64,000 nucleotides of DNA, taken from Haliea sp. (lineage in GTDB: Bacteria > Pseudomonadota > Gammaproteobacteria > Pseudomonadales > Halieaceae). The stretch covers positions 5,640-69,639 of the forward strand of contig JAHEBL010000007.1 of assembly GCA_024642265.1 (NCBI GenBank). Direction: 5' to 3'. Shown piece by piece: positions 1 through 64,000 of the stretch; within the stretch, counting starts at the first letter, position 1; each line of letters opens with the position of its first letter. A program made the position numbers and the translations under genes. The notes beneath the pieces are model-generated. The model worked only from the letters and a program-made list of their open reading frames with translations, made no database searches and had not been told where the DNA came from.

Positions 1-1
1 G

Positions 2-1030
2 CAAATATGGGAGGCCCTGTCGGCACAGGGCATCAGCAGCGGTATCTGGGGAGCCATGAACGCCTCCCGGGGGAGCGCAGACCTCTGTCGCTTCTTCCTG
101 CCGGATCCATGGACCTTTTCTGAAAAAGCGTATCCCGAAGAACTGAACAGGCTGCTTGCGCTGCCGCGCTACTACGCAACCAATTATCTGGATGTCAGCC
201 CTGGCCGGGTTTTAAAGGCACTTGCCAGCCTCGCGGTATTTCTGGTGTGCAAGCCCGCCTTGCTGCTGCGTCTGTTGGCCATCACACCATTGGCGCTGCG
301 GGGTATCCTGCAGTCGGGGCTGAAAAACCATCTGTTGTTTTCCCTGTTCGACCTGGTTTCCGTCACTATTTTTCTCCACTACAAGAAACGATTCGAGCCC
401 GACTTCTCACTGGTGTTTATCAATAGTATCGCCCACATGCAGCACAACATCTGGTGTGAGGAGGGTACCCTCGACCCGCAATGCCTTTATGCCCTGCAGG
501 TGATAGACAATGTGCTGGGGAAACTTTACGCGGAGGGCAGCGAACTGCTGGTAGTCAATGCCCTGACCCAGAGGAATATCGCGAACAAAAAACGCGCCAT
601 CGTCTATCGACAGATCAGCCCAGCCAGGTTTGTGGCATCTCTCGGCCTGCCCTTCAGGTCGGTTGAACAGTTGATGACCAACGACGCGCATATTTTTTTC
701 AACTCGCCAGCCGATGCGACCAGGGCCCGGGATATGCTGGCAGGCGCCACTATCCAGGGTAAAAAACTGTTTGATGTCGATTACAGCGAGTCCACGCCCG
801 AAAAGGTATTTTACCAGCTGGACTACTGGGATGAGGTGCCTGCCGATGCAACAATCTGCCTTGGTGAGCAGTCCCTGCTGTTTTATGAGTATTTCGAAAA
901 GCTCGTCGAGCGCACCGGCGAGCACCTGCCGCGGGGGGACGTGTATTCGAGCGCTTCAGCGTTGCCCGACAATATCCCAAACCACCAGATCTACGACTAC
1001 ATAATGGGCTTCTATGCACAGGCCTCCTGA
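2..1030 (+). CDS. Hypothetical protein, C-terminal part; the gene begins upstream of the window. Possibly an alkaline-phosphatase/phosphodiesterase-fold enzyme (tentative).
   Basis: The frame of ORF 56..1030 stays open back to nt 2 (QIWEALSAQGISSGIWGAMNASRG...). It is on the same strand as the GT2 gene and ends 68 nt upstream of it. Segments such as FINSIAHMQHN and TGEHLPRGD weakly resemble metal-ligand motifs of the AP superfamily; I cannot verify this here. Confidence 0.45.
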   Translation, partial: QIWEALSAQGISSGIWGAMNASRGSADLCRFFLPDPWTFSEKAYPEELNRLLALPRYYATNYLDVSPGRVLKALASLAVFLVCKPALLLRLLAITPLALRGILQSGLKNHLLFSLFDLVSVTIFLHYKKRFEPDFSLVFINSIAHMQHNIWCEEGTLDPQCLYALQVIDNVLGKLYAEGSELLVVNALTQRNIANKKRAIVYRQISPARFVASLGLPFRSVEQLMTNDAHIFFNSPADATRARDMLAGATIQGKKLFDVDYSESTPEKVFYQLDYWDEVPADATICLGEQSLLFYEYFEKLVERTGEHLPRGDVYSSASALPDNIPNHQIYDYIMGFYAQAS

Positions 1031-1098
1031 CAGCATGACGCAGCCCCGCCGCGGGATTCGGGTAAACTTTCTGCACAGCCACCGACAGGGCGAGTATT

Positions 1099-2091
1099 TT
1101 GCGTAAAGTCATTCCTCCCAATGTGTTCCATATCGCGGTGGTGATTCCCTGTTTCCGGGTCAGGGATCAGATAGCGCAACTGGTCGCACAAATCGGTCCT
1201 GAAGTGGATTCCATTTTTGTTATCGACGACAAGTGCCCGCAGGGCAGCGGCGAGTATCTTTCCTCTGTCGCTGCAGATCCGCGCGTGAAGGTTATAAGCC
1301 ACGCGGTGAATCAGGGTGTGGGTGGGGCCGTGGTCACGGGTATCCGCGCTGCTCTCGACAGCGGCGCGGATATCATCGTAAAGCTCGACGGTGATGGCCA
1401 GTACGACCCGGCACTCATTCCCGTGCTGGTCAGCCCGATCGTCGACGGTCTGGCTGACTGCGCCAAGGGCAATCGCTTTTTTCGCCTGGAAAACCTCGCC
1501 CAGATGCCGGTCTCCCGTATCGCCGGTAATGCGGCACTGTCCTTTGTCAATAAACTGTCATCCGGCTACTGGGATATTATGGATCCGACCAACGGGCTGG
1601 TCGCCATCCACGCGAACATACTGCGACAGATTCCCCTGGATAAACTGGATCGGCGGTATTTCTTTGAGAGCGATATGCTGTTCAGGCTCGGCACCGTGAG
1701 AGCCGTGATCCGCGATATACCCCTGCAGGCTTTTTACGGGGAGGAGCACAGCAGCCTGAGTATCCTTGATACCCTGGTAAGCTTCCCCACGAAATACCTG
1801 AACAGACTGTTCAAGCGACTGTTCTACAGCTACTTTCTGCGCGATTTCAACATGGGCTCGGTGAGTCTGATCGTCTCTTCAATTCTGGTGACCTCGGGAT
1901 CGATCTACGGCATGACGAAATGGCTGGCGAGTATAGAAACCGGCGTGCCCGCCACGGCCGGCATGGTAATGATCAGTGGTATCCAACTGCTGGTTGGCCT
2001 GAACTTCCTCATCTCGTTTATCAATTACGACATCGGCAATATACCCCGGCAAGTCCAGCACCGGCTGCTGCCGGAGGTCGGGCATGCATAG
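1099..2091 (+). CDS. Family-2 glycosyltransferase, polyprenyl-phosphate sugar synthase type (GtrB/CsbB/DPM1-like)
   Basis: GT-A signatures VVIPCF, VIDDKCPQGSG and KLDGDGQYDP, followed by two hydrophobic C-terminal helices (SLIVSSILVTSGSIYG; MVMISGIQLLVGLNFLISFI). The ORF-track start is TTG, so the exact start is uncertain. Confidence 0.8.
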   Translation: MRKVIPPNVFHIAVVIPCFRVRDQIAQLVAQIGPEVDSIFVIDDKCPQGSGEYLSSVAADPRVKVISHAVNQGVGGAVVTGIRAALDSGADIIVKLDGDGQYDPALIPVLVSPIVDGLADCAKGNRFFRLENLAQMPVSRIAGNAALSFVNKLSSGYWDIMDPTNGLVAIHANILRQIPLDKLDRRYFFESDMLFRLGTVRAVIRDIPLQAFYGEEHSSLSILDTLVSFPTKYLNRLFKRLFYSYFLRDFNMGSVSLIVSSILVTSGSIYGMTKWLASIETGVPATAGMVMISGIQLLVGLNFLISFINYDIGNIPRQVQHRLLPEVGHA

Positions 2092-2118
2092 TGCAGTGCG
2101 GCGTCTCCCGTTAGCACC

Positions 2119-4485
2119 ATGCCAGTAAACCGGCTGCTGTATCGATGGGCGCCGTTGCTGCTCATCCTGGTGATGTCTGCGGTATTTTACTACCCGGTCC
2201 TGTTTCAGCATAAAACCCAGATCCACGCCGAAGGTGTGTCCCTGGGCGTGGCTCTTATGCACATGCTGTCTTCGGCCCTGCACGGCCAGGACAGTATGTT
2301 GTGGACCACCGCAATCTATGGTGGCCACCCCGTGTTCGCCGAAGGCCAGGGTGGTTTTGCAAATCCCCTGCACCTGTTGTTCGCCTGGCTGCTGCCCGCT
2401 GTGCCCGCGTACAACATTCACCAGTGGTTCAGTATGCTGGTCAGCGGAATTGGCGCCTACGGCATGTGTCGCTCAGCCAGCTGCGGGCGTGCGGCTTCCA
2501 CCTTCGCGGCACTCGCGCTTATTTTCAGCACGCTGTGGATAGGCGGCAGGAGCAATCTGGCGGTGGGTAGCACCATGGCCTGGATTCCCTGGGTGTTCTG
2601 GGCGATGAACCGCTGGTACCGGCGCGCGGACCTCACGGCCGCGTGTTTTTTCGGTGCGACAATGGCGCTGATGGTGTTGTCGGGTTATCCGCAGCTGGTT
2701 CACGGTGTGCTGATATACCTGACGGTCTATCTTGCCGTCCAGCTGTGTTCCAGGCAGGAACGCGAGTGGCTGTGGCGCCGCTTTACCCCCATGAGCGTGA
2801 CGCTCCTGCTTGCCATCCTGTTCTGTGTTGGCCTGTCCGCCGTGCAGTGGCTGCCTTTGCTGGAGTTGGCAGGAGCATCCCATAGAAGTGGTGGCATATC
2901 CATTGGCGGCCTGGATGGCGCACCTGTGGTGACGTTCCTGCGTGGATTTCTCTACACCCTGCCTGATCCGGATGGCTTACCCGGCCAGGCCGCCGGTGGT
3001 GGGCTCGTGTATTTCGCAGCAACGGGCAGCCTGCTGGTATGCATGGTATCCAGCGCAACGCTGCTGTTGCGGCGCAGTATGCTTGTCAACGGTCATATCG
3101 TCGCCACTGTGTGCCTGGTGATGCTGGGCTTTGGCGACAGGGGAAGCCCGCTTTTCCAGCTGCTTTACGATTACCACCTTATCCCCGGTCTCCACAGCTT
3201 CCGGGTGACGTTTGTCTACCTTTATGTCGCGCTGGTTGGCGTTGCCCTGCTCGGCGCACTGGCCCTGGAGTCCCTGGCCAGAGTGGGATCATCGGCCTCG
3301 CTACAGACCCCGGGACGGTCCGTTGAATTCCGGACCCACACGCTGTTGGCTGTCGCGGCCTGGGCCTGCGTCTGGGCAGTCATTGCCTGGTACCTGCATG
3401 TGGATGCCGTCCCGGTCGCGCAGTATTACCTTGCGATCACCTGGCTGGGATGTATCGGTCTCGCACTTGTCGCAGGTAAGCAGAGAGTGCTGCCGGGCGT
3501 CGCAGTGTTGCTGCTGTGCGTTGAAATTCTTGCCCTCAGGATGGATCCTTTCAATTTCGGTAATGCGGACATGATTGAAAAACCGCAATCTGTCATCAGC
3601 CTTGAGCAGCGAGGCGATTTGCGGGATTTCAAATTTGCCGACCGCAACTGGGCCAATACCTATTCGCTCTATCCGCCCAGGTCGAGCAAGGTAGCTCGCG
3701 GCCTGGCAAAGATGCTGGAATCGGTGACACCCGCCGCAAACGCGCTCTGGGGCGTTTCCTCCCTGACGGGAAATACCGCTCTTGATCTGCACAGGCGCCG
3801 CCTCGCAGACCCGCTGATCGAGGAAGAGCTCAGGAGCGGCAACCAGCGGATACCGGGCTTGCGATTGATTGACTTTGCCTCGCTGAAGTATCTTTCGGTC
3901 GGCGGGCCTTTTGCGCAGCCGGGCTTTGAAGTGGTGTATCGAAACGATGATCTGAAGGTGAAAATCGTCGAGAACGCCCATGTTTATCCCAGGTTCCAGT
4001 TTTTCGGCGATGCGATTTTTGTTGCCGATGTGGAAGAGGCTGTGGCCGCAATAGCCGGCCTGGATCGCCGGGCCCTGGTGCTTGAATCGGACCCGGACCT
4101 GCCGGTACCGGGCCGTGTCGTCGCAGCCGCAGGCCAGGACGAACCCGGCTTTGAGCTTTTGACAGACAGTTCCGGTCTGTATGAGTTCGAACTCTATACT
4201 CCGAACCCGGTCTGGTTCTTCGTTGCAGATGCCAACTATCCGGGTTGGCACGCCTATATCGATGGGCGCGAAACAACGGTTTACAGTGCGCAGCTGCTGG
4301 GCAAGGCAGTATATGTACCTGCAGGCAAGCACCGCCTGAAACTTGTCTTCGAATCCGCCAGCTTCCGGTGGGGACTGGCAGTTACACTACTGAGCCTGTG
4401 CGCGATGCTGGTGTCACTGCTGAAGCGTCGTGAGAGCGAGCCTGCAGTAAGGCCCGGTTCCCCGCTTACTCCGCCCGCCACTTGA
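2119..4485 (+). CDS. Large polytopic membrane protein, YfhO-like (GT-C type glycosyltransferase candidate)
   Basis: About 480 residues of repeated hydrophobic helices, then a soluble C-terminal domain ending in ADANYPGWHAYIDGRETTVYSAQLLGKAVYVPAGKHRLKLVFE plus a terminal TM helix, as in YfhO-family proteins. It starts 27 nt after the GT2 gene. Confidence 0.7.
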   Translation: MPVNRLLYRWAPLLLILVMSAVFYYPVLFQHKTQIHAEGVSLGVALMHMLSSALHGQDSMLWTTAIYGGHPVFAEGQGGFANPLHLLFAWLLPAVPAYNIHQWFSMLVSGIGAYGMCRSASCGRAASTFAALALIFSTLWIGGRSNLAVGSTMAWIPWVFWAMNRWYRRADLTAACFFGATMALMVLSGYPQLVHGVLIYLTVYLAVQLCSRQEREWLWRRFTPMSVTLLLAILFCVGLSAVQWLPLLELAGASHRSGGISIGGLDGAPVVTFLRGFLYTLPDPDGLPGQAAGGGLVYFAATGSLLVCMVSSATLLLRRSMLVNGHIVATVCLVMLGFGDRGSPLFQLLYDYHLIPGLHSFRVTFVYLYVALVGVALLGALALESLARVGSSASLQTPGRSVEFRTHTLLAVAAWACVWAVIAWYLHVDAVPVAQYYLAITWLGCIGLALVAGKQRVLPGVAVLLLCVEILALRMDPFNFGNADMIEKPQSVISLEQRGDLRDFKFADRNWANTYSLYPPRSSKVARGLAKMLESVTPAANALWGVSSLTGNTALDLHRRRLADPLIEEELRSGNQRIPGLRLIDFASLKYLSVGGPFAQPGFEVVYRNDDLKVKIVENAHVYPRFQFFGDAIFVADVEEAVAAIAGLDRRALVLESDPDLPVPGRVVAAAGQDEPGFELLTDSSGLYEFELYTPNPVWFFVADANYPGWHAYIDGRETTVYSAQLLGKAVYVPAGKHRLKLVFESASFRWGLAVTLLSLCAMLVSLLKRRESEPAVRPGSPLTPPAT

Positions 4486-4492
4486 GTATGCT

Positions 4493-5653
4493 ATGAAAAA
4501 ACGTATCGACGATATCGAGATCCTGCGTGCATTTGCCGTGCTGCTGGTCATTGTCGAGCATATGCAGATCAACCTGTTCAGCTGGGGTACGCCGGCCCTG
4601 AAGTTTTTTTACCAGCATTTCAGCGGCTGGAGCGGTGTGGACCTGTTTTTTGTTATTTCCGGCTATGTCATTGCCAGGGACTTTGTGCCCAGGTTGCAGG
4701 CCACGGAATCGAGGCGGGAATACTTTCGCGCCACCTTCGTTTTCTGGATCCGTCGGTTCTGGCGGCTGATTCCGTCCGCATGGACATGGCTGCTGGTGAT
4801 TCTGCTTGCCTCGATATTCTTTAACAGTTCAGGGGTATGGGGCAGCTTTGCGGCCAATGCCAAAACCGTGCTGTCGGCTTTCCTGCAGCTCGCAAATTTT
4901 TACGGTGCTTCGATCTATGGCCAGTCTTTTCCCGGCGCGGCTTTTGTCTACTGGAGTCTTTCACTGGAAGAGCAGTTCTACATCGTCCTGCCCTTCCTGG
5001 TCCTGTTCAGTGGGAAAAGGCTGCCGCTGGTGCTTTGCCTGATTGTCATCCCGCAGCTGTTTATGCACAGGGATACGCCGCTGCTGGCCCTGACCCGCAC
5101 CGACGCGCTGTTCCTGGGCGTACTGATAGCCATCTGGTCCCGCTCGGTGTCCTATCTGCGCTTTCAGCCCCGCTTTCTTCGCCACCCCCTGCTGGCCGCC
5201 GGCTTTATGGCGGTGGCGCTGCTTGTGCTTGGAATAGGTGGCTCGGAGATGCTGCCAATCAAGGACTATCGCTATGGCATCATAAGCTGTGTCTCAGGCC
5301 TGCTGGTGCTGGCGGCGTCCTTTGACCAGGACTACTTCAGCCGTCCGGCATGGCTGAAGGCGCCCTTGCTCTGGGTGGGTACCCGTTCCTACGCTCTGTA
5401 CCTGATCCACATGCCCAGCTACTTCCTCACCAGGGAGATCTGGTTCCGGCTAGCGCCCGAGGGCACCCGCTTCAACACTGGTTACACTTACTACTTTCTC
5501 GGCACGGCTGTGGTGTTGCTGATCGTGTTGAGCGAGCTGAATTTTCGGCTGATAGAAACACCCCTGCGCAAACGTGGCGTCGAGATAGCGCGCAAGTTCA
5601 GTGCCAGGTCGGCCGCCACGGGTCGCGACAGCGAGGCCGGGGGAACAAGCTGA
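4493..5653 (+). CDS. Acyltransferase family 3 (OafA/WecH-like O-acyltransferase) membrane protein
   Basis: N-terminus DIEILRAFAVLLVIVEHM, then VDLFFVISGYVI and about 10 hydrophobic segments typical of Acyl_transf_3. The gap to the upstream gene is 7 nt. Confidence 0.8.
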   Translation: MKKRIDDIEILRAFAVLLVIVEHMQINLFSWGTPALKFFYQHFSGWSGVDLFFVISGYVIARDFVPRLQATESRREYFRATFVFWIRRFWRLIPSAWTWLLVILLASIFFNSSGVWGSFAANAKTVLSAFLQLANFYGASIYGQSFPGAAFVYWSLSLEEQFYIVLPFLVLFSGKRLPLVLCLIVIPQLFMHRDTPLLALTRTDALFLGVLIAIWSRSVSYLRFQPRFLRHPLLAAGFMAVALLVLGIGGSEMLPIKDYRYGIISCVSGLLVLAASFDQDYFSRPAWLKAPLLWVGTRSYALYLIHMPSYFLTREIWFRLAPEGTRFNTGYTYYFLGTAVVLLIVLSELNFRLIETPLRKRGVEIARKFSARSAATGRDSEAGGTS

Positions 5654-5774
5654 ACCGGGCCGCCGGCCATCGCGATCCGTTGTATCACCTGCGCCTTTGC
5701 AGGGCAGGTTTTCTTCCGGGGCCTGTTTTATGCGATCATTCCGCCGGCAGTACCAATCAGGGGTTGAGTGAAGA

Positions 5775-6554
5775 ATGAGCGAACAGACCAGGCCGCGAGC
5801 CGCTGATGTCGGTTTGGCAGACCGGCGCCTCGATGGCTGGTTGAACGGCGCGACCGGTGAAATAACCCGGGGTGTGCGCGTTGCCGCAACCGACACGGTA
5901 ATTGATGTGGGTTGCGGCGACGGGGCCTTTGTCCATTTCTGTGCGAGGCAGGGCGCCGAGGTCTATTTCATCGACAGGGACGAGGCGAGGCTGGCCAGGA
6001 CGAGCGCCAAGATCGCGTCGTCGCCTGCCCGCGGGTACCGGGCAATACTGTCGGATTGCGACCCCATTCCGCTGGATGACGGGATCGGTGACCTGGTGAT
6101 ATGCACGGAGGTGCTGGAGCATGTGCCCGACCCCCGCAAATTCCTCGGCGAACTGATGCGGATTACCCGGCCTGGTGGGCAGTTACTGATCACGGTTCCG
6201 GATTCCCGCTCGGAACAATTTGTCGCGGTCTCGGCCCCCCCGCAGTATTTTCAGGAGCCGAACCATATCCGGATTTTCAGCAAGGAAGACTTCCGGGACC
6301 TGGTGCTCGGCGCCGGTTTGGATATTGAGAGTCACCAGTTCATGGGCTGTTTCTGGAGCGTGTACTGGCCACTGGCGTGGCTGACCTGTGAGCCCGATGC
6401 CGGCTTGCCTCTGGACAACCAGCACCCGATCACGGACCACTGGACCAGGCTGTGGCAGGAGATCCAGCGCCATCCACAGGGCTACAAAATCAGGGAGAGC
6501 CTCAATGAGTTACTGCCAAAGGCACAATCCATTGTCGCCCGTAAACCCAAGTGA
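5775..6554 (+). CDS. Class I SAM-dependent methyltransferase
   Basis: SAM motif I VIDVGCGDGAF, acidic loop YFIDRD, and the post-I/II segment DLVICTEVLEHVPDP...RPGGQLLITVP. Confidence 0.8.
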   Translation: MSEQTRPRAADVGLADRRLDGWLNGATGEITRGVRVAATDTVIDVGCGDGAFVHFCARQGAEVYFIDRDEARLARTSAKIASSPARGYRAILSDCDPIPLDDGIGDLVICTEVLEHVPDPRKFLGELMRITRPGGQLLITVPDSRSEQFVAVSAPPQYFQEPNHIRIFSKEDFRDLVLGAGLDIESHQFMGCFWSVYWPLAWLTCEPDAGLPLDNQHPITDHWTRLWQEIQRHPQGYKIRESLNELLPKAQSIVARKPK

Positions 6555-6569
6555 GTGATCTGCTGAACC

Positions 6570-7415
6570 ATGGTTAAAATCGATTTTCTGGTGCCCGGCT
6601 TCAGCAAGTGTGGAACCACGACGCTCTGCGCGCTGCTGGCCCAGCATCCGCAGATCTATATTCCGGAGCTCAAGGAGCCCTGGTATTTCAGTTCCAATGA
6701 CTTCCCCCGCCGCCAGGCCGATTATATCCAGCATTTTTCGCCGGCCCTGCCGGGGCAGTTGCTGGGTGAGGGCAGCGTGAGCTACAGCGGTCACGAGAAG
6801 GAGGATGTCTCGGTCGAGCGGATCAGGGAGAACAATCCCGACTGCCGCTTTATTTTTATCGCCAGGCATCCGCTGCGCAGGATCGAATCAAGCTATCGGG
6901 AAATGCACCACAGTGGCGTGAAGTTCGGCCTCAATGCGCCCTACAGCCTTGCCGATAACCTGGAACTCTTCCCGCAGATGATCAAGGACTCCCTGTTTTT
7001 TGAACGCATTTCCAAGTATGTCGATGCCTTTGGCAGCGAGTCCATTCTCGTTCTGTTTCTTGAGGATGTGACACGCCAACCCCAACAGGAACTGGCCAGG
7101 TGCTTCCGCCATCTCGGTGTGGATCCGGACTTCCAGATAGTGCAGGCGCTGCGCCTCAACGAGGGCAGTTCGAAGTTATACGATACGCGCATCCTGCGTT
7201 ATATCCGCAGCAAGCCCTGGTCGGGTTTCAAGCTGGCCAAACTGGACCCGGAACAGCAGGACCGGTTGCTGCGGCCCTTGGGACTGCGCAGGCCATTCAA
7301 GGCGCCGGTGCAGTGGGATGCCAGGTCCATGGCCATGGTGCGCGAGAGCGTGCTGCCCGATGCGCGGAAATTTCTTGCCGCCTACGGCAAACCACCTGAT
7401 TTCTGGCAGTTTTAA
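6570..7415 (+). CDS. PAPS-dependent sulfotransferase (Sulfotransfer_1/3-like)
   Basis: 5'-PSB loop FLVPGFSKCGTTTL and 3'-PB motif IARHPLRRIESSY. The gap to the methyltransferase gene is 15 nt. Confidence 0.75.
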   Translation: MVKIDFLVPGFSKCGTTTLCALLAQHPQIYIPELKEPWYFSSNDFPRRQADYIQHFSPALPGQLLGEGSVSYSGHEKEDVSVERIRENNPDCRFIFIARHPLRRIESSYREMHHSGVKFGLNAPYSLADNLELFPQMIKDSLFFERISKYVDAFGSESILVLFLEDVTRQPQQELARCFRHLGVDPDFQIVQALRLNEGSSKLYDTRILRYIRSKPWSGFKLAKLDPEQQDRLLRPLGLRRPFKAPVQWDARSMAMVRESVLPDARKFLAAYGKPPDFWQF

Positions 7416-8671
7416 CCGGCTGCCTTGTAAAACTCAAAGTCCTCCCGGTAGTACTGCCGGATGGCGTCGGCGTGCGGCGTCGTCATGAACGATTCCGGAT
7501 CAAACGCTTCCCTGTCGTCAAATTCACAGGCCCTGAAGCTGCTCGCCTGCGGCAAGCGCAGTGCCGATTTGCCGGTTTTGTTTTCGTGGCCCAGCTTTAC
7601 CGTGATGCCCAGTTTCTGCAGCAGGTCCTGCTCCAGTTCGGCAATCTGTTCCAGCCGGTAGATGTGACTGATATGGGGCACGCCGCGAAAATACAGGTGT
7701 TGCGGTCGCCAGTGCGCATCCAGGTCGTAGGCATCCTGGCCCAGGATATATTCCATGAACTGGTCGAAGCTGATGCCCTGTTGCAGGTCGATATCCGCGG
7801 TTCCCTGAACATGGCTGATCACCGGGCGTGTGTGCATCAGGTTGCGCTGGCTGTGCCGTTTGTAGACGAATTTCTCCAGGTAGGCGCTGACCAGGCGCTC
7901 GAACGGGTCCCGGATCACGCTGAACTTGAAATACTGGTCTGAGGCCAGGATGCTGCGCGCCTCGTCTATCGGTTTGTCCTTGAGCTGTACACCGGTATTG
8001 AAGCGGTCGGTGACGAAATGGACGCCCAGTTCGAGGGCGATCGCTGCCCGGTCCACGCCCGCGAGTTCCACCATCATTGATTTCAGGCTTGTGCAGGCGC
8101 ACTTGGCAACCGGGATGTACATCAGTTTGTGGCGCTCCGACACCATGATGGTGCCGTAGGGCCAGCGCATACCGTTGCCCTGGCGCTGCGGCCATATCTG
8201 GCTGGCGGCGGCAAGGCGTGACTCCGCCTCGGTCAGTCCCTCGGGTTTCTCCAGTGTCACCATTTTCGCGTGTGCTGGGTGCAGGCTGTCGACCCAGTAC
8301 TGGCCCTCCACAAGCAGGCTGATGCGGATTGCAACGGCAGTTTCCAGCGCTGCGCCGGGAATGATCACGGTGATTTTCTGCTGGTGACGGGCGCCTGGCG
8401 CAACGGCGCCGGTCAGTGCTGTGCGGACCCCCTCCAATTCGAGCAATGCGCCATGTGCATCGAGCATCCTGTAGGACAGCACCAGCCCGCTGCAACTGGC
8501 GGGGTCCAGCGGCTGGTTCGAGCCGTTGGTGAGTGTCACATCCAGGTGGCCGCGCTTCTGCGCGCCATACAGGGCGAGAGTATCCGGTGCATCGAGGGTG
8601 ACTGTCCGCCAGGTCTCGGGCGCAATGGCATGGCTGGCCGGGTCAGGGCTATCGGCGGCTGTTGTATTCAA
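7412..8671 (-). CDS. Sulfotransferase family 2 (carbohydrate-sulfotransferase-like) protein with an N-terminal extension of about 170 aa and unknown function
   Basis: YIPVAKCACTSLKSMM matches the Sulfotransfer_2 PAPS-binding signature, followed by FSVIRDPFERLVSAY. The first ~170 residues have no motif I recognise. Confidence 0.65.
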   Translation of the reverse strand: MNTTAADSPDPASHAIAPETWRTVTLDAPDTLALYGAQKRGHLDVTLTNGSNQPLDPASCSGLVLSYRMLDAHGALLELEGVRTALTGAVAPGARHQQKITVIIPGAALETAVAIRISLLVEGQYWVDSLHPAHAKMVTLEKPEGLTEAESRLAAASQIWPQRQGNGMRWPYGTIMVSERHKLMYIPVAKCACTSLKSMMVELAGVDRAAIALELGVHFVTDRFNTGVQLKDKPIDEARSILASDQYFKFSVIRDPFERLVSAYLEKFVYKRHSQRNLMHTRPVISHVQGTADIDLQQGISFDQFMEYILGQDAYDLDAHWRPQHLYFRGVPHISHIYRLEQIAELEQDLLQKLGITVKLGHENKTGKSALRLPQASSFRACEFDDREAFDPESFMTTPHADAIRQYYREDFEFYKAAG

Positions 8672-8750
8672 TATGCTGTACCTGCAAGCGTTGGCAATGT
8701 ATGGGAAGAGACCCCCGGTCGCTCGTTCCGGTGGCGGCTTACTGCTGCTT

Positions 8751-9074
8751 TCACTCGGGATGCCACCGGAACTGCCGCAGGCTCACCGTGGCAGCTGACC
8801 GAAAACAGACGCCCTCACTTGCCAGCCTTTCACGCTGGCGGTCCCGGGCGGCGCTGCCTCCCGGGACAACCAGCTTGCCCTGGGCGTTGATGACCCGGTG
8901 CCAGGGGATGCCGGTGTCCTCCGGCAGCCCCCGCAGTGCTCTGCCTACGCGCCTGGCGGCGCCAGGCAGGCCCGCATACCGGGCCACGTCACCGTAGGTG
9001 GCTACCCGGCCCGCCGGTATCAGCATTACCACCTGCCAGATCCGCTGGTCGATGTCCTTATTTGTGCGGTTCAT
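8751..9074 (-). CDS. MGMT-family (methylated-DNA--protein-cysteine methyltransferase DNA-binding domain) protein, YbaZ-like
   Basis: IPAGRVATYGDVARYAGLPGAARRVGRAL...IPWHRVINAQG. The active-site PCHRV is replaced by PWHRV, as in the non-catalytic ATL/YbaZ group. Confidence 0.75.
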   Translation of the reverse strand: MNRTNKDIDQRIWQVVMLIPAGRVATYGDVARYAGLPGAARRVGRALRGLPEDTGIPWHRVINAQGKLVVPGGSAARDRQRERLASEGVCFRSAATVSLRQFRWHPE

Positions 9075-9170
9075 TGCAATCCGGGCGCAACTGCCCTGGC
9101 GAAGTTTGGGGCGAGTCTACCACCGGGGCAGTGGCAGTCAAAGCCGGCCCGCAAAGATCCGCCCACTGCG

Positions 9171-9198
9171 CTTGTAAATTGATCCCTTGCCCCCATAC
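9171..9198 (+). promoter_or_regulatory. Candidate sigma32-type promoter upstream of fxsA
   Basis: CTTGTAA (9171-9177), a 13-nt spacer, then CCCCATAC (9191-9198), compared with the consensus CTTGAAA-N13/14-CCCCATNT. It lies 24 nt upstream of the fxsA ATG. Confidence 0.4.
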
Positions 9199-9221
9199 TT
9201 TGACGGAGGGAGATTCCTGTT

Positions 9222-9641
9222 ATGCGTTTATTCATCGTCCTCCTGCCCTGGCTGGAGCTTTTTACCCTGATCGAACTCGGTATCAACACCAGCGCGCTGG
9301 CGGCGCTCGCCTACGTGCTGTTTACCCTGCTGCTGGGCATGGCAATCCTGCAGCGCCAGGGGCAGGGCATGTTTGAACGCCTGCGCCAGAGCCAGCAGGG
9401 CCGGCTGGTCGGGCCGCAACTGCTGCTGGACGATATGTACCTTGGTCTGGCGGGTATCCTGTTGATGATCCCCGGTCTCATTTCCGACTTTGCCGCGCTC
9501 ATTGTGGTGATCGGACCCCTGCGACGACGCCTGGCGGGCTGGCTACTCGGCCCCCAGCCGGAGCCTTATGCCCCGGAACGCGACCCGGAAGGCCACGTCA
9601 CCATCGAGGGGCAATATCGTCGGGTAGACGAAGAGAAATAG
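9222..9641 (+). CDS. fxsA: FxsA family inner-membrane protein
   Basis: MRLFIVLLPWLELFTLIELG... N-terminus and overall size and hydrophobicity typical of FxsA. A GGAGGGAG ribosome-binding site lies upstream. Confidence 0.8.
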   Translation: MRLFIVLLPWLELFTLIELGINTSALAALAYVLFTLLLGMAILQRQGQGMFERLRQSQQGRLVGPQLLLDDMYLGLAGILLMIPGLISDFAALIVVIGPLRRRLAGWLLGPQPEPYAPERDPEGHVTIEGQYRRVDEEK

Positions 9642-9709
9642 TTCCAGGTACCTGATTAATAAGTAAAAATAGAGAAATTCCCGCGGCTGCCGTGCGGCGG
9701 CTGCAACGC

Positions 9710-9737
9710 TTGACTCCCGTTACTTCGCGACTAGAAT
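9710..9737 (+). promoter_or_regulatory. Sigma70-type promoter of groESL (TTGACT-N16-TAGAAT)
   Basis: TTGACT at 9710-9715 and TAGAAT at 9732-9737. The -10 element abuts the CIRCE operator. Confidence 0.55.
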
Positions 9738-9763
9738 TAGCACTCTCTTGAAAAGAGTGCTAA
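9737..9763. promoter_or_regulatory. CIRCE operator (HrcA binding site), perfect consensus
   Basis: TTAGCACTC (9737-9745), 9 nt, then GAGTGCTAA (9755-9763). This is identical to the CIRCE consensus TTAGCACTC-N9-GAGTGCTAA and lies 90 nt upstream of groES. Confidence 0.9.
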
Positions 9764-9769
9764 TTGGGG

Positions 9770-9797
9770 CTTGAAAAGCCGTCAGGCGCCCCAATAG
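9770..9797 (+). promoter_or_regulatory. Candidate sigma32-type promoter of groESL
   Basis: CTTGAAA (9770-9776), 12-13 nt, then CCCCAATAG (9789-9797), downstream of CIRCE. Confidence 0.5.
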
Positions 9798-9852
9798 TTG
9801 AGGCTAGTCCCGCAAGGGTATCCATAAAATTGTTGCTAGGAGAGTATTACAG

Positions 9853-10143
9853 ATGAAAATCCGTCCGCTGTACGACCGTGTCGTCGTTCGTCGCAAGGAA
9901 GAGGAACAAACTACTGCTGGCGGTATCCTGCTGCCCGGCTCCGCCAAAGAGAAGCCCAACCAGGGTGAGATTGTGGCGGTCGGCGAAGGCAAGATACTGG
10001 AAGATGGCAGCGTGCGCCCCCTGGCTGTGAAAGTGGGTGACACCGTCGTTTTTGGCCAGTACGCCGGCAGCAACACCATCGAAGTCGATGGCGAAGAACT
10101 GATCATTATGGGCGAGGGCGAAATATTCGCCGTTGTCGAGTAA
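9853..10143 (+). CDS. groES: Co-chaperonin GroES
   Basis: [44 protein letters not shown]... is a full-length Cpn10. Confidence 0.98.
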
Positions 10144-10193
10144 GCGTGTACCCGCGTTTCAACAAATTTGAACTGGTAATTTAAAGGAATTAG

Positions 10194-11852
<1,659 letters not shown>

Positions 11853-11868
11853 GCCACCCGGCCAATCC

Positions 11869-11902
11869 AAAAAAAACCCGGCTTGAACGCCGGGTTTTTT
11901 TT
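11869..11902. terminator. Bidirectional rho-independent terminator between the convergent groEL and sodB genes
   Basis: AACCCGGC (11875-11882), loop TTGAAC, GCCGGGTT (11889-11896), flanked by an A-run upstream and a T-run downstream. Confidence 0.85.
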
Positions 11903-11919
11903 GTCCGCGGTTCCAGGTA

Positions 11920-12501
11920 TCAGCTGAAATTGGCGTTGACGAAATCCCAGTTCACCAGAGCCCAGAAAGCATCCATATATTTTGGCCGCGCGTTCCGGTA
12001 GTCGATGTAGTAGGCGTGCTCCCACACATCAACGGTGAGCAGCGGGACAACTGCTTTGTCGGTCAGCGGCGTGGCTGCGTTGCTGGTGTTGACGATCGCC
12101 ACGCTGCCATCTGCACGCTTGACGAGCCAGGTCCAGCCGGAGCCAAAATTGTTGATGGCGCTGTTGGTGAACTGTTCCTTGAACGCGCCGAATGAGCCGA
12201 AGGCCGCGTCGATGGCCGCGGCGACGGCGCCGCTCGCTGCGCCACCGCCATCGGGGCTGAGGCAGTTCCAGTAAAAGGTGTGGTTCCAGATTTGCGCGGC
12301 GTTATTGAAGACGCCGCCCTCGGATGACTTGACCACTTCTTCCAGCGTCTTGCCCGCAATGTCCGTGCCTTCGGCAAGCCCGTTCAGTTTGTCAACATAG
12401 GTTTTGTGATGCTTGCCGTAGTGAAACTCCAGGGTCTCGGCTGAAATATGGGGTTCAAGTGCGTCCTGCGCATAGGGCAGGGCAGGTAATTCAAAGGCCA
12501 T
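11920..12501 (-). CDS. sodB: Fe-type superoxide dismutase
   Basis: MAFELPALPYAQDALEPHISAETLEFHYGKHH..., FNNAAQIWNHTFYW and DVWEHAYYIDYRN. I chose the ATG at 12501, which has an AGGA site upstream, over the ORF-track start at 12597. Confidence 0.95.
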   Translation of the reverse strand: MAFELPALPYAQDALEPHISAETLEFHYGKHHKTYVDKLNGLAEGTDIAGKTLEEVVKSSEGGVFNNAAQIWNHTFYWNCLSPDGGGAASGAVAAAIDAAFGSFGAFKEQFTNSAINNFGSGWTWLVKRADGSVAIVNTSNAATPLTDKAVVPLLTVDVWEHAYYIDYRNARPKYMDAFWALVNWDFVNANFS

Positions 12502-12655
12502 TGAAGGAATCCTCGCTATCGAATGGATGGGTGAACAGGAAGTGTTTCCACAAAGCCCGCTGTGTCGCAAGCGGGGGGCGGAAAATCCGCATACCAAGCG
12601 GCAGGCCAGAGTGTATACTAGGGCGGCAGTTCAAACAAAATAACGGGAGTAACAG

Positions 12656-13279
12656 GTGATGGTTCTAGAATTTCTTTTCAGATGGGCACACGTATTGTTC
12701 GGGATAACCTGGATAGGCCTGCTGTATTACTTCAACTTCGTCCAGGGCGAGTACTTCAAGGAAGCCGAAGCGGACGCCAAGGCGGACGCCATGAAAAAAC
12801 TGGCGCCGCGAGCACTGTGGTGGTTCCGCTGGGGCGCGATGTTCACCTTCCTGACCGGCCTCGTCCTGCTGCACTTTATCGGTGCGGACCGGGATATCGC
12901 AGGGCAGCCCGTTATCTGGGTCGGCGCCGTGGCCGGTATCCTCATGTTCCTCAATGTGTGGTTGATTATCTGGCCCAACCAGAAGGTTGTGCTGGGCATG
13001 AAGGAAGGAGACAAGCCGTCGTCCGCGGCGAAGGCCGGTCTTGCATCCCGCACCAATACCCTGCTGTCCGCTCCCATGCTGTTCGGCATGCTGGCATCCA
13101 AGCACCTCTATATCGAGGACGCCGGTGGCACGGGCTTCTACGCCTGCATCGCCATTATTCTGCTGCTGGAAGCCAATGCACTATTCGGCAAGACCGGCCC
13201 GATGACCAGTGTCAAGGGTGTCATCCACTGCAGCATAGCCCTCACCGCGGTGCTGTGGGCGCTGCTCGAGTTCCTGTAA
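12656..13279 (+). CDS. Inner-membrane protein of unknown function; tentatively resembles the 'urate oxidase N-terminal'/PuuD-type membrane domain
   Basis: Four to five hydrophobic helices and the N-terminal segment FRWAHVLFGITWIGLLYYFNFVQ. Start is GTG 12656 or ATG 12659, with GGGAG upstream. Confidence 0.6.
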   Translation: MMVLEFLFRWAHVLFGITWIGLLYYFNFVQGEYFKEAEADAKADAMKKLAPRALWWFRWGAMFTFLTGLVLLHFIGADRDIAGQPVIWVGAVAGILMFLNVWLIIWPNQKVVLGMKEGDKPSSAAKAGLASRTNTLLSAPMLFGMLASKHLYIEDAGGTGFYACIAIILLLEANALFGKTGPMTSVKGVIHCSIALTAVLWALLEFL

Positions 13280-13298
13280 ATCCAGGCAGTGCATGAGC

Positions 13299-13326
13299 AA
13301 AACCGGGCTTTGCCCGGTTTTTTTTG
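13299..13326 (+). terminator. Rho-independent terminator
   Basis: AAAACCGGGC, loop TTT, GCCCGGTTTT, followed by a T-run, 20 nt after the stop at 13279. Confidence 0.8.
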
Positions 13327-13580
13327 GTTTACTTTTTTTGTGAGCTTGCTGTTCCAATGTCGGCAGGCGTCCGGGTATGTCCTGGCTCCATCGCCGCACC
13401 CCTCCGCCGCGAATGGAACACTACAACGCCTTTGAATGAGCGATGAATTCCCTGGCGCCAATAGACAATCTGTTCTCGCAGCTATCTGGAAACCGGGCAG
13501 AAACCGTGACCGGATGTCCTTTCTGGTGTCACAGGCGCTATGTATAATCAGCGCCACTGGCTGTAACAGGTGTACAACTC

Positions 13581-14357
13581 ATGTCCAATGACGATCTCGA
13601 ACATATTCCCTCGATAGTACCGACCCGCGACGGGATACCCGGGGCGGGTTCTGCCCGGCCACGGCCGGGCAAGGCCAGCAGCCCCCCGCGCGGCGGTGCA
13701 CCAAAGACCCCGGCGGCGCGCGGCGCAGGTGCGGGGCCGTTGGCGCGGATAATGATCACGCTCTCCCTGGTGGTGGCTGCCGTGGCCTGCGCCTGGGCCT
13801 GGCAGTTGCAGCAGGCCCTGCAGGAATCGAATATCCGGGCCGAGGATTACGCCAAGCGCATCGGCGACCTGGAAGCGAGGCTGTCAGACACTGACCAGGG
13901 GATGAACCAGAACGCTGAACTGCAGGCCGCCAAGATCCGCGAACTGGATACCGAGGTGCGCAAACTGTGGGATAACGTCTGGAAGCAGGCCAGCGAGCGG
14001 CTCGCCCAGCTGGAGAAGGATGCGGGCAGCCAGGGCAAGAAGATCGATGCAGCGGCAAGCGGCCTGGCCACGGCCCAGGGGCAGCTCAAGAGCGCCAGCG
14101 CGGATATCGCCAAACTCAAGGCTGTGGCGGGTGACCTCGAGCGCATTATCGCCAGCGGCAAGGCCAACCAGGCCGAGGTGGAGCGTGTGGCGGACAGCAT
14201 CAACCGGGTCAACCTGGACCTGGCCAAGCTGAACAAGCGGGTGCAGGGCAATGAAGAGTGGATTCAGTCCATCAACACCTTCCGCAAGCAGGTGAATGCC
14301 AGCCTGGTTGAGTTGAAGGCCGCACTGCGCGCCCAGTCCGGTCCCGCTCCAGGCTGA
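13581..14357 (+). CDS. Hypothetical membrane-anchored coiled-coil protein
   Basis: Pro/Gly/Arg/Ala-rich N-terminal ~50 aa, one TM helix (MITLSLVVAAVACAWAW), then ~180 aa of heptad-like Ala/Gln/Lys/Glu-rich sequence. No domain recognised. Confidence 0.6.
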   Translation: MSNDDLEHIPSIVPTRDGIPGAGSARPRPGKASSPPRGGAPKTPAARGAGAGPLARIMITLSLVVAAVACAWAWQLQQALQESNIRAEDYAKRIGDLEARLSDTDQGMNQNAELQAAKIRELDTEVRKLWDNVWKQASERLAQLEKDAGSQGKKIDAAASGLATAQGQLKSASADIAKLKAVAGDLERIIASGKANQAEVERVADSINRVNLDLAKLNKRVQGNEEWIQSINTFRKQVNASLVELKAALRAQSGPAPG

Positions 14358-14476
14358 AGGCCAGACATGGCTGCGCGGCTCGTTTCACGGGCTGTAGAGT
14401 CATTCCCCGGGGTGTATACTGGCGCTCCTTTTTTCACCCCGGCATTTGTTATCCCCTTTCCGATAAGGATTTCATC

Positions 14477-16000
14477 ATGACTATTATTCGCCAGGACGAC
14501 TTCATCGACAGCGTCGCCGATGCGCTGCAGTTCATCTCCTACTACCACCCCGTGGATTTCGTAAAAGCTGTGCACGAGGCCTACCTGCGGGAGCAGAATC
14601 CTGCCGCGAAGGATGCGATGGGACAGATCCTGATCAACTCCCGTATGTGCGCCGAAGGCCACCGCCCGATATGCCAGGACACGGGCATTGTCACGGTGTT
14701 CCTGAAAATTGGCATGAACGTGCATTGGGATGCCACGATGTCAGTCTCCGATATGGTCAACGAAGGTGTGCGCAGAGCCTACACCCATCCGGATAACGTG
14801 CTGCGCGCCTCGATCCTGGACGATCCCGCGGGAGCCCGTCGCAATACGAAGGACAATACCCCCGCGGTGATTCACATGGAGGTGGTGGCAGGCGACACTG
14901 TCGACGTGCAGGTGGCGGCCAAGGGCGGCGGCTCGGAAAACAAGTCAAAACTGGTCATGCTCAATCCCTCCGACAGCATTGTCGACTGGGTGGTGAAGAC
15001 CATACCGACCATGGGTGCGGGCTGGTGCCCCCCCGGCATGCTGGGAATTGGCATTGGCGGCACAGCTGAAAAGGCCGCGGTAATGGCCAAGGAGGCGCTC
15101 ATGGATCCCATCGACATCCACGAGCTGCGCGAGCGCGGGCCCGCCAACCGGGTGGAGGAGCTGCGCCTGGAAATCATGGAGGCGGTTAACAAGCTGGGTA
15201 TAGGGGCGCAGGGTCTTGGCGGCCTGACCACCGTTATGGATGTGAAGATCCGCGACTACCCCACCCACGCCGCCTCGCTGCCGGTTGCGATGATTCCCAA
15301 TTGCGCGGCTACGCGGCATGCCCATTTTGTGCTGGACGGATCCGGGCCGGCGCTGCAGACGCCCCCGGACATCAATGACTGGCCCGAGATCACCCGCGAG
15401 GTGAGCGAGCAGGTGCGGCGTGTGAACCTCGACACCGTCACCCGCGCGGATGTGGCGCAGTGGCAGCCCGGCGACACGCTACTGCTGTCGGGCAAGATGC
15501 TGACCGGGCGGGATGCCGCCCACAAAAAGATGAAGGAGCTCATCGAAAGCGGGGAGGGCTTGCCCGGGGAAGTCGACCTCAAGGACCGTTTCATCTACTA
15601 CGTGGGGCCGGTGGATCCGGTGCGTGACGAGGTGATGGGGCCGGCCGGTCCCACCACGGCGACGCGCATGGACAAGTTCACCGATTTCATTCTGGAGAAA
15701 ACGGGCTTGCTGGGCATGATCGGCAAGGCCGAGCGGGGCCCTGCGGGTATCGAGGCCATTCGCAAACACAAGGCCGTATATCTGATGGCAGTGGGCGGGG
15801 CCGCTTACCTCGTGTCCAAGGCCATCACCTCCGCACGGGTGGTCGCCTTTCCCGAACTGGGCATGGAGGCCATCTATGAATTCGAGGTGAAGGACATGCC
15901 GGTGACCGTGGCGGTCGATACTGCGGGTATCTCCGTGCACGACACGGGGCCGAAGATCTGGCGCGCAAAAATTGCCGAACAGGCGATTACCGTTGCCTGA
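14477..16000 (+). CDS. fumA: Class I (Fe-S) fumarate hydratase
   Basis: 507 aa. N-terminal FISYYHPVDFVKA...CQDTGIV, a GGGSENKS segment, and a C-terminal beta-subunit-like domain (GKMLTGRDAAHKK...). This is the typical fused alpha/beta class I fumarase. Confidence 0.9.
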   Translation: MTIIRQDDFIDSVADALQFISYYHPVDFVKAVHEAYLREQNPAAKDAMGQILINSRMCAEGHRPICQDTGIVTVFLKIGMNVHWDATMSVSDMVNEGVRRAYTHPDNVLRASILDDPAGARRNTKDNTPAVIHMEVVAGDTVDVQVAAKGGGSENKSKLVMLNPSDSIVDWVVKTIPTMGAGWCPPGMLGIGIGGTAEKAAVMAKEALMDPIDIHELRERGPANRVEELRLEIMEAVNKLGIGAQGLGGLTTVMDVKIRDYPTHAASLPVAMIPNCAATRHAHFVLDGSGPALQTPPDINDWPEITREVSEQVRRVNLDTVTRADVAQWQPGDTLLLSGKMLTGRDAAHKKMKELIESGEGLPGEVDLKDRFIYYVGPVDPVRDEVMGPAGPTTATRMDKFTDFILEKTGLLGMIGKAERGPAGIEAIRKHKAVYLMAVGGAAYLVSKAITSARVVAFPELGMEAIYEFEVKDMPVTVAVDTAGISVHDTGPKIWRAKIAEQAITVA

Positions 16001-17441
16001 TACGTTTTACTGGCACGATTACGAGACCTTTGGCGCGGATCCCTCCCGCGACCGACCGGTGCAGTTCGCGGGGCTGCGCACCGACCTGGACCTGAACCCC
16101 GTGGGCGAGCCCCTGGTGCTGTTCGCCCGCCCTGCCGACGATGTCCTGCCGCAGCCCCAGGCCTGCCTGGTGACGGGTATCAGTCCGCAGCAGGCGCTGG
16201 AGAAGGGTGTGCCGGAGTGCGAGTTTATCAGTCGCATCCACCGCGAACTGGCCGAGCCCGGCACTTGTGGTGTCGGGTACAATTCGCTGCGCTTCGATGA
16301 CGAGGTCACCCGCTACACGCTTTATCGCAACTTCCATGAACCCTACGCCCGGGAATGGCAGAACGGCAACTCCCGCTGGGACATCATCGACCTGGTGCGT
16401 ACAGCCAACGCCCTGCGCCCGGAGGGTATCGAATGGCCACTGCGGGAGGACGGCCTGCCCAGTTTCCGGCTGGAAGAGCTGACCGCCGCGAATGGTATCA
16501 GCCATGAATCCGCCCACGACGCCCTGTCGGATGTGCACGCGACGATAGCCCTTGCCAGGCTGGTGAAGGAACGGCAGCCGCGCCTGTATGACTATGTGCT
16601 CAGGCATCGCGACAAACGCTCTGCACAAGCGTTGCTGGATATTGCGACCATGAAGCCGGTGCTGCACGTGTCGGGGATGTTTGGCGCGCAGCGCCACAAT
16701 ATCGCGCTGATCGTGCCGCTGGCGCTGCACCCGGTGAATCGCAACGAGATCATCTGCTATGACCTGGATGCCGATCCCACTCCGCTTTTTGAGCTGGCCC
16801 CCGGCCAGCTGGGTGACCTGCTGTTCCGGCGCACGGCCGATTTGCCCGAGGGCACCTCTCGGCCCGGGCTGAAGACGGTCCATATCAATCGCTGCCCGGT
16901 GCTGGTGACAGCGAAAATGGCGGATGCGGCCACCGCTGAACGCCTGGGTATCGACGGGCAGCGCTGCCGCAAGCACCTGGCTGCCCTGCGGGCTCACCGC
17001 GGGCGCGACCCGAAAGCCTTTGTCGCCAGTATGCAGGCGATATTTGCCGGGCGCAGTTTCGAGCCGGTGACCGATCCCGACCGCATGCTCTACGGGGGCG
17101 GTTTCTTTTCCGAGCACGACAGGCAGGTGATGACTGACGTCCGCGCCAGCAGCCCTGCAGAATTGGCATCGGCGAGCTTCGCCTTCGAGGATGCGCGCTT
17201 GCCGGAGATGCTGTTTCGCTACCGCGCCAGGAACTATCCCCAGACTCTCTCCCCCGAAGAGCGCGCTCTTTGGGAGGAGTATCGTTTCGCCCGCCTCACC
17301 GAACCCGGTGCCGGCGCCAGTATCTGCATGGAAGAGTTCCAGGCCACAATCGAGGAGTTGCTGGCCTCGGGCACCCTGGGAACGGCGCAGCGGCAGTTGA
17401 TGCTGCAATTGCAGGAGTACGGAGACGGTTTGCTCGCCTGA
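15972..17441 (+). CDS. sbcB: Exodeoxyribonuclease I
   Basis: TFYWHDYETFGADPSRDRPVQFAGLRTD..., GYNSLRFDDEVTR and HDALSDVHATIALA (DEDDh exonuclease motifs). The start is TTG at 15972 or 15993, either of which overlaps the fumA stop. Confidence 0.9.
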   Translation: MPNRRLPLPDTFYWHDYETFGADPSRDRPVQFAGLRTDLDLNPVGEPLVLFARPADDVLPQPQACLVTGISPQQALEKGVPECEFISRIHRELAEPGTCGVGYNSLRFDDEVTRYTLYRNFHEPYAREWQNGNSRWDIIDLVRTANALRPEGIEWPLREDGLPSFRLEELTAANGISHESAHDALSDVHATIALARLVKERQPRLYDYVLRHRDKRSAQALLDIATMKPVLHVSGMFGAQRHNIALIVPLALHPVNRNEIICYDLDADPTPLFELAPGQLGDLLFRRTADLPEGTSRPGLKTVHINRCPVLVTAKMADAATAERLGIDGQRCRKHLAALRAHRGRDPKAFVASMQAIFAGRSFEPVTDPDRMLYGGGFFSEHDRQVMTDVRASSPAELASASFAFEDARLPEMLFRYRARNYPQTLSPEERALWEEYRFARLTEPGAGASICMEEFQATIEELLASGTLGTAQRQLMLQLQEYGDGLLA

Positions 17442-17558
17442 GCGGTGGGCCGGGTTTTCTTCGGTAATACGCACATGGGCAGAAACACGGCCCGCTCGTA
17501 TAATGTGACCCGGTCTCCCAAGACCTGCCTCTAAAATAGTTTCCAGGAGCGAATCCCT

Positions 17559-18572
17559 GTGCAGTTTGCCGGTAGCCATATCCTCTCGGTCCAGCAGTTC
17601 GAACGCGGTGACGTGGAGCGTATTTTTGCCGTTGCCGACCGCATGGGCCCTTACGCCCGTCGTTGCCGCGTCACCAGGGTGCTCGACGGCGCGATCCTTG
17701 GGTCCATGTTTTTCGAGCCCAGCACCCGCACCCGGGTGAGCTTTGGCAGCGCCTTTAACCTGCTCGGAGGCGAGGTCCGCGAAACAACCGGCTTCGAAAA
17801 TTCCGCGATTGCCAAGGGCGAATCGCTTTACGACACTGCACGGGTGCTGAGCGGGTACTCCGATGTTATCGCCATGCGCCACCCGGTGGCGGGGTCGGTA
17901 GCGGAATTTGCCGCGGCCAGCCGTGTACCCGTAATAAACGGTGGGGATGGCAGCAACGAGCATCCCAGCCAGGCACTGCTGGATCTGTACACGATCAAGA
18001 GCGAACTGGTGGGGCGGGGCCGCGGTATCGACCAGCTGCGTATCGCCATGGTGGGGGACCTGCGCTACGGTCGTACCGTGCATTCCCTCAGTAAACTCTT
18101 GTGCCTGTTTGACCGGGTGCAGGTGACACTGGTCTCGCCGGGTGAGTTGCGGATGCCTGGGGAAATCGTCGAGGAAATGCGCCAGGCGGGGATCGATGTC
18201 ATCGAGTCCGATGCGCTGGAGGCGAGCATATCCCATGTGGACATCGTCTATTCGACGCGCATTCAGGAGGAGCGCTTCAGCAGCCAGGCGGAAGCGGATC
18301 TTTACCGGGGCCGGTACCGGCTCAACCAGAGTATTTACACCCACCACTGCGAACCCAACACGGTGATCATGCATCCCCTGCCGCGCGATTCGCGGGATAA
18401 CGCCCGGGAACTGGACGACGACCTGAATGACAATCCCAACCTGGCCATCTTCCGCCAGACCGATAATGGCATGTTGGTGCGGATGGCGCTGTTCGCCCTT
18501 ACCCTGGATGTGGTCGATCAGGTGGACAAGCATGCGCGGGATGTTAACTGGTACACAGCGGGCAGGTTCTGA
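17559..18572 (+). CDS. pyrB: Aspartate carbamoyltransferase catalytic chain (E. coli-like sequence type; no adjacent pyrI)
   Basis: FFEPSTRTRVSF, GDGSNEHPSQALLDLYTI, MVGDLRYGRTVHSL and HPLPR. GTG start with AGGAG upstream. Confidence 0.85.
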   Translation: MQFAGSHILSVQQFERGDVERIFAVADRMGPYARRCRVTRVLDGAILGSMFFEPSTRTRVSFGSAFNLLGGEVRETTGFENSAIAKGESLYDTARVLSGYSDVIAMRHPVAGSVAEFAAASRVPVINGGDGSNEHPSQALLDLYTIKSELVGRGRGIDQLRIAMVGDLRYGRTVHSLSKLLCLFDRVQVTLVSPGELRMPGEIVEEMRQAGIDVIESDALEASISHVDIVYSTRIQEERFSSQAEADLYRGRYRLNQSIYTHHCEPNTVIMHPLPRDSRDNARELDDDLNDNPNLAIFRQTDNGMLVRMALFALTLDVVDQVDKHARDVNWYTAGRF

Positions 18573-19189
18573 TGAGCCCGGAGCTGACCTTCGGCCCACA
18601 GGATGTGCGCATCCTGGAGAGCGCCACGGTGTTTTCCGGCCACTACAGTGTGCGCCGGGTCACCCTGCAGTATCGCTGCTTCGGCGGCGGCTGGAGCAAA
18701 CCACAGGTGCGGGAACTGTTCGAACGGGGTGACGCGGTCGGTGTGCTGCCCTGGGACCCGGTCAGCGATAAGCTGGTACTGATCGAGCAGTTTCGCCCGG
18801 GAGCCATGCGCGCCGGTGACAGCCCCTGGATGCTCGAACTGGTGGCTGGAGTGGTAGAGCCCGGAGAGAGCGACGCCGCGGTGGCACAGCGGGAGGCGAT
18901 GGAAGAGGCGGGCTGCGAGTTGTCGGAGCTGTTTCCCATCGCAACCGTGCTGCCCAGTGCCGGCGCCTGCACAGAGCAGGTGCGCCTGTTCTGCGGCAGG
19001 GTCAGCGAGGCATCCGTCGGCGGCATCCACGGTCTGCAGGAGGAGGGAGAAGACATCCTGGTACACAGCGTGCCACGTGCCGACGCCCTGGCGCTCCTGG
19101 CGGCTGACCGGATCCCCAACGGCCACACCCTGATTGCCCTGCAGTGGCTGCAGATTCACGGTGACGCCCTGCGGGAGCGCTGGAGCTGA
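18572..19189 (+). CDS. nudF: ADP-ribose pyrophosphatase (Nudix hydrolase)
   Basis: Nudix box GVVEPGESDAAVAQREAMEEAGCEL with an N-terminal dimerisation region like NudF. The start overlaps the pyrB stop (TGATG). Confidence 0.8.
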   Translation: MSPELTFGPQDVRILESATVFSGHYSVRRVTLQYRCFGGGWSKPQVRELFERGDAVGVLPWDPVSDKLVLIEQFRPGAMRAGDSPWMLELVAGVVEPGESDAAVAQREAMEEAGCELSELFPIATVLPSAGACTEQVRLFCGRVSEASVGGIHGLQEEGEDILVHSVPRADALALLAADRIPNGHTLIALQWLQIHGDALRERWS

Positions 19190-19215
19190 GGCCTCGCGCC
19201 CGGCCCCCTCCCAGC

Positions 19216-20829
19216 ATGCAGGACACCAACCCGGAATCCCCAGCCGGCGCAGACAATCTGCCGGATACGACACACGGCCTGCTGCGCGCCAGCGCCCTGG
19301 TGGGCAGCATGACCATGCTGTCGCGCATCCTGGGCCTGGTGAGGGACATGGTTATCGCAGGGTTTGTCGGTGCCACCGCCAATGCCGATGCGTTTTTTGT
19401 CGCCTTCAAGATTCCCAATTTTCTGCGGCGCCTGTTTGCTGAGGGGGCATTTTCCCAGGCTTTTGTCCCCGTGCTCGCCGACTACAAGCAGGAGGGCAGC
19501 ATCGCAGCGGTAAAGGCCCTGATTGACAGGGTGGCTGGCGTATTGGGCGGCACCCTGCTGCTGATTACCTCTTTTGCCATATTGGCCGCACCCGTGGTGG
19601 CCGCGCTGTTTGCCCCCGGTTTTATCGACCAGCCCCTCAAGTACCAGCTGACCTCCGAGATGATCCGGATTACCTTCCCCTACCTGTTGCTGATCTCCAT
19701 GACCGGCTTTTGTGGGGCTATCCTCAACAGCTTTGGCCGCTTCGCCGTGCCGGCGTTCACCCCGGTGTTTCTCAACCTGTCGCTGATCTTCGCGGCCACT
19801 GTGGCGGCGCCCTGGTTTGAGGAGCCGGTCTATGCGCTCGCATGGGGGGTGTTGTTTGCCGGTTTTATCCAGCTGTTGTTCCAGCTGCCTTTCCTGTATC
19901 GCATCGACCTGGTACCGCGGCCGCTATGGGACACCCGCGATGCGGGCGTGCGGCGCATTCTCAAGTTGATGGTGCCGGCCCTGTTCGGAGTTTCGGTCAG
20001 CCAGATCAACCTGCTGCTGGACACGGTGCTGGCGTCGTTCCTGCCCACCGGCAGTGTCTCCTGGCTCTACTACTCTGACCGCCTGACGGAGCTGCCACTC
20101 GGCGTGTTTGGCATTGCCATCGCCACGGTTATCCTGCCCAACCTGTCGGCGCATCAGGCGGCGGCGCGCGAGGGGAAATTCAGTCTCACCCTTGACTGGG
20201 CCATACGCTCGGTGCTGTTGATTGCGGTGCCTGCCGCAGTGGCACTGGTGGTCCTGGCTCAACCCATACTGATCACCCTGTTCCAGTACGGGGAACTCAC
20301 GCCGCGCGATGTCGCCATGTCCTCCTATAGCCTGCAGGCCTACAGCCTGGGTCTGGTGGCGTTCATGCTGGTCAAGGTGCTGGCGCCTGCTTACTATGCC
20401 CGCAAGGACACTGTCACCCCGGTGAAAATCGGTATTCTTGCCATGGTGGTCAATATGGTCCTCAACCTGTTGTTTGTGTTGCCGTTGATGTACTTCTGGA
20501 ACGTGGGACATATGGGGCTCGCGCTCGCCACCTCGGTGGCCGCTTTCCTCAATGCTGGCCTGCTGTTGCGAGGGCTGCTGCGCGATGGTGTCTACCGGAT
20601 TCGTGACGGCTGGGGCAGTTACACACTGCGGCTCGTGCTGGCTACGGCCGCCATGACCGCCGTGCTGTTGTCCCTGAACCAGGGCAGCGCCCAGTGGCTG
20701 GCCTGGGACTGGCACCACCGGGCACTGGAACTGGCCCTGCTGTGCGCAGCAGGTGCTGGCGCCTACCTGCTGGTCCACATGCTGCTGGGCACACGCCTGC
20801 GGCATTTGCGCACACCCTCCGAGCTATGA
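19216..20829 (+). CDS. murJ: Lipid II flippase MurJ (MviN)
   Basis: SRILGLVRDMVIAGFVGATANADAFFVAFKIPNFLRRLFAEGAFSQAFVPVL plus about 14 TM segments. Confidence 0.95.
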   Translation: MQDTNPESPAGADNLPDTTHGLLRASALVGSMTMLSRILGLVRDMVIAGFVGATANADAFFVAFKIPNFLRRLFAEGAFSQAFVPVLADYKQEGSIAAVKALIDRVAGVLGGTLLLITSFAILAAPVVAALFAPGFIDQPLKYQLTSEMIRITFPYLLLISMTGFCGAILNSFGRFAVPAFTPVFLNLSLIFAATVAAPWFEEPVYALAWGVLFAGFIQLLFQLPFLYRIDLVPRPLWDTRDAGVRRILKLMVPALFGVSVSQINLLLDTVLASFLPTGSVSWLYYSDRLTELPLGVFGIAIATVILPNLSAHQAAAREGKFSLTLDWAIRSVLLIAVPAAVALVVLAQPILITLFQYGELTPRDVAMSSYSLQAYSLGLVAFMLVKVLAPAYYARKDTVTPVKIGILAMVVNMVLNLLFVLPLMYFWNVGHMGLALATSVAAFLNAGLLLRGLLRDGVYRIRDGWGSYTLRLVLATAAMTAVLLSLNQGSAQWLAWDWHHRALELALLCAAGAGAYLLVHMLLGTRLRHLRTPSEL

Positions 20830-20931
20830 GCAGGGGTATTATTACCTCCGGGGAGCGGGTGCAAACATAGGCGACTGCGCCCACATTCGCTATACTGCTG
20901 CGTTTGACCTGACTGAGTATCTCCTGCCCCG

Positions 20932-21864
20932 ATGGAATTGATCCGCGGCCTTCACAATATGCGGCCCAGACACCGCGGTTGCGTGGTCACGATCGGCGCC
21001 TTTGATGGCGTGCATCGGGGCCACCAGGCGGTGATCCGGCACCTGCTGGACAAGTCGCTGGAACTTGCCGTTCCCTCGCTGGTCATTGTGTTCGAGCCGC
21101 TGCCGCGGGAGTACTTTTCGCCCCTGAAGGCGCCGGCCAGGATCATGAGTTTCAGGGAAAAGTTCTTCGCGATGCGGGCGCTGGGCGTGGACCGCCTGTT
21201 GCGGGTACAGTTCAATGAGAGCCTGCGGGAGATGTCGGCCCAGCAGTTCCTGGACGACATTTTTGTCGCTGGCCTCGGGGTTCGTTACGTGGTGCTGGGG
21301 GACGACTTTCGCTTTGGTAACGATCGCGAGGGAGACCTCGAATTTATCAGGCAGCAGGGCCCGCGCTACGGCTATGAGGCCAGGCCCACGCCAACCTTTT
21401 CGATTGGCGGGGAGCGGGTGAGCAGTACGCGGATAAGGGAAGCCCTGGAGAGTGCCGACTTTGCCGGCGCTGAACGCCTGCTGGGTCGGCCCTACAGCAT
21501 TTCCGGCAAGGTGGTGTACGGTCGCCAGCTGGGACAGACCCTCGGTGCGCCCACTGCCAACCTGCAATTGCACCGGCTGCGCGCGCCGCTGTCGGGAGTG
21601 TATGTGGTGGAGGTCAGCGGCGCGGGTCTCAATGGCGCCGCCGGCGTCGCCAACGTCGGGGTGCGCCCCACGGTTGACGACAGCATCAAGGCGAACCTGG
21701 AGGTACACCTGCTGGACCGGGAGATCGGCCTTTACGGACAACATATCGAGGTCACGTTCAGGCACAAATTACGTGACGAGAAAAAGTTTGGCTCAGTGGA
21801 TGAGCTCAAGGAAAACATTGCCACGGACATAGAAAGCACAAGGGCCTGGTTAGACCGGCACTGA
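20932..21864 (+). CDS. ribF: Bifunctional riboflavin kinase / FMN adenylyltransferase
   Basis: [17 protein letters not shown]..., GDDFRFG, PTANL and a C-terminal kinase domain. Confidence 0.95.
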
Positions 21865-21884
21865 CGATTTCTGATGATAGAGAT

Positions 21885-24689
21885 ATGAGCGATTACAAAG
21901 ACACATTGAACCTGCCCCAGACAGCCTTCCCCATGAAGGCGAGCCTGGCCCAGCGCGAGCCCCAGCGACTGAAACAGTGGCAGGAAACGGGGCTGTACGC
22001 GAAAATTCGCGCGGCGGGCGCCGGGCGCCCGAAATTCATACTGCACGACGGCCCGCCCTATGCCAATGGTGACCTGCATCTGGGGCACGCGGTAAACAAG
22101 ATTCTCAAGGACATCATCGTCAAGTCGCGCACCCTCGACGGGTTTGACGCGCCCTATGTGCCCGGCTGGGACTGCCACGGCCTGCCGATAGAGCTGAACG
22201 TCGAAAAAAAGGTCGGCAAGCCCGGGGTAAAAGTCTCGCCGGCGGAGTTTCGCCAGAAGTGTCGTGAATACGCCGCACGACAGGTCGACGGCCAGCGTGC
22301 CGATTTCATCCGCATGGGCGTATTGGGCGACTGGGCCAATCCCTACCTGACCATGGACTTCGCATTTGAGGCGAATATCGTTCGCACCCTTGCGCGTATT
22401 ATCGACAACGGCCATTTGCACAAGGGTTTCAAGCCGGTGCACTGGTGCACCGACTGCGGCTCAGCCCTGGCCGAGGCGGAGGTTGAATACCAGGACAAGG
22501 TCTCTCCGGCCATCGATGTCGCGTTTGTGGCGGTCGACCCTGCCGCCGTCAATAGCGCCTGTGGCTCAAGCTACCCCGGCGAGATCGCTGTGGCCATCTG
22601 GACCACCACGCCCTGGACCCTGCCCGCCAATATGGCGGTGAGCCTCAACGGTGAGCTCGAATACGTGCTGATCGAAGGGCAGGGCCGCGCCCTGTTGGTG
22701 GCGGAGGCCCTGGCGGAGTCCTGTGCCCGGCGGTTCGGGCTGCCGGCCCTGACGGTGCTCGGCCGTTGCAAGGGCGCAGCCCTGGAAAACCAGTTGTTGC
22801 AGCACTGTTTCCTGGATCGCCGGGTGCCCGTCATTCTGGGTGAGCACGTGACCACCGAAGCCGGCACCGGCGCCGTGCATACCGCCCCGGCCCACGGCCA
22901 GGATGATTTTGTGGTGGGCCAGGCCTATGGTCTGGAGGTATACAACCCGGTGGGCGGCAACGGGGTATACCTGCCGGACACACCGCACTTTGCCGGCCAG
23001 CACGTGCTCAAAGCCAACACTGCCGTTATCGAGCTGCTGCGCGAGCGCGGTGCGCTGTTGCATAGCGAGGATTACCAGCACTCTTATCCCCACTGCTGGC
23101 GTCACAAGACCCCGATTATTTTCCGCGCCACGCCGCAGTGGTTTGTCGGCATGCACCAGAACGGTCTGCTGACCAGTGCCCTGGCGGCGGTGGAGCAGGT
23201 GCGGTGGCTGCCCGAGTGGGGCAAGGCGCGCATAGATGCCATGCTCGCCAACCGCCCCGACTGGTGCATATCCCGCCAGCGCACCTGGGGTGTGCCCATC
23301 ACGCTTTTTGTCCACAAGGTGAGCGGTGAACTGCACCCGCAGACCCTGCCCTTGATGGAGGCGGTGGCGCTGCGCATCGAGGAGCAGGGCATCGACGCCT
23401 GGTTCGAGCTGGACGCCGCCGAACTGCTGGGCGCTGAAGCCGACGATTACGACAAGGTGACCGACACCCTGGATGTGTGGTTCGATTCCGGTGTCACCCA
23501 CGCCTGCGTGTTGCGCCAGCGCGAGGGTCTGCGGGCGCCGGCCGACATGTACCTGGAGGGTTCCGACCAGCATCGTGGCTGGTTCCAGTCATCCCTGCTG
23601 ACCGGCATTGGCAGCTACGGCGAAGCGCCCTACAAGGCGGTGCTGACCCATGGCTTCACCGTTGACAGTGACGGGCGCAAGATGTCCAAGTCCATCGGCA
23701 ACGTTATCGCGCCCAACAATGTGATGAACGACCTGGGGGCCGATATTCTGCGCCTCTGGGTGGCGGCCACGGATTACCGCGGTGAACTGGTGGTCAGCGA
23801 TGAAATATTCAAGCGCACCGCGGATGCCTATCGGCGTATTCGCAATACGGCGCGCTTCCTGCTGTCCAATCTGAATGGATTCGATCCGGCATCCGACGCT
23901 GTGGCTTTCGGCGACATGCTGTCGCTGGACCGCTGGGCGGTGGATCGCGCTGCCGCACTGCAGGTTGAGTTGACCGAGGCCTATGACAATTACCAGTTCC
24001 ACCAGGTGTACCAGAAACTGCACAATTTCTGCGCTCAGGACCTCGGTGGTTTCTACCTGGACGTGATCAAGGATCGCCAGTACACGCTGCGGGCGGACAG
24101 CACTGCCCGCCGCTCGGCCCAGACTGCCATGCACCATATCGGCGAGGCCCTCGTGCGCTGGATGGCACCTATCCTCAGCTTTACCGCCGAGGAGATCTGG
24201 GAGAACCTGCCCGGTGAACGTGCCGAGTCGGTATTCCTGGTCGAGTGGTACCAGGGCCTGCAGGCGGAGCCCGCGGGCGAGGTCATGGGTCGTGGTTACT
24301 GGCGTCAGTTGATGGCAGTGCGCGCGGCAGTGAACAAGGAAATGGAAGCGCGCCGCGCGGCGGGCGAATTGCGCGGCTCGCTGGATGCTGTTGTGAGCAT
24401 CTACGCGGAGCCCGCACTGCTGGCCCAGCTGGCGTTGCTGGGTGACGAGCTGCGCTTTGTGCTGATTACCTCCGCGGCGACACTGTTGCCGCTGGCGGAG
24501 GCGCCGGCCGAGGCCGCGACAACCGAGCTTGCCGGCCTGCGCCTGCGCGTGAGCGCATCCGACCGGGAGAAGTGCGAGCGCTGCTGGCACCGGCGCCCCG
24601 ATGTGGGGCAGATCGCGGATCACCCGGGCCTGTGTGGCCGCTGTGTGGAGAATGTCTACGGTGACGGCGAGGAGCGCTGTTATGCGTAA
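21885..24689 (+). CDS. ileS: Isoleucine--tRNA ligase
   Basis: 934 aa with [16 protein letters not shown] (HIGH), KMSKS and a C-terminal Zn-finger (CERCWHR...CGRC). Confidence 0.99.
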
Positions 24690-25194
24690 CGGCTGGTACA
24701 GCTTGCGATGGTATGCCCTGGCGGCGCTGGTGGTGGTGCTGGATCAGTTCACCAAGGGGCTCGCCGAAAGTGCCCTGGAATACGGCCGACCGGTAGAGGT
24801 GTTCTCCTGGTTCAACCTGACGCTGCAATACAATACCGGGGCCGCCTTCAGCTTCCTCAGCGACGCCGGGGGCTGGCAGCGCTACTTTTTCAGCGCCGTG
24901 GCGATCATCATCAGTGTGCTGCTGGTGGCCTGGCTCTACCGGATGCCACGGGAACAGCGCCTGCTGGCGCTGGCCCTCGCGCTTATACTGGGCGGGGCGC
25001 TGGGCAATGTCTGGGACCGGCTGGTGCTGGGCCACGTGGTGGACTTTATCTCTGTTCACTACGGCGGGCGCTATTTTCCCGCGTTCAATATCGCCGATTC
25101 CGCGATAAGCCTGGGGGCGGCCTGCATGATCTATGACAGCCTCTTCGGTAGCGAACCCGAAACTTCGGTGGAAGGAGGTATCAATCCGAAATGA
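24682..25194 (+). CDS. lspA: Lipoprotein signal peptidase II
   Basis: [10 protein letters not shown]...[15 protein letters not shown]...[11 protein letters not shown]...VVDFI...[11 protein letters not shown]. The ATG at 24682 overlaps the ileS stop. The ORF-track start at 24601 is rejected. Confidence 0.93.
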
Positions 25195-25646
25195 CCATAA
25201 TCGATGTGCCGGTGAGTGAAGGGACCCGGGTCTACGTGAATTTTTCCGTGAGTCTGGAAGACGGCTCCGAAGTGGACTCCAATTTTGGCGGCGAACCGGT
25301 GGCCTTCGTGGTGGGCGACGGCAGTCTGCTGCCGGGCTTTGAACGCCTGTTGTTTGGCATGTCCGCCGGCCAGCGCCGCATGTTTACCGTACTGCCTGAA
25401 GATGGTTTTGGCCAGCCCAATGACAGCAATGTGCAATATCTGCCGCGCTCCCAGTTCGATGGCGACAGCGAACTTGAGATCGGCCTGGTCTATTCCTTTG
25501 CCGACGCCAGTGGCGGCGAGTTGCCCGGCCTGATTGTCGCGTTCGATGAAGAGCAGGTGACCATAGATTTCAATCACCCACTGGCCGGCCGCAACATCCT
25601 GTTTGATGTGCTGGTGCACCGGGTTGAGCCTGTGGAGCTGCACTGA
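25191..25646 (+). CDS. fkpB: FKBP-type peptidyl-prolyl cis-trans isomerase
   Basis: 151 aa, SlpA/FkpB-like ([36 protein letters not shown]...[12 protein letters not shown]). ATGA overlap with lspA. Lies in the conserved ileS-lspA-fkpB-ispH order. Confidence 0.88.
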
Positions 25647-26596
25647 TGGACGTGCGTCTTGCCAATCCCCGCGGATTTTGTGCCGGGGTCGACCGGGCCA
25701 TCGATATCGTCAACCGGGCGCTGGAAGTATTTGGTGCACCGATTTATGTGAGGCACGAGGTGGTTCACAACAAATTTGTGGTCGAGGACCTGCGCGCCCG
25801 CGGTGCGCGATTCGTGGATGAGCTGGATGAGGTGCCCGACGACTGCATCGTGATATTCAGCGCCCACGGCGTGCCCCAGTCAGTGCGCAGGGAGGCAGAC
25901 CAGCGCGGCTTGAAGGTGTTTGATGCCACCTGCCCACTGGTGACCAAGGTGCACATTGAAGTCGCCCGCTACAGCGAGGAGGGGCGCGAATGTGTACTGA
26001 TCGGCCACCGCGGACATCCCGAGGTGGAAGGTACGATGGGGCAATACGACAGTCGCGCGGGTGGCGAAATCTATCTGGTTGAAGACGAACAGCAGGTAGG
26101 CTCCCTGGCGGTGCGCAACCCGGACAAACTGTCCTATGTTACCCAGACCACGCTGTCCATGGATGACACCGCCCGGGTGATCGATGCCCTGCGCCGGCGC
26201 TTTCCGGGCATCACTGGACCGCGCAAGGATGATATCTGCTACGCCACCCAGAACCGCCAGGACGCGGTCAAGCAGCTCGCAGGGGACTGTGACCTGGTGT
26301 TGGTGGTGGGCTCCCCCAACAGTTCCAATTCCAATCGCCTGCGAGAGCTGGCAGAGCGCATGGGTGCCGATGCCTATTTGCTCGACGGTGCCGCTGATAT
26401 CGACCCCCGCTGGCTGGAGGGCAAGTCCCGTATCGGCGTGACCGCGGGTGCCTCGGCGCCGGAGGTGCTGGTGCGGGAGGTGCTGGATGGTTTGCGCGCA
26501 CTCGGCGCGAGCGACCCGGTGGAACTTGCAGGTCGTCCTGAAAACGTGACGTTCTCGCTGCCGCGGGAACTGCGTATCGAGGTCAAAAACCTCTAG
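25646..26596 (+). CDS. ispH: 4-hydroxy-3-methylbut-2-enyl diphosphate reductase
   Basis: [13 protein letters not shown]...HEVVHN...SAHGV...[10 protein letters not shown]...SSNSNRL. Confidence 0.97.
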
Positions 26597-26701
26597 CTTC
26601 GGCCAAGCGTCGATCCCTTTCGTTCATCTTTAACCATCTCCGGGCAGTTTCTGGAATACCGCTGCGGCAGCTAATACCTTGTTACAGCAGGAGGAGCTGC
26701 T

Positions 26702-27271
26702 GTGGAAAGGATGTCGCGCAAATTTGCTTATCGGGGCCTGACCCTGGTTGAACTGATGATCACCCTGGTGATACTCAGTGTAACCGTCACGATGGCGACG
26801 CCTGCGATGCAGCAGCTAGTACAGGGCAGCAGGCTTCGCACTGAAACCAGCCGCCTGCTCCATGCCATCAACCTGGCGCGCAGTGAAGCCGTCTTCCGCA
26901 ATACCCCGGTCAGCCTGTGCCCCTCGGCGATGGCTACCTCGGGCATGCCCGACTGTGGCGGCGAGCTGGCCGACGGCTGGATTGTGTTTACCAATCGCAA
27001 TCGTGACACCGTGGTCGATGCCGACTCCGACGAGGTGCTTGGTGCGTTTGAGTCGGTCCCGCCCGGTTATCGCCTTACCAACCTGGCTGGCACGCGGGCG
27101 GCTGACGAACTGATTACCTATCTGCCTGATGGTTCGTCCCGCCGCAACCTGTCGCTGCTCATATGTCCGCCCGCCGGTCATCGTGCCCGGCCCTGGTCGG
27201 TGGTGCTCAACACCGTCGGGCGCGCGCGGGCCGCCCGGGACGAGGGCCGCTGCCCCGCGGGGGGTGCCTGA
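26702..27271 (+). CDS. fimT: Type IV pilus minor pilin, GspH/FimT-FimU family (cluster 1)
   Basis: Prepilin N-terminus ...KFAYRG|LTLVELMITLVILSV followed by a GspH-like body. Start is GTG 26702 or ATG 26711. Confidence 0.8.
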   Translation: MERMSRKFAYRGLTLVELMITLVILSVTVTMATPAMQQLVQGSRLRTETSRLLHAINLARSEAVFRNTPVSLCPSAMATSGMPDCGGELADGWIVFTNRNRDTVVDADSDEVLGAFESVPPGYRLTNLAGTRAADELITYLPDGSSRRNLSLLICPPAGHRARPWSVVLNTVGRARAARDEGRCPAGGA

Positions 27272-27822
27272 TGTTTGCCCGCCAGCATGGCGCCGGGCTG
27301 GTGGAGGTTGCGGTCGCGTTGCTGGTTCTGTCGGTCGGCGCGCTGGGTCTCGGCAAACTGCAGATTTCCGCCAAACGTATGGGCCATGAGGCGTTGCAGC
27401 GAACGGAGGCGGCCGCACTGGCCATGGACCTGTTCGAGCGACTGCGGGCCAATCGTGCGGCGCTCGCAGCCTACGCAGCAACCGGTATCGGTGATGCCAG
27501 TGGCCCGGCGCTGGCCGAACCGGCCAAAGACTGTAACGCCGGCGGGTGCCTGCCATCGGAGCTGCAACATTGGGATCTGTGGCAGTGGGAGCAGGCGCTG
27601 CGGGGCGCGGGCACCAGCGATGCGGGTGGCGGGCTGGTAAATCCTGTCGCCTGTGTCGTTGTCACCGGGCGGCGGGTGACCGTGCAGATCTCCTGGGAGG
27701 GTTTCCGGCCACTTTCCGCCCCGTTACAGGCCGGGGTGTGCGGGGCGGGGGATGGCGGACCGGGTGCCGCTGCGCGCCAGTGGCTGCAGATGAGTTCATG
27801 GATTGGACGGGACTTCCTGTGA
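27271..27822 (+). CDS. pilV: Type IV pilus minor pilin PilV (cluster 1)
   Basis: MFARQHGAG|LVEVAVALLVLSVGALGLGKLQ is a PilV-type N-terminus. ATG 27271 overlaps the upstream stop. The ORF-track start at 27163 is rejected. Confidence 0.8.
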   Translation: MFARQHGAGLVEVAVALLVLSVGALGLGKLQISAKRMGHEALQRTEAAALAMDLFERLRANRAALAAYAATGIGDASGPALAEPAKDCNAGGCLPSELQHWDLWQWEQALRGAGTSDAGGGLVNPVACVVVTGRRVTVQISWEGFRPLSAPLQAGVCGAGDGGPGAAARQWLQMSSWIGRDFL

Positions 27823-28796
27823 TGCCCGTCGCGCCAAACTGTTCTTCCCTGTCTGGCGGCTTGTCCCTGGTGGAGTTGCTGGTCGCCCTGGCCCTGGGCG
27901 TGGTGCTGTCATTCGGCGCCATGAACGTGCTGCTGTTCAGCAAACGCAGCTTTTTCGAAGCCGAGGAACTGGCGCGCCTGCAGGAGAATGGTCGCCATGC
28001 ACTGCGCTATATCTCCCGCGAGCTCACCATGGCGGGCTATCTCGCCACCCGCCTGCCCGGCACCGCTGCCGAAGCGCTCGAGTCAGGCAGTCCCTGCTTT
28101 GATTACCTCATGGCCACTGCCAGGCCGGTAGAGCATGTCAATGATGTGAGCCGCGCGGGTGAAACGACCAGCGGGGGCAATCTTCCTGCCGACTGCCTGG
28201 CGGCGGGCAAGCACCTGGCGGGCACTGACCTGCTGCTGATCAGGCGCACTGTGAGCGCACCGGTAGTGGCGCAGGGAGAGCGCAGGGGCACGGTCGATGC
28301 GGAGGCGATCTATTTGCACGACGTGCCCGGGTCCGGCCGGCCCCTTCTACAGCGCGGTGGTAGCGCTATTACCGCCGCTAGCGAACTCTGGGAGTACGTA
28401 CCGCAGGTGCTGTTCCTGCGCAATTATTCTGTTGCCAGCGGTGATGCTGTACCTGCCCTGTGCCGCAAGCGGCAGGGACAATCCGCCAATCGCATGGCGC
28501 CGATCCAGTGCCTGGTTGAGGGCATCGAAAACCTGCAGCTGGAGTTCGGGATCGATGACGATGGCGATATGCAGCCGGATCGATTTGAGGCGGCGCCCGA
28601 TGCGGCAGAGCTGGCAGCCGCGGTGGCCGCGCGTATCTATCTGCTGGTACGCAGTGTCCATCCGGTGCCGGGCTATGTCGACGACAGGTCATATACGCTT
28701 GGCCGGACCCGGGTGGAGCCGACCCTGGATGCCTACTACCGGCGGCTGATGCAGACCACGGTGGTGCTGCGCAACCACAGCTTCGCGCGGTCATGA
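27822..28796 (+). CDS. pilW: Type IV pilus minor pilin PilW (cluster 1)
   Basis: MPVAPNCSSLSGG|LSLVELLVALALGVVL, 324 aa. ATG 27822 overlaps the pilV stop. The ORF-track start at 27546 is rejected. Confidence 0.8.
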   Translation: MPVAPNCSSLSGGLSLVELLVALALGVVLSFGAMNVLLFSKRSFFEAEELARLQENGRHALRYISRELTMAGYLATRLPGTAAEALESGSPCFDYLMATARPVEHVNDVSRAGETTSGGNLPADCLAAGKHLAGTDLLLIRRTVSAPVVAQGERRGTVDAEAIYLHDVPGSGRPLLQRGGSAITAASELWEYVPQVLFLRNYSVASGDAVPALCRKRQGQSANRMAPIQCLVEGIENLQLEFGIDDDGDMQPDRFEAAPDAAELAAAVAARIYLLVRSVHPVPGYVDDRSYTLGRTRVEPTLDAYYRRLMQTTVVLRNHSFARS

Positions 28797-29329
28797 AAGG
28801 GTTATATCCAGGCCCGGGCCAGCGCGGCGTGGTACTGCTCGTATCCCTGCTGGTGCTTCTGCTGCTGGGCATCATTGCAACCACGGTCGCCCGGACCAAC
28901 CAGCTGCAGTTGCACATGGCAGGTAACGATGAAGGCAGGATTGCGGCCCTGCAACAGGCGCTCGCGGTGGTGGATGCGATGCTGGAACGCCCGACAGGAA
29001 TACGGCTGGACAGCGGTGTGGGTTACACGGTCTGCCAGTTGGGTTCCCCCGCCACGTCCTGTGACGAGTACACGCTGCAGCTTGCGGCGGATGCCCGGCC
29101 TGAAGCAGCTGGTCTCGAGGTCTCCGTTACCAGGATCGCGCCGGCCGAGAGCCGCATGCCGCTGCTCGACGAGAACCAGGCCAGCAGTGCGGTCTACTAC
29201 CGGGTGGCGAAATTCGAGGTCAGGGTGGTCTACGACGGTGCCCCCGAGCGCCCGGGCAGGGCGGCGCTTGCCCAGGGTGTGCTTGTGCGCTTGCCAGTTT
29301 CGACACAATCAGGCGGAGGACAGCCATGA
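28793..29329 (+). CDS. pilX: Type IV pilus minor pilin PilX (cluster 1)
   Basis: MKGLYPGPGQRG|VVLLVSLLVLLLLGIIATTV is a PilX_N-type N-terminus lacking Glu5. ATGA overlap with pilW. Confidence 0.75.
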   Translation: MKGLYPGPGQRGVVLLVSLLVLLLLGIIATTVARTNQLQLHMAGNDEGRIAALQQALAVVDAMLERPTGIRLDSGVGYTVCQLGSPATSCDEYTLQLAADARPEAAGLEVSVTRIAPAESRMPLLDENQASSAVYYRVAKFEVRVVYDGAPERPGRAALAQGVLVRLPVSTQSGGGQP

Positions 29330-31737
29330 AAATCCTGTTGACTATCGCACTATACGGCGTACTGGCCGGGCTCATTGCTACCCGCCCCAGGGCAGATGAT
29401 ATCGACATTTACCTTGCCGGGTTTGCCGGCGCCGCGGACAGCAGCTGCGCCGATGCGGCCGTCCCCGATGACGTCGTTGGCGCCGCCGGTAGTCTGGTCG
29501 CGCCATCAGTGCCAGTGAATGGTCCGGCCGACAGTGCTTCCGGCCAGGATATTTATTTCTCCCTGTTCCAGCCGGAACCGTCGCCGCTTTGGCCGGGTAA
29601 CATCAAGAAACTGAAAATTGCACCGCCGGCGGAGGCTGGTGCTGATTCAGCCGGCAGGGCAAACCCGGAGATCGTGGCAGAGGCGCCGACCGGGAGAGCG
29701 GCCATCTCGACCGAAGACGGGCAGATCCTGCCCGATGCCCTGACCTTCTGGACCGATCCACTGGGCAGTGATGTGCTGGCCTTTGATCCCGGTCGGCAGG
29801 AGGTGCCCGGGCGGGATGGGCGATCTGTTACCCGCGGTGGGGCGGGGCAGCAGGTTCCCGGTTTCCTGACCGATACGCCAGGGGCCAGCAACAGCGAACC
29901 GGGGGCAAGGCAGTTGTACACCCTGGATCCGGACGAGCCGGGCGAACTGCTGGCGTTTGACGCGGTACCGGCAACGCTCGATGCCCTTGCGACTCAACTA
30001 GACCCGACAGCGAGCCTGTCTGATACCGATGGGCTTGAGCTCATGCGCTGGATACGGGGACAGGACAGTTTCGATGCCGACGCTGACGGTGACCGCTACG
30101 AGTCGAGGCGCTGGTTGCTTGGCGACCTGCTTCACTCCAGACCGCTGGCGATCGGTTATGGTACCCGGCCCGGCAGTGCTTACAGCGCGAGTAATCCGGA
30201 TATCCGCATTTTCTTCGGTACCAACGATGGCATATTTCACCTGCTGCGTAATACCACCCCCTCCGGTGAGGAGTCGGGTCAGGAGACATGGGCATTCATT
30301 CCCCCGGAGTTGCTCAACATGCAGTCGGCACTCGCTCGCAACGGCGTCGGTGCTGGGCAATCTCACCCCTATGGCCTGGACGGTGAGGCTGTATCGGTTA
30401 TCAGGGACCGGGACGGCGACGGCAACATAGAAAGTGACGACGGGGATTCGGTGCTGGTAGTGATAGGCCAGCGACGCGGGGGGCGCGGCCTCTATGCCTT
30501 TGATATGACCGACCCGGACACCCCTCGTTTTCAGTGGTTGATCAACCACGAGACACCGGGCTTTGAACAGCTGGCGCTGACCTTCTCCGCCCCCCGGGTA
30601 GCCCGGCTGGATCTTGGCGAGGAGGGCCCGACGACAGTGCTGGTGTTTGGCGGCGGCTACAACGGTGGCTGGGCGGACGGCGCACGGGTCGGCAAGGACG
30701 CTGGCGCAAGCGTTGACCGCATCGGCAATGCGATCTATGTGGTCAACCCTTTGGATGGCAGTCTTGTCTGGCGGGCTGTCGGGCCCGGCGAGGGGGCTGT
30801 CACCGGGTCGGGCGAACAGGTGTTTTATGCGCATGAACTGACGGACAGTATTCCCTCAGCCGTGGCCGTGATCGATTCAGACCACAATGGTGTGGATGAT
30901 CGCGCCTACGTGGGGGACAGTGGGGGGAATGTGTGGCGGATCGAATTGACGGAGCACCAGCATCGTCAAGCTGAGAGCGACACTACCGATGCCGACAACT
31001 GGTATATCACACGGCTGGCCACGCTGGGAGGTGCTGCTGATTCGGACCGGCGCTTCTTCCATGCGCCCGATGTGGTGCACACTCGCGATGGGAGCGGCGA
31101 CTATGATGGCGTGCTGATCGTGTCGGGAAACCGTGCAGAACCACGGGAAAAGCAGGTGCGTAACTTTGCCTACCTGCTTAAAGACAGGAGAACTGCCGGA
31201 TCCGGCGGTGTCGGGCCGGCCCTGCCGGGGGCTGCCATTGGCCATGAGGACCTGGCGGACGTGACCGGCGCCTGCCTCTCGTCGGTGAGCGACAGCTGTA
31301 TTGCAGCGGACCTCGCACCCGGCTGGAAACTGGCATTACAGGCCCCGGGTGAAAAGGGGCTCTCGGCCCCGCTCATCAGCAACGGGGCGGTGGTGTTTAC
31401 CAGCTACGTTCCTGCTGGCACAGATGCAGTGGAGGACAGCCGAACGGCATGCAGTGCGGATGTCGGTTTTAGCAGGATGTACTGGGTTAGCCTGGGCAGC
31501 GGCTCACCGGCATTGCCACTACCGGGATCACTCACACCCGGGGGTGAGGGTGAACATCCTTCAGCAGGGTTCGATCGCTTCCGGGCGATCGGACCCGGCC
31601 TGCACGGGGATGTGGTGCCCTACCATGACCAGGTCCTGATCCCCGGTACCGGCAGCGGGGACGCGTCCTTGCTGTTCATACCCGGCAGAGACCTCTGGCG
31701 AACCTACTGGCGTGAAGAAGAGGTGGATGCCCTCTGA
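29326..31737 (+). CDS. pilY1: PilY1-family pilus tip adhesin without a vWA domain (cluster 1)
   Basis: Signal peptide, WPGNIKKLKI motif, C-terminal beta-propeller region with DSDHNGVDDRAYVGDSGGNVWRIEL (calcium-site-like) and RRFFHAPDVV. Confidence 0.85.
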   Translation: MKILLTIALYGVLAGLIATRPRADDIDIYLAGFAGAADSSCADAAVPDDVVGAAGSLVAPSVPVNGPADSASGQDIYFSLFQPEPSPLWPGNIKKLKIAPPAEAGADSAGRANPEIVAEAPTGRAAISTEDGQILPDALTFWTDPLGSDVLAFDPGRQEVPGRDGRSVTRGGAGQQVPGFLTDTPGASNSEPGARQLYTLDPDEPGELLAFDAVPATLDALATQLDPTASLSDTDGLELMRWIRGQDSFDADADGDRYESRRWLLGDLLHSRPLAIGYGTRPGSAYSASNPDIRIFFGTNDGIFHLLRNTTPSGEESGQETWAFIPPELLNMQSALARNGVGAGQSHPYGLDGEAVSVIRDRDGDGNIESDDGDSVLVVIGQRRGGRGLYAFDMTDPDTPRFQWLINHETPGFEQLALTFSAPRVARLDLGEEGPTTVLVFGGGYNGGWADGARVGKDAGASVDRIGNAIYVVNPLDGSLVWRAVGPGEGAVTGSGEQVFYAHELTDSIPSAVAVIDSDHNGVDDRAYVGDSGGNVWRIELTEHQHRQAESDTTDADNWYITRLATLGGAADSDRRFFHAPDVVHTRDGSGDYDGVLIVSGNRAEPREKQVRNFAYLLKDRRTAGSGGVGPALPGAAIGHEDLADVTGACLSSVSDSCIAADLAPGWKLALQAPGEKGLSAPLISNGAVVFTSYVPAGTDAVEDSRTACSADVGFSRMYWVSLGSGSPALPLPGSLTPGGEGEHPSAGFDRFRAIGPGLHGDVVPYHDQVLIPGTGSGDASLLFIPGRDLWRTYWREEEVDAL

Positions 31738-32225
31738 TGTCTTCTACTGCGAAATCAGTGGCTTGCACCAGAGCGGAGCCCAATACGCCGGGACCTCGCG
31801 CCGGTTTCAGCCTGCTGGAAATGATGGTGGCGCTGGCCGTGGCCGGGATTCTGTTCTCTGTGGCACTTCCGGGCTACCAACATGCCGTGGTAAAGGTCGC
31901 CAGGGCCGCGGCCAGGGCCGCCCTGCTGGAAGTGACAGCGCGACAGGAGCAGTACTTTATCAACAACAAAGTCTACGCCCCGGATCTGGGGTCACTCGGT
32001 CTGCCGGCGGCTTACTTCATCGACAAGCAGGGTGACACGGTGGGCGAGCAACGTGCCTCATACCGGATCAGCCTGGAGCTGGTTGAAGGGAGGTATAGTG
32101 GCGTCAGGGCTGTGCCATTGAACCGCCAGGCCGTTGACAGCGCCTGCATGACCTTCTCCCTGTCCAGGCTTGGCGTCAGGGCTGTCAGCGGCACGTTCTC
32201 AGGCAACCCGCTGGAATGCTGGTAG
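31737..32225 (+). CDS. pilE: Type IV pilin-like minor pilin PilE (cluster 1)
   Basis: ...GPRAG|FSLLEMMVALAVAGILFSVALPGYQHAV with a C-terminal Cys pair. The start overlaps the pilY1 stop. The leader is unusually long (16-23 aa). Confidence 0.8.
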   Translation: MSSTAKSVACTRAEPNTPGPRAGFSLLEMMVALAVAGILFSVALPGYQHAVVKVARAAARAALLEVTARQEQYFINNKVYAPDLGSLGLPAAYFIDKQGDTVGEQRASYRISLELVEGRYSGVRAVPLNRQAVDSACMTFSLSRLGVRAVSGTFSGNPLECW

Positions 32226-32478
32226 AACCCCGCCGCCCCGTAGAGGGGAACAGGTGGTTTCATCACTGATCGCGCACCGCCTGCGCCGATTCAAGACAGG
32301 CATTATCCTGCAATTCCCGATCCCCTTTCCGCCGGTCTGCCTGCGCTTTTCGCCTCGTTGATACCGTTGGTCGGCTGAAAAAACCTGCTGTCGACATATG
32401 TGTCTCAAAAAGTGTGAATAAGTAATATTCTATCTGGACAAGTTTGGCATTGCTGTGGCAGGCGGAGACGGTTTTCGG

Positions 32479-33018
32479 ATGAAAATAACCAGGGCGGGCG
32501 GGTTTTCGCTGATCGAGATGATGATCGCGCTGATAGTCCTGGCGGTGCTGGTCGCTATTGCTGCGCCCGGGCTGTCCGATCTGATCAGGAATAACCGCAT
32601 GCTTTCCCAGGTGTACGCCATGCGGGCCGCGTTGAACGGGGCTCGCTCGGAGGCACTGGCCCAGCGCAGCTTTGTCACGCTGTGTCGCAGTAGTGACGGC
32701 GCCAGCTGCATCGGTGAATGGGAGGACGGTTATATCGCCTTCGTCGACAACGATGGGGACGGCATAGTGGACGATCCCAATTCGCCTGCCGGCGACCAGG
32801 TGTTTATTGCCCGGGTCCTGGACAGCGATACTCTCGATATCGCCTTCAGCAACGCCGCCAACAGGGTCCGCTTTGACAGCCAGGGATACGCCAGGGGTTT
32901 TGACGGGACCTTCACGCTGTGTGATGACCGCGACGACGGCGGCGCCCGTGGCGTGATCGTGACAGCCGCGGGTGTGGTTCGCGCACTTGATCCCAACGAA
33001 CCCATCTCCTGTCCGTGA
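32479..33018 (+). CDS. fimU: Type IV pilus minor pilin, GspH/FimU family (cluster 2)
   Basis: MKITRAGG|FSLIEMMIALIVLAVLVAIAAPG with a GspH-like body. I prefer the ATG at 32479 to the GTG at 32455. Confidence 0.8.
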   Translation: MKITRAGGFSLIEMMIALIVLAVLVAIAAPGLSDLIRNNRMLSQVYAMRAALNGARSEALAQRSFVTLCRSSDGASCIGEWEDGYIAFVDNDGDGIVDDPNSPAGDQVFIARVLDSDTLDIAFSNAANRVRFDSQGYARGFDGTFTLCDDRDDGGARGVIVTAAGVVRALDPNEPISCP

Positions 33019-33044
33019 CGAGCGACAGGGCAGAGGAGAAAATA

Positions 33045-33662
33045 ATGTCTTTTATGTCAGGCAATCAGCGAGCTGGAGTCCGTTACCAGGGGGGCTTCAC
33101 CCTGATTGAAGCGCTGATAGCATTTGTGATCCTCTCTGTCGGGCTGCTGGGGATTGTCAGCCTGCAGGCCATGGCCAAGACCTCCCAGCATCTTGCCCTG
33201 CAACATACCCGCGCGGTTACGCTTGCAGACGCTATAGTCGAGCGGATACGCGTCAATCCGGCGGGCATGGCGGTCTATAACATCGGCACCGGCAGCCCTG
33301 TCGGAGTGGCACCCTCGAGTGAACCCAACCCGGATTGCCGGAGCGCTGCCTGCACCCCCGATCAGCTGGCGGCACACGACCTGTGGGCCTGGGAGCAGGC
33401 GCTGCTGGGGGCTGGCGCAAAAGTGGGTAGCGAAAATACCTCCGGCCTCATTGCACCCAGGGGCTGCATAGTGTTCGTGCCCGCGCCGGACCGGGACCGC
33501 ACCGGTCAGCTGAGTGTCATCATCCAGTGGCGGGGATTGCAGCAGTCATACGATGCGGTGCAGGGCGGCGAGACGGTTTGTGGTGGCGATGCTGCGGGTA
33601 CCGATGAATACCGTCGCCAGGTGGTGACTAATACCTACGTAGTGGATGAGGAGGAGTTTTAG
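33045..33662 (+). CDS. pilV: Type IV pilus minor pilin PilV (cluster 2)
   Basis: MSFMSGNQRAGVRYQGG|FTLIEALIAFVILSVGLLGIVSLQ, with a strong GAGGAG site before ATG 33045. Confidence 0.8.
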   Translation: MSFMSGNQRAGVRYQGGFTLIEALIAFVILSVGLLGIVSLQAMAKTSQHLALQHTRAVTLADAIVERIRVNPAGMAVYNIGTGSPVGVAPSSEPNPDCRSAACTPDQLAAHDLWAWEQALLGAGAKVGSENTSGLIAPRGCIVFVPAPDRDRTGQLSVIIQWRGLQQSYDAVQGGETVCGGDAAGTDEYRRQVVTNTYVVDEEEF

Positions 33663-33663
33663 T

Positions 33664-34707
33664 ATGGCTGGCGAAGGCGCAGGGCGTCACGAAACGGGCT
33701 TCTCGCTGGTTGAGTTGATGGTTGGCATGGTGCTGGGCCTGATGCTGATCGCCGGTGCCGTGTCCATCTACCTCGCCACCAAGCGCTCCTATGTTGAGGT
33801 AGAGCAGGTGGCTGCCCTGACCGAAAACGCCCGCTTTGCGGAGCAGATTATGGGTGACTCCCTGCGCCAGGCCGGCTTTCTCGGGGAAGTGACGGCCAAC
33901 AAGGTTGAGGTGGATCCAGACCTGACGGCCGCCGCCCTGGTAGGGGACTGCGCAACGCCTGCCGAGGCCGGTGCCTATAACCTGAGCCGCCTTGGTTACG
34001 CTGCAACTGTGGCCAATGACGGCACCGCGCTTGGCTGCATCGACGATGGGGTGGCGGGCACCGATGTGTTGGTTATCAAGCGAGTTCTGCCGCGGCCCTT
34101 TTCCGCCGGTCCCCGGGTACGCGACCCTAACGATCCCCCGGGCGGGGCTATCGATACACCGGGTAGTCTGGAAGATGGTCGGACCTATGTGATGACCAAT
34201 AACGTTACCGGCCTTCTGTTCGACGGCGCCTCACCACCCACGATTACAGTCGGCGGTGAGGTTCCCGGGGGTACCGCCTGGGAATACCAGTACGAGGTCT
34301 TCTATGTCCGGCGGGTAAACGCTGACCCCGATATACCCACTATGTTAAGTCGCCGTGTGCTGTCCTATAACCCGTCCACCAGCGCAATGGAATTCACCAC
34401 GGAAGATCTGGCCGAAGGTGTGGAAGACCTGCAGCTGTTGTTCGGATATGACAGCACTGGCAACGGTGAAGTCGATACCTATAAGGACCAGGCCGCTATT
34501 GTCGGCAACTGGCCGAGTGTTGAATCGGTGGAAGCATTCATGCTGGTGCGCAGCGCTGTCAAAGATGTCCAGTATACCGATGTGAAGACCTACCAGTTGG
34601 GCGGCGCTTTACCGGTTGGCCCCAAGAACGATAATTACAGGCGCCTGCTCAGCCATACCAGCGTCTCCCTGCGCAACCTGAAACTGATGATACGAGGTGA
34701 TGCATGA
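33664..34707 (+). CDS. pilW: Type IV pilus minor pilin PilW (cluster 2)
   Basis: MAGEGAGRHETG|FSLVELMVGMVLGLMLIAGAVSIYL, 347 aa. Confidence 0.8.
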   Translation: MAGEGAGRHETGFSLVELMVGMVLGLMLIAGAVSIYLATKRSYVEVEQVAALTENARFAEQIMGDSLRQAGFLGEVTANKVEVDPDLTAAALVGDCATPAEAGAYNLSRLGYAATVANDGTALGCIDDGVAGTDVLVIKRVLPRPFSAGPRVRDPNDPPGGAIDTPGSLEDGRTYVMTNNVTGLLFDGASPPTITVGGEVPGGTAWEYQYEVFYVRRVNADPDIPTMLSRRVLSYNPSTSAMEFTTEDLAEGVEDLQLLFGYDSTGNGEVDTYKDQAAIVGNWPSVESVEAFMLVRSAVKDVQYTDVKTYQLGGALPVGPKNDNYRRLLSHTSVSLRNLKLMIRGDA

Positions 34708-35198
34708 TTTCCGTCGCAGCAAGCGCAGCCCAGCGCGGCGTTGCCCTGGTGGTCGCTCTGCTGTTTCTGCTGGTAGTAACCATTATCAGCGTGATAGCCG
34801 CCAGCAACAGTACCGTGGGCCTGAAGATGTCCGCGAACCTGCAGGACTCCTATGCTTCCTTCCAGTCGGCAGAGGCGGGCATTATCGCGGTGCTGTCACT
34901 GGCCGGTACTGCCAACGATCCCTTTGACGGGGATGATACCCCTGATCCTTTTGCTGCATTCGACCCGGCGGTCGATCACCCCTTGCGTGGTCTTGGCGAC
35001 GGCCCGGATTCTGTTGATACCGATGTCTACCTCACCACGGCGGGTACCGCCTGTCCAAGAAGTGCAGTGGCTTCCAGTGTCGGGCTGCTCGACTGCGACT
35101 ATTACAGGATTGCAGCGGAACACCAGGTGCCAAAGGAAGCGCGCACCAAGGTAGAGCTGGGCGTGGTGAAGACAATCATTGGCAGCGGCACCCCATGA
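34704..35198 (+). CDS. pilX: Type IV pilus minor pilin PilX (cluster 2)
   Basis: MISVAASAAQRG|VALVVALLFLLVVTIISV. ATGA overlap with pilW. Confidence 0.75.
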   Translation: MISVAASAAQRGVALVVALLFLLVVTIISVIAASNSTVGLKMSANLQDSYASFQSAEAGIIAVLSLAGTANDPFDGDDTPDPFAAFDPAVDHPLRGLGDGPDSVDTDVYLTTAGTACPRSAVASSVGLLDCDYYRIAAEHQVPKEARTKVELGVVKTIIGSGTP

Positions 35199-35259
35199 TT
35201 AACGGGTGGGTTATTTCTCATGCATTGAATGCTGCAAGACGACAGTCGAGGTTCTGCAA

Positions 35260-38200
35260 ATGACAGGCAATTTTTCATTCAGGGCAGGGCGCCTCGCGGT
35301 CGTGATGGTGTTGTTCGCGGTCAGCGTCAGCCTGTACGCCGATGACACGGAAATATACCAGATTACCGGCGGCCGCCCCAAAGTGCTGATTGTCATCGAT
35401 GACTCGGGAAGCATGGGCACGGTGCTGGAAGACAGCACCCGTATGGCCATCGTCCAGAGTGTGGTAACAAACCTGATAACGGACAATACGGATATCGATT
35501 TCGGCTTGCTGGAATTCAACAGCAATCTGCAGGATCAGGATCACCACGGTGGACGGATAATAAACCGCGTCATCGCGAACATGACCGACGACCAGCGCAG
35601 CAGCATGATCGACCTGGTCAATAGTATCCAGGCTGGCGGCAGCACTCCCCTGTGTGAGTCAAGCTACGAGGCCTACCGGTACCTGTCGGGAGCAGATATC
35701 GTGTATGGCGACAAGTGGGACCCCAACACTCCTACCATGGATGGCATTCCTCGTGATGCGCTGGCGGAGGATCCGTCGGGCACTTATGATCCTCCCGTGA
35801 TTGACTGTGGCCCTGTTTTCATCGTCATACTTACTGACGGGGAACCACAGAACGATACCGACGCCAATCAGTACATCAAGGATCTTACGGGCAAACCTGC
35901 TACCTACTCATGCGGCATCTATCCGGCTTACTTGCAGCCTGACACCGAAAATTGCCTGCCGGAACTTGCCGAATTCATGGCTGACGACCTGGATGGCGAC
36001 GGCTCGAATGGCAAGCAACCCGCGTTTACCTACACCATCGGCTTCGCTACTGACCAGGCGCTACTGAGCGATACTGCGGCCAAAGGCAATGGTGATTACT
36101 TTACCGCGGATAACAGTGAAGAGCTGACTGACGCATTCGAAGCAGCGCTGCGGCAAATACGCGCGACCGATACCGGCCTTACTTCCCCTGCGGTGGCAGT
36201 GGACACCTTCACCCGTACCGAGAGTCGCAGCGAGGTTTTCTTTGCCATGTTCAAGCCCGACAACGGGGTTAACTGGCCGGGCAATATCAAGCGATTGGAC
36301 GTCAGTCTCAATCCGGAAAGCGGAACAGCAGAGTTGGTCGACAAAAACGGTAACTCTGCCATAGATCCTTTTACCGGCGGCATCAAGGTCACGGCAACAA
36401 CCGTCTGGAGCGTCGATGTCCAGGATGGACCGGTCGTTGTGCGGGGCGGTGTGGGAGCGCTCCTCAAGGAACGCGATCCCGCCACCAGAACGCTTTTGAC
36501 CAACACGGGTCCCAGTGAGTCATTGTTGCCTTTCAACGCGGCCAATATGACGGCAGGCGCCCTCGGGTTTGCCAGCGATGCCGAGCTGTTTACCTTCTTT
36601 GGTGTTGCCGACCGGGCTGAGTTCGATACCGTCCTGGATTGGGGGCGGGGCTATGATGTCGAGGACGAAGACGAAGACAACGACACTGCGGATACCCGCT
36701 GGGTTCTGGCTGATATGCTGCACAGCAAGCCGCTGGTGATTAACTATGGGGTGCGAACCAATGCCTACAGCGTTGACAACCCTGACCAGAGAATCGTTGT
36801 CGGTACTAACGGCGGCTTCCTGCATATGTTCAACAATAACGACGGTCAGGAGGACTGGGCATTCTTCCCCAAGGAGCTTGGCCCAGTGCTCAATCTTCGC
36901 CGCAAAAACGCGGCTTCCTCCCACGTGTACGGCATCGACGCTACCGCCGTGGCGTATACGCTTGACCTGAACAGGGACGGCAATCTCGATGTGACAGCGG
37001 GCGACAAGGTCTACATCTACTTCGGCTTGCGTCGTGGAGGGCGCATGCTGTACGCAATGGATATTTCCGATCCGAACAATCCATCGTTGCTCTGGCGTAT
37101 TGGTGCTGACGCGGCGGGGTTTGGCGAACTGGGAGAGACCTGGTCGGTGCCGGTGATTACGCGCATTCCCGGTTATACGGATGACCGGGGCATGCCAAAG
37201 CCGGTACTGGTGTTCGGGGCTGGCTACGATACCAATAAGGATTCCGCTGGGGTCGCGACGCCAGATACCATGGGCCGCGGCATATTTATTGTCGATGCGG
37301 TCACCGGTGTACTGGTGTGGAGCCTGACGCCGGAAGGTGACTCAGTGACCAATATGCAGGAAACCGGCCTGCTGCACTCCGTCGCCGCTGGAGTCACGGT
37401 GTTCGACAGCAACGGCGACGAGCTGAGTGATCGCATTTACTTTGCCGATACCGGCGGGCAGCTATGGCGCGTTGACCTGCCAGGGAATACCTTGCCCGAT
37501 GGCGATCAGGACAGCTGGCGTGCCGTGCAGATAGCGGGGGTGAACGGTGGTACGCCAGCAACTGACAGGCGTTTTTTCAATGCCCCCGATGTGGTTCGGA
37601 CGGCCCATGCAGGCGTCGCGTTTGACGCCATCCTGATTGGCAGCGGTGACCGCACCAATCCCAATGACCTGGATGATCCAGCCGATCCCAATGATGTGGC
37701 GGTTGCAAATGAGTTCTACATGTTCCGGGATCGGGCTATCAACCCGTATTTTACCGACGCCCCCAGTGCGGCTGATTGCAATGCGACGCCGGCCCTTGTC
37801 GATTTTCGCTGCCAGCTGCCGCTGGATACCAATGACCTGTACGACGTGACGCCCAACCTCATCCAGACCGGCACGGCCGATGAGCAGTCGGCGGCCCAGG
37901 CCGCGCTGCTTGCAGCCAATGGCTGGCGCCTTGACCTGCCCGGCAATGGTGAGAAAGTGCTCGCGCGTTCAATAACCATCGCCGGCAGGGTCTATGTCAC
38001 AACCTACACACCGCGATCGTTGAACGCGAATATATGTGAACCGGTGTCAGGCCTGGGGCGCCTGTATGTGCTGAATCTCTTTGATGCACGGGCCGAGGTC
38101 GATTTTGATTCCAACGGCAATACCGACCGATCGTGGATCATCGGTGAGATCCTGCCGGACACCCCGTCGCCGCACTTTGGCGAGGACGGTGAGATCAGGC

Positions 38201-38310
38201 TGCTGTTGCCCCCGGGCAGCGGTGGTGGCGGCATAATCAGCAGCCCGTTCCTGACCGGTGCATCGCTACCCAGCCCGTATGGATCCTACTGGTACCGGGA
38301 GGAATACTGA
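35260..38310 (+). CDS. pilY1: PilY1-family pilus tip adhesin with an N-terminal von Willebrand A domain (cluster 2)
   Basis: Signal peptide MTGNFSFRAGRLAVVMVLFAVSVSLYA, MIDAS motif VLIVIDDSGSMG with ILTDGEPQ, WPGNIKRLDV, and a C-terminal propeller with DSNGDELSDRIYFADTGGQLWRVDL and RRFFNAPDVV. I prefer ATG 35260 to GTG 35206. Confidence 0.88.
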   Translation: MTGNFSFRAGRLAVVMVLFAVSVSLYADDTEIYQITGGRPKVLIVIDDSGSMGTVLEDSTRMAIVQSVVTNLITDNTDIDFGLLEFNSNLQDQDHHGGRIINRVIANMTDDQRSSMIDLVNSIQAGGSTPLCESSYEAYRYLSGADIVYGDKWDPNTPTMDGIPRDALAEDPSGTYDPPVIDCGPVFIVILTDGEPQNDTDANQYIKDLTGKPATYSCGIYPAYLQPDTENCLPELAEFMADDLDGDGSNGKQPAFTYTIGFATDQALLSDTAAKGNGDYFTADNSEELTDAFEAALRQIRATDTGLTSPAVAVDTFTRTESRSEVFFAMFKPDNGVNWPGNIKRLDVSLNPESGTAELVDKNGNSAIDPFTGGIKVTATTVWSVDVQDGPVVVRGGVGALLKERDPATRTLLTNTGPSESLLPFNAANMTAGALGFASDAELFTFFGVADRAEFDTVLDWGRGYDVEDEDEDNDTADTRWVLADMLHSKPLVINYGVRTNAYSVDNPDQRIVVGTNGGFLHMFNNNDGQEDWAFFPKELGPVLNLRRKNAASSHVYGIDATAVAYTLDLNRDGNLDVTAGDKVYIYFGLRRGGRMLYAMDISDPNNPSLLWRIGADAAGFGELGETWSVPVITRIPGYTDDRGMPKPVLVFGAGYDTNKDSAGVATPDTMGRGIFIVDAVTGVLVWSLTPEGDSVTNMQETGLLHSVAAGVTVFDSNGDELSDRIYFADTGGQLWRVDLPGNTLPDGDQDSWRAVQIAGVNGGTPATDRRFFNAPDVVRTAHAGVAFDAILIGSGDRTNPNDLDDPADPNDVAVANEFYMFRDRAINPYFTDAPSAADCNATPALVDFRCQLPLDTNDLYDVTPNLIQTGTADEQSAAQAALLAANGWRLDLPGNGEKVLARSITIAGRVYVTTYTPRSLNANICEPVSGLGRLYVLNLFDARAEVDFDSNGNTDRSWIIGEILPDTPSPHFGEDGEIRLLLPPGSGGGGIISSPFLTGASLPSPYGSYWYREEY

Positions 38311-38780
38311 TGTGCCAGGCAGGCACAGAGCGCTCTGCCGGCTTTACCCTGATCGAGCTGATTATTGTGATCGTGATTGTTGCGGTGTTGGCGTCCATCG
38401 CCCTGCCGGCCTACCAGGACAGTATGCGCAAGGGTCGGCGTGCGGATGCCAAGGCGGGGCTTATGGATGCGGCCAACAGGCAGGAACGCTTTATGCTGGA
38501 CCGTTCCGCCTATACCAGGGACATGAGAAACCTGGGATTCGGAAACGATCCCATGGTCTCCGAGGAAGGCTACTACAGCATTGATGTCGACGAGACCGCC
38601 ACGGGCGACCTCTGCGGCTATGCGTTTGACCCCAACGATAACGCGCCGCCCTGCTATGTACTGACGGCGACGCCCCTGTCCGGGGGAGCGCAGGCCGACG
38701 ATGTCAGGTGCACGAAGTTTATTTTGAGTTCTTCAGGGGCCAGGGAAGCAGAGGGCTCAGCGGCGTCGGAGTGTTGGTAG
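38310..38780 (+). CDS. pilE: Type IV pilin-like minor pilin PilE (cluster 2)
   Basis: MCQAGTERSAG|FTLIELIIVIVIVAVLASIALPAYQDSMRKGRRADAK with a C-terminal Cys pair. The start overlaps the pilY1 stop. Confidence 0.85.
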   Translation: MCQAGTERSAGFTLIELIIVIVIVAVLASIALPAYQDSMRKGRRADAKAGLMDAANRQERFMLDRSAYTRDMRNLGFGNDPMVSEEGYYSIDVDETATGDLCGYAFDPNDNAPPCYVLTATPLSGGAQADDVRCTKFILSSSGAREAEGSAASECW

Positions 38781-38786
38781 CGAGGG

Positions 38787-39122
38787 ATGATCCGGGTGAT
38801 GGCAATGAAATCGATCAAGTATTCAGTAGCGGGCAGGCTCGGAGTAGCACTGCTGACCGGCCTGGCAAGCATGGCTTTATTTGCCGCTATGCCGCAGGGT
38901 GAATTCGCCTGCAAGGTGCGGGCCCAGGGAGGCAAGCTCGGCCTGGTGCTGGTGCAGGCTGATACCAGGGCGTTGGCTGCAAAGGCGGCTGTCGGCGCTG
39001 ACGCGTTCACAACAGATAACACGCGCGCTCGCGCTACCAGCGTGCTGGAATGTATCGTGCCGGAGCAGGAGCGTTTTGCGGACTACCAGTTCCAGCAATT
39101 CTTCGAAAATCTGCCGATGTGA
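38787..39122 (+). CDS. Small hypothetical secreted protein
   Basis: Signal-peptide-like MKSIKYSVAGRLGVALLTGLASMALFA and two Cys residues. It starts 7 nt after pilE (cluster 2). Alternative starts are at 38799 and 38805. No recognisable family. Confidence 0.5.
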   Translation: MIRVMAMKSIKYSVAGRLGVALLTGLASMALFAAMPQGEFACKVRAQGGKLGLVLVQADTRALAAKAAVGADAFTTDNTRARATSVLECIVPEQERFADYQFQQFFENLPM

Positions 39123-39155
39123 ATTAGCCGCTCACAGCCCTTGCGTGCCCGGGCG

Positions 39156-40559
39156 TCAGTCCTCCAGCCCCAGTTTTTTGAGACGGTAACGCAGGCTGCG
39201 AAAACTGATGCCCAGCAGCTTGGCCGTGGCGGTGCGGTTCCAGCGGCTTTCCTCCAGCGCCTTACTGATAATCTGCTTTTCGATCGACTCCAGATAGCCT
39301 TCGAGGTCGCCATAGGCGGCCTCCAGATCGAGTGCCGTTGCGCTTGAGCTGCCAACAGGGGCAGTGGTCGTGGCCTGGACCGGGTCGGGTGCGGGCCTTC
39401 CTGCTGGCGCCGCCGTGCCGGAAAACTGCAGGTCGTCCGCCGTGATGCTGGTACCGTCTGACAGGGCGAGAGCCCGTTCCAGCATATTTTCCAGCTCCCG
39501 GACATTGCCAGGGAAGCTGTAGTTGCACAGGGCGTCGATCGCCGACTTTTCCAGCCGGGGTTTTTCATTGCCTTCATCCCTGGCGATACGCGTAAGCAGC
39601 ACCTCTGCCAGCTCAGGCACATCCTCGATGCGCTCGCGCAGGCTGGGAACATAGAGGTCGATCACGTTAATGCGGTAAAACAGGTCGTTGCGGAAGCGGC
39701 CGGCTGCCACCTCGTGGGCCAGGTTTTTATGGGTGGCGCTCAACAGGCGCACGTCTGTGGCCTGTTCTTCGCTGGCCCCCACCGGGCGAATCGCTTTTTC
39801 CTGGATGGCCCGCAGCAATTTGACCTGCATGCCCAGCGGCAGGTCCGCCACCTCATCCAGGAACAGGGTGCCACCCGCTGCCGCCTGAAAAAGCCCGATT
39901 TTGTCCTGATTGGCACCAGTAAAGCTCCCCCGGGTGTGCCCGAACAGCTCACTTTCCATCAGGTCTGGTGGTATGGCGCCACAGTTTACGGCAACGAAAG
40001 CCCCGGAGGCTCTGGCGCCATTGTTGTGGATCAGCCGTGCAACAACTTCCTTGCCGCTGCCTGACTCCCCGTGAATATGTACCGGGGCCTGGCTGCGGGC
40101 GAGCTTGGTAATCTGGCGGCGCAACTGCTGGACTGACTCCGCCGAACCGATAAGGTCGTGATCGACGGCGTCATCGGCCTTGCGGGTGTCGCCTTCCAGC
40201 TGCAGGGCACTGGTTACCAGTTTGCGCAGGGTATCCAGCTCTATAGGCTTGCTGATGAAGTCAAAGGCGCCGGCTTTCAGGGCCGAGATGGCGGCCTCCA
40301 CGCTGCCGTGTGCGGTGATCATGGCCACGGGAATGTGGGGAAAGTCCTGCTGAATATACTCCACCAGGCTGATGCCGTTGCCGTCCGGCAGGCGCATGTC
40401 GGTGAGGCAGAGATCAGGCTGCTCCCGGGCAACCCCGGCGCGGGCCTCTTCCAGCGTTGCGGCGGTGAAGGTGTCCAGCCCCATTCGAGTGAGGGTAATA
40501 TCCAGCAGCTCGCGAATATCCGGCTCGTCATCCACTATCAAAACACTTTGCCTGCTCAT
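39156..40559 (-). CDS. pilR: Sigma54-dependent response regulator PilR
   Basis: MSRQSVLIVDDEPDIRELLDITLTRMGLDT...LCLTDMRLPDGNG...AMITAHGS, close to P. aeruginosa PilR. Also an AAA+ GESGSGKE, GAFTGA-like FTGA and a C-terminal HTH. Confidence 0.93.
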   Translation of the reverse strand: MSRQSVLIVDDEPDIRELLDITLTRMGLDTFTAATLEEARAGVAREQPDLCLTDMRLPDGNGISLVEYIQQDFPHIPVAMITAHGSVEAAISALKAGAFDFISKPIELDTLRKLVTSALQLEGDTRKADDAVDHDLIGSAESVQQLRRQITKLARSQAPVHIHGESGSGKEVVARLIHNNGARASGAFVAVNCGAIPPDLMESELFGHTRGSFTGANQDKIGLFQAAAGGTLFLDEVADLPLGMQVKLLRAIQEKAIRPVGASEEQATDVRLLSATHKNLAHEVAAGRFRNDLFYRINVIDLYVPSLRERIEDVPELAEVLLTRIARDEGNEKPRLEKSAIDALCNYSFPGNVRELENMLERALALSDGTSITADDLQFSGTAAPAGRPAPDPVQATTTAPVGSSSATALDLEAAYGDLEGYLESIEKQIISKALEESRWNRTATAKLLGISFRSLRYRLKKLGLED

Positions 40560-40601
40560 CTTTGTCCCTTGCTTGAAAGCCGCTCTTCCGCAAGCCTGCG
40601 G

Positions 40602-42227
40602 CTACAGGGCCCGCTGGTTCATGGAGATGCGAAAACAACTCTCGCCGCCATTGGTCGGTCGGTAACTCAGGTCGGCATTATTGATTTCACACAGTTCCTT
40701 GCACAAGTACAGCCCCATGCCGCTGCCGGCCTCCACCGTGGTGAAAAAGGGCTCGAACAGCTTCGTCCTGTCCCCCGGGGGAACACCGTTGCCAGCGTCG
40801 ATAATGTCGATCATGCACTGGTGGGCAGTGAAATCCAGGCTCACCAGGATTTTTGCGGTTTCCTTGCCCGTTGCCATTGCGCTGTGGCGCAAGGCGTTAT
40901 CAAGCAGGTTGGCCAATACACGCTGCAGGTTTTCCGGATCGAATTCCACCAGTAACTCGCGGTAATCGCATTCGATGGAGATATCGGCGGCTCGATTGAG
41001 CGCCTTCAGGTAACTGCTGACAAATTCGCTCAACCATTCGGACAACAGGATGTATTCAGGCTTTGGGGGCTCGCGCCTGGAGATTTGCATGACGCTTTCC
41101 ACGATCTGGTTTACCCGCACACAGTGGTGCTGGATGATATTGGCCATGCGCTGGTCGGTTTCGGAGAGATCGGGTGACTCCTGCAACAGTTGTGCCGCGT
41201 GACTGATGGCACCGAGGGGGTTGCGGATTTCATGGGCAATGCTCGCCGTCAGGCGCCCAAGCGAGGTGAGTTTCAGGGACTGGGCATACTGGGTGACGGG
41301 GGTGTAGTCCTCTACAAATACCAGGGCCTCCCTGCGGGCATTCGGTTGTAATTCCCTGAAGTGGGCGATAACCGGTGGTGCCCCCTCCATGACATTGAAC
41401 GGCTTGGCACGGTGCTGGCCTGAATCCTTCCAGTGCTCGAACTGGTATGCCAGTTCCGTGCTGTAATCCGCCAACTGCCGACCCTGTTCTACCGCCACCG
41501 GGCGCTCGGGGGCCAGCAGGCCGGTGGCGGCCTTGTTCATGACCCGCACCAGCCCGTCGTGACTCACCAGCAGAATCCCGGTATCCATGTGCTGCACGAT
41601 CTGCTCGTTCAGGCGTTGGAGGTTGTACAGGTCACTCGCCCTGTTGCGCGCGAGCTCTTCGGCCCTGCCGAGACGGCCGGCGATAGCCTGTACCATGATC
41701 GATACGCCAAAGATCAACGCGCCGAGCAGGCCGGCAGGAAACAGGGCATTGGAGTCGACAACGCCAACAATAATCAGCCGTATCGTGTCCATCAGGAGCG
41801 CGATGACGCAGATCGCGGCGACCAGTGTCGCCACTGTGCGATTGGTCAGCAGAACCGCGCTGGCCGCCGCTGTAATGACCAGCAGGATCGGCAGACCACT
41901 GGTCATACCGCCACTGCTGTCGGCGAGCAGGGTGATCGCGGCGATATCCACCAGGAAAATCAGGAACAATACTTTCTGGTTCTGGTTCAGCCGGGTCGAA
42001 AGTGAACCCACCAGCGGCACGCTGGTGGCCAGGTAACCCAGTGCGATTGCCAGGTAGAGTCCGGGGTTGAGGGATCCCACCAGCTGGCGGGTGTTCGGGC
42101 TCACCAGCATGATCAGCAGAACCACTGAAAGAAGTGAGCGGTAGGCGACATATATCCTGAACAGCGCGAGGTTCTGCTGGCTGGGAGAGTGGGGCGTCGG
42201 TCGGGTGAGAATAGCCGGGTGGTTCAC
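40602..42227 (-). CDS. pilS: Sensor histidine kinase PilS
   Basis: Six N-terminal TM helices, a PAS-like linker, H-box SIAHEIRNPL, and N/G boxes (LDNALRH, GSGMGL). Immediately upstream of pilR. GTG start. Confidence 0.9.
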   Translation of the reverse strand: MNHPAILTRPTPHSPSQQNLALFRIYVAYRSLLSVVLLIMLVSPNTRQLVGSLNPGLYLAIALGYLATSVPLVGSLSTRLNQNQKVLFLIFLVDIAAITLLADSSGGMTSGLPILLVITAAASAVLLTNRTVATLVAAICVIALLMDTIRLIIVGVVDSNALFPAGLLGALIFGVSIMVQAIAGRLGRAEELARNRASDLYNLQRLNEQIVQHMDTGILLVSHDGLVRVMNKAATGLLAPERPVAVEQGRQLADYSTELAYQFEHWKDSGQHRAKPFNVMEGAPPVIAHFRELQPNARREALVFVEDYTPVTQYAQSLKLTSLGRLTASIAHEIRNPLGAISHAAQLLQESPDLSETDQRMANIIQHHCVRVNQIVESVMQISRREPPKPEYILLSEWLSEFVSSYLKALNRAADISIECDYRELLVEFDPENLQRVLANLLDNALRHSAMATGKETAKILVSLDFTAHQCMIDIIDAGNGVPPGDRTKLFEPFFTTVEAGSGMGLYLCKELCEINNADLSYRPTNGGESCFRISMNQRAL

Positions 42228-42388
42228 TGTAGGGCTGGCCTGTTCCTGCCGGGTTATTATCGGGTTGGCACTAGTGTAACAGGCATTGCGTTGAAATCGG
42301 CTTGCCGCGGTTGCAGTCGCGACCGCCGCTAGCCGATTACCTCCGGCTGGACTGGCGGCGACTGACCAGCCGCCCTGCCGCCACCGGG

Positions 42389-43264
42389 TCAGGCATCCGG
42401 ACGGTTGTCGAACTGCGGTGGTTCCGGTGGGTCGAACAGGCCGAAACTCAATTTGTTGACCCAGGAGCGCTGCAGGCCGTCGAGGGTGTAGACGCTCTGG
42501 AATTCACCGTTTTTGTCCAGTGAGTAATGATCCGGATAGTTCAGCGCCAGTACGGCGATGGTCTCCCGGGCCAGGTCATCGTAACCGAGCAGAATGTAGC
42601 CCTGTGCCATGACCGCCAGCCCGTCGGCTACCGCCGGCGTATGCTGGAAATTCTCCACCACGTAAGCCCCGCGATTGGTGGCGGCCAGGTAGGCGCCGCG
42701 ACGGAAATAGTAGTTGGCCACAGTAATTTCATGGCGGGCCAGCAGATTGCGCAGGTAGACCATCCGGGCCCGGGCGTCAGCCGCGTAGGGACTGGCCGGG
42801 TAGCGGGACACCAGCTGGGCGAATTCGCTGAAGGCTGCCTTGGCCTGGCTGGTGTCGCGCTCGGAGCGGTCCGTGGGAATAAAGCGGTCGAAGATGTCCT
42901 CGGTCCCGGTATAGGCGGCGAGTCCCTTCATGTAATACGCGTAATCGACATTGGGATTCTGGGGGTGGAGGCGGATAAACCTGTCCGCGGCCTCCACAGC
43001 AGCCTCGTGCTCGTAGGCCTGGTAATGGGCGTAAATCAGCTCGAGTTGCGCCTGCTCGGCATATTTTCCGAAAGGATAGCGCGATTCCAGCAGCTGCAGG
43101 GCGCGTACGCTCTCACTATAGTTGCCGTTTTGCAGGTATTCCTGTATCTGCTCGTACATCTGCTGCTCCCCGGTATCCGCCATTTCGGGAAGTTCGTCGT
43201 TGCTGGAGCAACCCCATAGAGCCAGGCTGAAGACTAGGAGCAGGATGTATTTCAATGATCTCAC
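42389..43264 (-). CDS. bamD: Outer-membrane protein assembly factor BamD (lipoprotein, TPR)
   Basis: Lipobox [11 protein letters not shown]|CSS followed by [47 protein letters not shown] chose the GTG (43264) or TTG (43267) start. The 405-aa ORF-track extension is rejected. Confidence 0.88.
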
Positions 43265-43364
43265 CAATTTGGAGTGGGGCCGGCGTGCTAAGATGCAGGC
43301 CGCAACACGGGTTGTAGCGGCGGTATTTAACCACAGGCGGCCGGGTGCATAAACAGGAAATATA

Positions 43365-44345
43365 ATGAAGGAAACCATAAAACTGTCGGCCGAGGTGCCG
43401 GACGAGCTGGACGGTGAACGCCTGGACCAGGCGGCAGCTGCCCTGTTCCCGGAATACTCCCGCTCCCGGCTCCAGACCTGGATCAAAAATGGTGAGTTGC
43501 GGGTCGGTGGCGAGCAACGCCGGCCGAAGGACAAGGTTGTAAGCGGGGATGTGCTGGTGGTTGCTGCGGAGCTGGTGAGGGAGGTTGCCTGGCAGGCACA
43601 GCCCATCGACCTGGAAATTGTCTATGAAGACGACAGCATCCTGGTGCTGAACAAGCCCGCGGGGCTGGTGGTGCACCCGGCTGCCGGCCACGCCGACGGC
43701 ACACTGGTCAACGCGCTGCTGGCGCATGCGCCGGAGCTGGCGCAGTTGCCCCGGGCAGGTATTGTGCACAGGTTGGATATGGAAACATCGGGAATTATGG
43801 TGGTGGCCCGCAGCCTGACTGCGCACCATCACCTGGTGGCCCAGTTGCAGTCTCGCACGGTAAAGCGTGAGTACTGCGCCGTCTGCATCGGTGCCATGAC
43901 AGGCGGCGGCACCGTGGACGCGCCCATGGGCAGGCACCCGAAACAGCGCAAGAAAATGGCGGTGCTGGCCGCCGGGGGCAAACCCGCCATAACCCACTAC
44001 CGGGTGACCCGCCGCTTTGCCCACCACACCCGCATTGCGGTCAGCCTGGAGACCGGGCGCACCCACCAGATCAGGGTCCACATGGCCTACCGGCACTACC
44101 CGCTGGTGGGCGACCCGGTGTACGGCGGCAGGCCGCGTATCCCCAAGGGCGCCTCCGGCGAGCTTATCGAGGCCTTGCGGCGTTTTCCGCGACAGGCACT
44201 GCATGCCCAGGTACTCGGTCTGATCCACCCGCAATCCGGTGAAGAGATGCGCTTTGAGTGCCCGCTGCCGGACGATATCGTCGGCCTGCTCGATATTCTC
44301 GAGCGGGAGGACCCGGTCACCCCCCATGAACGCCCCCTTTATTAG
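43365..44345 (+). CDS. rluD: 23S rRNA pseudouridine(1911/1915/1917) synthase RluD
   Basis: S4 domain ([31 protein letters not shown]) and catalytic [14 protein letters not shown]. Divergent from bamD, as in E. coli. Confidence 0.93.
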
Positions 44346-45096
44346 GCCCGATTGGCCTGCCCCGGCCAATATCCTGGCCATGACAACCCTGCGCTCGGGG
44401 GGCGAGAGCTTGCCACCGTATGAGAGCTTCAACCTGGCCTCCCACGTCGGGGATGGCGACCTGGCAGTGCTCGCCAACCGGGCCAGGCTGTCCCGCCTGC
44501 TGCCCCCGGGCACCCAGGTGCAATGGCTGACGCAGGTGCACGGCGCAGATGTGGTCGATGCCGCCGCCGCCGATACCGTCGCGGATGCGAGCTGGACCCG
44601 CAGCCCGGCCTGCGCCTGCGCGGTGCTGACGGCGGATTGCCTGCCGGTGCTGTTTTGTTCCCGCGAGGGAGATGCCGTTGCCGCGGCGCATGCGGGCTGG
44701 CGTGGTCTGCTCGACGGGGTGCTGGAAAATACCGTCGCGGCAATGGGGCTCGAGCCCCGCAGGATTATGGCCTGGCTGGGACCGGCCATCGGTCCGGCCG
44801 CATTTGAGGTGGGCGCGGAGGTAAGGGCGGCGTTCCTCGACGCAGCCCGGGTCGTGCAGCGGGCACAAACCGAAGCCTGCTTTGTCCCCTCGGCGGGCCG
44901 TCCCGGGCATTACCTCGCCGACCTGTACGCACTTGCCAGGCTGCGACTGGCCCCCCTCGGCCCGGACGGGGTGTTCGGGGGCGGCTTCTGTACATTTACC
45001 GAACAAGACCGTTACTTCTCCTACCGGCGGGATGGCCGCACCGGGCGTATGGCCAGCCTGATCCTCCTCCACAGCGGGTTTGGGTTTAGCCCTTAA
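44326..45096 (+). CDS. pgeF: Peptidoglycan editing factor PgeF (YfiH, laccase-domain protein)
   Basis: ILAMTTLRSGGESLPPYESFNLASHVGD...TADCLPVLF...AAAHAGWRG. The ATG at 44326 overlaps the rluD end by 20 nt. Confidence 0.88.
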   Translation: MNAPFIRPDWPAPANILAMTTLRSGGESLPPYESFNLASHVGDGDLAVLANRARLSRLLPPGTQVQWLTQVHGADVVDAAAADTVADASWTRSPACACAVLTADCLPVLFCSREGDAVAAAHAGWRGLLDGVLENTVAAMGLEPRRIMAWLGPAIGPAAFEVGAEVRAAFLDAARVVQRAQTEACFVPSAGRPGHYLADLYALARLRLAPLGPDGVFGGGFCTFTEQDRYFSYRRDGRTGRMASLILLHSGFGFSP

Positions 45097-45144
45097 CCGC
45101 TCGTAAATGGCTCCCGCGGGTCCGGATATTCTCTAAATCCTTGG

Positions 45145-45172
45145 TTGAAACAGGGCTATTCAGTCCCCATAT
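45145..45172 (+). promoter_or_regulatory. Sigma32 promoter of clpB
   Basis: TTGAAA (45145-45150), 14 nt, then CCCCATAT (45165-45172), a near-perfect match to the heat-shock promoter consensus, 62 nt upstream of the clpB ATG. Confidence 0.75.
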
Positions 45173-45234
45173 AGTGAGGCATGGAACGAGGAGCCGCTGC
45201 ATTGGAGCGCGGTGACCTGAGGAGACGGAAAGCT

Positions 45235-47811
45235 ATGAGAATGGATAAATTGACGAACCAGCTGCAAATGGCGCTGGCGGATGCCCAGTCATTGGCGTTG
45301 GGAAGGGACCACAATTTTATCGAGCCGGTCCACCTGTTGAGTGCCCTGCTGGAACAAAAGGGTGGCTCTACCAGGCCACTGCTGCAGAAAGCCGGCGCGA
45401 ATGTTGCGGGCCTGGTGACTGGCGTGAAATCAGCGGTCGAAGCGCTGCCCACGGTCAGCGGCACCGGGGGCGACGTCCATCTGTCAAACGACCTGGGCAA
45501 GATACTCAACGTGGCGGACAAGCTGGCCCAGCAGGGCGGCGACACCTATATTTCCAGTGAACTGGTGCTGCTGGCCATGCTGCAGAGCAAGACCTCCGCG
45601 GGCCAGCTGCTCAAGGACAGCCAGGTGACCCCGCTGGCGCTGCAAGGCGCTATCGAACAGGTACGTGGCGGCGAGTCAGTGAGTAACCCGGAGGCCGAGG
45701 AGTCCCGCCAGGCGCTGGACAAGTACACCATCGACCTCACCGAACGGGCTGAACAGGGCAAGCTGGATCCGGTGATCGGCCGGGACGACGAGATCCGCCG
45801 TACCATCCAGGTATTGCAGCGCCGCACCAAGAACAACCCGGTGCTGATCGGCGAGCCCGGTGTCGGTAAAACCGCCATCATCGAAGGCCTGGCCCAGCGG
45901 GTAATCAATGGCGAGGTCCCCGAGGGCCTCAAGGACAAGCGTATCCTGTCCCTGGACCTTGGTGCCCTGCTGGCAGGCGCCAAGTTTCGCGGCGATTTCG
46001 AGGAGCGCCTGAAGGCGGTCCTCAACGAGCTTTCCAAGCAGGAGGGCCGCATCATCCTGTTCATCGACGAGCTGCATACCATGGTGGGTGCGGGCAAGGC
46101 CGAGGGCTCCATGGATGCCGGCAATATGCTCAAGCCTGCCCTGGCGCGCGGTGAGCTGCACTGCGTGGGCGCGACCACTCTGAATGAGTACCGCCAGTAT
46201 GTCGAAAAGGATGCCGCCCTCGAGCGCCGTTTCCAGAAGGTCCTGGTGGACGAACCCAATGAGGAGGACACCATAGCGATCCTCAGGGGCCTGAAGGAGC
46301 GCTACGAGGTACACCACGGGGTCGATATCACCGACAGCGCGATCATCGCTGCGGCAAAGTTGTCCCAGCGGTATATCACCGACCGGCAATTGCCCGACAA
46401 GGCAATCGACCTGGTGGACGAGGCCGCCAGCCGCATTCGCATGGAAATCGACTCCAAGCCGGAAGCAATGGACAAACTGGAGCGTCGCCTGATTCAGCTC
46501 AAGATTGAGCGCGAGGCCGTGAAAAAGGATACAACCCCTGCGGCCCTCAAGCAGGTTGAGCTGCTGGACAAGGAAATCGAGAAGGTCCAGCGCGAGTTTT
46601 CCGACCTTGAGGAAATCTGGAAATCAGAGAAAGCCTCCGTGCAGGGTGCTGCGCAAATCAAGAGTGACCTGGAGCAGGCGAAGCTGGATATGGAAACCGC
46701 CAGGCGTGCCGGTGACCTGACCCGCATGTCGGAGCTCCAGTACGGCCGCATGCCCGAGCTGGAAAAACAGCTGGCCATGGCCCAGGAATCTGAAACCCGC
46801 GACACAGTGCTGCTGCGCAACAAGGTCACCGAGGAAGAGATCGCCGAGGTGGTGTCACGCTGGACCGGGATTCCGGTGTCCAAGATGATGGAGGGTGATC
46901 GGGAAAAACTGCTGCGTATGGAAGAGGCCCTGCACAAGCGGGTGGTTGGCCAGGATGAGGCGGTTGTCGCTGTTTCCAACGCGGTGCGCCGTTCAAGGGC
47001 CGGTTTGTCGGATCCCAAGCGTCCCAACGGTTCGTTCCTGTTCCTGGGGCCCACCGGGGTCGGCAAGACAGAGCTTTGCAAAGCCCTGGCGGATTTTCTC
47101 TTCGACAGTGAAGACGCCATGGTGAGAATCGACATGTCCGAGTTCATGGAGAAACACTCCGTGGCACGGATGATCGGAGCGCCCCCCGGTTACGTCGGCT
47201 ATGAGGAGGGCGGCTACCTGACCGAGGCGGTGCGCCGCAGGCCCTATTCCCTGTTATTGCTGGACGAGGTGGAGAAAGCCCACCCCGATGTGTTCAACAT
47301 CCTGCTGCAGGTACTGGAGGACGGTCGGCTGACCGATGGCCAGGGTCGGACAGTGGATTTCCGCAACACCGTGGTGGTTATGACGTCAAATCTGGGGTCG
47401 GACGTGATCCAGGAGCTGGCGGGCGAAGAAAACTACGACGCGATGAAGTCCGCGGTTATGAATGTGGTCGGCAGCCACTTCAGGCCGGAATTTATCAACC
47501 GGATAGACGAGTCGGTGGTATTCCATCCGCTGGTGCAGGACCAGATACGCGGCATCGCCGAGATCCAGTTGGGTGGGCTCAAGCAGCGGCTCGTCGAGCG
47601 CGAGCTGGGGCTGGAACTCAGCCCGGCCTTCATGGACCACCTTGTGGCAGCCGGGTTTGATCCGGTGTACGGGGCCAGGCCCCTCAAGCGGGCGATCCAG
47701 CAGCAACTGGAAAACCCCCTGGCCCAGCGCATCCTGGCAGGTGAGTTTGAACCGGGACAGACTGTGGTCGTTGACCTCGACGGGGAGAACACCACGTTCA
47801 CCTGCAGGTGA
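45235..47811 (+). CDS. clpB: Disaggregase chaperone ClpB
   Basis: [39 protein letters not shown] aligns with the E. coli ClpB N-terminus. Two AAA+ modules (GEPGVGKT; GPTGVGKT) and a coiled-coil M-domain. The ORF-track start at 45181 is rejected. Confidence 0.98.
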
Positions 47812-47830
47812 TCCGGTTTCATTCGACAAT

Positions 47831-47858
47831 AAAAAAGGCCCCGCGAGGGGCCTTTTTT
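47831..47858. terminator. Bidirectional rho-independent terminator between clpB and a convergent gene
   Basis: AAAAAAGGCCCC, loop GCGA, GGGGCCTTTTTT. Confidence 0.88.
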
Positions 47859-47862
47859 ATTG

Positions 47863-48336
47863 CTAGTTGCAGTGAACGGCGATGACGTCCATGGCCTGTT
47901 GACGCTGTATTTCCCTATCTTCCTCGCTCAGGGGTCGCAGCTCGCCCTGGTCATTGCGGATCTGGATTCGGGTCTTGGTGTTCAGTGTCTGCAGGTTTTC
48001 CTGCGCGCGCTGGCACTGCTCGGCGCTCTTTTTTACGGGTGCTTTACTGGTGTTCACCGGCTCAAAGTCGTTGCTCACGGTGGGCTCGGTGGTCGCCGGC
48101 ACCGCCCCCTCTTCGGCATCCACCTGGCGCACCAGGCTTGATCCTGTGGTAATCACCTCGTAGGGGGTTCCCGCGGGCGGTGGCCGGTCGCTGTGAACCG
48201 GATTGCCCCGGTCATCCTGCCATCGGTAATAGGTGCTGCTGGCATGCGCCGAAAAGCCCGCGCCGGCCACAAGAATCAAAGCTGTGACTGCAAGGCAGGC
48301 CCTCGTTACCTGTTTCACGTCCATCTCTCCCGTCAA
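47863..48336 (-). CDS. DUF4124-domain periplasmic protein
   Basis: Signal peptide ...CLAVTALILVAGAGFSAHA and the YYRWQDDRGNPVHSDRPP motif typical of DUF4124. Start is ambiguous (TTG 48336, ATG 48324 or GTG 48318). Confidence 0.7.
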   Translation of the reverse strand: MTGEMDVKQVTRACLAVTALILVAGAGFSAHASSTYYRWQDDRGNPVHSDRPPPAGTPYEVITTGSSLVRQVDAEEGAVPATTEPTVSNDFEPVNTSKAPVKKSAEQCQRAQENLQTLNTKTRIQIRNDQGELRPLSEEDREIQRQQAMDVIAVHCN

Positions 48337-48805
48337 TTATTGCCCCTGCCACCTAAAGTAACCCACTGGACCCGAGTAGGCAATCCAGTGTCCGCCCCGG
48401 TCCGGACTGTCCCGGGCTGGTTGACTTTGGGGCAGTTCATGCGAACAATAGGCGCGTCTTTCAGATGGCAACGGCTAACGTCGAGTACCCTCGATCTCTG
48501 GCCCACTGTCCCGATCCCATTATTCGGGTTCAGCTGTTTGTAAGTCCCGTAATCAACGTCGGCCGCACAGGCCGGGTTGAGGGCCAGACACTGCGCTATC
48601 CCGCAGGGCTACCGATACACGGGTGTTCGTGATCGTATATCCCCCAAGGAGCGTCGCTGGGGGTGTTCCCGGGCAGTGTGTCGAGCTTGAAGGGGTGGCG
48701 TCGCCAATCGAAGGCCTTTCCGGGCCGTTCAACAGCAGCGTCCACACATGTTTTCGGAATGTACCGGCGAGGGTTACGCGTCGGGCGTTTTATTATGGGA
48801 GATGT

Positions 48806-50554
48806 ATGGTGGAGTTGTTATCTGGTGGCGAGATGATCGCCCGCGCGTTGGAAGATGAGGGGGTCGAATACATATTCGGCTATCCGGGCGGCGCTGTTCT
48901 GCATATTTATGATGCCCTGTTCAAGGACTGCAAGGTGCCCCATGTCCTGGTGCGGCACGAGCAGGCGGCCACTCACGCGGCCGACGGCTATGCCCGGGCC
49001 ACCGGCAAGCCTGGTGTGGTGCTGGTCACCTCCGGCCCCGGCGCCACCAATGCCATTACCGGCATTGCCACTGCCTACATGGATTCCATTCCCATGGTGG
49101 TATTTTCCGGCCAGGTGCAGAGCCACCTGATCGGGGAAGATGCCTTCCAGGAAACCGATATGATCGGTATCTCGCGCCCTATCGTGAAGCACAGCTTCAT
49201 GGTCAAGAAGGCCGAGGATATCCCGGTGATGATCAAGAAAGCGTTTCATATCGCTGCCACCGGGCGTCCCGGGCCGGTCGTCATCGATATTCCCAAGGAC
49301 ATCACCCGCCCGGATGAGAAATTTGAATACCACTACCCGCGCTCGGTGAAGATGCGTTCCTACGCACCTGCCCAGCGCGGCCATACGGGCCAGATCAAGA
49401 AAGCGGCGAAACTGCTGGTGTCTGCCAAACGGCCCATCATTTACGCCGGCGGTGGGGTGATCCAGGGGGAGGGCAGTGATTTGCTGACCCGCCTGGCAAG
49501 GGAATTGAACTACCCGGTAACCAATACACTGATGGGGCTCGGCGCCTTCCCGGCAACGGACAGGCAGTTTCTCGGTATGCTGGGAATGCACGGTTTTTAT
49601 GAAGCCAATATGGCGATGCACCACAGTGATGTCATCCTTGCCGTAGGTGCCCGCTTCGACGACCGGGTGACCAATACCGTGAGCAAATTCTGCCCGGGCG
49701 CCAAGATTATTCACGTGGATGTTGATCCCGCGTCAATTTCGAAGACCGTGCCTGCCGATATACCCATCGTCGGGCCGGTGCAGGCGGTGCTTGAGGAGCT
49801 TCTTGCCCAGCTCGCGACTATCCGTGAGAAGGAGAGCGATCTGCCCGACCAGGGCGCACTGGAGCGCTGGTGGAAACAGATTGATGAGTGGCGCGGCAAG
49901 CATGGCCTGTGGACAGGTCGTCGCTATGGCGAAAGCAAGATGATCATGCCGCAACAGGTTATCGAAAGCCTTTACCGGGTTACCGACGGCGACGCCTACG
50001 TGACCTCGGACGTCGGCCAGCACCAGATGTTCGCGGCCCAGTACTACCGGTTTGACCAGCCGCGGCGCTGGATCAATTCAGGGGGGCTGGGAACCATGGG
50101 CTTCGGCCTGCCCGCCGCCATGGGGGTGCAGCTGGCCTTTCCGGACAAGGCGGTGGCCTGTGTCACCGGGGAAGGCAGTATCCAGATGAACATCCAGGAA
50201 CTTTCCACCTGTACCCAGTACAACACGCCGGTAAAGATCATCAACCTGCGCAACAATTACCTGGGTATGGTCAAGCAGTGGCAGGACATGCAGTACGAGG
50301 GGCGTTACGCCATGAGTACCTACGAGGATTCCCTGCCCGACTTCGTCAAGCTGATGGAGGCCTATGGACACGTTGGGATGCAGGTGACCCAATTGTCGGA
50401 GCTGGACGCAAAAATGGAAGAGGCCTTTGCCATGAAGGACAGACTGGTATTCCTCGATATCATCATCGACCCCATGGAGCATGTTTACCCCATGCACGTG
50501 GCACCCAACGGTTCGATGAAGGATATGTGGCTCAGTAAAAACGAGAGGACCTGA
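48806..50554 (+). CDS. ilvI: Acetolactate synthase (acetohydroxy-acid synthase) large subunit
   Basis: [38 protein letters not shown]... and the ThDP motif [18 protein letters not shown] 48806 follows GGGAGA. The 61-codon upstream extension in the ORF track is rejected. Confidence 0.95.
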
Positions 50555-50555
50555 C

Positions 50556-51047
50556 ATGCGGCGCATTATTTCTATGTTGATGGAGAACGAGCCCGGTGCC
50601 CTTTCTCGCGTGGTCGGTCTGTTTTCCCAGCGCGGCTATAACATCGAGACTCTCAATGTGGCACCCACTGACGACCCGACACTGTCGCGCCTGACCCTGA
50701 CCACCGCCGGCGATGACAAGCAGATCGAACAGATAACCAAGCACCTGAACAAGCTGGTGGATGTGGTGAAACTGGTTGACCTGACCGAAGGCGCGCATAT
50801 CGAGCGTGACCTTATGCTGATCAAGGTGCGGGCCCAGGGCGTCCTGCGGGATGAAGTGAAGCGCACGACGGATATTTTCCGGGGCCAGATCGTGGACGTG
50901 GGGCCCAATGTCTACACAATCCAGCTCGCTGGCACCAGCGACAAGCTCGATTCATTCGTAGCCGCCATGGCCGATGTAGACATACTCGAGGTTGTACGTT
51001 CCGGTGTGGCCGGTATCTCCCGGGGAGAGAAGGTCCTGAGCCTGTAG
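50556..51047 (+). CDS. ilvH: Acetolactate synthase small (regulatory) subunit
   Basis: MRRIISMLMENEPGALSRVVGLFSQRGYNIETLNVAPTDDPTLSRLT is an ACT domain; 163 aa. Confidence 0.95.
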   Translation: MRRIISMLMENEPGALSRVVGLFSQRGYNIETLNVAPTDDPTLSRLTLTTAGDDKQIEQITKHLNKLVDVVKLVDLTEGAHIERDLMLIKVRAQGVLRDEVKRTTDIFRGQIVDVGPNVYTIQLAGTSDKLDSFVAAMADVDILEVVRSGVAGISRGEKVLSL

Positions 51048-51121
51048 GTTTTCACCGTCGCAGGAGTTGTAACTGCGATGCCCCGGAGAGCCTCCTGCCG
51101 GTTGGAGTCTCTTCGGAGCGG

Positions 51122-52588
51122 TTAGTGGCCGCGGCGGGCTTCCATGCGCTTGAGCATGGTGCTCATGAAGCGGCGATAGAGATCCATGCCGAGGTACTTG
51201 TCCTCAACCCCCTTGTCCACGTTGGGGTTGTCGTTTACCTCGATCACGCAGCCCTTGCCATCCTTCTCCTTGAGGTCCACCCCGTAGAGGCTGTCGCCAA
51301 TAGGTTTGGTGGCTCTCAATGCGGTCTCGACGACGGAGTGCGGTACATCGGCAATGGGCAGGGTTTCGAACCCACCCGAATCCGTGCGGTTGCCGTGCCG
51401 GTAGATCTGCCAGTGATCCTTGACCATGAAGTACCTGCAGGCAAACAGTGGCTGGTTGTCCAGGACGCCGATACGCCAGTCGAAGTCGGTGTAAAGAAAT
51501 TCCTGTGCCAGCAGCAAGGTGGAGTGGCGGAACAGTTTTTTACAGATCTCCGCCAGCTGCTCGGCGTCCCTGGCTTTTTCCACACCCTTGGAAAACGCAC
51601 CGTCGGGAATCTTCACGACGATCGGAAAACCCAGCGTCTGTTCCAGCTCACGCAACTGCGCCGGTTGGTCCTTGTACAGCACTACCGTGCGTGGTGACGA
51701 AACCTTGTGAATCCTGAACAGGTCCGCCAGGTAGATCTTGTTGGTGCAGCGCAGGATTGAGTTGCTGTCGTCGATGGTTACCAGGCCCTCGTTTTCGGCC
51801 TTCTTGGCGAAGCGGTAGGTATAGTGATCTATGTTGGTGGTTGTGCGGATAAACAGGCCGTCGTATTCCGGCAGCCGCAGGTAATCCCGCTGGCGGATGA
51901 CATCGCAATCAATTCCCATCTCCTTGCCGGCCCGGATAAAGCGTTTCAAGGCCCCCTTGTCGGAAGGTGGCATGGCTTCTTCCGGGTCGCAAAGAATGGC
52001 CAGATCGTAGCGGGCCGCCTTTTTCTTGCGGCTTTTGCGCCAGACCTTGCGGCTGAATACGTCGAGGGCCGTGGCGAACATGTCCGCCTGCTCCTCGTTC
52101 AGCTGTTTGGGTGACCTTGACTTGAGGCTGGCTATTTCCCAGCGCTTGCGAAAGCGCAGAGTGATCTCGAGGATGGGGCAGGGAAAGGTCTCGAACAGCT
52201 TTTCGGCCAGGTCGTCGTAACGGTTGTCCTGTGCCTGTCCGAAAAAACTATGGACTATGACAGGCTGGTCGGGGTCGGCTTCCTGCAGGGATTTATAAAC
52301 CCCCTCGCCAAAATCATCGATATGGATGCGGTAGAGGGCGCGCTTGCTGAGGTCATTGAGCGTGCGCACCGAGGGTATGACATTGTGGCCGCGGGCCTCC
52401 GCCAGCAGGGAGCAGTAATAGCCTTCTGACAGATAATCGAAGTTGCGGCACAGATTGATGATGCGGGTCCTGGGCGCGGCCTGCAGATGGTTGCTGTTCA
52501 TGTAGTCGGTGAAGCTGATGACCTGCTCACTCGGGAAATAGGGTGCCCAGTCCTTCAGGCTATGGATGACAATGAGGGTTTGTGACAT
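51122..52588 (-). CDS. RimK-family ATP-grasp ligase with an N-terminal extension of about 190 aa
   Basis: From about residue 193, YDLAILCDPEE...GLFIRTTT...LGFPIVVKIPDGAFSKGVEKA...LAQEFLYTDFDWRIGVL...GCVIEVNDNPNV aligns with the RimK/ATP-grasp core. I chose ATG 52588 (MSQTLIVIH). Confidence 0.8.
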   Translation of the reverse strand: MSQTLIVIHSLKDWAPYFPSEQVISFTDYMNSNHLQAAPRTRIINLCRNFDYLSEGYYCSLLAEARGHNVIPSVRTLNDLSKRALYRIHIDDFGEGVYKSLQEADPDQPVIVHSFFGQAQDNRYDDLAEKLFETFPCPILEITLRFRKRWEIASLKSRSPKQLNEEQADMFATALDVFSRKVWRKSRKKKAARYDLAILCDPEEAMPPSDKGALKRFIRAGKEMGIDCDVIRQRDYLRLPEYDGLFIRTTTNIDHYTYRFAKKAENEGLVTIDDSNSILRCTNKIYLADLFRIHKVSSPRTVVLYKDQPAQLRELEQTLGFPIVVKIPDGAFSKGVEKARDAEQLAEICKKLFRHSTLLLAQEFLYTDFDWRIGVLDNQPLFACRYFMVKDHWQIYRHGNRTDSGGFETLPIADVPHSVVETALRATKPIGDSLYGVDLKEKDGKGCVIEVNDNPNVDKGVEDKYLGMDLYRRFMSTMLKRMEARRGH

Positions 52589-52803
52589 GAAACGAATCCT
52601 GGCGTTGAGCCCTGGCGCGGGGAGGTGGGAAGTGCGCAAGCAAGTATTTTACACCATTGGCTGGCAGTCAATTGCGTGTCGGGATATATTTCAACCGTTA
52701 AATTCGGAGCAGGCATGCACTCCCTTTCCACTATCTTACAGATCACCGGCCCCCGCGCCCGGTTCCCCGCTGTTTCCTCTCTGGCGAAATCCCGGGTCCT
52801 CCC

Positions 52804-53925
52804 GTGAGCAGTATTCGCAAAGCCGTCGCAACGGACATCGATGAGCTGCTGCGGCTGGAGGCGCTGGCGTTCCAGGGCGACAGGTTGAGCCGTCGCAGCT
52901 TCAAGCGCTGGCTGCGGCATTCCGGCTGTGTCTTCCTGGTAAGGGAAGAGGAGGGCGCGCTGGGTGGCTATATACTCGTGATCCTGCGCCGCGGCACCCG
53001 ACTTGCCAGGCTGTACTCGCTGGCGGTGGATCCGGCGCACCAGGGGCGCGGTATCGCTGCGGGGCTGATCGAGCGCGCCGAGCAGGCTGCCCGGGATGCG
53101 GGCGCGCTTTATATGCGGCTTGAGGTGGCGGGCAACAATGCCGCGGCGATCAACCTCTACCGGAAGCTCGGCTACACGCAGTTTGGCTTGTACCGGGACT
53201 ATTATGAAGACCACAGCGACGCCCTGCGGATGGAAAAATGTATACACCGCCTGGAGCCTGCCAGCGCCAACAGGGCCATTCCCTGGATATCGCAGACGAC
53301 TCCCTTCACCTGCGGGCCGGCATCCCTGATGATGGCGATGAACGGTCTCGACCCTGATTACTGCCCGAGTCCGCTGGAGGAAGTGCAAATCTGGCGCGAG
53401 GCCACGACGATATTCATGACCTCGGGACATGGCGGCTGCCACCCGGTGGGACTTGCGCTGGCAGCGACTGTCAGGGGTTTCAAGGCCGAGGTCTGGGTTA
53501 ACAAGAAGGGACCGCTGTTTCTGGATGGTGTGCGCGACCCCAACAAGAAACGGATCATGAGCCTGGTGCACGAGTCGTTCATCTCGCAGGCGAAAAAACA
53601 GAAGCTACCCGTGCGCTATGCGGACATAGACCAGGCCCGGCTGGCGGATTGTTACGCCAGGGGAGACAACGTGCTGATACTGATTTCCTCTTACCGCCTG
53701 GATAACCGCAAGGCGCCACACTGGGTTGTGCTCAGCGGCTATGATGAAAACTGCCTGTATTTTCACGACCCGGACCTGGAGGTTGGCCCCTATCTCAGCA
53801 TCGCAGAAGAGCATCGCGAGGCGATTGAGTGCCAGCACGTGCCGATTGCCCGTGCCGATTTCGCGTCCATGAGTTTATTCGGATCCAGCAGATTGCGCAC
53901 CGCCGTGATCCTGCGCAAGCGTTGA
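52804..53925 (+). CDS. Fusion protein: N-terminal GNAT (RimI-like) acetyltransferase plus a C-terminal papain-like C39-type peptidase domain
   Basis: GNAT motif A LAVDPAHQGRGIAAGLIERAE...LEVAGNNAAAINLYRKLGY. Then QTTPFTCGPASLMMAM (candidate Cys170) and APHWVVLSGYDENCLYFHDPD (candidate His306/Asp). GTG start with no obvious SD. Confidence 0.75.
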   Translation: MSSIRKAVATDIDELLRLEALAFQGDRLSRRSFKRWLRHSGCVFLVREEEGALGGYILVILRRGTRLARLYSLAVDPAHQGRGIAAGLIERAEQAARDAGALYMRLEVAGNNAAAINLYRKLGYTQFGLYRDYYEDHSDALRMEKCIHRLEPASANRAIPWISQTTPFTCGPASLMMAMNGLDPDYCPSPLEEVQIWREATTIFMTSGHGGCHPVGLALAATVRGFKAEVWVNKKGPLFLDGVRDPNKKRIMSLVHESFISQAKKQKLPVRYADIDQARLADCYARGDNVLILISSYRLDNRKAPHWVVLSGYDENCLYFHDPDLEVGPYLSIAEEHREAIECQHVPIARADFASMSLFGSSRLRTAVILRKR

Positions 53926-53971
53926 TATCAGAGGGAGATTCACACGGTGGGAAAAGTAATGGGTAAGGGCG

Positions 53972-55258
53972 ATGTCCGAACATAACGACAAGTACCTCGA
54001 GCTGGTAAGGGAGTTGTCCGACCGTATTGTCGAGGCCCAGCGACCCATTCGCATCCTCGATGGCATCAAGTGGTGCGGCAGCGTGCGCAGTGACTTTTTT
54101 GCCAGTGGCTGCAGGAATCTGCCGGCGGTCGATGCCGATTACTACCAGTGCAAGAACCCGCTGGAGTTTGATCCGGCCCAGGTGCGTGGTGTGTTCCACC
54201 AGATCGACCGGGATATTGCCCGCAAGCTTGGGCAGTTAAATCCGCTGGCGACGATCATGCGGCGCATTTGCCGGGAGTATCAGACTGTTGTGCGAATGCT
54301 GGAAGCCCGGGGTACCCCTGACTTTGGTACCTACTCGGAGGAACTGTACGGTTCGGCCTCTGACGTTTTCCATGCGGGGGACCCCACCCTTGCCGATCTC
54401 GGTACAACCATGGAAGAGACCCTGATAAACCTCCTTAAAAACCAGTCGATGGTTGAGTCCAGTAAGGATATTACGGCAGAAGAGGCGGTAGAGATGCTCA
54501 ACCAGCGACTGCTGGACGCCTTTCCGGATGCCGGTATCCGGGTGCTGCTGAATGACCAGATGACTGCCGACGCCGCGGCCGGGTCGGATTATCTGAAAAT
54601 CCGCAGCGACGCCATGTTCAATTCACTGGATATCGACGTACTGGAGGTGCACGAGGGCTGGGTGCACCTGGGTACTACCCTCAACGGCATGGCCCAGCCC
54701 TGGTGCACCTTTCTAGGCAAGGGGCCTCCGTCGTCCACCACCACCCAGGAAGGTCTTGCTGTATTGACCGAAATCCTGACCATGCGGTCCAGCCCGACGC
54801 GACTCTATCGCCTGGTAAACCGTGTGCGCGCGGTCACGCTCGCGGAGCAGGGGGCCGATTTTGTCGAGGTATTCGACTATCTGCGGGCTAATGAAATGTC
54901 GGATGACGACAGCTATGCCATCGCCGTGAGGATATTCCGTGGCAGTACCCCCGCCGGCCGGCCCTTTACCAAAGACCTGGCCTACATGCGGGGCTTTATA
55001 CAGACCTACAATTTCATGCGCCTGGCCATGAGTGAGGGGAGGCTGGATAACCTGCCGGTGCTGTTCTGCGGCAAGGTAACGCTGGAGGATGTAAAAACCT
55101 ACCGCATGCTCATGGACGAAGGCGTTGTCATGCCACCCAAGTTTTTGCCGCCACACTTCGCGGATATGAAAGGGCTCGCCACCTGGATGAGTTTTTCACG
55201 CTTTATCTCCAGCCTCAGTTTCGATCAACTGCAGGCGGATTACAGCGCGTTGCTGTAG
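53972..55258 (+). CDS. DUF1704 'QEGLA motif' protein (MATCAP-type putative metallocarboxypeptidase)
   Basis: HExxxH-type VHEGWVH (nt 54650-54667) and TTQEGLAVLTE (QEGLA at nt 54746-54760); 428 aa. It starts 46 nt downstream of the GNAT/C39 gene. Confidence 0.8.
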   Translation: MSEHNDKYLELVRELSDRIVEAQRPIRILDGIKWCGSVRSDFFASGCRNLPAVDADYYQCKNPLEFDPAQVRGVFHQIDRDIARKLGQLNPLATIMRRICREYQTVVRMLEARGTPDFGTYSEELYGSASDVFHAGDPTLADLGTTMEETLINLLKNQSMVESSKDITAEEAVEMLNQRLLDAFPDAGIRVLLNDQMTADAAAGSDYLKIRSDAMFNSLDIDVLEVHEGWVHLGTTLNGMAQPWCTFLGKGPPSSTTTQEGLAVLTEILTMRSSPTRLYRLVNRVRAVTLAEQGADFVEVFDYLRANEMSDDDSYAIAVRIFRGSTPAGRPFTKDLAYMRGFIQTYNFMRLAMSEGRLDNLPVLFCGKVTLEDVKTYRMLMDEGVVMPPKFLPPHFADMKGLATWMSFSRFISSLSFDQLQADYSALL

Positions 55259-55263
55259 GTCAC

Positions 55264-56430
55264 TCAGGACAGGCGGTCCCGGAAGTCCGCGTACCCGAAC
55301 TCGCGCACGATTTCCAGTTCATCCGTGATTGAGTTCCAGAGGGCAATTGACGGCAGCAGTGTGCCGTTGAAGGTCGACGTCTTGACCATGGTGTAGTGGG
55401 CCATATCCCCGAATACCAGGCGCTGGCCCACCCGCAGAGGCGCGCTGAAACTGTAGTCCCCGATAACGTCACCGGCCAGGCAAGTGAGGCCACCGAGCCG
55501 GTAGGTGTGCTCCAGCTCACCGGCCTCACCGGCGCCGAAGATATCGGGGCGATATGGCATCTCCAGGGTGTCGGGCATATGGCAGGTGGCGGAGGTGTCC
55601 AGAATCGCCTGGTTCATGCTGTTCCAGGTGAGGTCCAGGACCTCCGCGACCAGTACACCGCTGCCGATAGCCACGGCTTCGCCGGGCTCGAGGTATACCT
55701 GCACATCGTATTTTTCGCTGAACTGGCGAATTCGCGCGATCAGCTCGTCGAGCTGGTAGCCGGGCCGGCTGATGTGGTGGCCGCCGCCGAAGTTGATCCA
55801 TTCCATAGTGCCGATCAGGTGGCCGAATTTTTCCTCAACTGCATCCAGGGTGCGCTTGAGCGGTGGAAAATCCTGTTCGCAGAGAGTGTGAAAGTGCAGC
55901 CCGCTGATCCCCTCAAGTACGCCTTCATCCAGCTGGGACAGGGGTATGCCGAGCCGTGAGCCGGGCGCGCAGGGGTCATAGATCGGGACGGTGCCCTCGG
56001 AGTGCTCGGGGTTGATGCGCAAACCAAATTGCAGGTGGGGCCGGCGCGACCTCGCGGCCTCGATGTGGGGCTGGAAGCGGCTCCACTGGTTGCAGCTGTT
56101 GAAGACCACATGGTCCGCCAGCACCAGAATTTCCTCCAGGCTGGCTTCACTGTAGGCGGCGCTGAAGACGTGAACTTCGCCGCCATAGTGTTCGCTGCCC
56201 AGGCGGGCCTCGTGCAGCCCGCTGGAGCAGGTGCCGTCCAGGTAACGGGACACCAGTGGCGCAAGCCGCCACATTGAAAATGCCTTCAGTGCTGCCAGCA
56301 CCTTGGCGCCACTGGCATCAGCCACCTGGCGCAGGATCCGCAGATTGCGCTCGACAGCCACCTCGTCTACCACAAAACAGGGAGAGGGCAGCCGGTTAAG
56401 GTCCAGTTTACTGAAATCTGTGAATTGCAA
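55264..56430 (-). CDS. nspC: Carboxynorspermidine/carboxyspermidine decarboxylase
   Basis: LPSPCFVVDEVAVERNLRIL...ALKAFSMW...YLDGTCSSGLHEARLG... resembles Vibrio NspC; PLP-dependent decarboxylase fold. Confidence 0.9.
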   Translation of the reverse strand: MQFTDFSKLDLNRLPSPCFVVDEVAVERNLRILRQVADASGAKVLAALKAFSMWRLAPLVSRYLDGTCSSGLHEARLGSEHYGGEVHVFSAAYSEASLEEILVLADHVVFNSCNQWSRFQPHIEAARSRRPHLQFGLRINPEHSEGTVPIYDPCAPGSRLGIPLSQLDEGVLEGISGLHFHTLCEQDFPPLKRTLDAVEEKFGHLIGTMEWINFGGGHHISRPGYQLDELIARIRQFSEKYDVQVYLEPGEAVAIGSGVLVAEVLDLTWNSMNQAILDTSATCHMPDTLEMPYRPDIFGAGEAGELEHTYRLGGLTCLAGDVIGDYSFSAPLRVGQRLVFGDMAHYTMVKTSTFNGTLLPSIALWNSITDELEIVREFGYADFRDRLS

Positions 56431-56438
56431 AGCGCGGC

Positions 56439-57659
56439 CTACAGTTCCTTGCCTTTTACCAGATCCAGGCGGAAGCCCGGGTCCAGTTCCACCACCTTCC
56501 AGGGCAGGCCATAGCGGTTCATATCCTCCATGAATGGGTCCGGGTCACACTCTTCGATGTTCCATACGCCGGGCTCGCGCCAGTTGCCCTCGATGATCAT
56601 TTTCGCACCGATCATGGCCGGTACCCCGGTAGTGTAGGAAATAGCCTGGGACTGGACTTCGCGGTAACACTCCTGGTGGTCGCAGATATTGTAAAGGTAC
56701 ATCACACGTTCCTTGCCGTCCTTCAGGCCGCGCACAATGCAGCCAATGCAGGTCTTGCCTTTGGTGCGTGGACCGAGGCTGGACGGGTCGGGCAGCAGGC
56801 GGGCCAGAAACTGGATGGGGACAATCTGCTGCCCCTGGTACTCAACCGGCTCGATCCCTGTCATACCGACATTTTCAAGCACTTCGAGGTGTTTCAGGTA
56901 ATTATCGGAAAAACTCATCCAGAACTGGGCGCGGCGCAGGTCGGGGAAATTCTTGCTGAGGGATTCCAGCTCTTCATGGTACATGCGGTATATATTGAAA
57001 GCGCCGACATCCTCGGGACAGTCGAATCTTGCCATTTTAGACATCGGGGGGGTGGTGACGAACTCGCCGTTCTCCCAGTGGCGGCACTCCGCGCTGACTT
57101 CCCGAATATTGATTTCCGGGTTGAAATTGGTGGCAAACGGATAGCCGTGATCGCCGCCATTGACGTCGATTATGTCCAGCTCGTGTATCTCGTCAAAGTA
57201 GTGCTTGGCGAGGTAGGCGGTGAACATATTGGTGGCGCCGGGATCGAAACCGCTGCCAAGCAGGGCGATAAGCCCCGCCTGCTTGAACTTGTCCTGGTAT
57301 GCCCACTGCCACTTGTACTCGAATTTCGCGGTATCCCTTGGTTCGTAATTCGCTGTATCCAGATAGTTGACGCCGGCCTCTAGGCAGGCGTCCATTATCG
57401 AGAGGTCCTGGTAGGGCAGGGCGACATTGATAACCAGCTCCGGCTTTTCTTTTTTCAGGAGCGCTGCCAGCTCGGCCACATTGTCGGCGTCAACCTGGGC
57501 TGTGCGTACAGGGCGGCTCAACTGGGCCGCGATGGCCTGGCATTTTGCCTCGGTGCGGCTGGCAAGCACGATCTCCGGAAACACCTCGGGTAACTGTGCA
57601 CATTTGTGCGCGACCACGCCGCCGACGCCGCCAGCCCCGATAATCATTACTTTGGACAT
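56439..57659 (-). CDS. Carboxynorspermidine/carboxyspermidine synthase (saccharopine-dehydrogenase family, CANSDH/CASDH)
   Basis: MSKVMIIGAGGVGGVVAHKCAQ...ASRT...YLDTANYEP...KWQWAY...GFDPGATNMF...ATNFNPEINIRE parallels Vibrio CANSDH. Confidence 0.88.
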   Translation of the reverse strand: MSKVMIIGAGGVGGVVAHKCAQLPEVFPEIVLASRTEAKCQAIAAQLSRPVRTAQVDADNVAELAALLKKEKPELVINVALPYQDLSIMDACLEAGVNYLDTANYEPRDTAKFEYKWQWAYQDKFKQAGLIALLGSGFDPGATNMFTAYLAKHYFDEIHELDIIDVNGGDHGYPFATNFNPEINIREVSAECRHWENGEFVTTPPMSKMARFDCPEDVGAFNIYRMYHEELESLSKNFPDLRRAQFWMSFSDNYLKHLEVLENVGMTGIEPVEYQGQQIVPIQFLARLLPDPSSLGPRTKGKTCIGCIVRGLKDGKERVMYLYNICDHQECYREVQSQAISYTTGVPAMIGAKMIIEGNWREPGVWNIEECDPDPFMEDMNRYGLPWKVVELDPGFRLDLVKGKEL

Positions 57660-57685
57660 TAAAGCTTCCTTTATTGTGTCAACTG

Positions 57686-64000: not shown

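Follow-up and report, generated by a model that had tools for sequence, protein, structure and literature searches.

Three adjoining open reading frames in a contig from a marine Halieaceae bacterium raise the question of whether an ATP-grasp ligase, an acetyltransferase/cysteine-peptidase fusion and a zinc metallopeptidase form one system, and on what such a system would act. The window, i.e. the whole 64-kb stretch of DNA analysed, contains these frames at 51122-52588 on the minus strand and at 52804-53925 and 53972-55258 on the plus strand; the first two are divergent across a gap of 215 nt (52589-52803), while the last two lie on the same strand, separated by 46 nt (53926-53971). The initial annotation, which read them as a writer, an accessory enzyme and an eraser of C-terminal amino acids, gave coordinates, strands and gap lengths that match the open reading frame list exactly, and the families it proposed for the three proteins are all recovered in profile searches against Pfam (E = 6e-19 to 1e-133 for the main domains, except ATP-grasp with E = 3e-8). 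The features are as follows:

51122..52588, minus strand: amide ligase with RLAN and ATP-grasp domains, 488 aa (Pfam)
about 51161-52003, minus strand: ATP-grasp module of the ligase
about 52010-52054, minus strand: conserved basic linker of the ligase, SRKVWRKSRKKKAAR
about 52070-52510, minus strand: RLAN domain of the ligase
52643..52690, both strands: two predicted sigma-70-like promoters, back to back (consensus scan and intergenic alignment)
52715..52807, plus strand: 30-codon upstream ORF, position kept in related loci
52804..53925, plus strand: GNAT and DUF3335/C39-like cysteine peptidase fusion (Pfam)
53972..55258, plus strand: MATCAP/DUF1704 'QEGLA' zinc metallopeptidase, 428 aa (Pfam, TIGR02421)
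55264-56430, minus strand: nspC-like decarboxylase, context (ORF list; Pfam of orthologous genes)
56439-57659, minus strand: carboxynorspermidine-dehydrogenase-like gene (CANSDH), context (ORF list; Pfam of orthologous genes)
57686-59611, minus strand: arginine decarboxylase gene speA, context (ORF list; Pfam of orthologous genes)

The ligase contains an RLAN domain (PF14401, E = 3e-50), which bears the invariant motif GYYCSLLAEARGH, as well as an ATP-grasp domain of RimK-like type (PF08443, E = 3e-8). Its start is assigned to the ATG at 52588, matching the 488-aa homologues, given which a longer TTG-initiated frame from 52639 is unneeded. Residues K326, E363, D438, E450 and N452 are invariant among 34 homologues, and the C-terminal ~300 amino acids superpose on RimK, LysX and ArgX (TM 0.77-0.84), where LysX and ArgX give the best fit (TM up to 0.84); the graspetide ligase PsnB is found at rank 50 of the fold matches. 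The designation 'RimK-type' is thus right for fold and clade but not for membership, as the protein scores 71.9 with the NCBIfam model rimK_fam (TIGR00768; cut-off 143.4) and 32 with PRK10446 (cut-off 331), possesses the additional RLAN domain, and has the RimK substrate motif FRSN..HRGG replaced by the invariant HWQIYRHG..SGG. It also remains below the LysX equivalog model (70, cut-off 276) and the Ngg model TIGR03103 (28 bits, cut-off 569), and the NCBIfam models matching it include MptN, CofF and LysX. Since the tests for RimK membership failed, RpsF, once suggested as the first candidate target, is favoured over none of many others, and since the substrate motif is replaced, the residue added by the ligase can not be deduced from RimK.

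The second protein carries GNAT (PF00583, E = 6e-19; residues ~1-150) fused to the papain fold of DUF3335, 'Peptidase_C39 like' (PF11814, E = 3e-85; residues 159-370), as first described. The predicted catalytic residues Gln164, Cys170 (nt 53311-53313), His306 (nt 53719-53721) and Asp322 (nt 53767-53769) are invariant among 31 homologues. The structure model has a pLDDT of 80.7, and its GNAT domain can be overlaid on the N-terminal acetyltransferases RimI, Ard1 and Naa (TM 0.86-0.90); matches to spermidine acetyltransferases are weak, and the domain is far closer to RimI than to SpeG.

The third protein matches MATCAP (PF08014, E = 1e-133) and TIGR02421 'QEGLA' (360 bits, above the cut-off of 338.65), and both motifs noted earlier are present: VHEGWVH at residues 226-232, including HExxxH (residues 227-232, nt 54650-54667), and QEGLA at residues 259-263 (nt 54746-54760), where Glu260 is the predicted third zinc ligand. 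Among 105 diverse representatives, H227, E228 and H232 show little or no variation (E228 in 104, one having Asp), and E260 is kept in 102. In all three proteins, the residues predicted to be catalytic are retained across homologues. The family profile lines up these motifs with HEIGTH and EEGLA of human MATCAP, although the direct match to the human protein is weak (profile E = 0.004).

The conserved core of the system is the pair of ligase and GNAT-C39 protein. Among the ligase-centred metagenome loci with enough flank, the GNAT-C39 gene is divergent from that of the ligase and no more than 2 kb away in 47 of 55, which makes it a near-obligate partner rather than the accessory it was initially taken for. 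Across gamma- and alphaproteobacteria, the two genes adjoin in no fewer than four arrangements, being co-directional in Azospirillum, where they overlap, and in Tistrella, while a GNAT-only gene adjoins the ligase in Aeromonas. A zinc hydrolase releasing a C-terminal amino acid is an optional addition to this pair. In most lineages the hydrolase slot is occupied by a DUF2817/M14-like protein, whose alignment with the M14 amidase MpaA extends to the motifs GTHGxE and DLNRNF and which is encoded between ligase and GNAT-C39 in 25 of the 47 paired loci; many loci have no hydrolase, and, outside part of the Halieaceae, just two contigs have MATCAP in the slot.

MATCAP is a dispensable, lineage-specific member. 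All three genes are kept in 15 genome loci, in two orders and with changing flanking genes, which points to a functional link among them in the Halieaceae clade, but none of 80 ligase-centred loci contains MATCAP. Three arrangements occur, i.e. GNAT-C39 then MATCAP beside the ligase, ligase then MATCAP (72-nt gap; L028 and L031), and GNAT-C39 then MATCAP beside speA. The writer-and-eraser idea holds insofar as the ligase is recurrently paired with a hydrolase of C-terminal residues (DUF2817/M14-like, MATCAP or N-formylglutamate amidohydrolase, FGase), and needs correction in so far as MATCAP itself can be dispensed with; the window locus is one lineage's form of a widespread two-enzyme core with an exchangeable hydrolase. 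Two variant contexts, each a single example with diverged family members, are the Legionella locus, where the ligase gene overlaps those of a GCS2 carboxylate-amine ligase and FGase, and the GST fusion, a MATCAP fused to GST next to a GshB-like ligase in Photobacterium; a family member of 650 aa is built as GST_N + GST_C + MATCAP. In Photobacterium damselae, a gene annotated as 'glutathione synthase' overlaps a 660-aa QEGLA gene, with 38-fold and 27-fold induction at low salt (PMC10308900), which argues for an independent coupling of ATP-grasp ligase and MATCAP. No substrate gene was evident in the window locus at first sight, and none is conserved near the system across ~170 loci.

The reading preferred here, plausible but tentative, is a ligase/hydrolase cycle in which an amino acid is put on and taken off the C-terminus of a small N-acetylated peptide or amino acid, not of a protein. 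The GNAT domain would place an acetyl group on the alpha-amine of a short peptide or single amino acid, and the papain-like domain may, as a guess, first cut or transfer the peptide; the ATP-grasp enzyme would then turn the free C-terminal carboxylate into an acyl-phosphate and add at least one amino acid, probably acidic (e.g. glutamate) judging by its clade, which the MATCAP-type carboxypeptidase would take off again. The cycle would thereby set how long or how abundant a peptide with a blocked N-terminus and an extended C-terminus is. The acceptor would be an N-acyl amino acid or small peptide of the cytoplasm, analogous to NAAG, NAGGN or glutathione, its level in Halieaceae possibly tied to polyamine (polycation) metabolism, and expression would start at the two divergent promoters and involve a short leader ORF. 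Precedents are NAT8L, RIMKLA/B and GCPII for NAAG, and Ngg, a GNAT-ATP-grasp fusion, for NAGGN. Small molecules are pointed to by the GCS2, FGase, GST, GshB-like and MpaA-like partners, which act on small peptides, and by adjoining polyamine genes together with the lack of a conserved substrate gene in the ~170 loci. Against a small acceptor, the nearest characterised relatives act on proteins, namely RimK on S6, LysX/ArgX on LysW, RimI/Naa on protein N-termini and MATCAP on tubulin.

These same relatives make editing of protein C-terminal tails a serious, though less likely, alternative, in which the ligase extends a specific protein (e.g. S6 or another with an acidic tail), trimming falls to MATCAP or the M14-like enzyme, and GNAT acetylates the N-terminus of the target or a partner after a cut by the C39-like domain. 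RimK, LysX and ArgX, the best ligase matches, all ligate onto protein C-termini, the GNAT domain is closest to protein N-terminal acetyltransferases of the RimI, Ard1 and NatA type, and the RLAN domain with GYYCSLLAEARGH and the basic linker could dock a macromolecule. DUF155, whose eukaryotic relatives are mitoribosome-associated, adjoins the ligase in two loci (L081 and L131) and, in 12 loci, lies close to a MATCAP gene that stands alone. Tubulin tails are trimmed by MATCAP and TMCP (PMC10499314), and RimK with the RimB protease is a proven bacterial writer/eraser pair (PMC11957791). However, the ligase is below the RimK cut-offs and without the RimK substrate motif, a candidate target gene is not conserved nearby, GCS2, FGase, the GST fusion and the GshB-like partner belong to small-molecule families, and the RimK clade also holds small-molecule ligases, as the MptN, CofF and LysX matches illustrate.

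That MATCAP is a mere neighbour, i.e. a general carboxypeptidase that works alone on a substrate of its own, beside a functional unit of ligase and GNAT-C39, is unlikely, although its absence from the 80 ligase-centred loci accords with this. Aeromonas and Pseudoalteromonas have MATCAP on its own, and in about 56 of 80 MATCAP-centred loci the retrieved flanks, on contigs that are in some cases short, contain neither partner; Parahaliea keeps the pair, with no close MATCAP orthologue among the matches listed. The window MATCAP is 58-61% identical to stand-alone Methylococcales orthologues, which suggests a substrate independent of the nearby pair. On the other side, adjacency outlasts three rearrangements, the 46-nt same-strand gap suggests a single transcript, MATCAP and DUF2817 share one slot, and Photobacterium has a separate ATP-grasp/MATCAP operon.

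Polyamine biosynthetic genes adjoin the system in 19 loci, and the operon at 55264..59611 may be functionally connected to it. Genes nspC, CANSDH and speA lie beside the system in three layouts (window, Haliea and Parahaliea types), an HDAC/acetylpolyamine-amidohydrolase-family gene precedes the ligase in Parahaliea, and in L137, L138, L141 and L143 an operon non-homologous to the nspC-type one of the window (aguA-like, deoxyhypusine/homospermidine-synthase-like and speA2 genes) follows 13-55 nt past the ligase stop on the same strand. Polyamine genes are also co-induced with the Photobacterium ATP-grasp/QEGLA pair at low salt (PMC10308900). Polyamine conjugation or homeostasis as the function itself, where the ATP-grasp enzyme would join a carboxylate to a polyamine amine (cf. 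glutathionylspermidine synthetase), GNAT would acetylate polyamines, as its weak spermidine acetyltransferase matches might allow, and the papain-like domain and zinc hydrolase would reverse the amides, is nevertheless improbable. MATCAP and M14 enzymes require a leaving group with a free alpha-carboxylate, not a polyamine, the GNAT domain is much nearer RimI, and polyamine genes are absent from 25 or more DUF2817-type loci and from those of Azospirillum, Tistrella, Legionella and Pseudomonas; the linkage, confined to a Halieaceae-like clade, could be inherited family-level synteny.

The intergenic region contains divergent sigma-70-like hexamers which, by consensus scan, are predicted to act as promoters: CTGGCA (52661-52666), 18 nt and TATATT (52685-52690) on the plus strand, and TTGACT, 17 nt and AATACT from 52671 down to 52643 on the minus strand. 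When the intergenic regions of 14 triad loci are aligned, invariant columns occur in these blocks only. The upstream ORF is preceded by GGAG (52706-52709) and ends in a TGA overlapping the GTG with which the GNAT-C39 gene starts; it recurs in the same place with 30-31 codons in L001, L003, L005, L024, L027, L135 and L142, is probably a regulatory leader, and is tentatively counted as part of the system. A graspetide/microviridin-like pathway, where this translationally coupled ORF would encode a precursor cut by the C39-like domain, N-acetylated by GNAT and given cross-links or an extension by the ATP-grasp enzyme, recalls microviridin clusters, which combine ATP-grasp ligases, GNAT and C39 peptidase, and the PsnB fold match, but is highly improbable, as the peptide is barely conserved even where the locus enzymes are 84-93% identical, the ORF is missing from many triad loci, the more distant ones included, and from other layouts, and the alignment of 14 triad loci contains no conserved small ORF.

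A computational study by Iyer, Abhiman, Burroughs & Aravind (2009, Mol Biosyst 5:1636) reportedly described neighbourhoods of RLAN RimK-like ligases and predicted a system for making or modifying peptides; it is said to cover the same RLAN ligase family and GNAT-papain-like fusion, and to be earlier than the assignment of DUF1704 to the MATCAP peptidases. The exchange of MATCAP and DUF2817 in one slot and the polyamine linkage appear undescribed so far, and no open-access paper naming both MATCAP and ATP-grasp was found. PMC10318531 cites the 2009 study for GNAT-DUF3335 fusions.

The RimK-RimB(-RimA) system, which polyglutamylates ribosomal protein S6 in Pseudomonas (PMC11957791, PMC4741518), likewise combines an ATP-grasp ligase of the same clade, sharing the fold of the C-terminal 300 amino acids, with a dedicated peptidase removing what the ligase adds. 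The window ligase differs in its RLAN domain, sub-cut-off scores and replaced FRSN..HRGG, the peptidases are papain-like and zinc carboxypeptidase rather than retropepsin, and a GNAT is present but no EAL protein. The eukaryotic tubulin tail code employs TTL/TTLL ligases together with CCP (M14) and vasohibin peptidases, and MATCAP/TMCP are further peptidases of this code (see above). It shares an ATP-grasp ligase, the MATCAP-family HExxxH with aligned motifs, an M14-like alternative and a papain-fold cysteine peptidase, whereas the window ligase belongs to the RimK/LysX clade and not the TTL clade, tubulin is no substrate, and the bacterial enzymes are cytoplasmic single-domain proteins with weak similarity to human MATCAP. 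The LysX/ArgX-LysW-LysK system, whose ligase superposes best, loads by ATP-grasp and releases by metallohydrolase at a protein C-terminus, but the present loci have no gene for a LysW-like carrier, kinase, reductase or aminotransferase, and the LysX score is 70 against 276. NAAG/NAGGN synthesis, whose NAAG pathway includes the RimK-like ligase RIMKLA (PMC10550729), has neither papain-like nor RLAN domain in its known forms, and no window protein is orthologous to its enzymes (Ngg, 28 against 569 bits); in gene content, however, it matches, with a GNAT, a RimK-clade ligase and a metallocarboxypeptidase for a small N-acetylated acidic peptide.

The candidate system comprises three genes, which were found at the positions and on the strands first proposed for them:

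51122–52588, minus strand: ligase, 488 aa; RLAN domain at the N-terminus (PF14401, E=3e-50), ATP-grasp domain at the C-terminus (PF08443, E=3e-8)
52804–53925, plus strand: GNAT-C39 protein, 373 aa, with a GNAT domain (PF00583, E=6e-19) and a DUF3335 'Peptidase_C39 like' domain (PF11814, E=3e-85)
53972–55258, plus strand: MATCAP protein (DUF1704), 428 aa, matching PF08014 almost end to end (E=1e-133)

The gaps between these ORFs are indeed 215 nt and 46 nt. The gene order around the triad is clpB, ilvIH, the triad, a polyamine operon (nspC-like, carboxynorspermidine-dehydrogenase-like and speA genes), ilvC and ilvY. Close homologues carry the names Halioglobus or Halieaceae, so the DNA is assigned to a marine gammaproteobacterium of the Halieaceae. 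The longest ilvI ORF (48623–50554) opens at a GTG, and the true start probably lies downstream of it, as this ORF overshoots the conserved acetolactate synthase N-terminus by about 60 codons. Several long ORFs of this G+C-rich region, for example 43116–44789 (segment 43116–45096) and 52555–53571, both on the minus strand, only shadow real genes encoded opposite them.

The ligase matches the RLAN profile with 170 bits (cut-off 25) over 149 of the 150 profile positions, and at least 7955 homologues share the RLAN-then-ATP-grasp architecture. The ATP-grasp lysine and the Mg-binding residues (K326, E363, D438, E450 and N452) are invariant in the homologue alignment, and the last ~300 residues of the structural model superpose on RimK, LysX, ArgX and Ddl with TM values of 0.77–0.84 (0.77–0.80 for RimK structures alone). 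Of the original designation as a RimK-type ligase, the ATP-grasp fold and the Mg/ATP ligands stand, while family scores, loop motif and architecture do not fit. The ligase reaches 71.9 bits with the RimK family model TIGR00768 (rimK_fam; cut-off 143.4) and 32.1 bits with the RimK equivalog PRK10446 (331), an invariant HWQIYRHG..SGG with an insertion takes the place of the FRSN..HRGG loop of E. coli RimK, and RimK is a single module of ~300 aa in contrast to the 488 aa with N-terminal RLAN found here. As its scores fall far under the models, its loop motif is replaced and an RLAN domain is added, the protein is a predicted ATP-grasp enzyme and not a true RimK. The RLAN domain profile gave chance-level matches only in the PDB (E>0.3), where its invariant motif GYYCSLLAEARGH had no solved relative; AlphaFold models this stretch at pLDDT<50, and a fold search with the whole ligase model returned matches to ATP-grasp only and none to the RLAN part.

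The GNAT domain of the GNAT-C39 protein (68.9 bits with PF00583, cut-off 20.7) contains the acetyl-CoA motif (Q/R-x-x-G-x-G/A) as QGRGIA, in which G81 and G83 are conserved. The best superpositions of its model are with RimI, Ard1 and Naa, which are N-terminal acetyltransferases (TM 0.86–0.90), and its score with the RimI equivalog model lies below the cut-off (74.7 vs 86.4). The DUF3335 domain (285 bits with PF11814, cut-off 25) has a predicted catalytic set of Q164, C170, H306 and D322, invariant across 31 sequences, with Gln and Cys six residues apart as in papain-like enzymes. A true bacteriocin-processing C39 peptidase was considered and rejected, as the protein has no match to PF03412 (bacteriocin-processing C39; Peptidase_C39_2 reaches 27.8 bits only), no transporter lies near it among the window ORFs and no conserved precursor near it in the compared loci; peptidases of that type are fused to an ABC transporter and process double-glycine leaders.

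The MATCAP protein scores 446 bits with PF08014 and 360 bits with TIGR02421 'QEGLA' (cut-off 338.65). Among 105 diverse representatives (28–56% identity), H227 and H232 of the HExxxH motif are invariant and E228 is present in 104, while Q259, G261 and A263 of the QEGLA motif are each kept in at least 100 and E260 in 102. To our knowledge, bacteria lack the tubulin-tail substrate of MATCAP detyrosination. In the family profile alignment the two motifs correspond to HEIGTH and EEGLA of human MATCAP, which provide the zinc ligands and the catalytic base in TMCP/MATCAP (PMC10499314). Human MATCAP was reached weakly and only by the family profile, a direct PDB sequence search returning no match; an exact-sequence look-up of the protein found no record. 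The bacterial family, whose name is purely phenotype-derived, runs to more than 5000 sequences, with 2039 representatives after clustering at 50% identity. Profile-HMM searches thus bore out the RLAN/ATP-grasp, GNAT plus DUF3335 and MATCAP assignments, the HExxxH, Cys/His and ATP-grasp ligand residues are kept among homologues of each protein, and the predicted catalytic residues of all three are intact.

The initial annotation treated the three genes as a unit, which holds in part: the ligase/GNAT-C39 pair is recurrent and 15 loci contain all three genes, but MATCAP is optional and mostly occurs alone. In the ligase-centred scan (80 metagenome loci, 56–93% identity to a relative at 60% identity), a divergent GNAT-C39 gene lies less than 2 kb from the ligase in 47 of the 55 loci whose upstream flank reaches 2.6 kb or more; a DUF2817 gene, encoding an M14-like enzyme, stands between the two in 25 of these 47, the other 22 have the pair without a third gene, and MATCAP is found in none of the 80. 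The DUF2817 / GNAT-C39 | ligase layout appears again in annotated look-ups of Hahellaceae, Porticoccaceae and one further lineage. Two alphaproteobacteria, Azospirillum brasilense and Tistrella mobilis, have GNAT-C39 ahead of the ligase in the same orientation, and in Azospirillum the stop codon of the first gene overlaps the start codon of the second. A stand-alone GNAT gene adjoins the ligase in Aeromonas, and the ligase has no neighbouring GNAT-C39 in Parahaliea and P. aeruginosa (PA1345-type gene). In the MATCAP-centred scan (80 genome loci, at least 58% identity), 13 of the 15 three-gene loci have the window's order, and two unclassified gammaproteobacterial contigs (L028 and L031) have GNAT-C39 on the minus strand followed by the ligase and, after 72 nt, MATCAP on the plus strand. 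Outside the pair the gene content varies between loci, with beta-eliminating lyase, cation efflux, UvrB, MFS, TIR-ankyrin and AcrB genes among the neighbours. As the pair recurs across lineages and layouts while the third gene varies, the conserved core is the ligase with GNAT-C39, to which a carboxypeptidase may be added as a third, exchangeable component.

Some individual loci deserve mention. A 914-aa ORF upstream of the Azospirillum GNAT-C39 gene was discarded because it merely shadows the glycogen phosphorylase gene encoded opposite it. In Parahaliea mediterranea (L084:1999-5708) the ligase still abuts ilvH and ilvI, while two genes stand ahead of it, one of the HDAC/acetylpolyamine-amidohydrolase family and one Pat-like (CoA-ligase + GNAT); the GNAT-C39 gene of this genome is on a separate contig and diverges from speA. 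A PA1338–PA1347-like segment of P. aeruginosa pZYPA1927 (L166), a 'plasmid' whose gene content looks chromosomal, contains a lone 48%-identical RLAN ligase between SDR and PLP aminotransferase genes, near ggt and the aatJQMP glutamate/aspartate transporter; a literature search found no functional data on PA1345. A RimO/MiaB-like gene (UPF0004 + radical SAM) is directly downstream of the ligase in a single instance (L126:9631-10917).

The third position is filled by non-homologous hydrolases. DUF2817 can be aligned with MpaA, an M14 amidase, and the alignment spans both the zinc motif (GTHGxE) and the carboxylate-binding motif (DLNRNF). In Legionella adelaidensis (L169:41-3232) both GNAT-C39 and the carboxypeptidase are replaced, as the ligase gene overlaps a gene for a GCS2/YbdK-type carboxylate-amine ligase, and this second gene overlaps one for N-formylglutamate amidohydrolase (FGase); this arrangement is a single case, seen only in Legionella among the loci checked. 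MATCAP, the M14-like enzyme and FGase have unrelated folds and share the hydrolysis of amides in which the leaving group, an amino acid, has its alpha-carboxylate free, the exact reverse of product formation by RimK/GshB-type ATP-grasp enzymes. This non-homologous replacement provides the best computational support for an add-and-trim idea.

The region between the ligase and GNAT-C39 is, in an alignment of 14 loci, invariant only in the three blocks AAGTATTT, CTGGCAGTCAAT and TATATT. It contains two predicted features:

52643–52690, both strands: two overlapping back-to-back sigma-70-like promoters, coinciding with the three invariant blocks
52715–52807, plus strand: upstream ORF (uORF) of 30 codons with its own GGAG at 52706–52709, its TGA stop overlapping the GTG start of GNAT-C39

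The uORF lies downstream of the predicted promoters, and its position and length of 30–31 codons are kept in seven close relatives (L001, L003, L005, L024, L027, L135 and L142). Apart from an M-x-S/P-L/F start its peptide shows hardly any conservation, and more distant triad loci do not have the uORF. The uORF was rejected as a substrate, since its position is conserved and its sequence is not and it is missing in many loci; it looks like a regulatory leader instead. No conserved small ORF was found in the intergenic regions, and across ~170 loci the neighbourhood of the system has no conserved protein or peptide gene, in agreement with the earlier remark that no substrate gene is evident.

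An add-and-trim logic in which the ligase and GNAT-C39 form a functional pair is probable. The ligate-and-trim interpretation originally offered is partly upheld: a hydrolase slot recurs, and a protein terminus is one of the candidate acceptors. In the full scheme, put forward tentatively and at somewhat less than even odds, the acceptor would be a small N-acetylated peptide to which the ligase adds and from which the hydrolase trims. A small-molecule or short-peptide substrate may be indicated by the GCS2, FGase, GST, GshB-like and MpaA-like partners, families whose substrates are small peptides. Further hints in this direction are a gene content like that of the NAAG and NAGGN pathways and the embedding of the system in metabolic operons.

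Editing of a protein tail, with a protein C-terminus as the substrate, is somewhat unlikely. It draws on the nearest characterised relatives of each enzyme, which act on proteins, and on the extra RLAN domain and conserved basic linker of the ligase. A DUF155 (RMND1/Sif2 family) gene also directly follows the ligase in two loci (L081:7520-8323 and L131:9527-10237) and lies near solitary MATCAP in 12 Methylococcaceae loci (L058:8715-12762 and 11 others), within a conserved block of CitMHS transporter, MATCAP, a 137-aa ORF and DUF155. The bolder proposal that ligase, GNAT-papain and the interchangeable MATCAP or M14-like enzymes constitute a bacterial protein-tail 'code', a possible prokaryotic source of tubulin-code enzymes, is rather doubtful; it would involve reversible C-terminal amino-acid tagging coupled to N-terminal processing and acetylation of a cytoplasmic protein, with a ribosomal or other polyamine-sensitive protein as candidate target.

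Whether MATCAP belongs to the add-and-trim system at all was judged independently of the three substrate readings. In about 56 of the 80 MATCAP-centred loci (Methylococcales, Simiduia, HdN1 and some Halieaceae), several of them on short contigs, MATCAP stands by itself among unrelated genes, and no ATP-grasp gene was found beside solitary MATCAP in Aeromonas, where YbjN and thymidine kinase are the neighbours, or in Pseudoalteromonas, Methylobacter or Simiduia. On the other side stands an independent case of ATP-grasp/QEGLA coupling in Photobacterium damselae (NZ_CP070625.1), where a gene annotated as 'glutathione synthase' (557979–559007) overlaps a 660-aa QEGLA gene (558991–560973) (PMC10308900). 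These two genes are induced 38- and 27-fold, respectively, in 1% vs 3% NaCl, and rimK and polyamine genes are also among those induced at low salinity (PMC10308900 and its Table S2). A 650-aa MATCAP-family representative (P0486) has the architecture GST_N + GST_C + MATCAP. That MATCAP is a mere neighbour is considered distinctly unlikely.

Within one clade the system is associated with polyamine genes. MATCAP adjoins nspC in the window type, and GNAT-C39 is divergent from speA in the Haliea type (eight loci with GNAT-C39 then MATCAP beside speA and no ligase within 10 kb) and in the Parahaliea type, where the ligase is elsewhere, just after an HDAC/acetylpolyamine-amidohydrolase-family gene. 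In four independent contigs (L137, L138, L141 and L143; e.g. L143:4513-7413), same-strand polyamine genes start 13–55 nt after the ligase. These agmatine-deiminase-like, deoxyhypusine/homospermidine-synthase-like and arginine-decarboxylase-like genes make up an operon distinct from the window's own nspC/CANSDH/speA set, and two non-homologous polyamine gene sets beside one system represent more than simple inherited synteny suggests. However, no polyamine genes lie beside the DUF2817-type, alphaproteobacterial, Legionella and Pseudomonas loci. The link is treated as a clade-specific (Halieaceae-like) coupling through shared regulation or physiological purpose; direct polyamine conjugation by the system is an improbable rival reading.

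We know of no member of the RLAN ligase/GNAT-C39/bacterial MATCAP system with a known activity. RLAN ligases and GNAT-C39 fusions have thousands of members each and are as abundant as the bacterial MATCAP family. Pfam's RLAN family and the GNAT-DUF3335 fusion reportedly originate from the amidoligase survey of Iyer et al. 2009, so that the core pair had been noticed computationally before. PMC10318531 cites this survey. In the open-access literature searched, no paper was found on MATCAP together with ATP-grasp or on RimK, polyamines and a GNAT in one operon, and three features appear new: the exchange in the MATCAP/M14-like slot, the linkage to polyamine operons and the leader ORF. The pairing, the slot alternation and the polyamine wiring in one clade turn annotation orphans into one testable system. 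Should the target be a small peptide, this would be a new N-acetylated peptide metabolite, possibly linked in marine bacteria to the homeostasis of polyamines or ions; should it be a protein, the system would be the second bacterial writer/eraser of tails after RimK/RimB and likely a view onto the prokaryotic roots of tubulin-code enzymes.

The kind of system, an ATP-grasp ligase with a dedicated peptidase, is already known, RimK with the RimB protease being the proven bacterial ligase/eraser precedent (PMC11957791). RimK itself extends the C-terminus of RpsF with glutamate. In RimABK, rimK, rimB (retropepsin) and rimA (EAL) form one operon, whereas the window ligase adjoins ilvH and GNAT-C39, and no retropepsin or EAL ORF occurs at 44–62 kb of the window. 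Graspetide/microviridin clusters have a conserved precursor gene beside the ATP-grasp ligase, in contrast to the variable-sequence uORF, absent in many loci, found here. The NAGGN synthetase Ngg unites GNAT and ATP-grasp in one protein, whereas here its model TIGR03103 matches the GNAT region only, with 28.3 bits vs 569. The bacterial protein-tail 'code' considered here would share its four or five enzyme families with the eukaryotic tubulin code.
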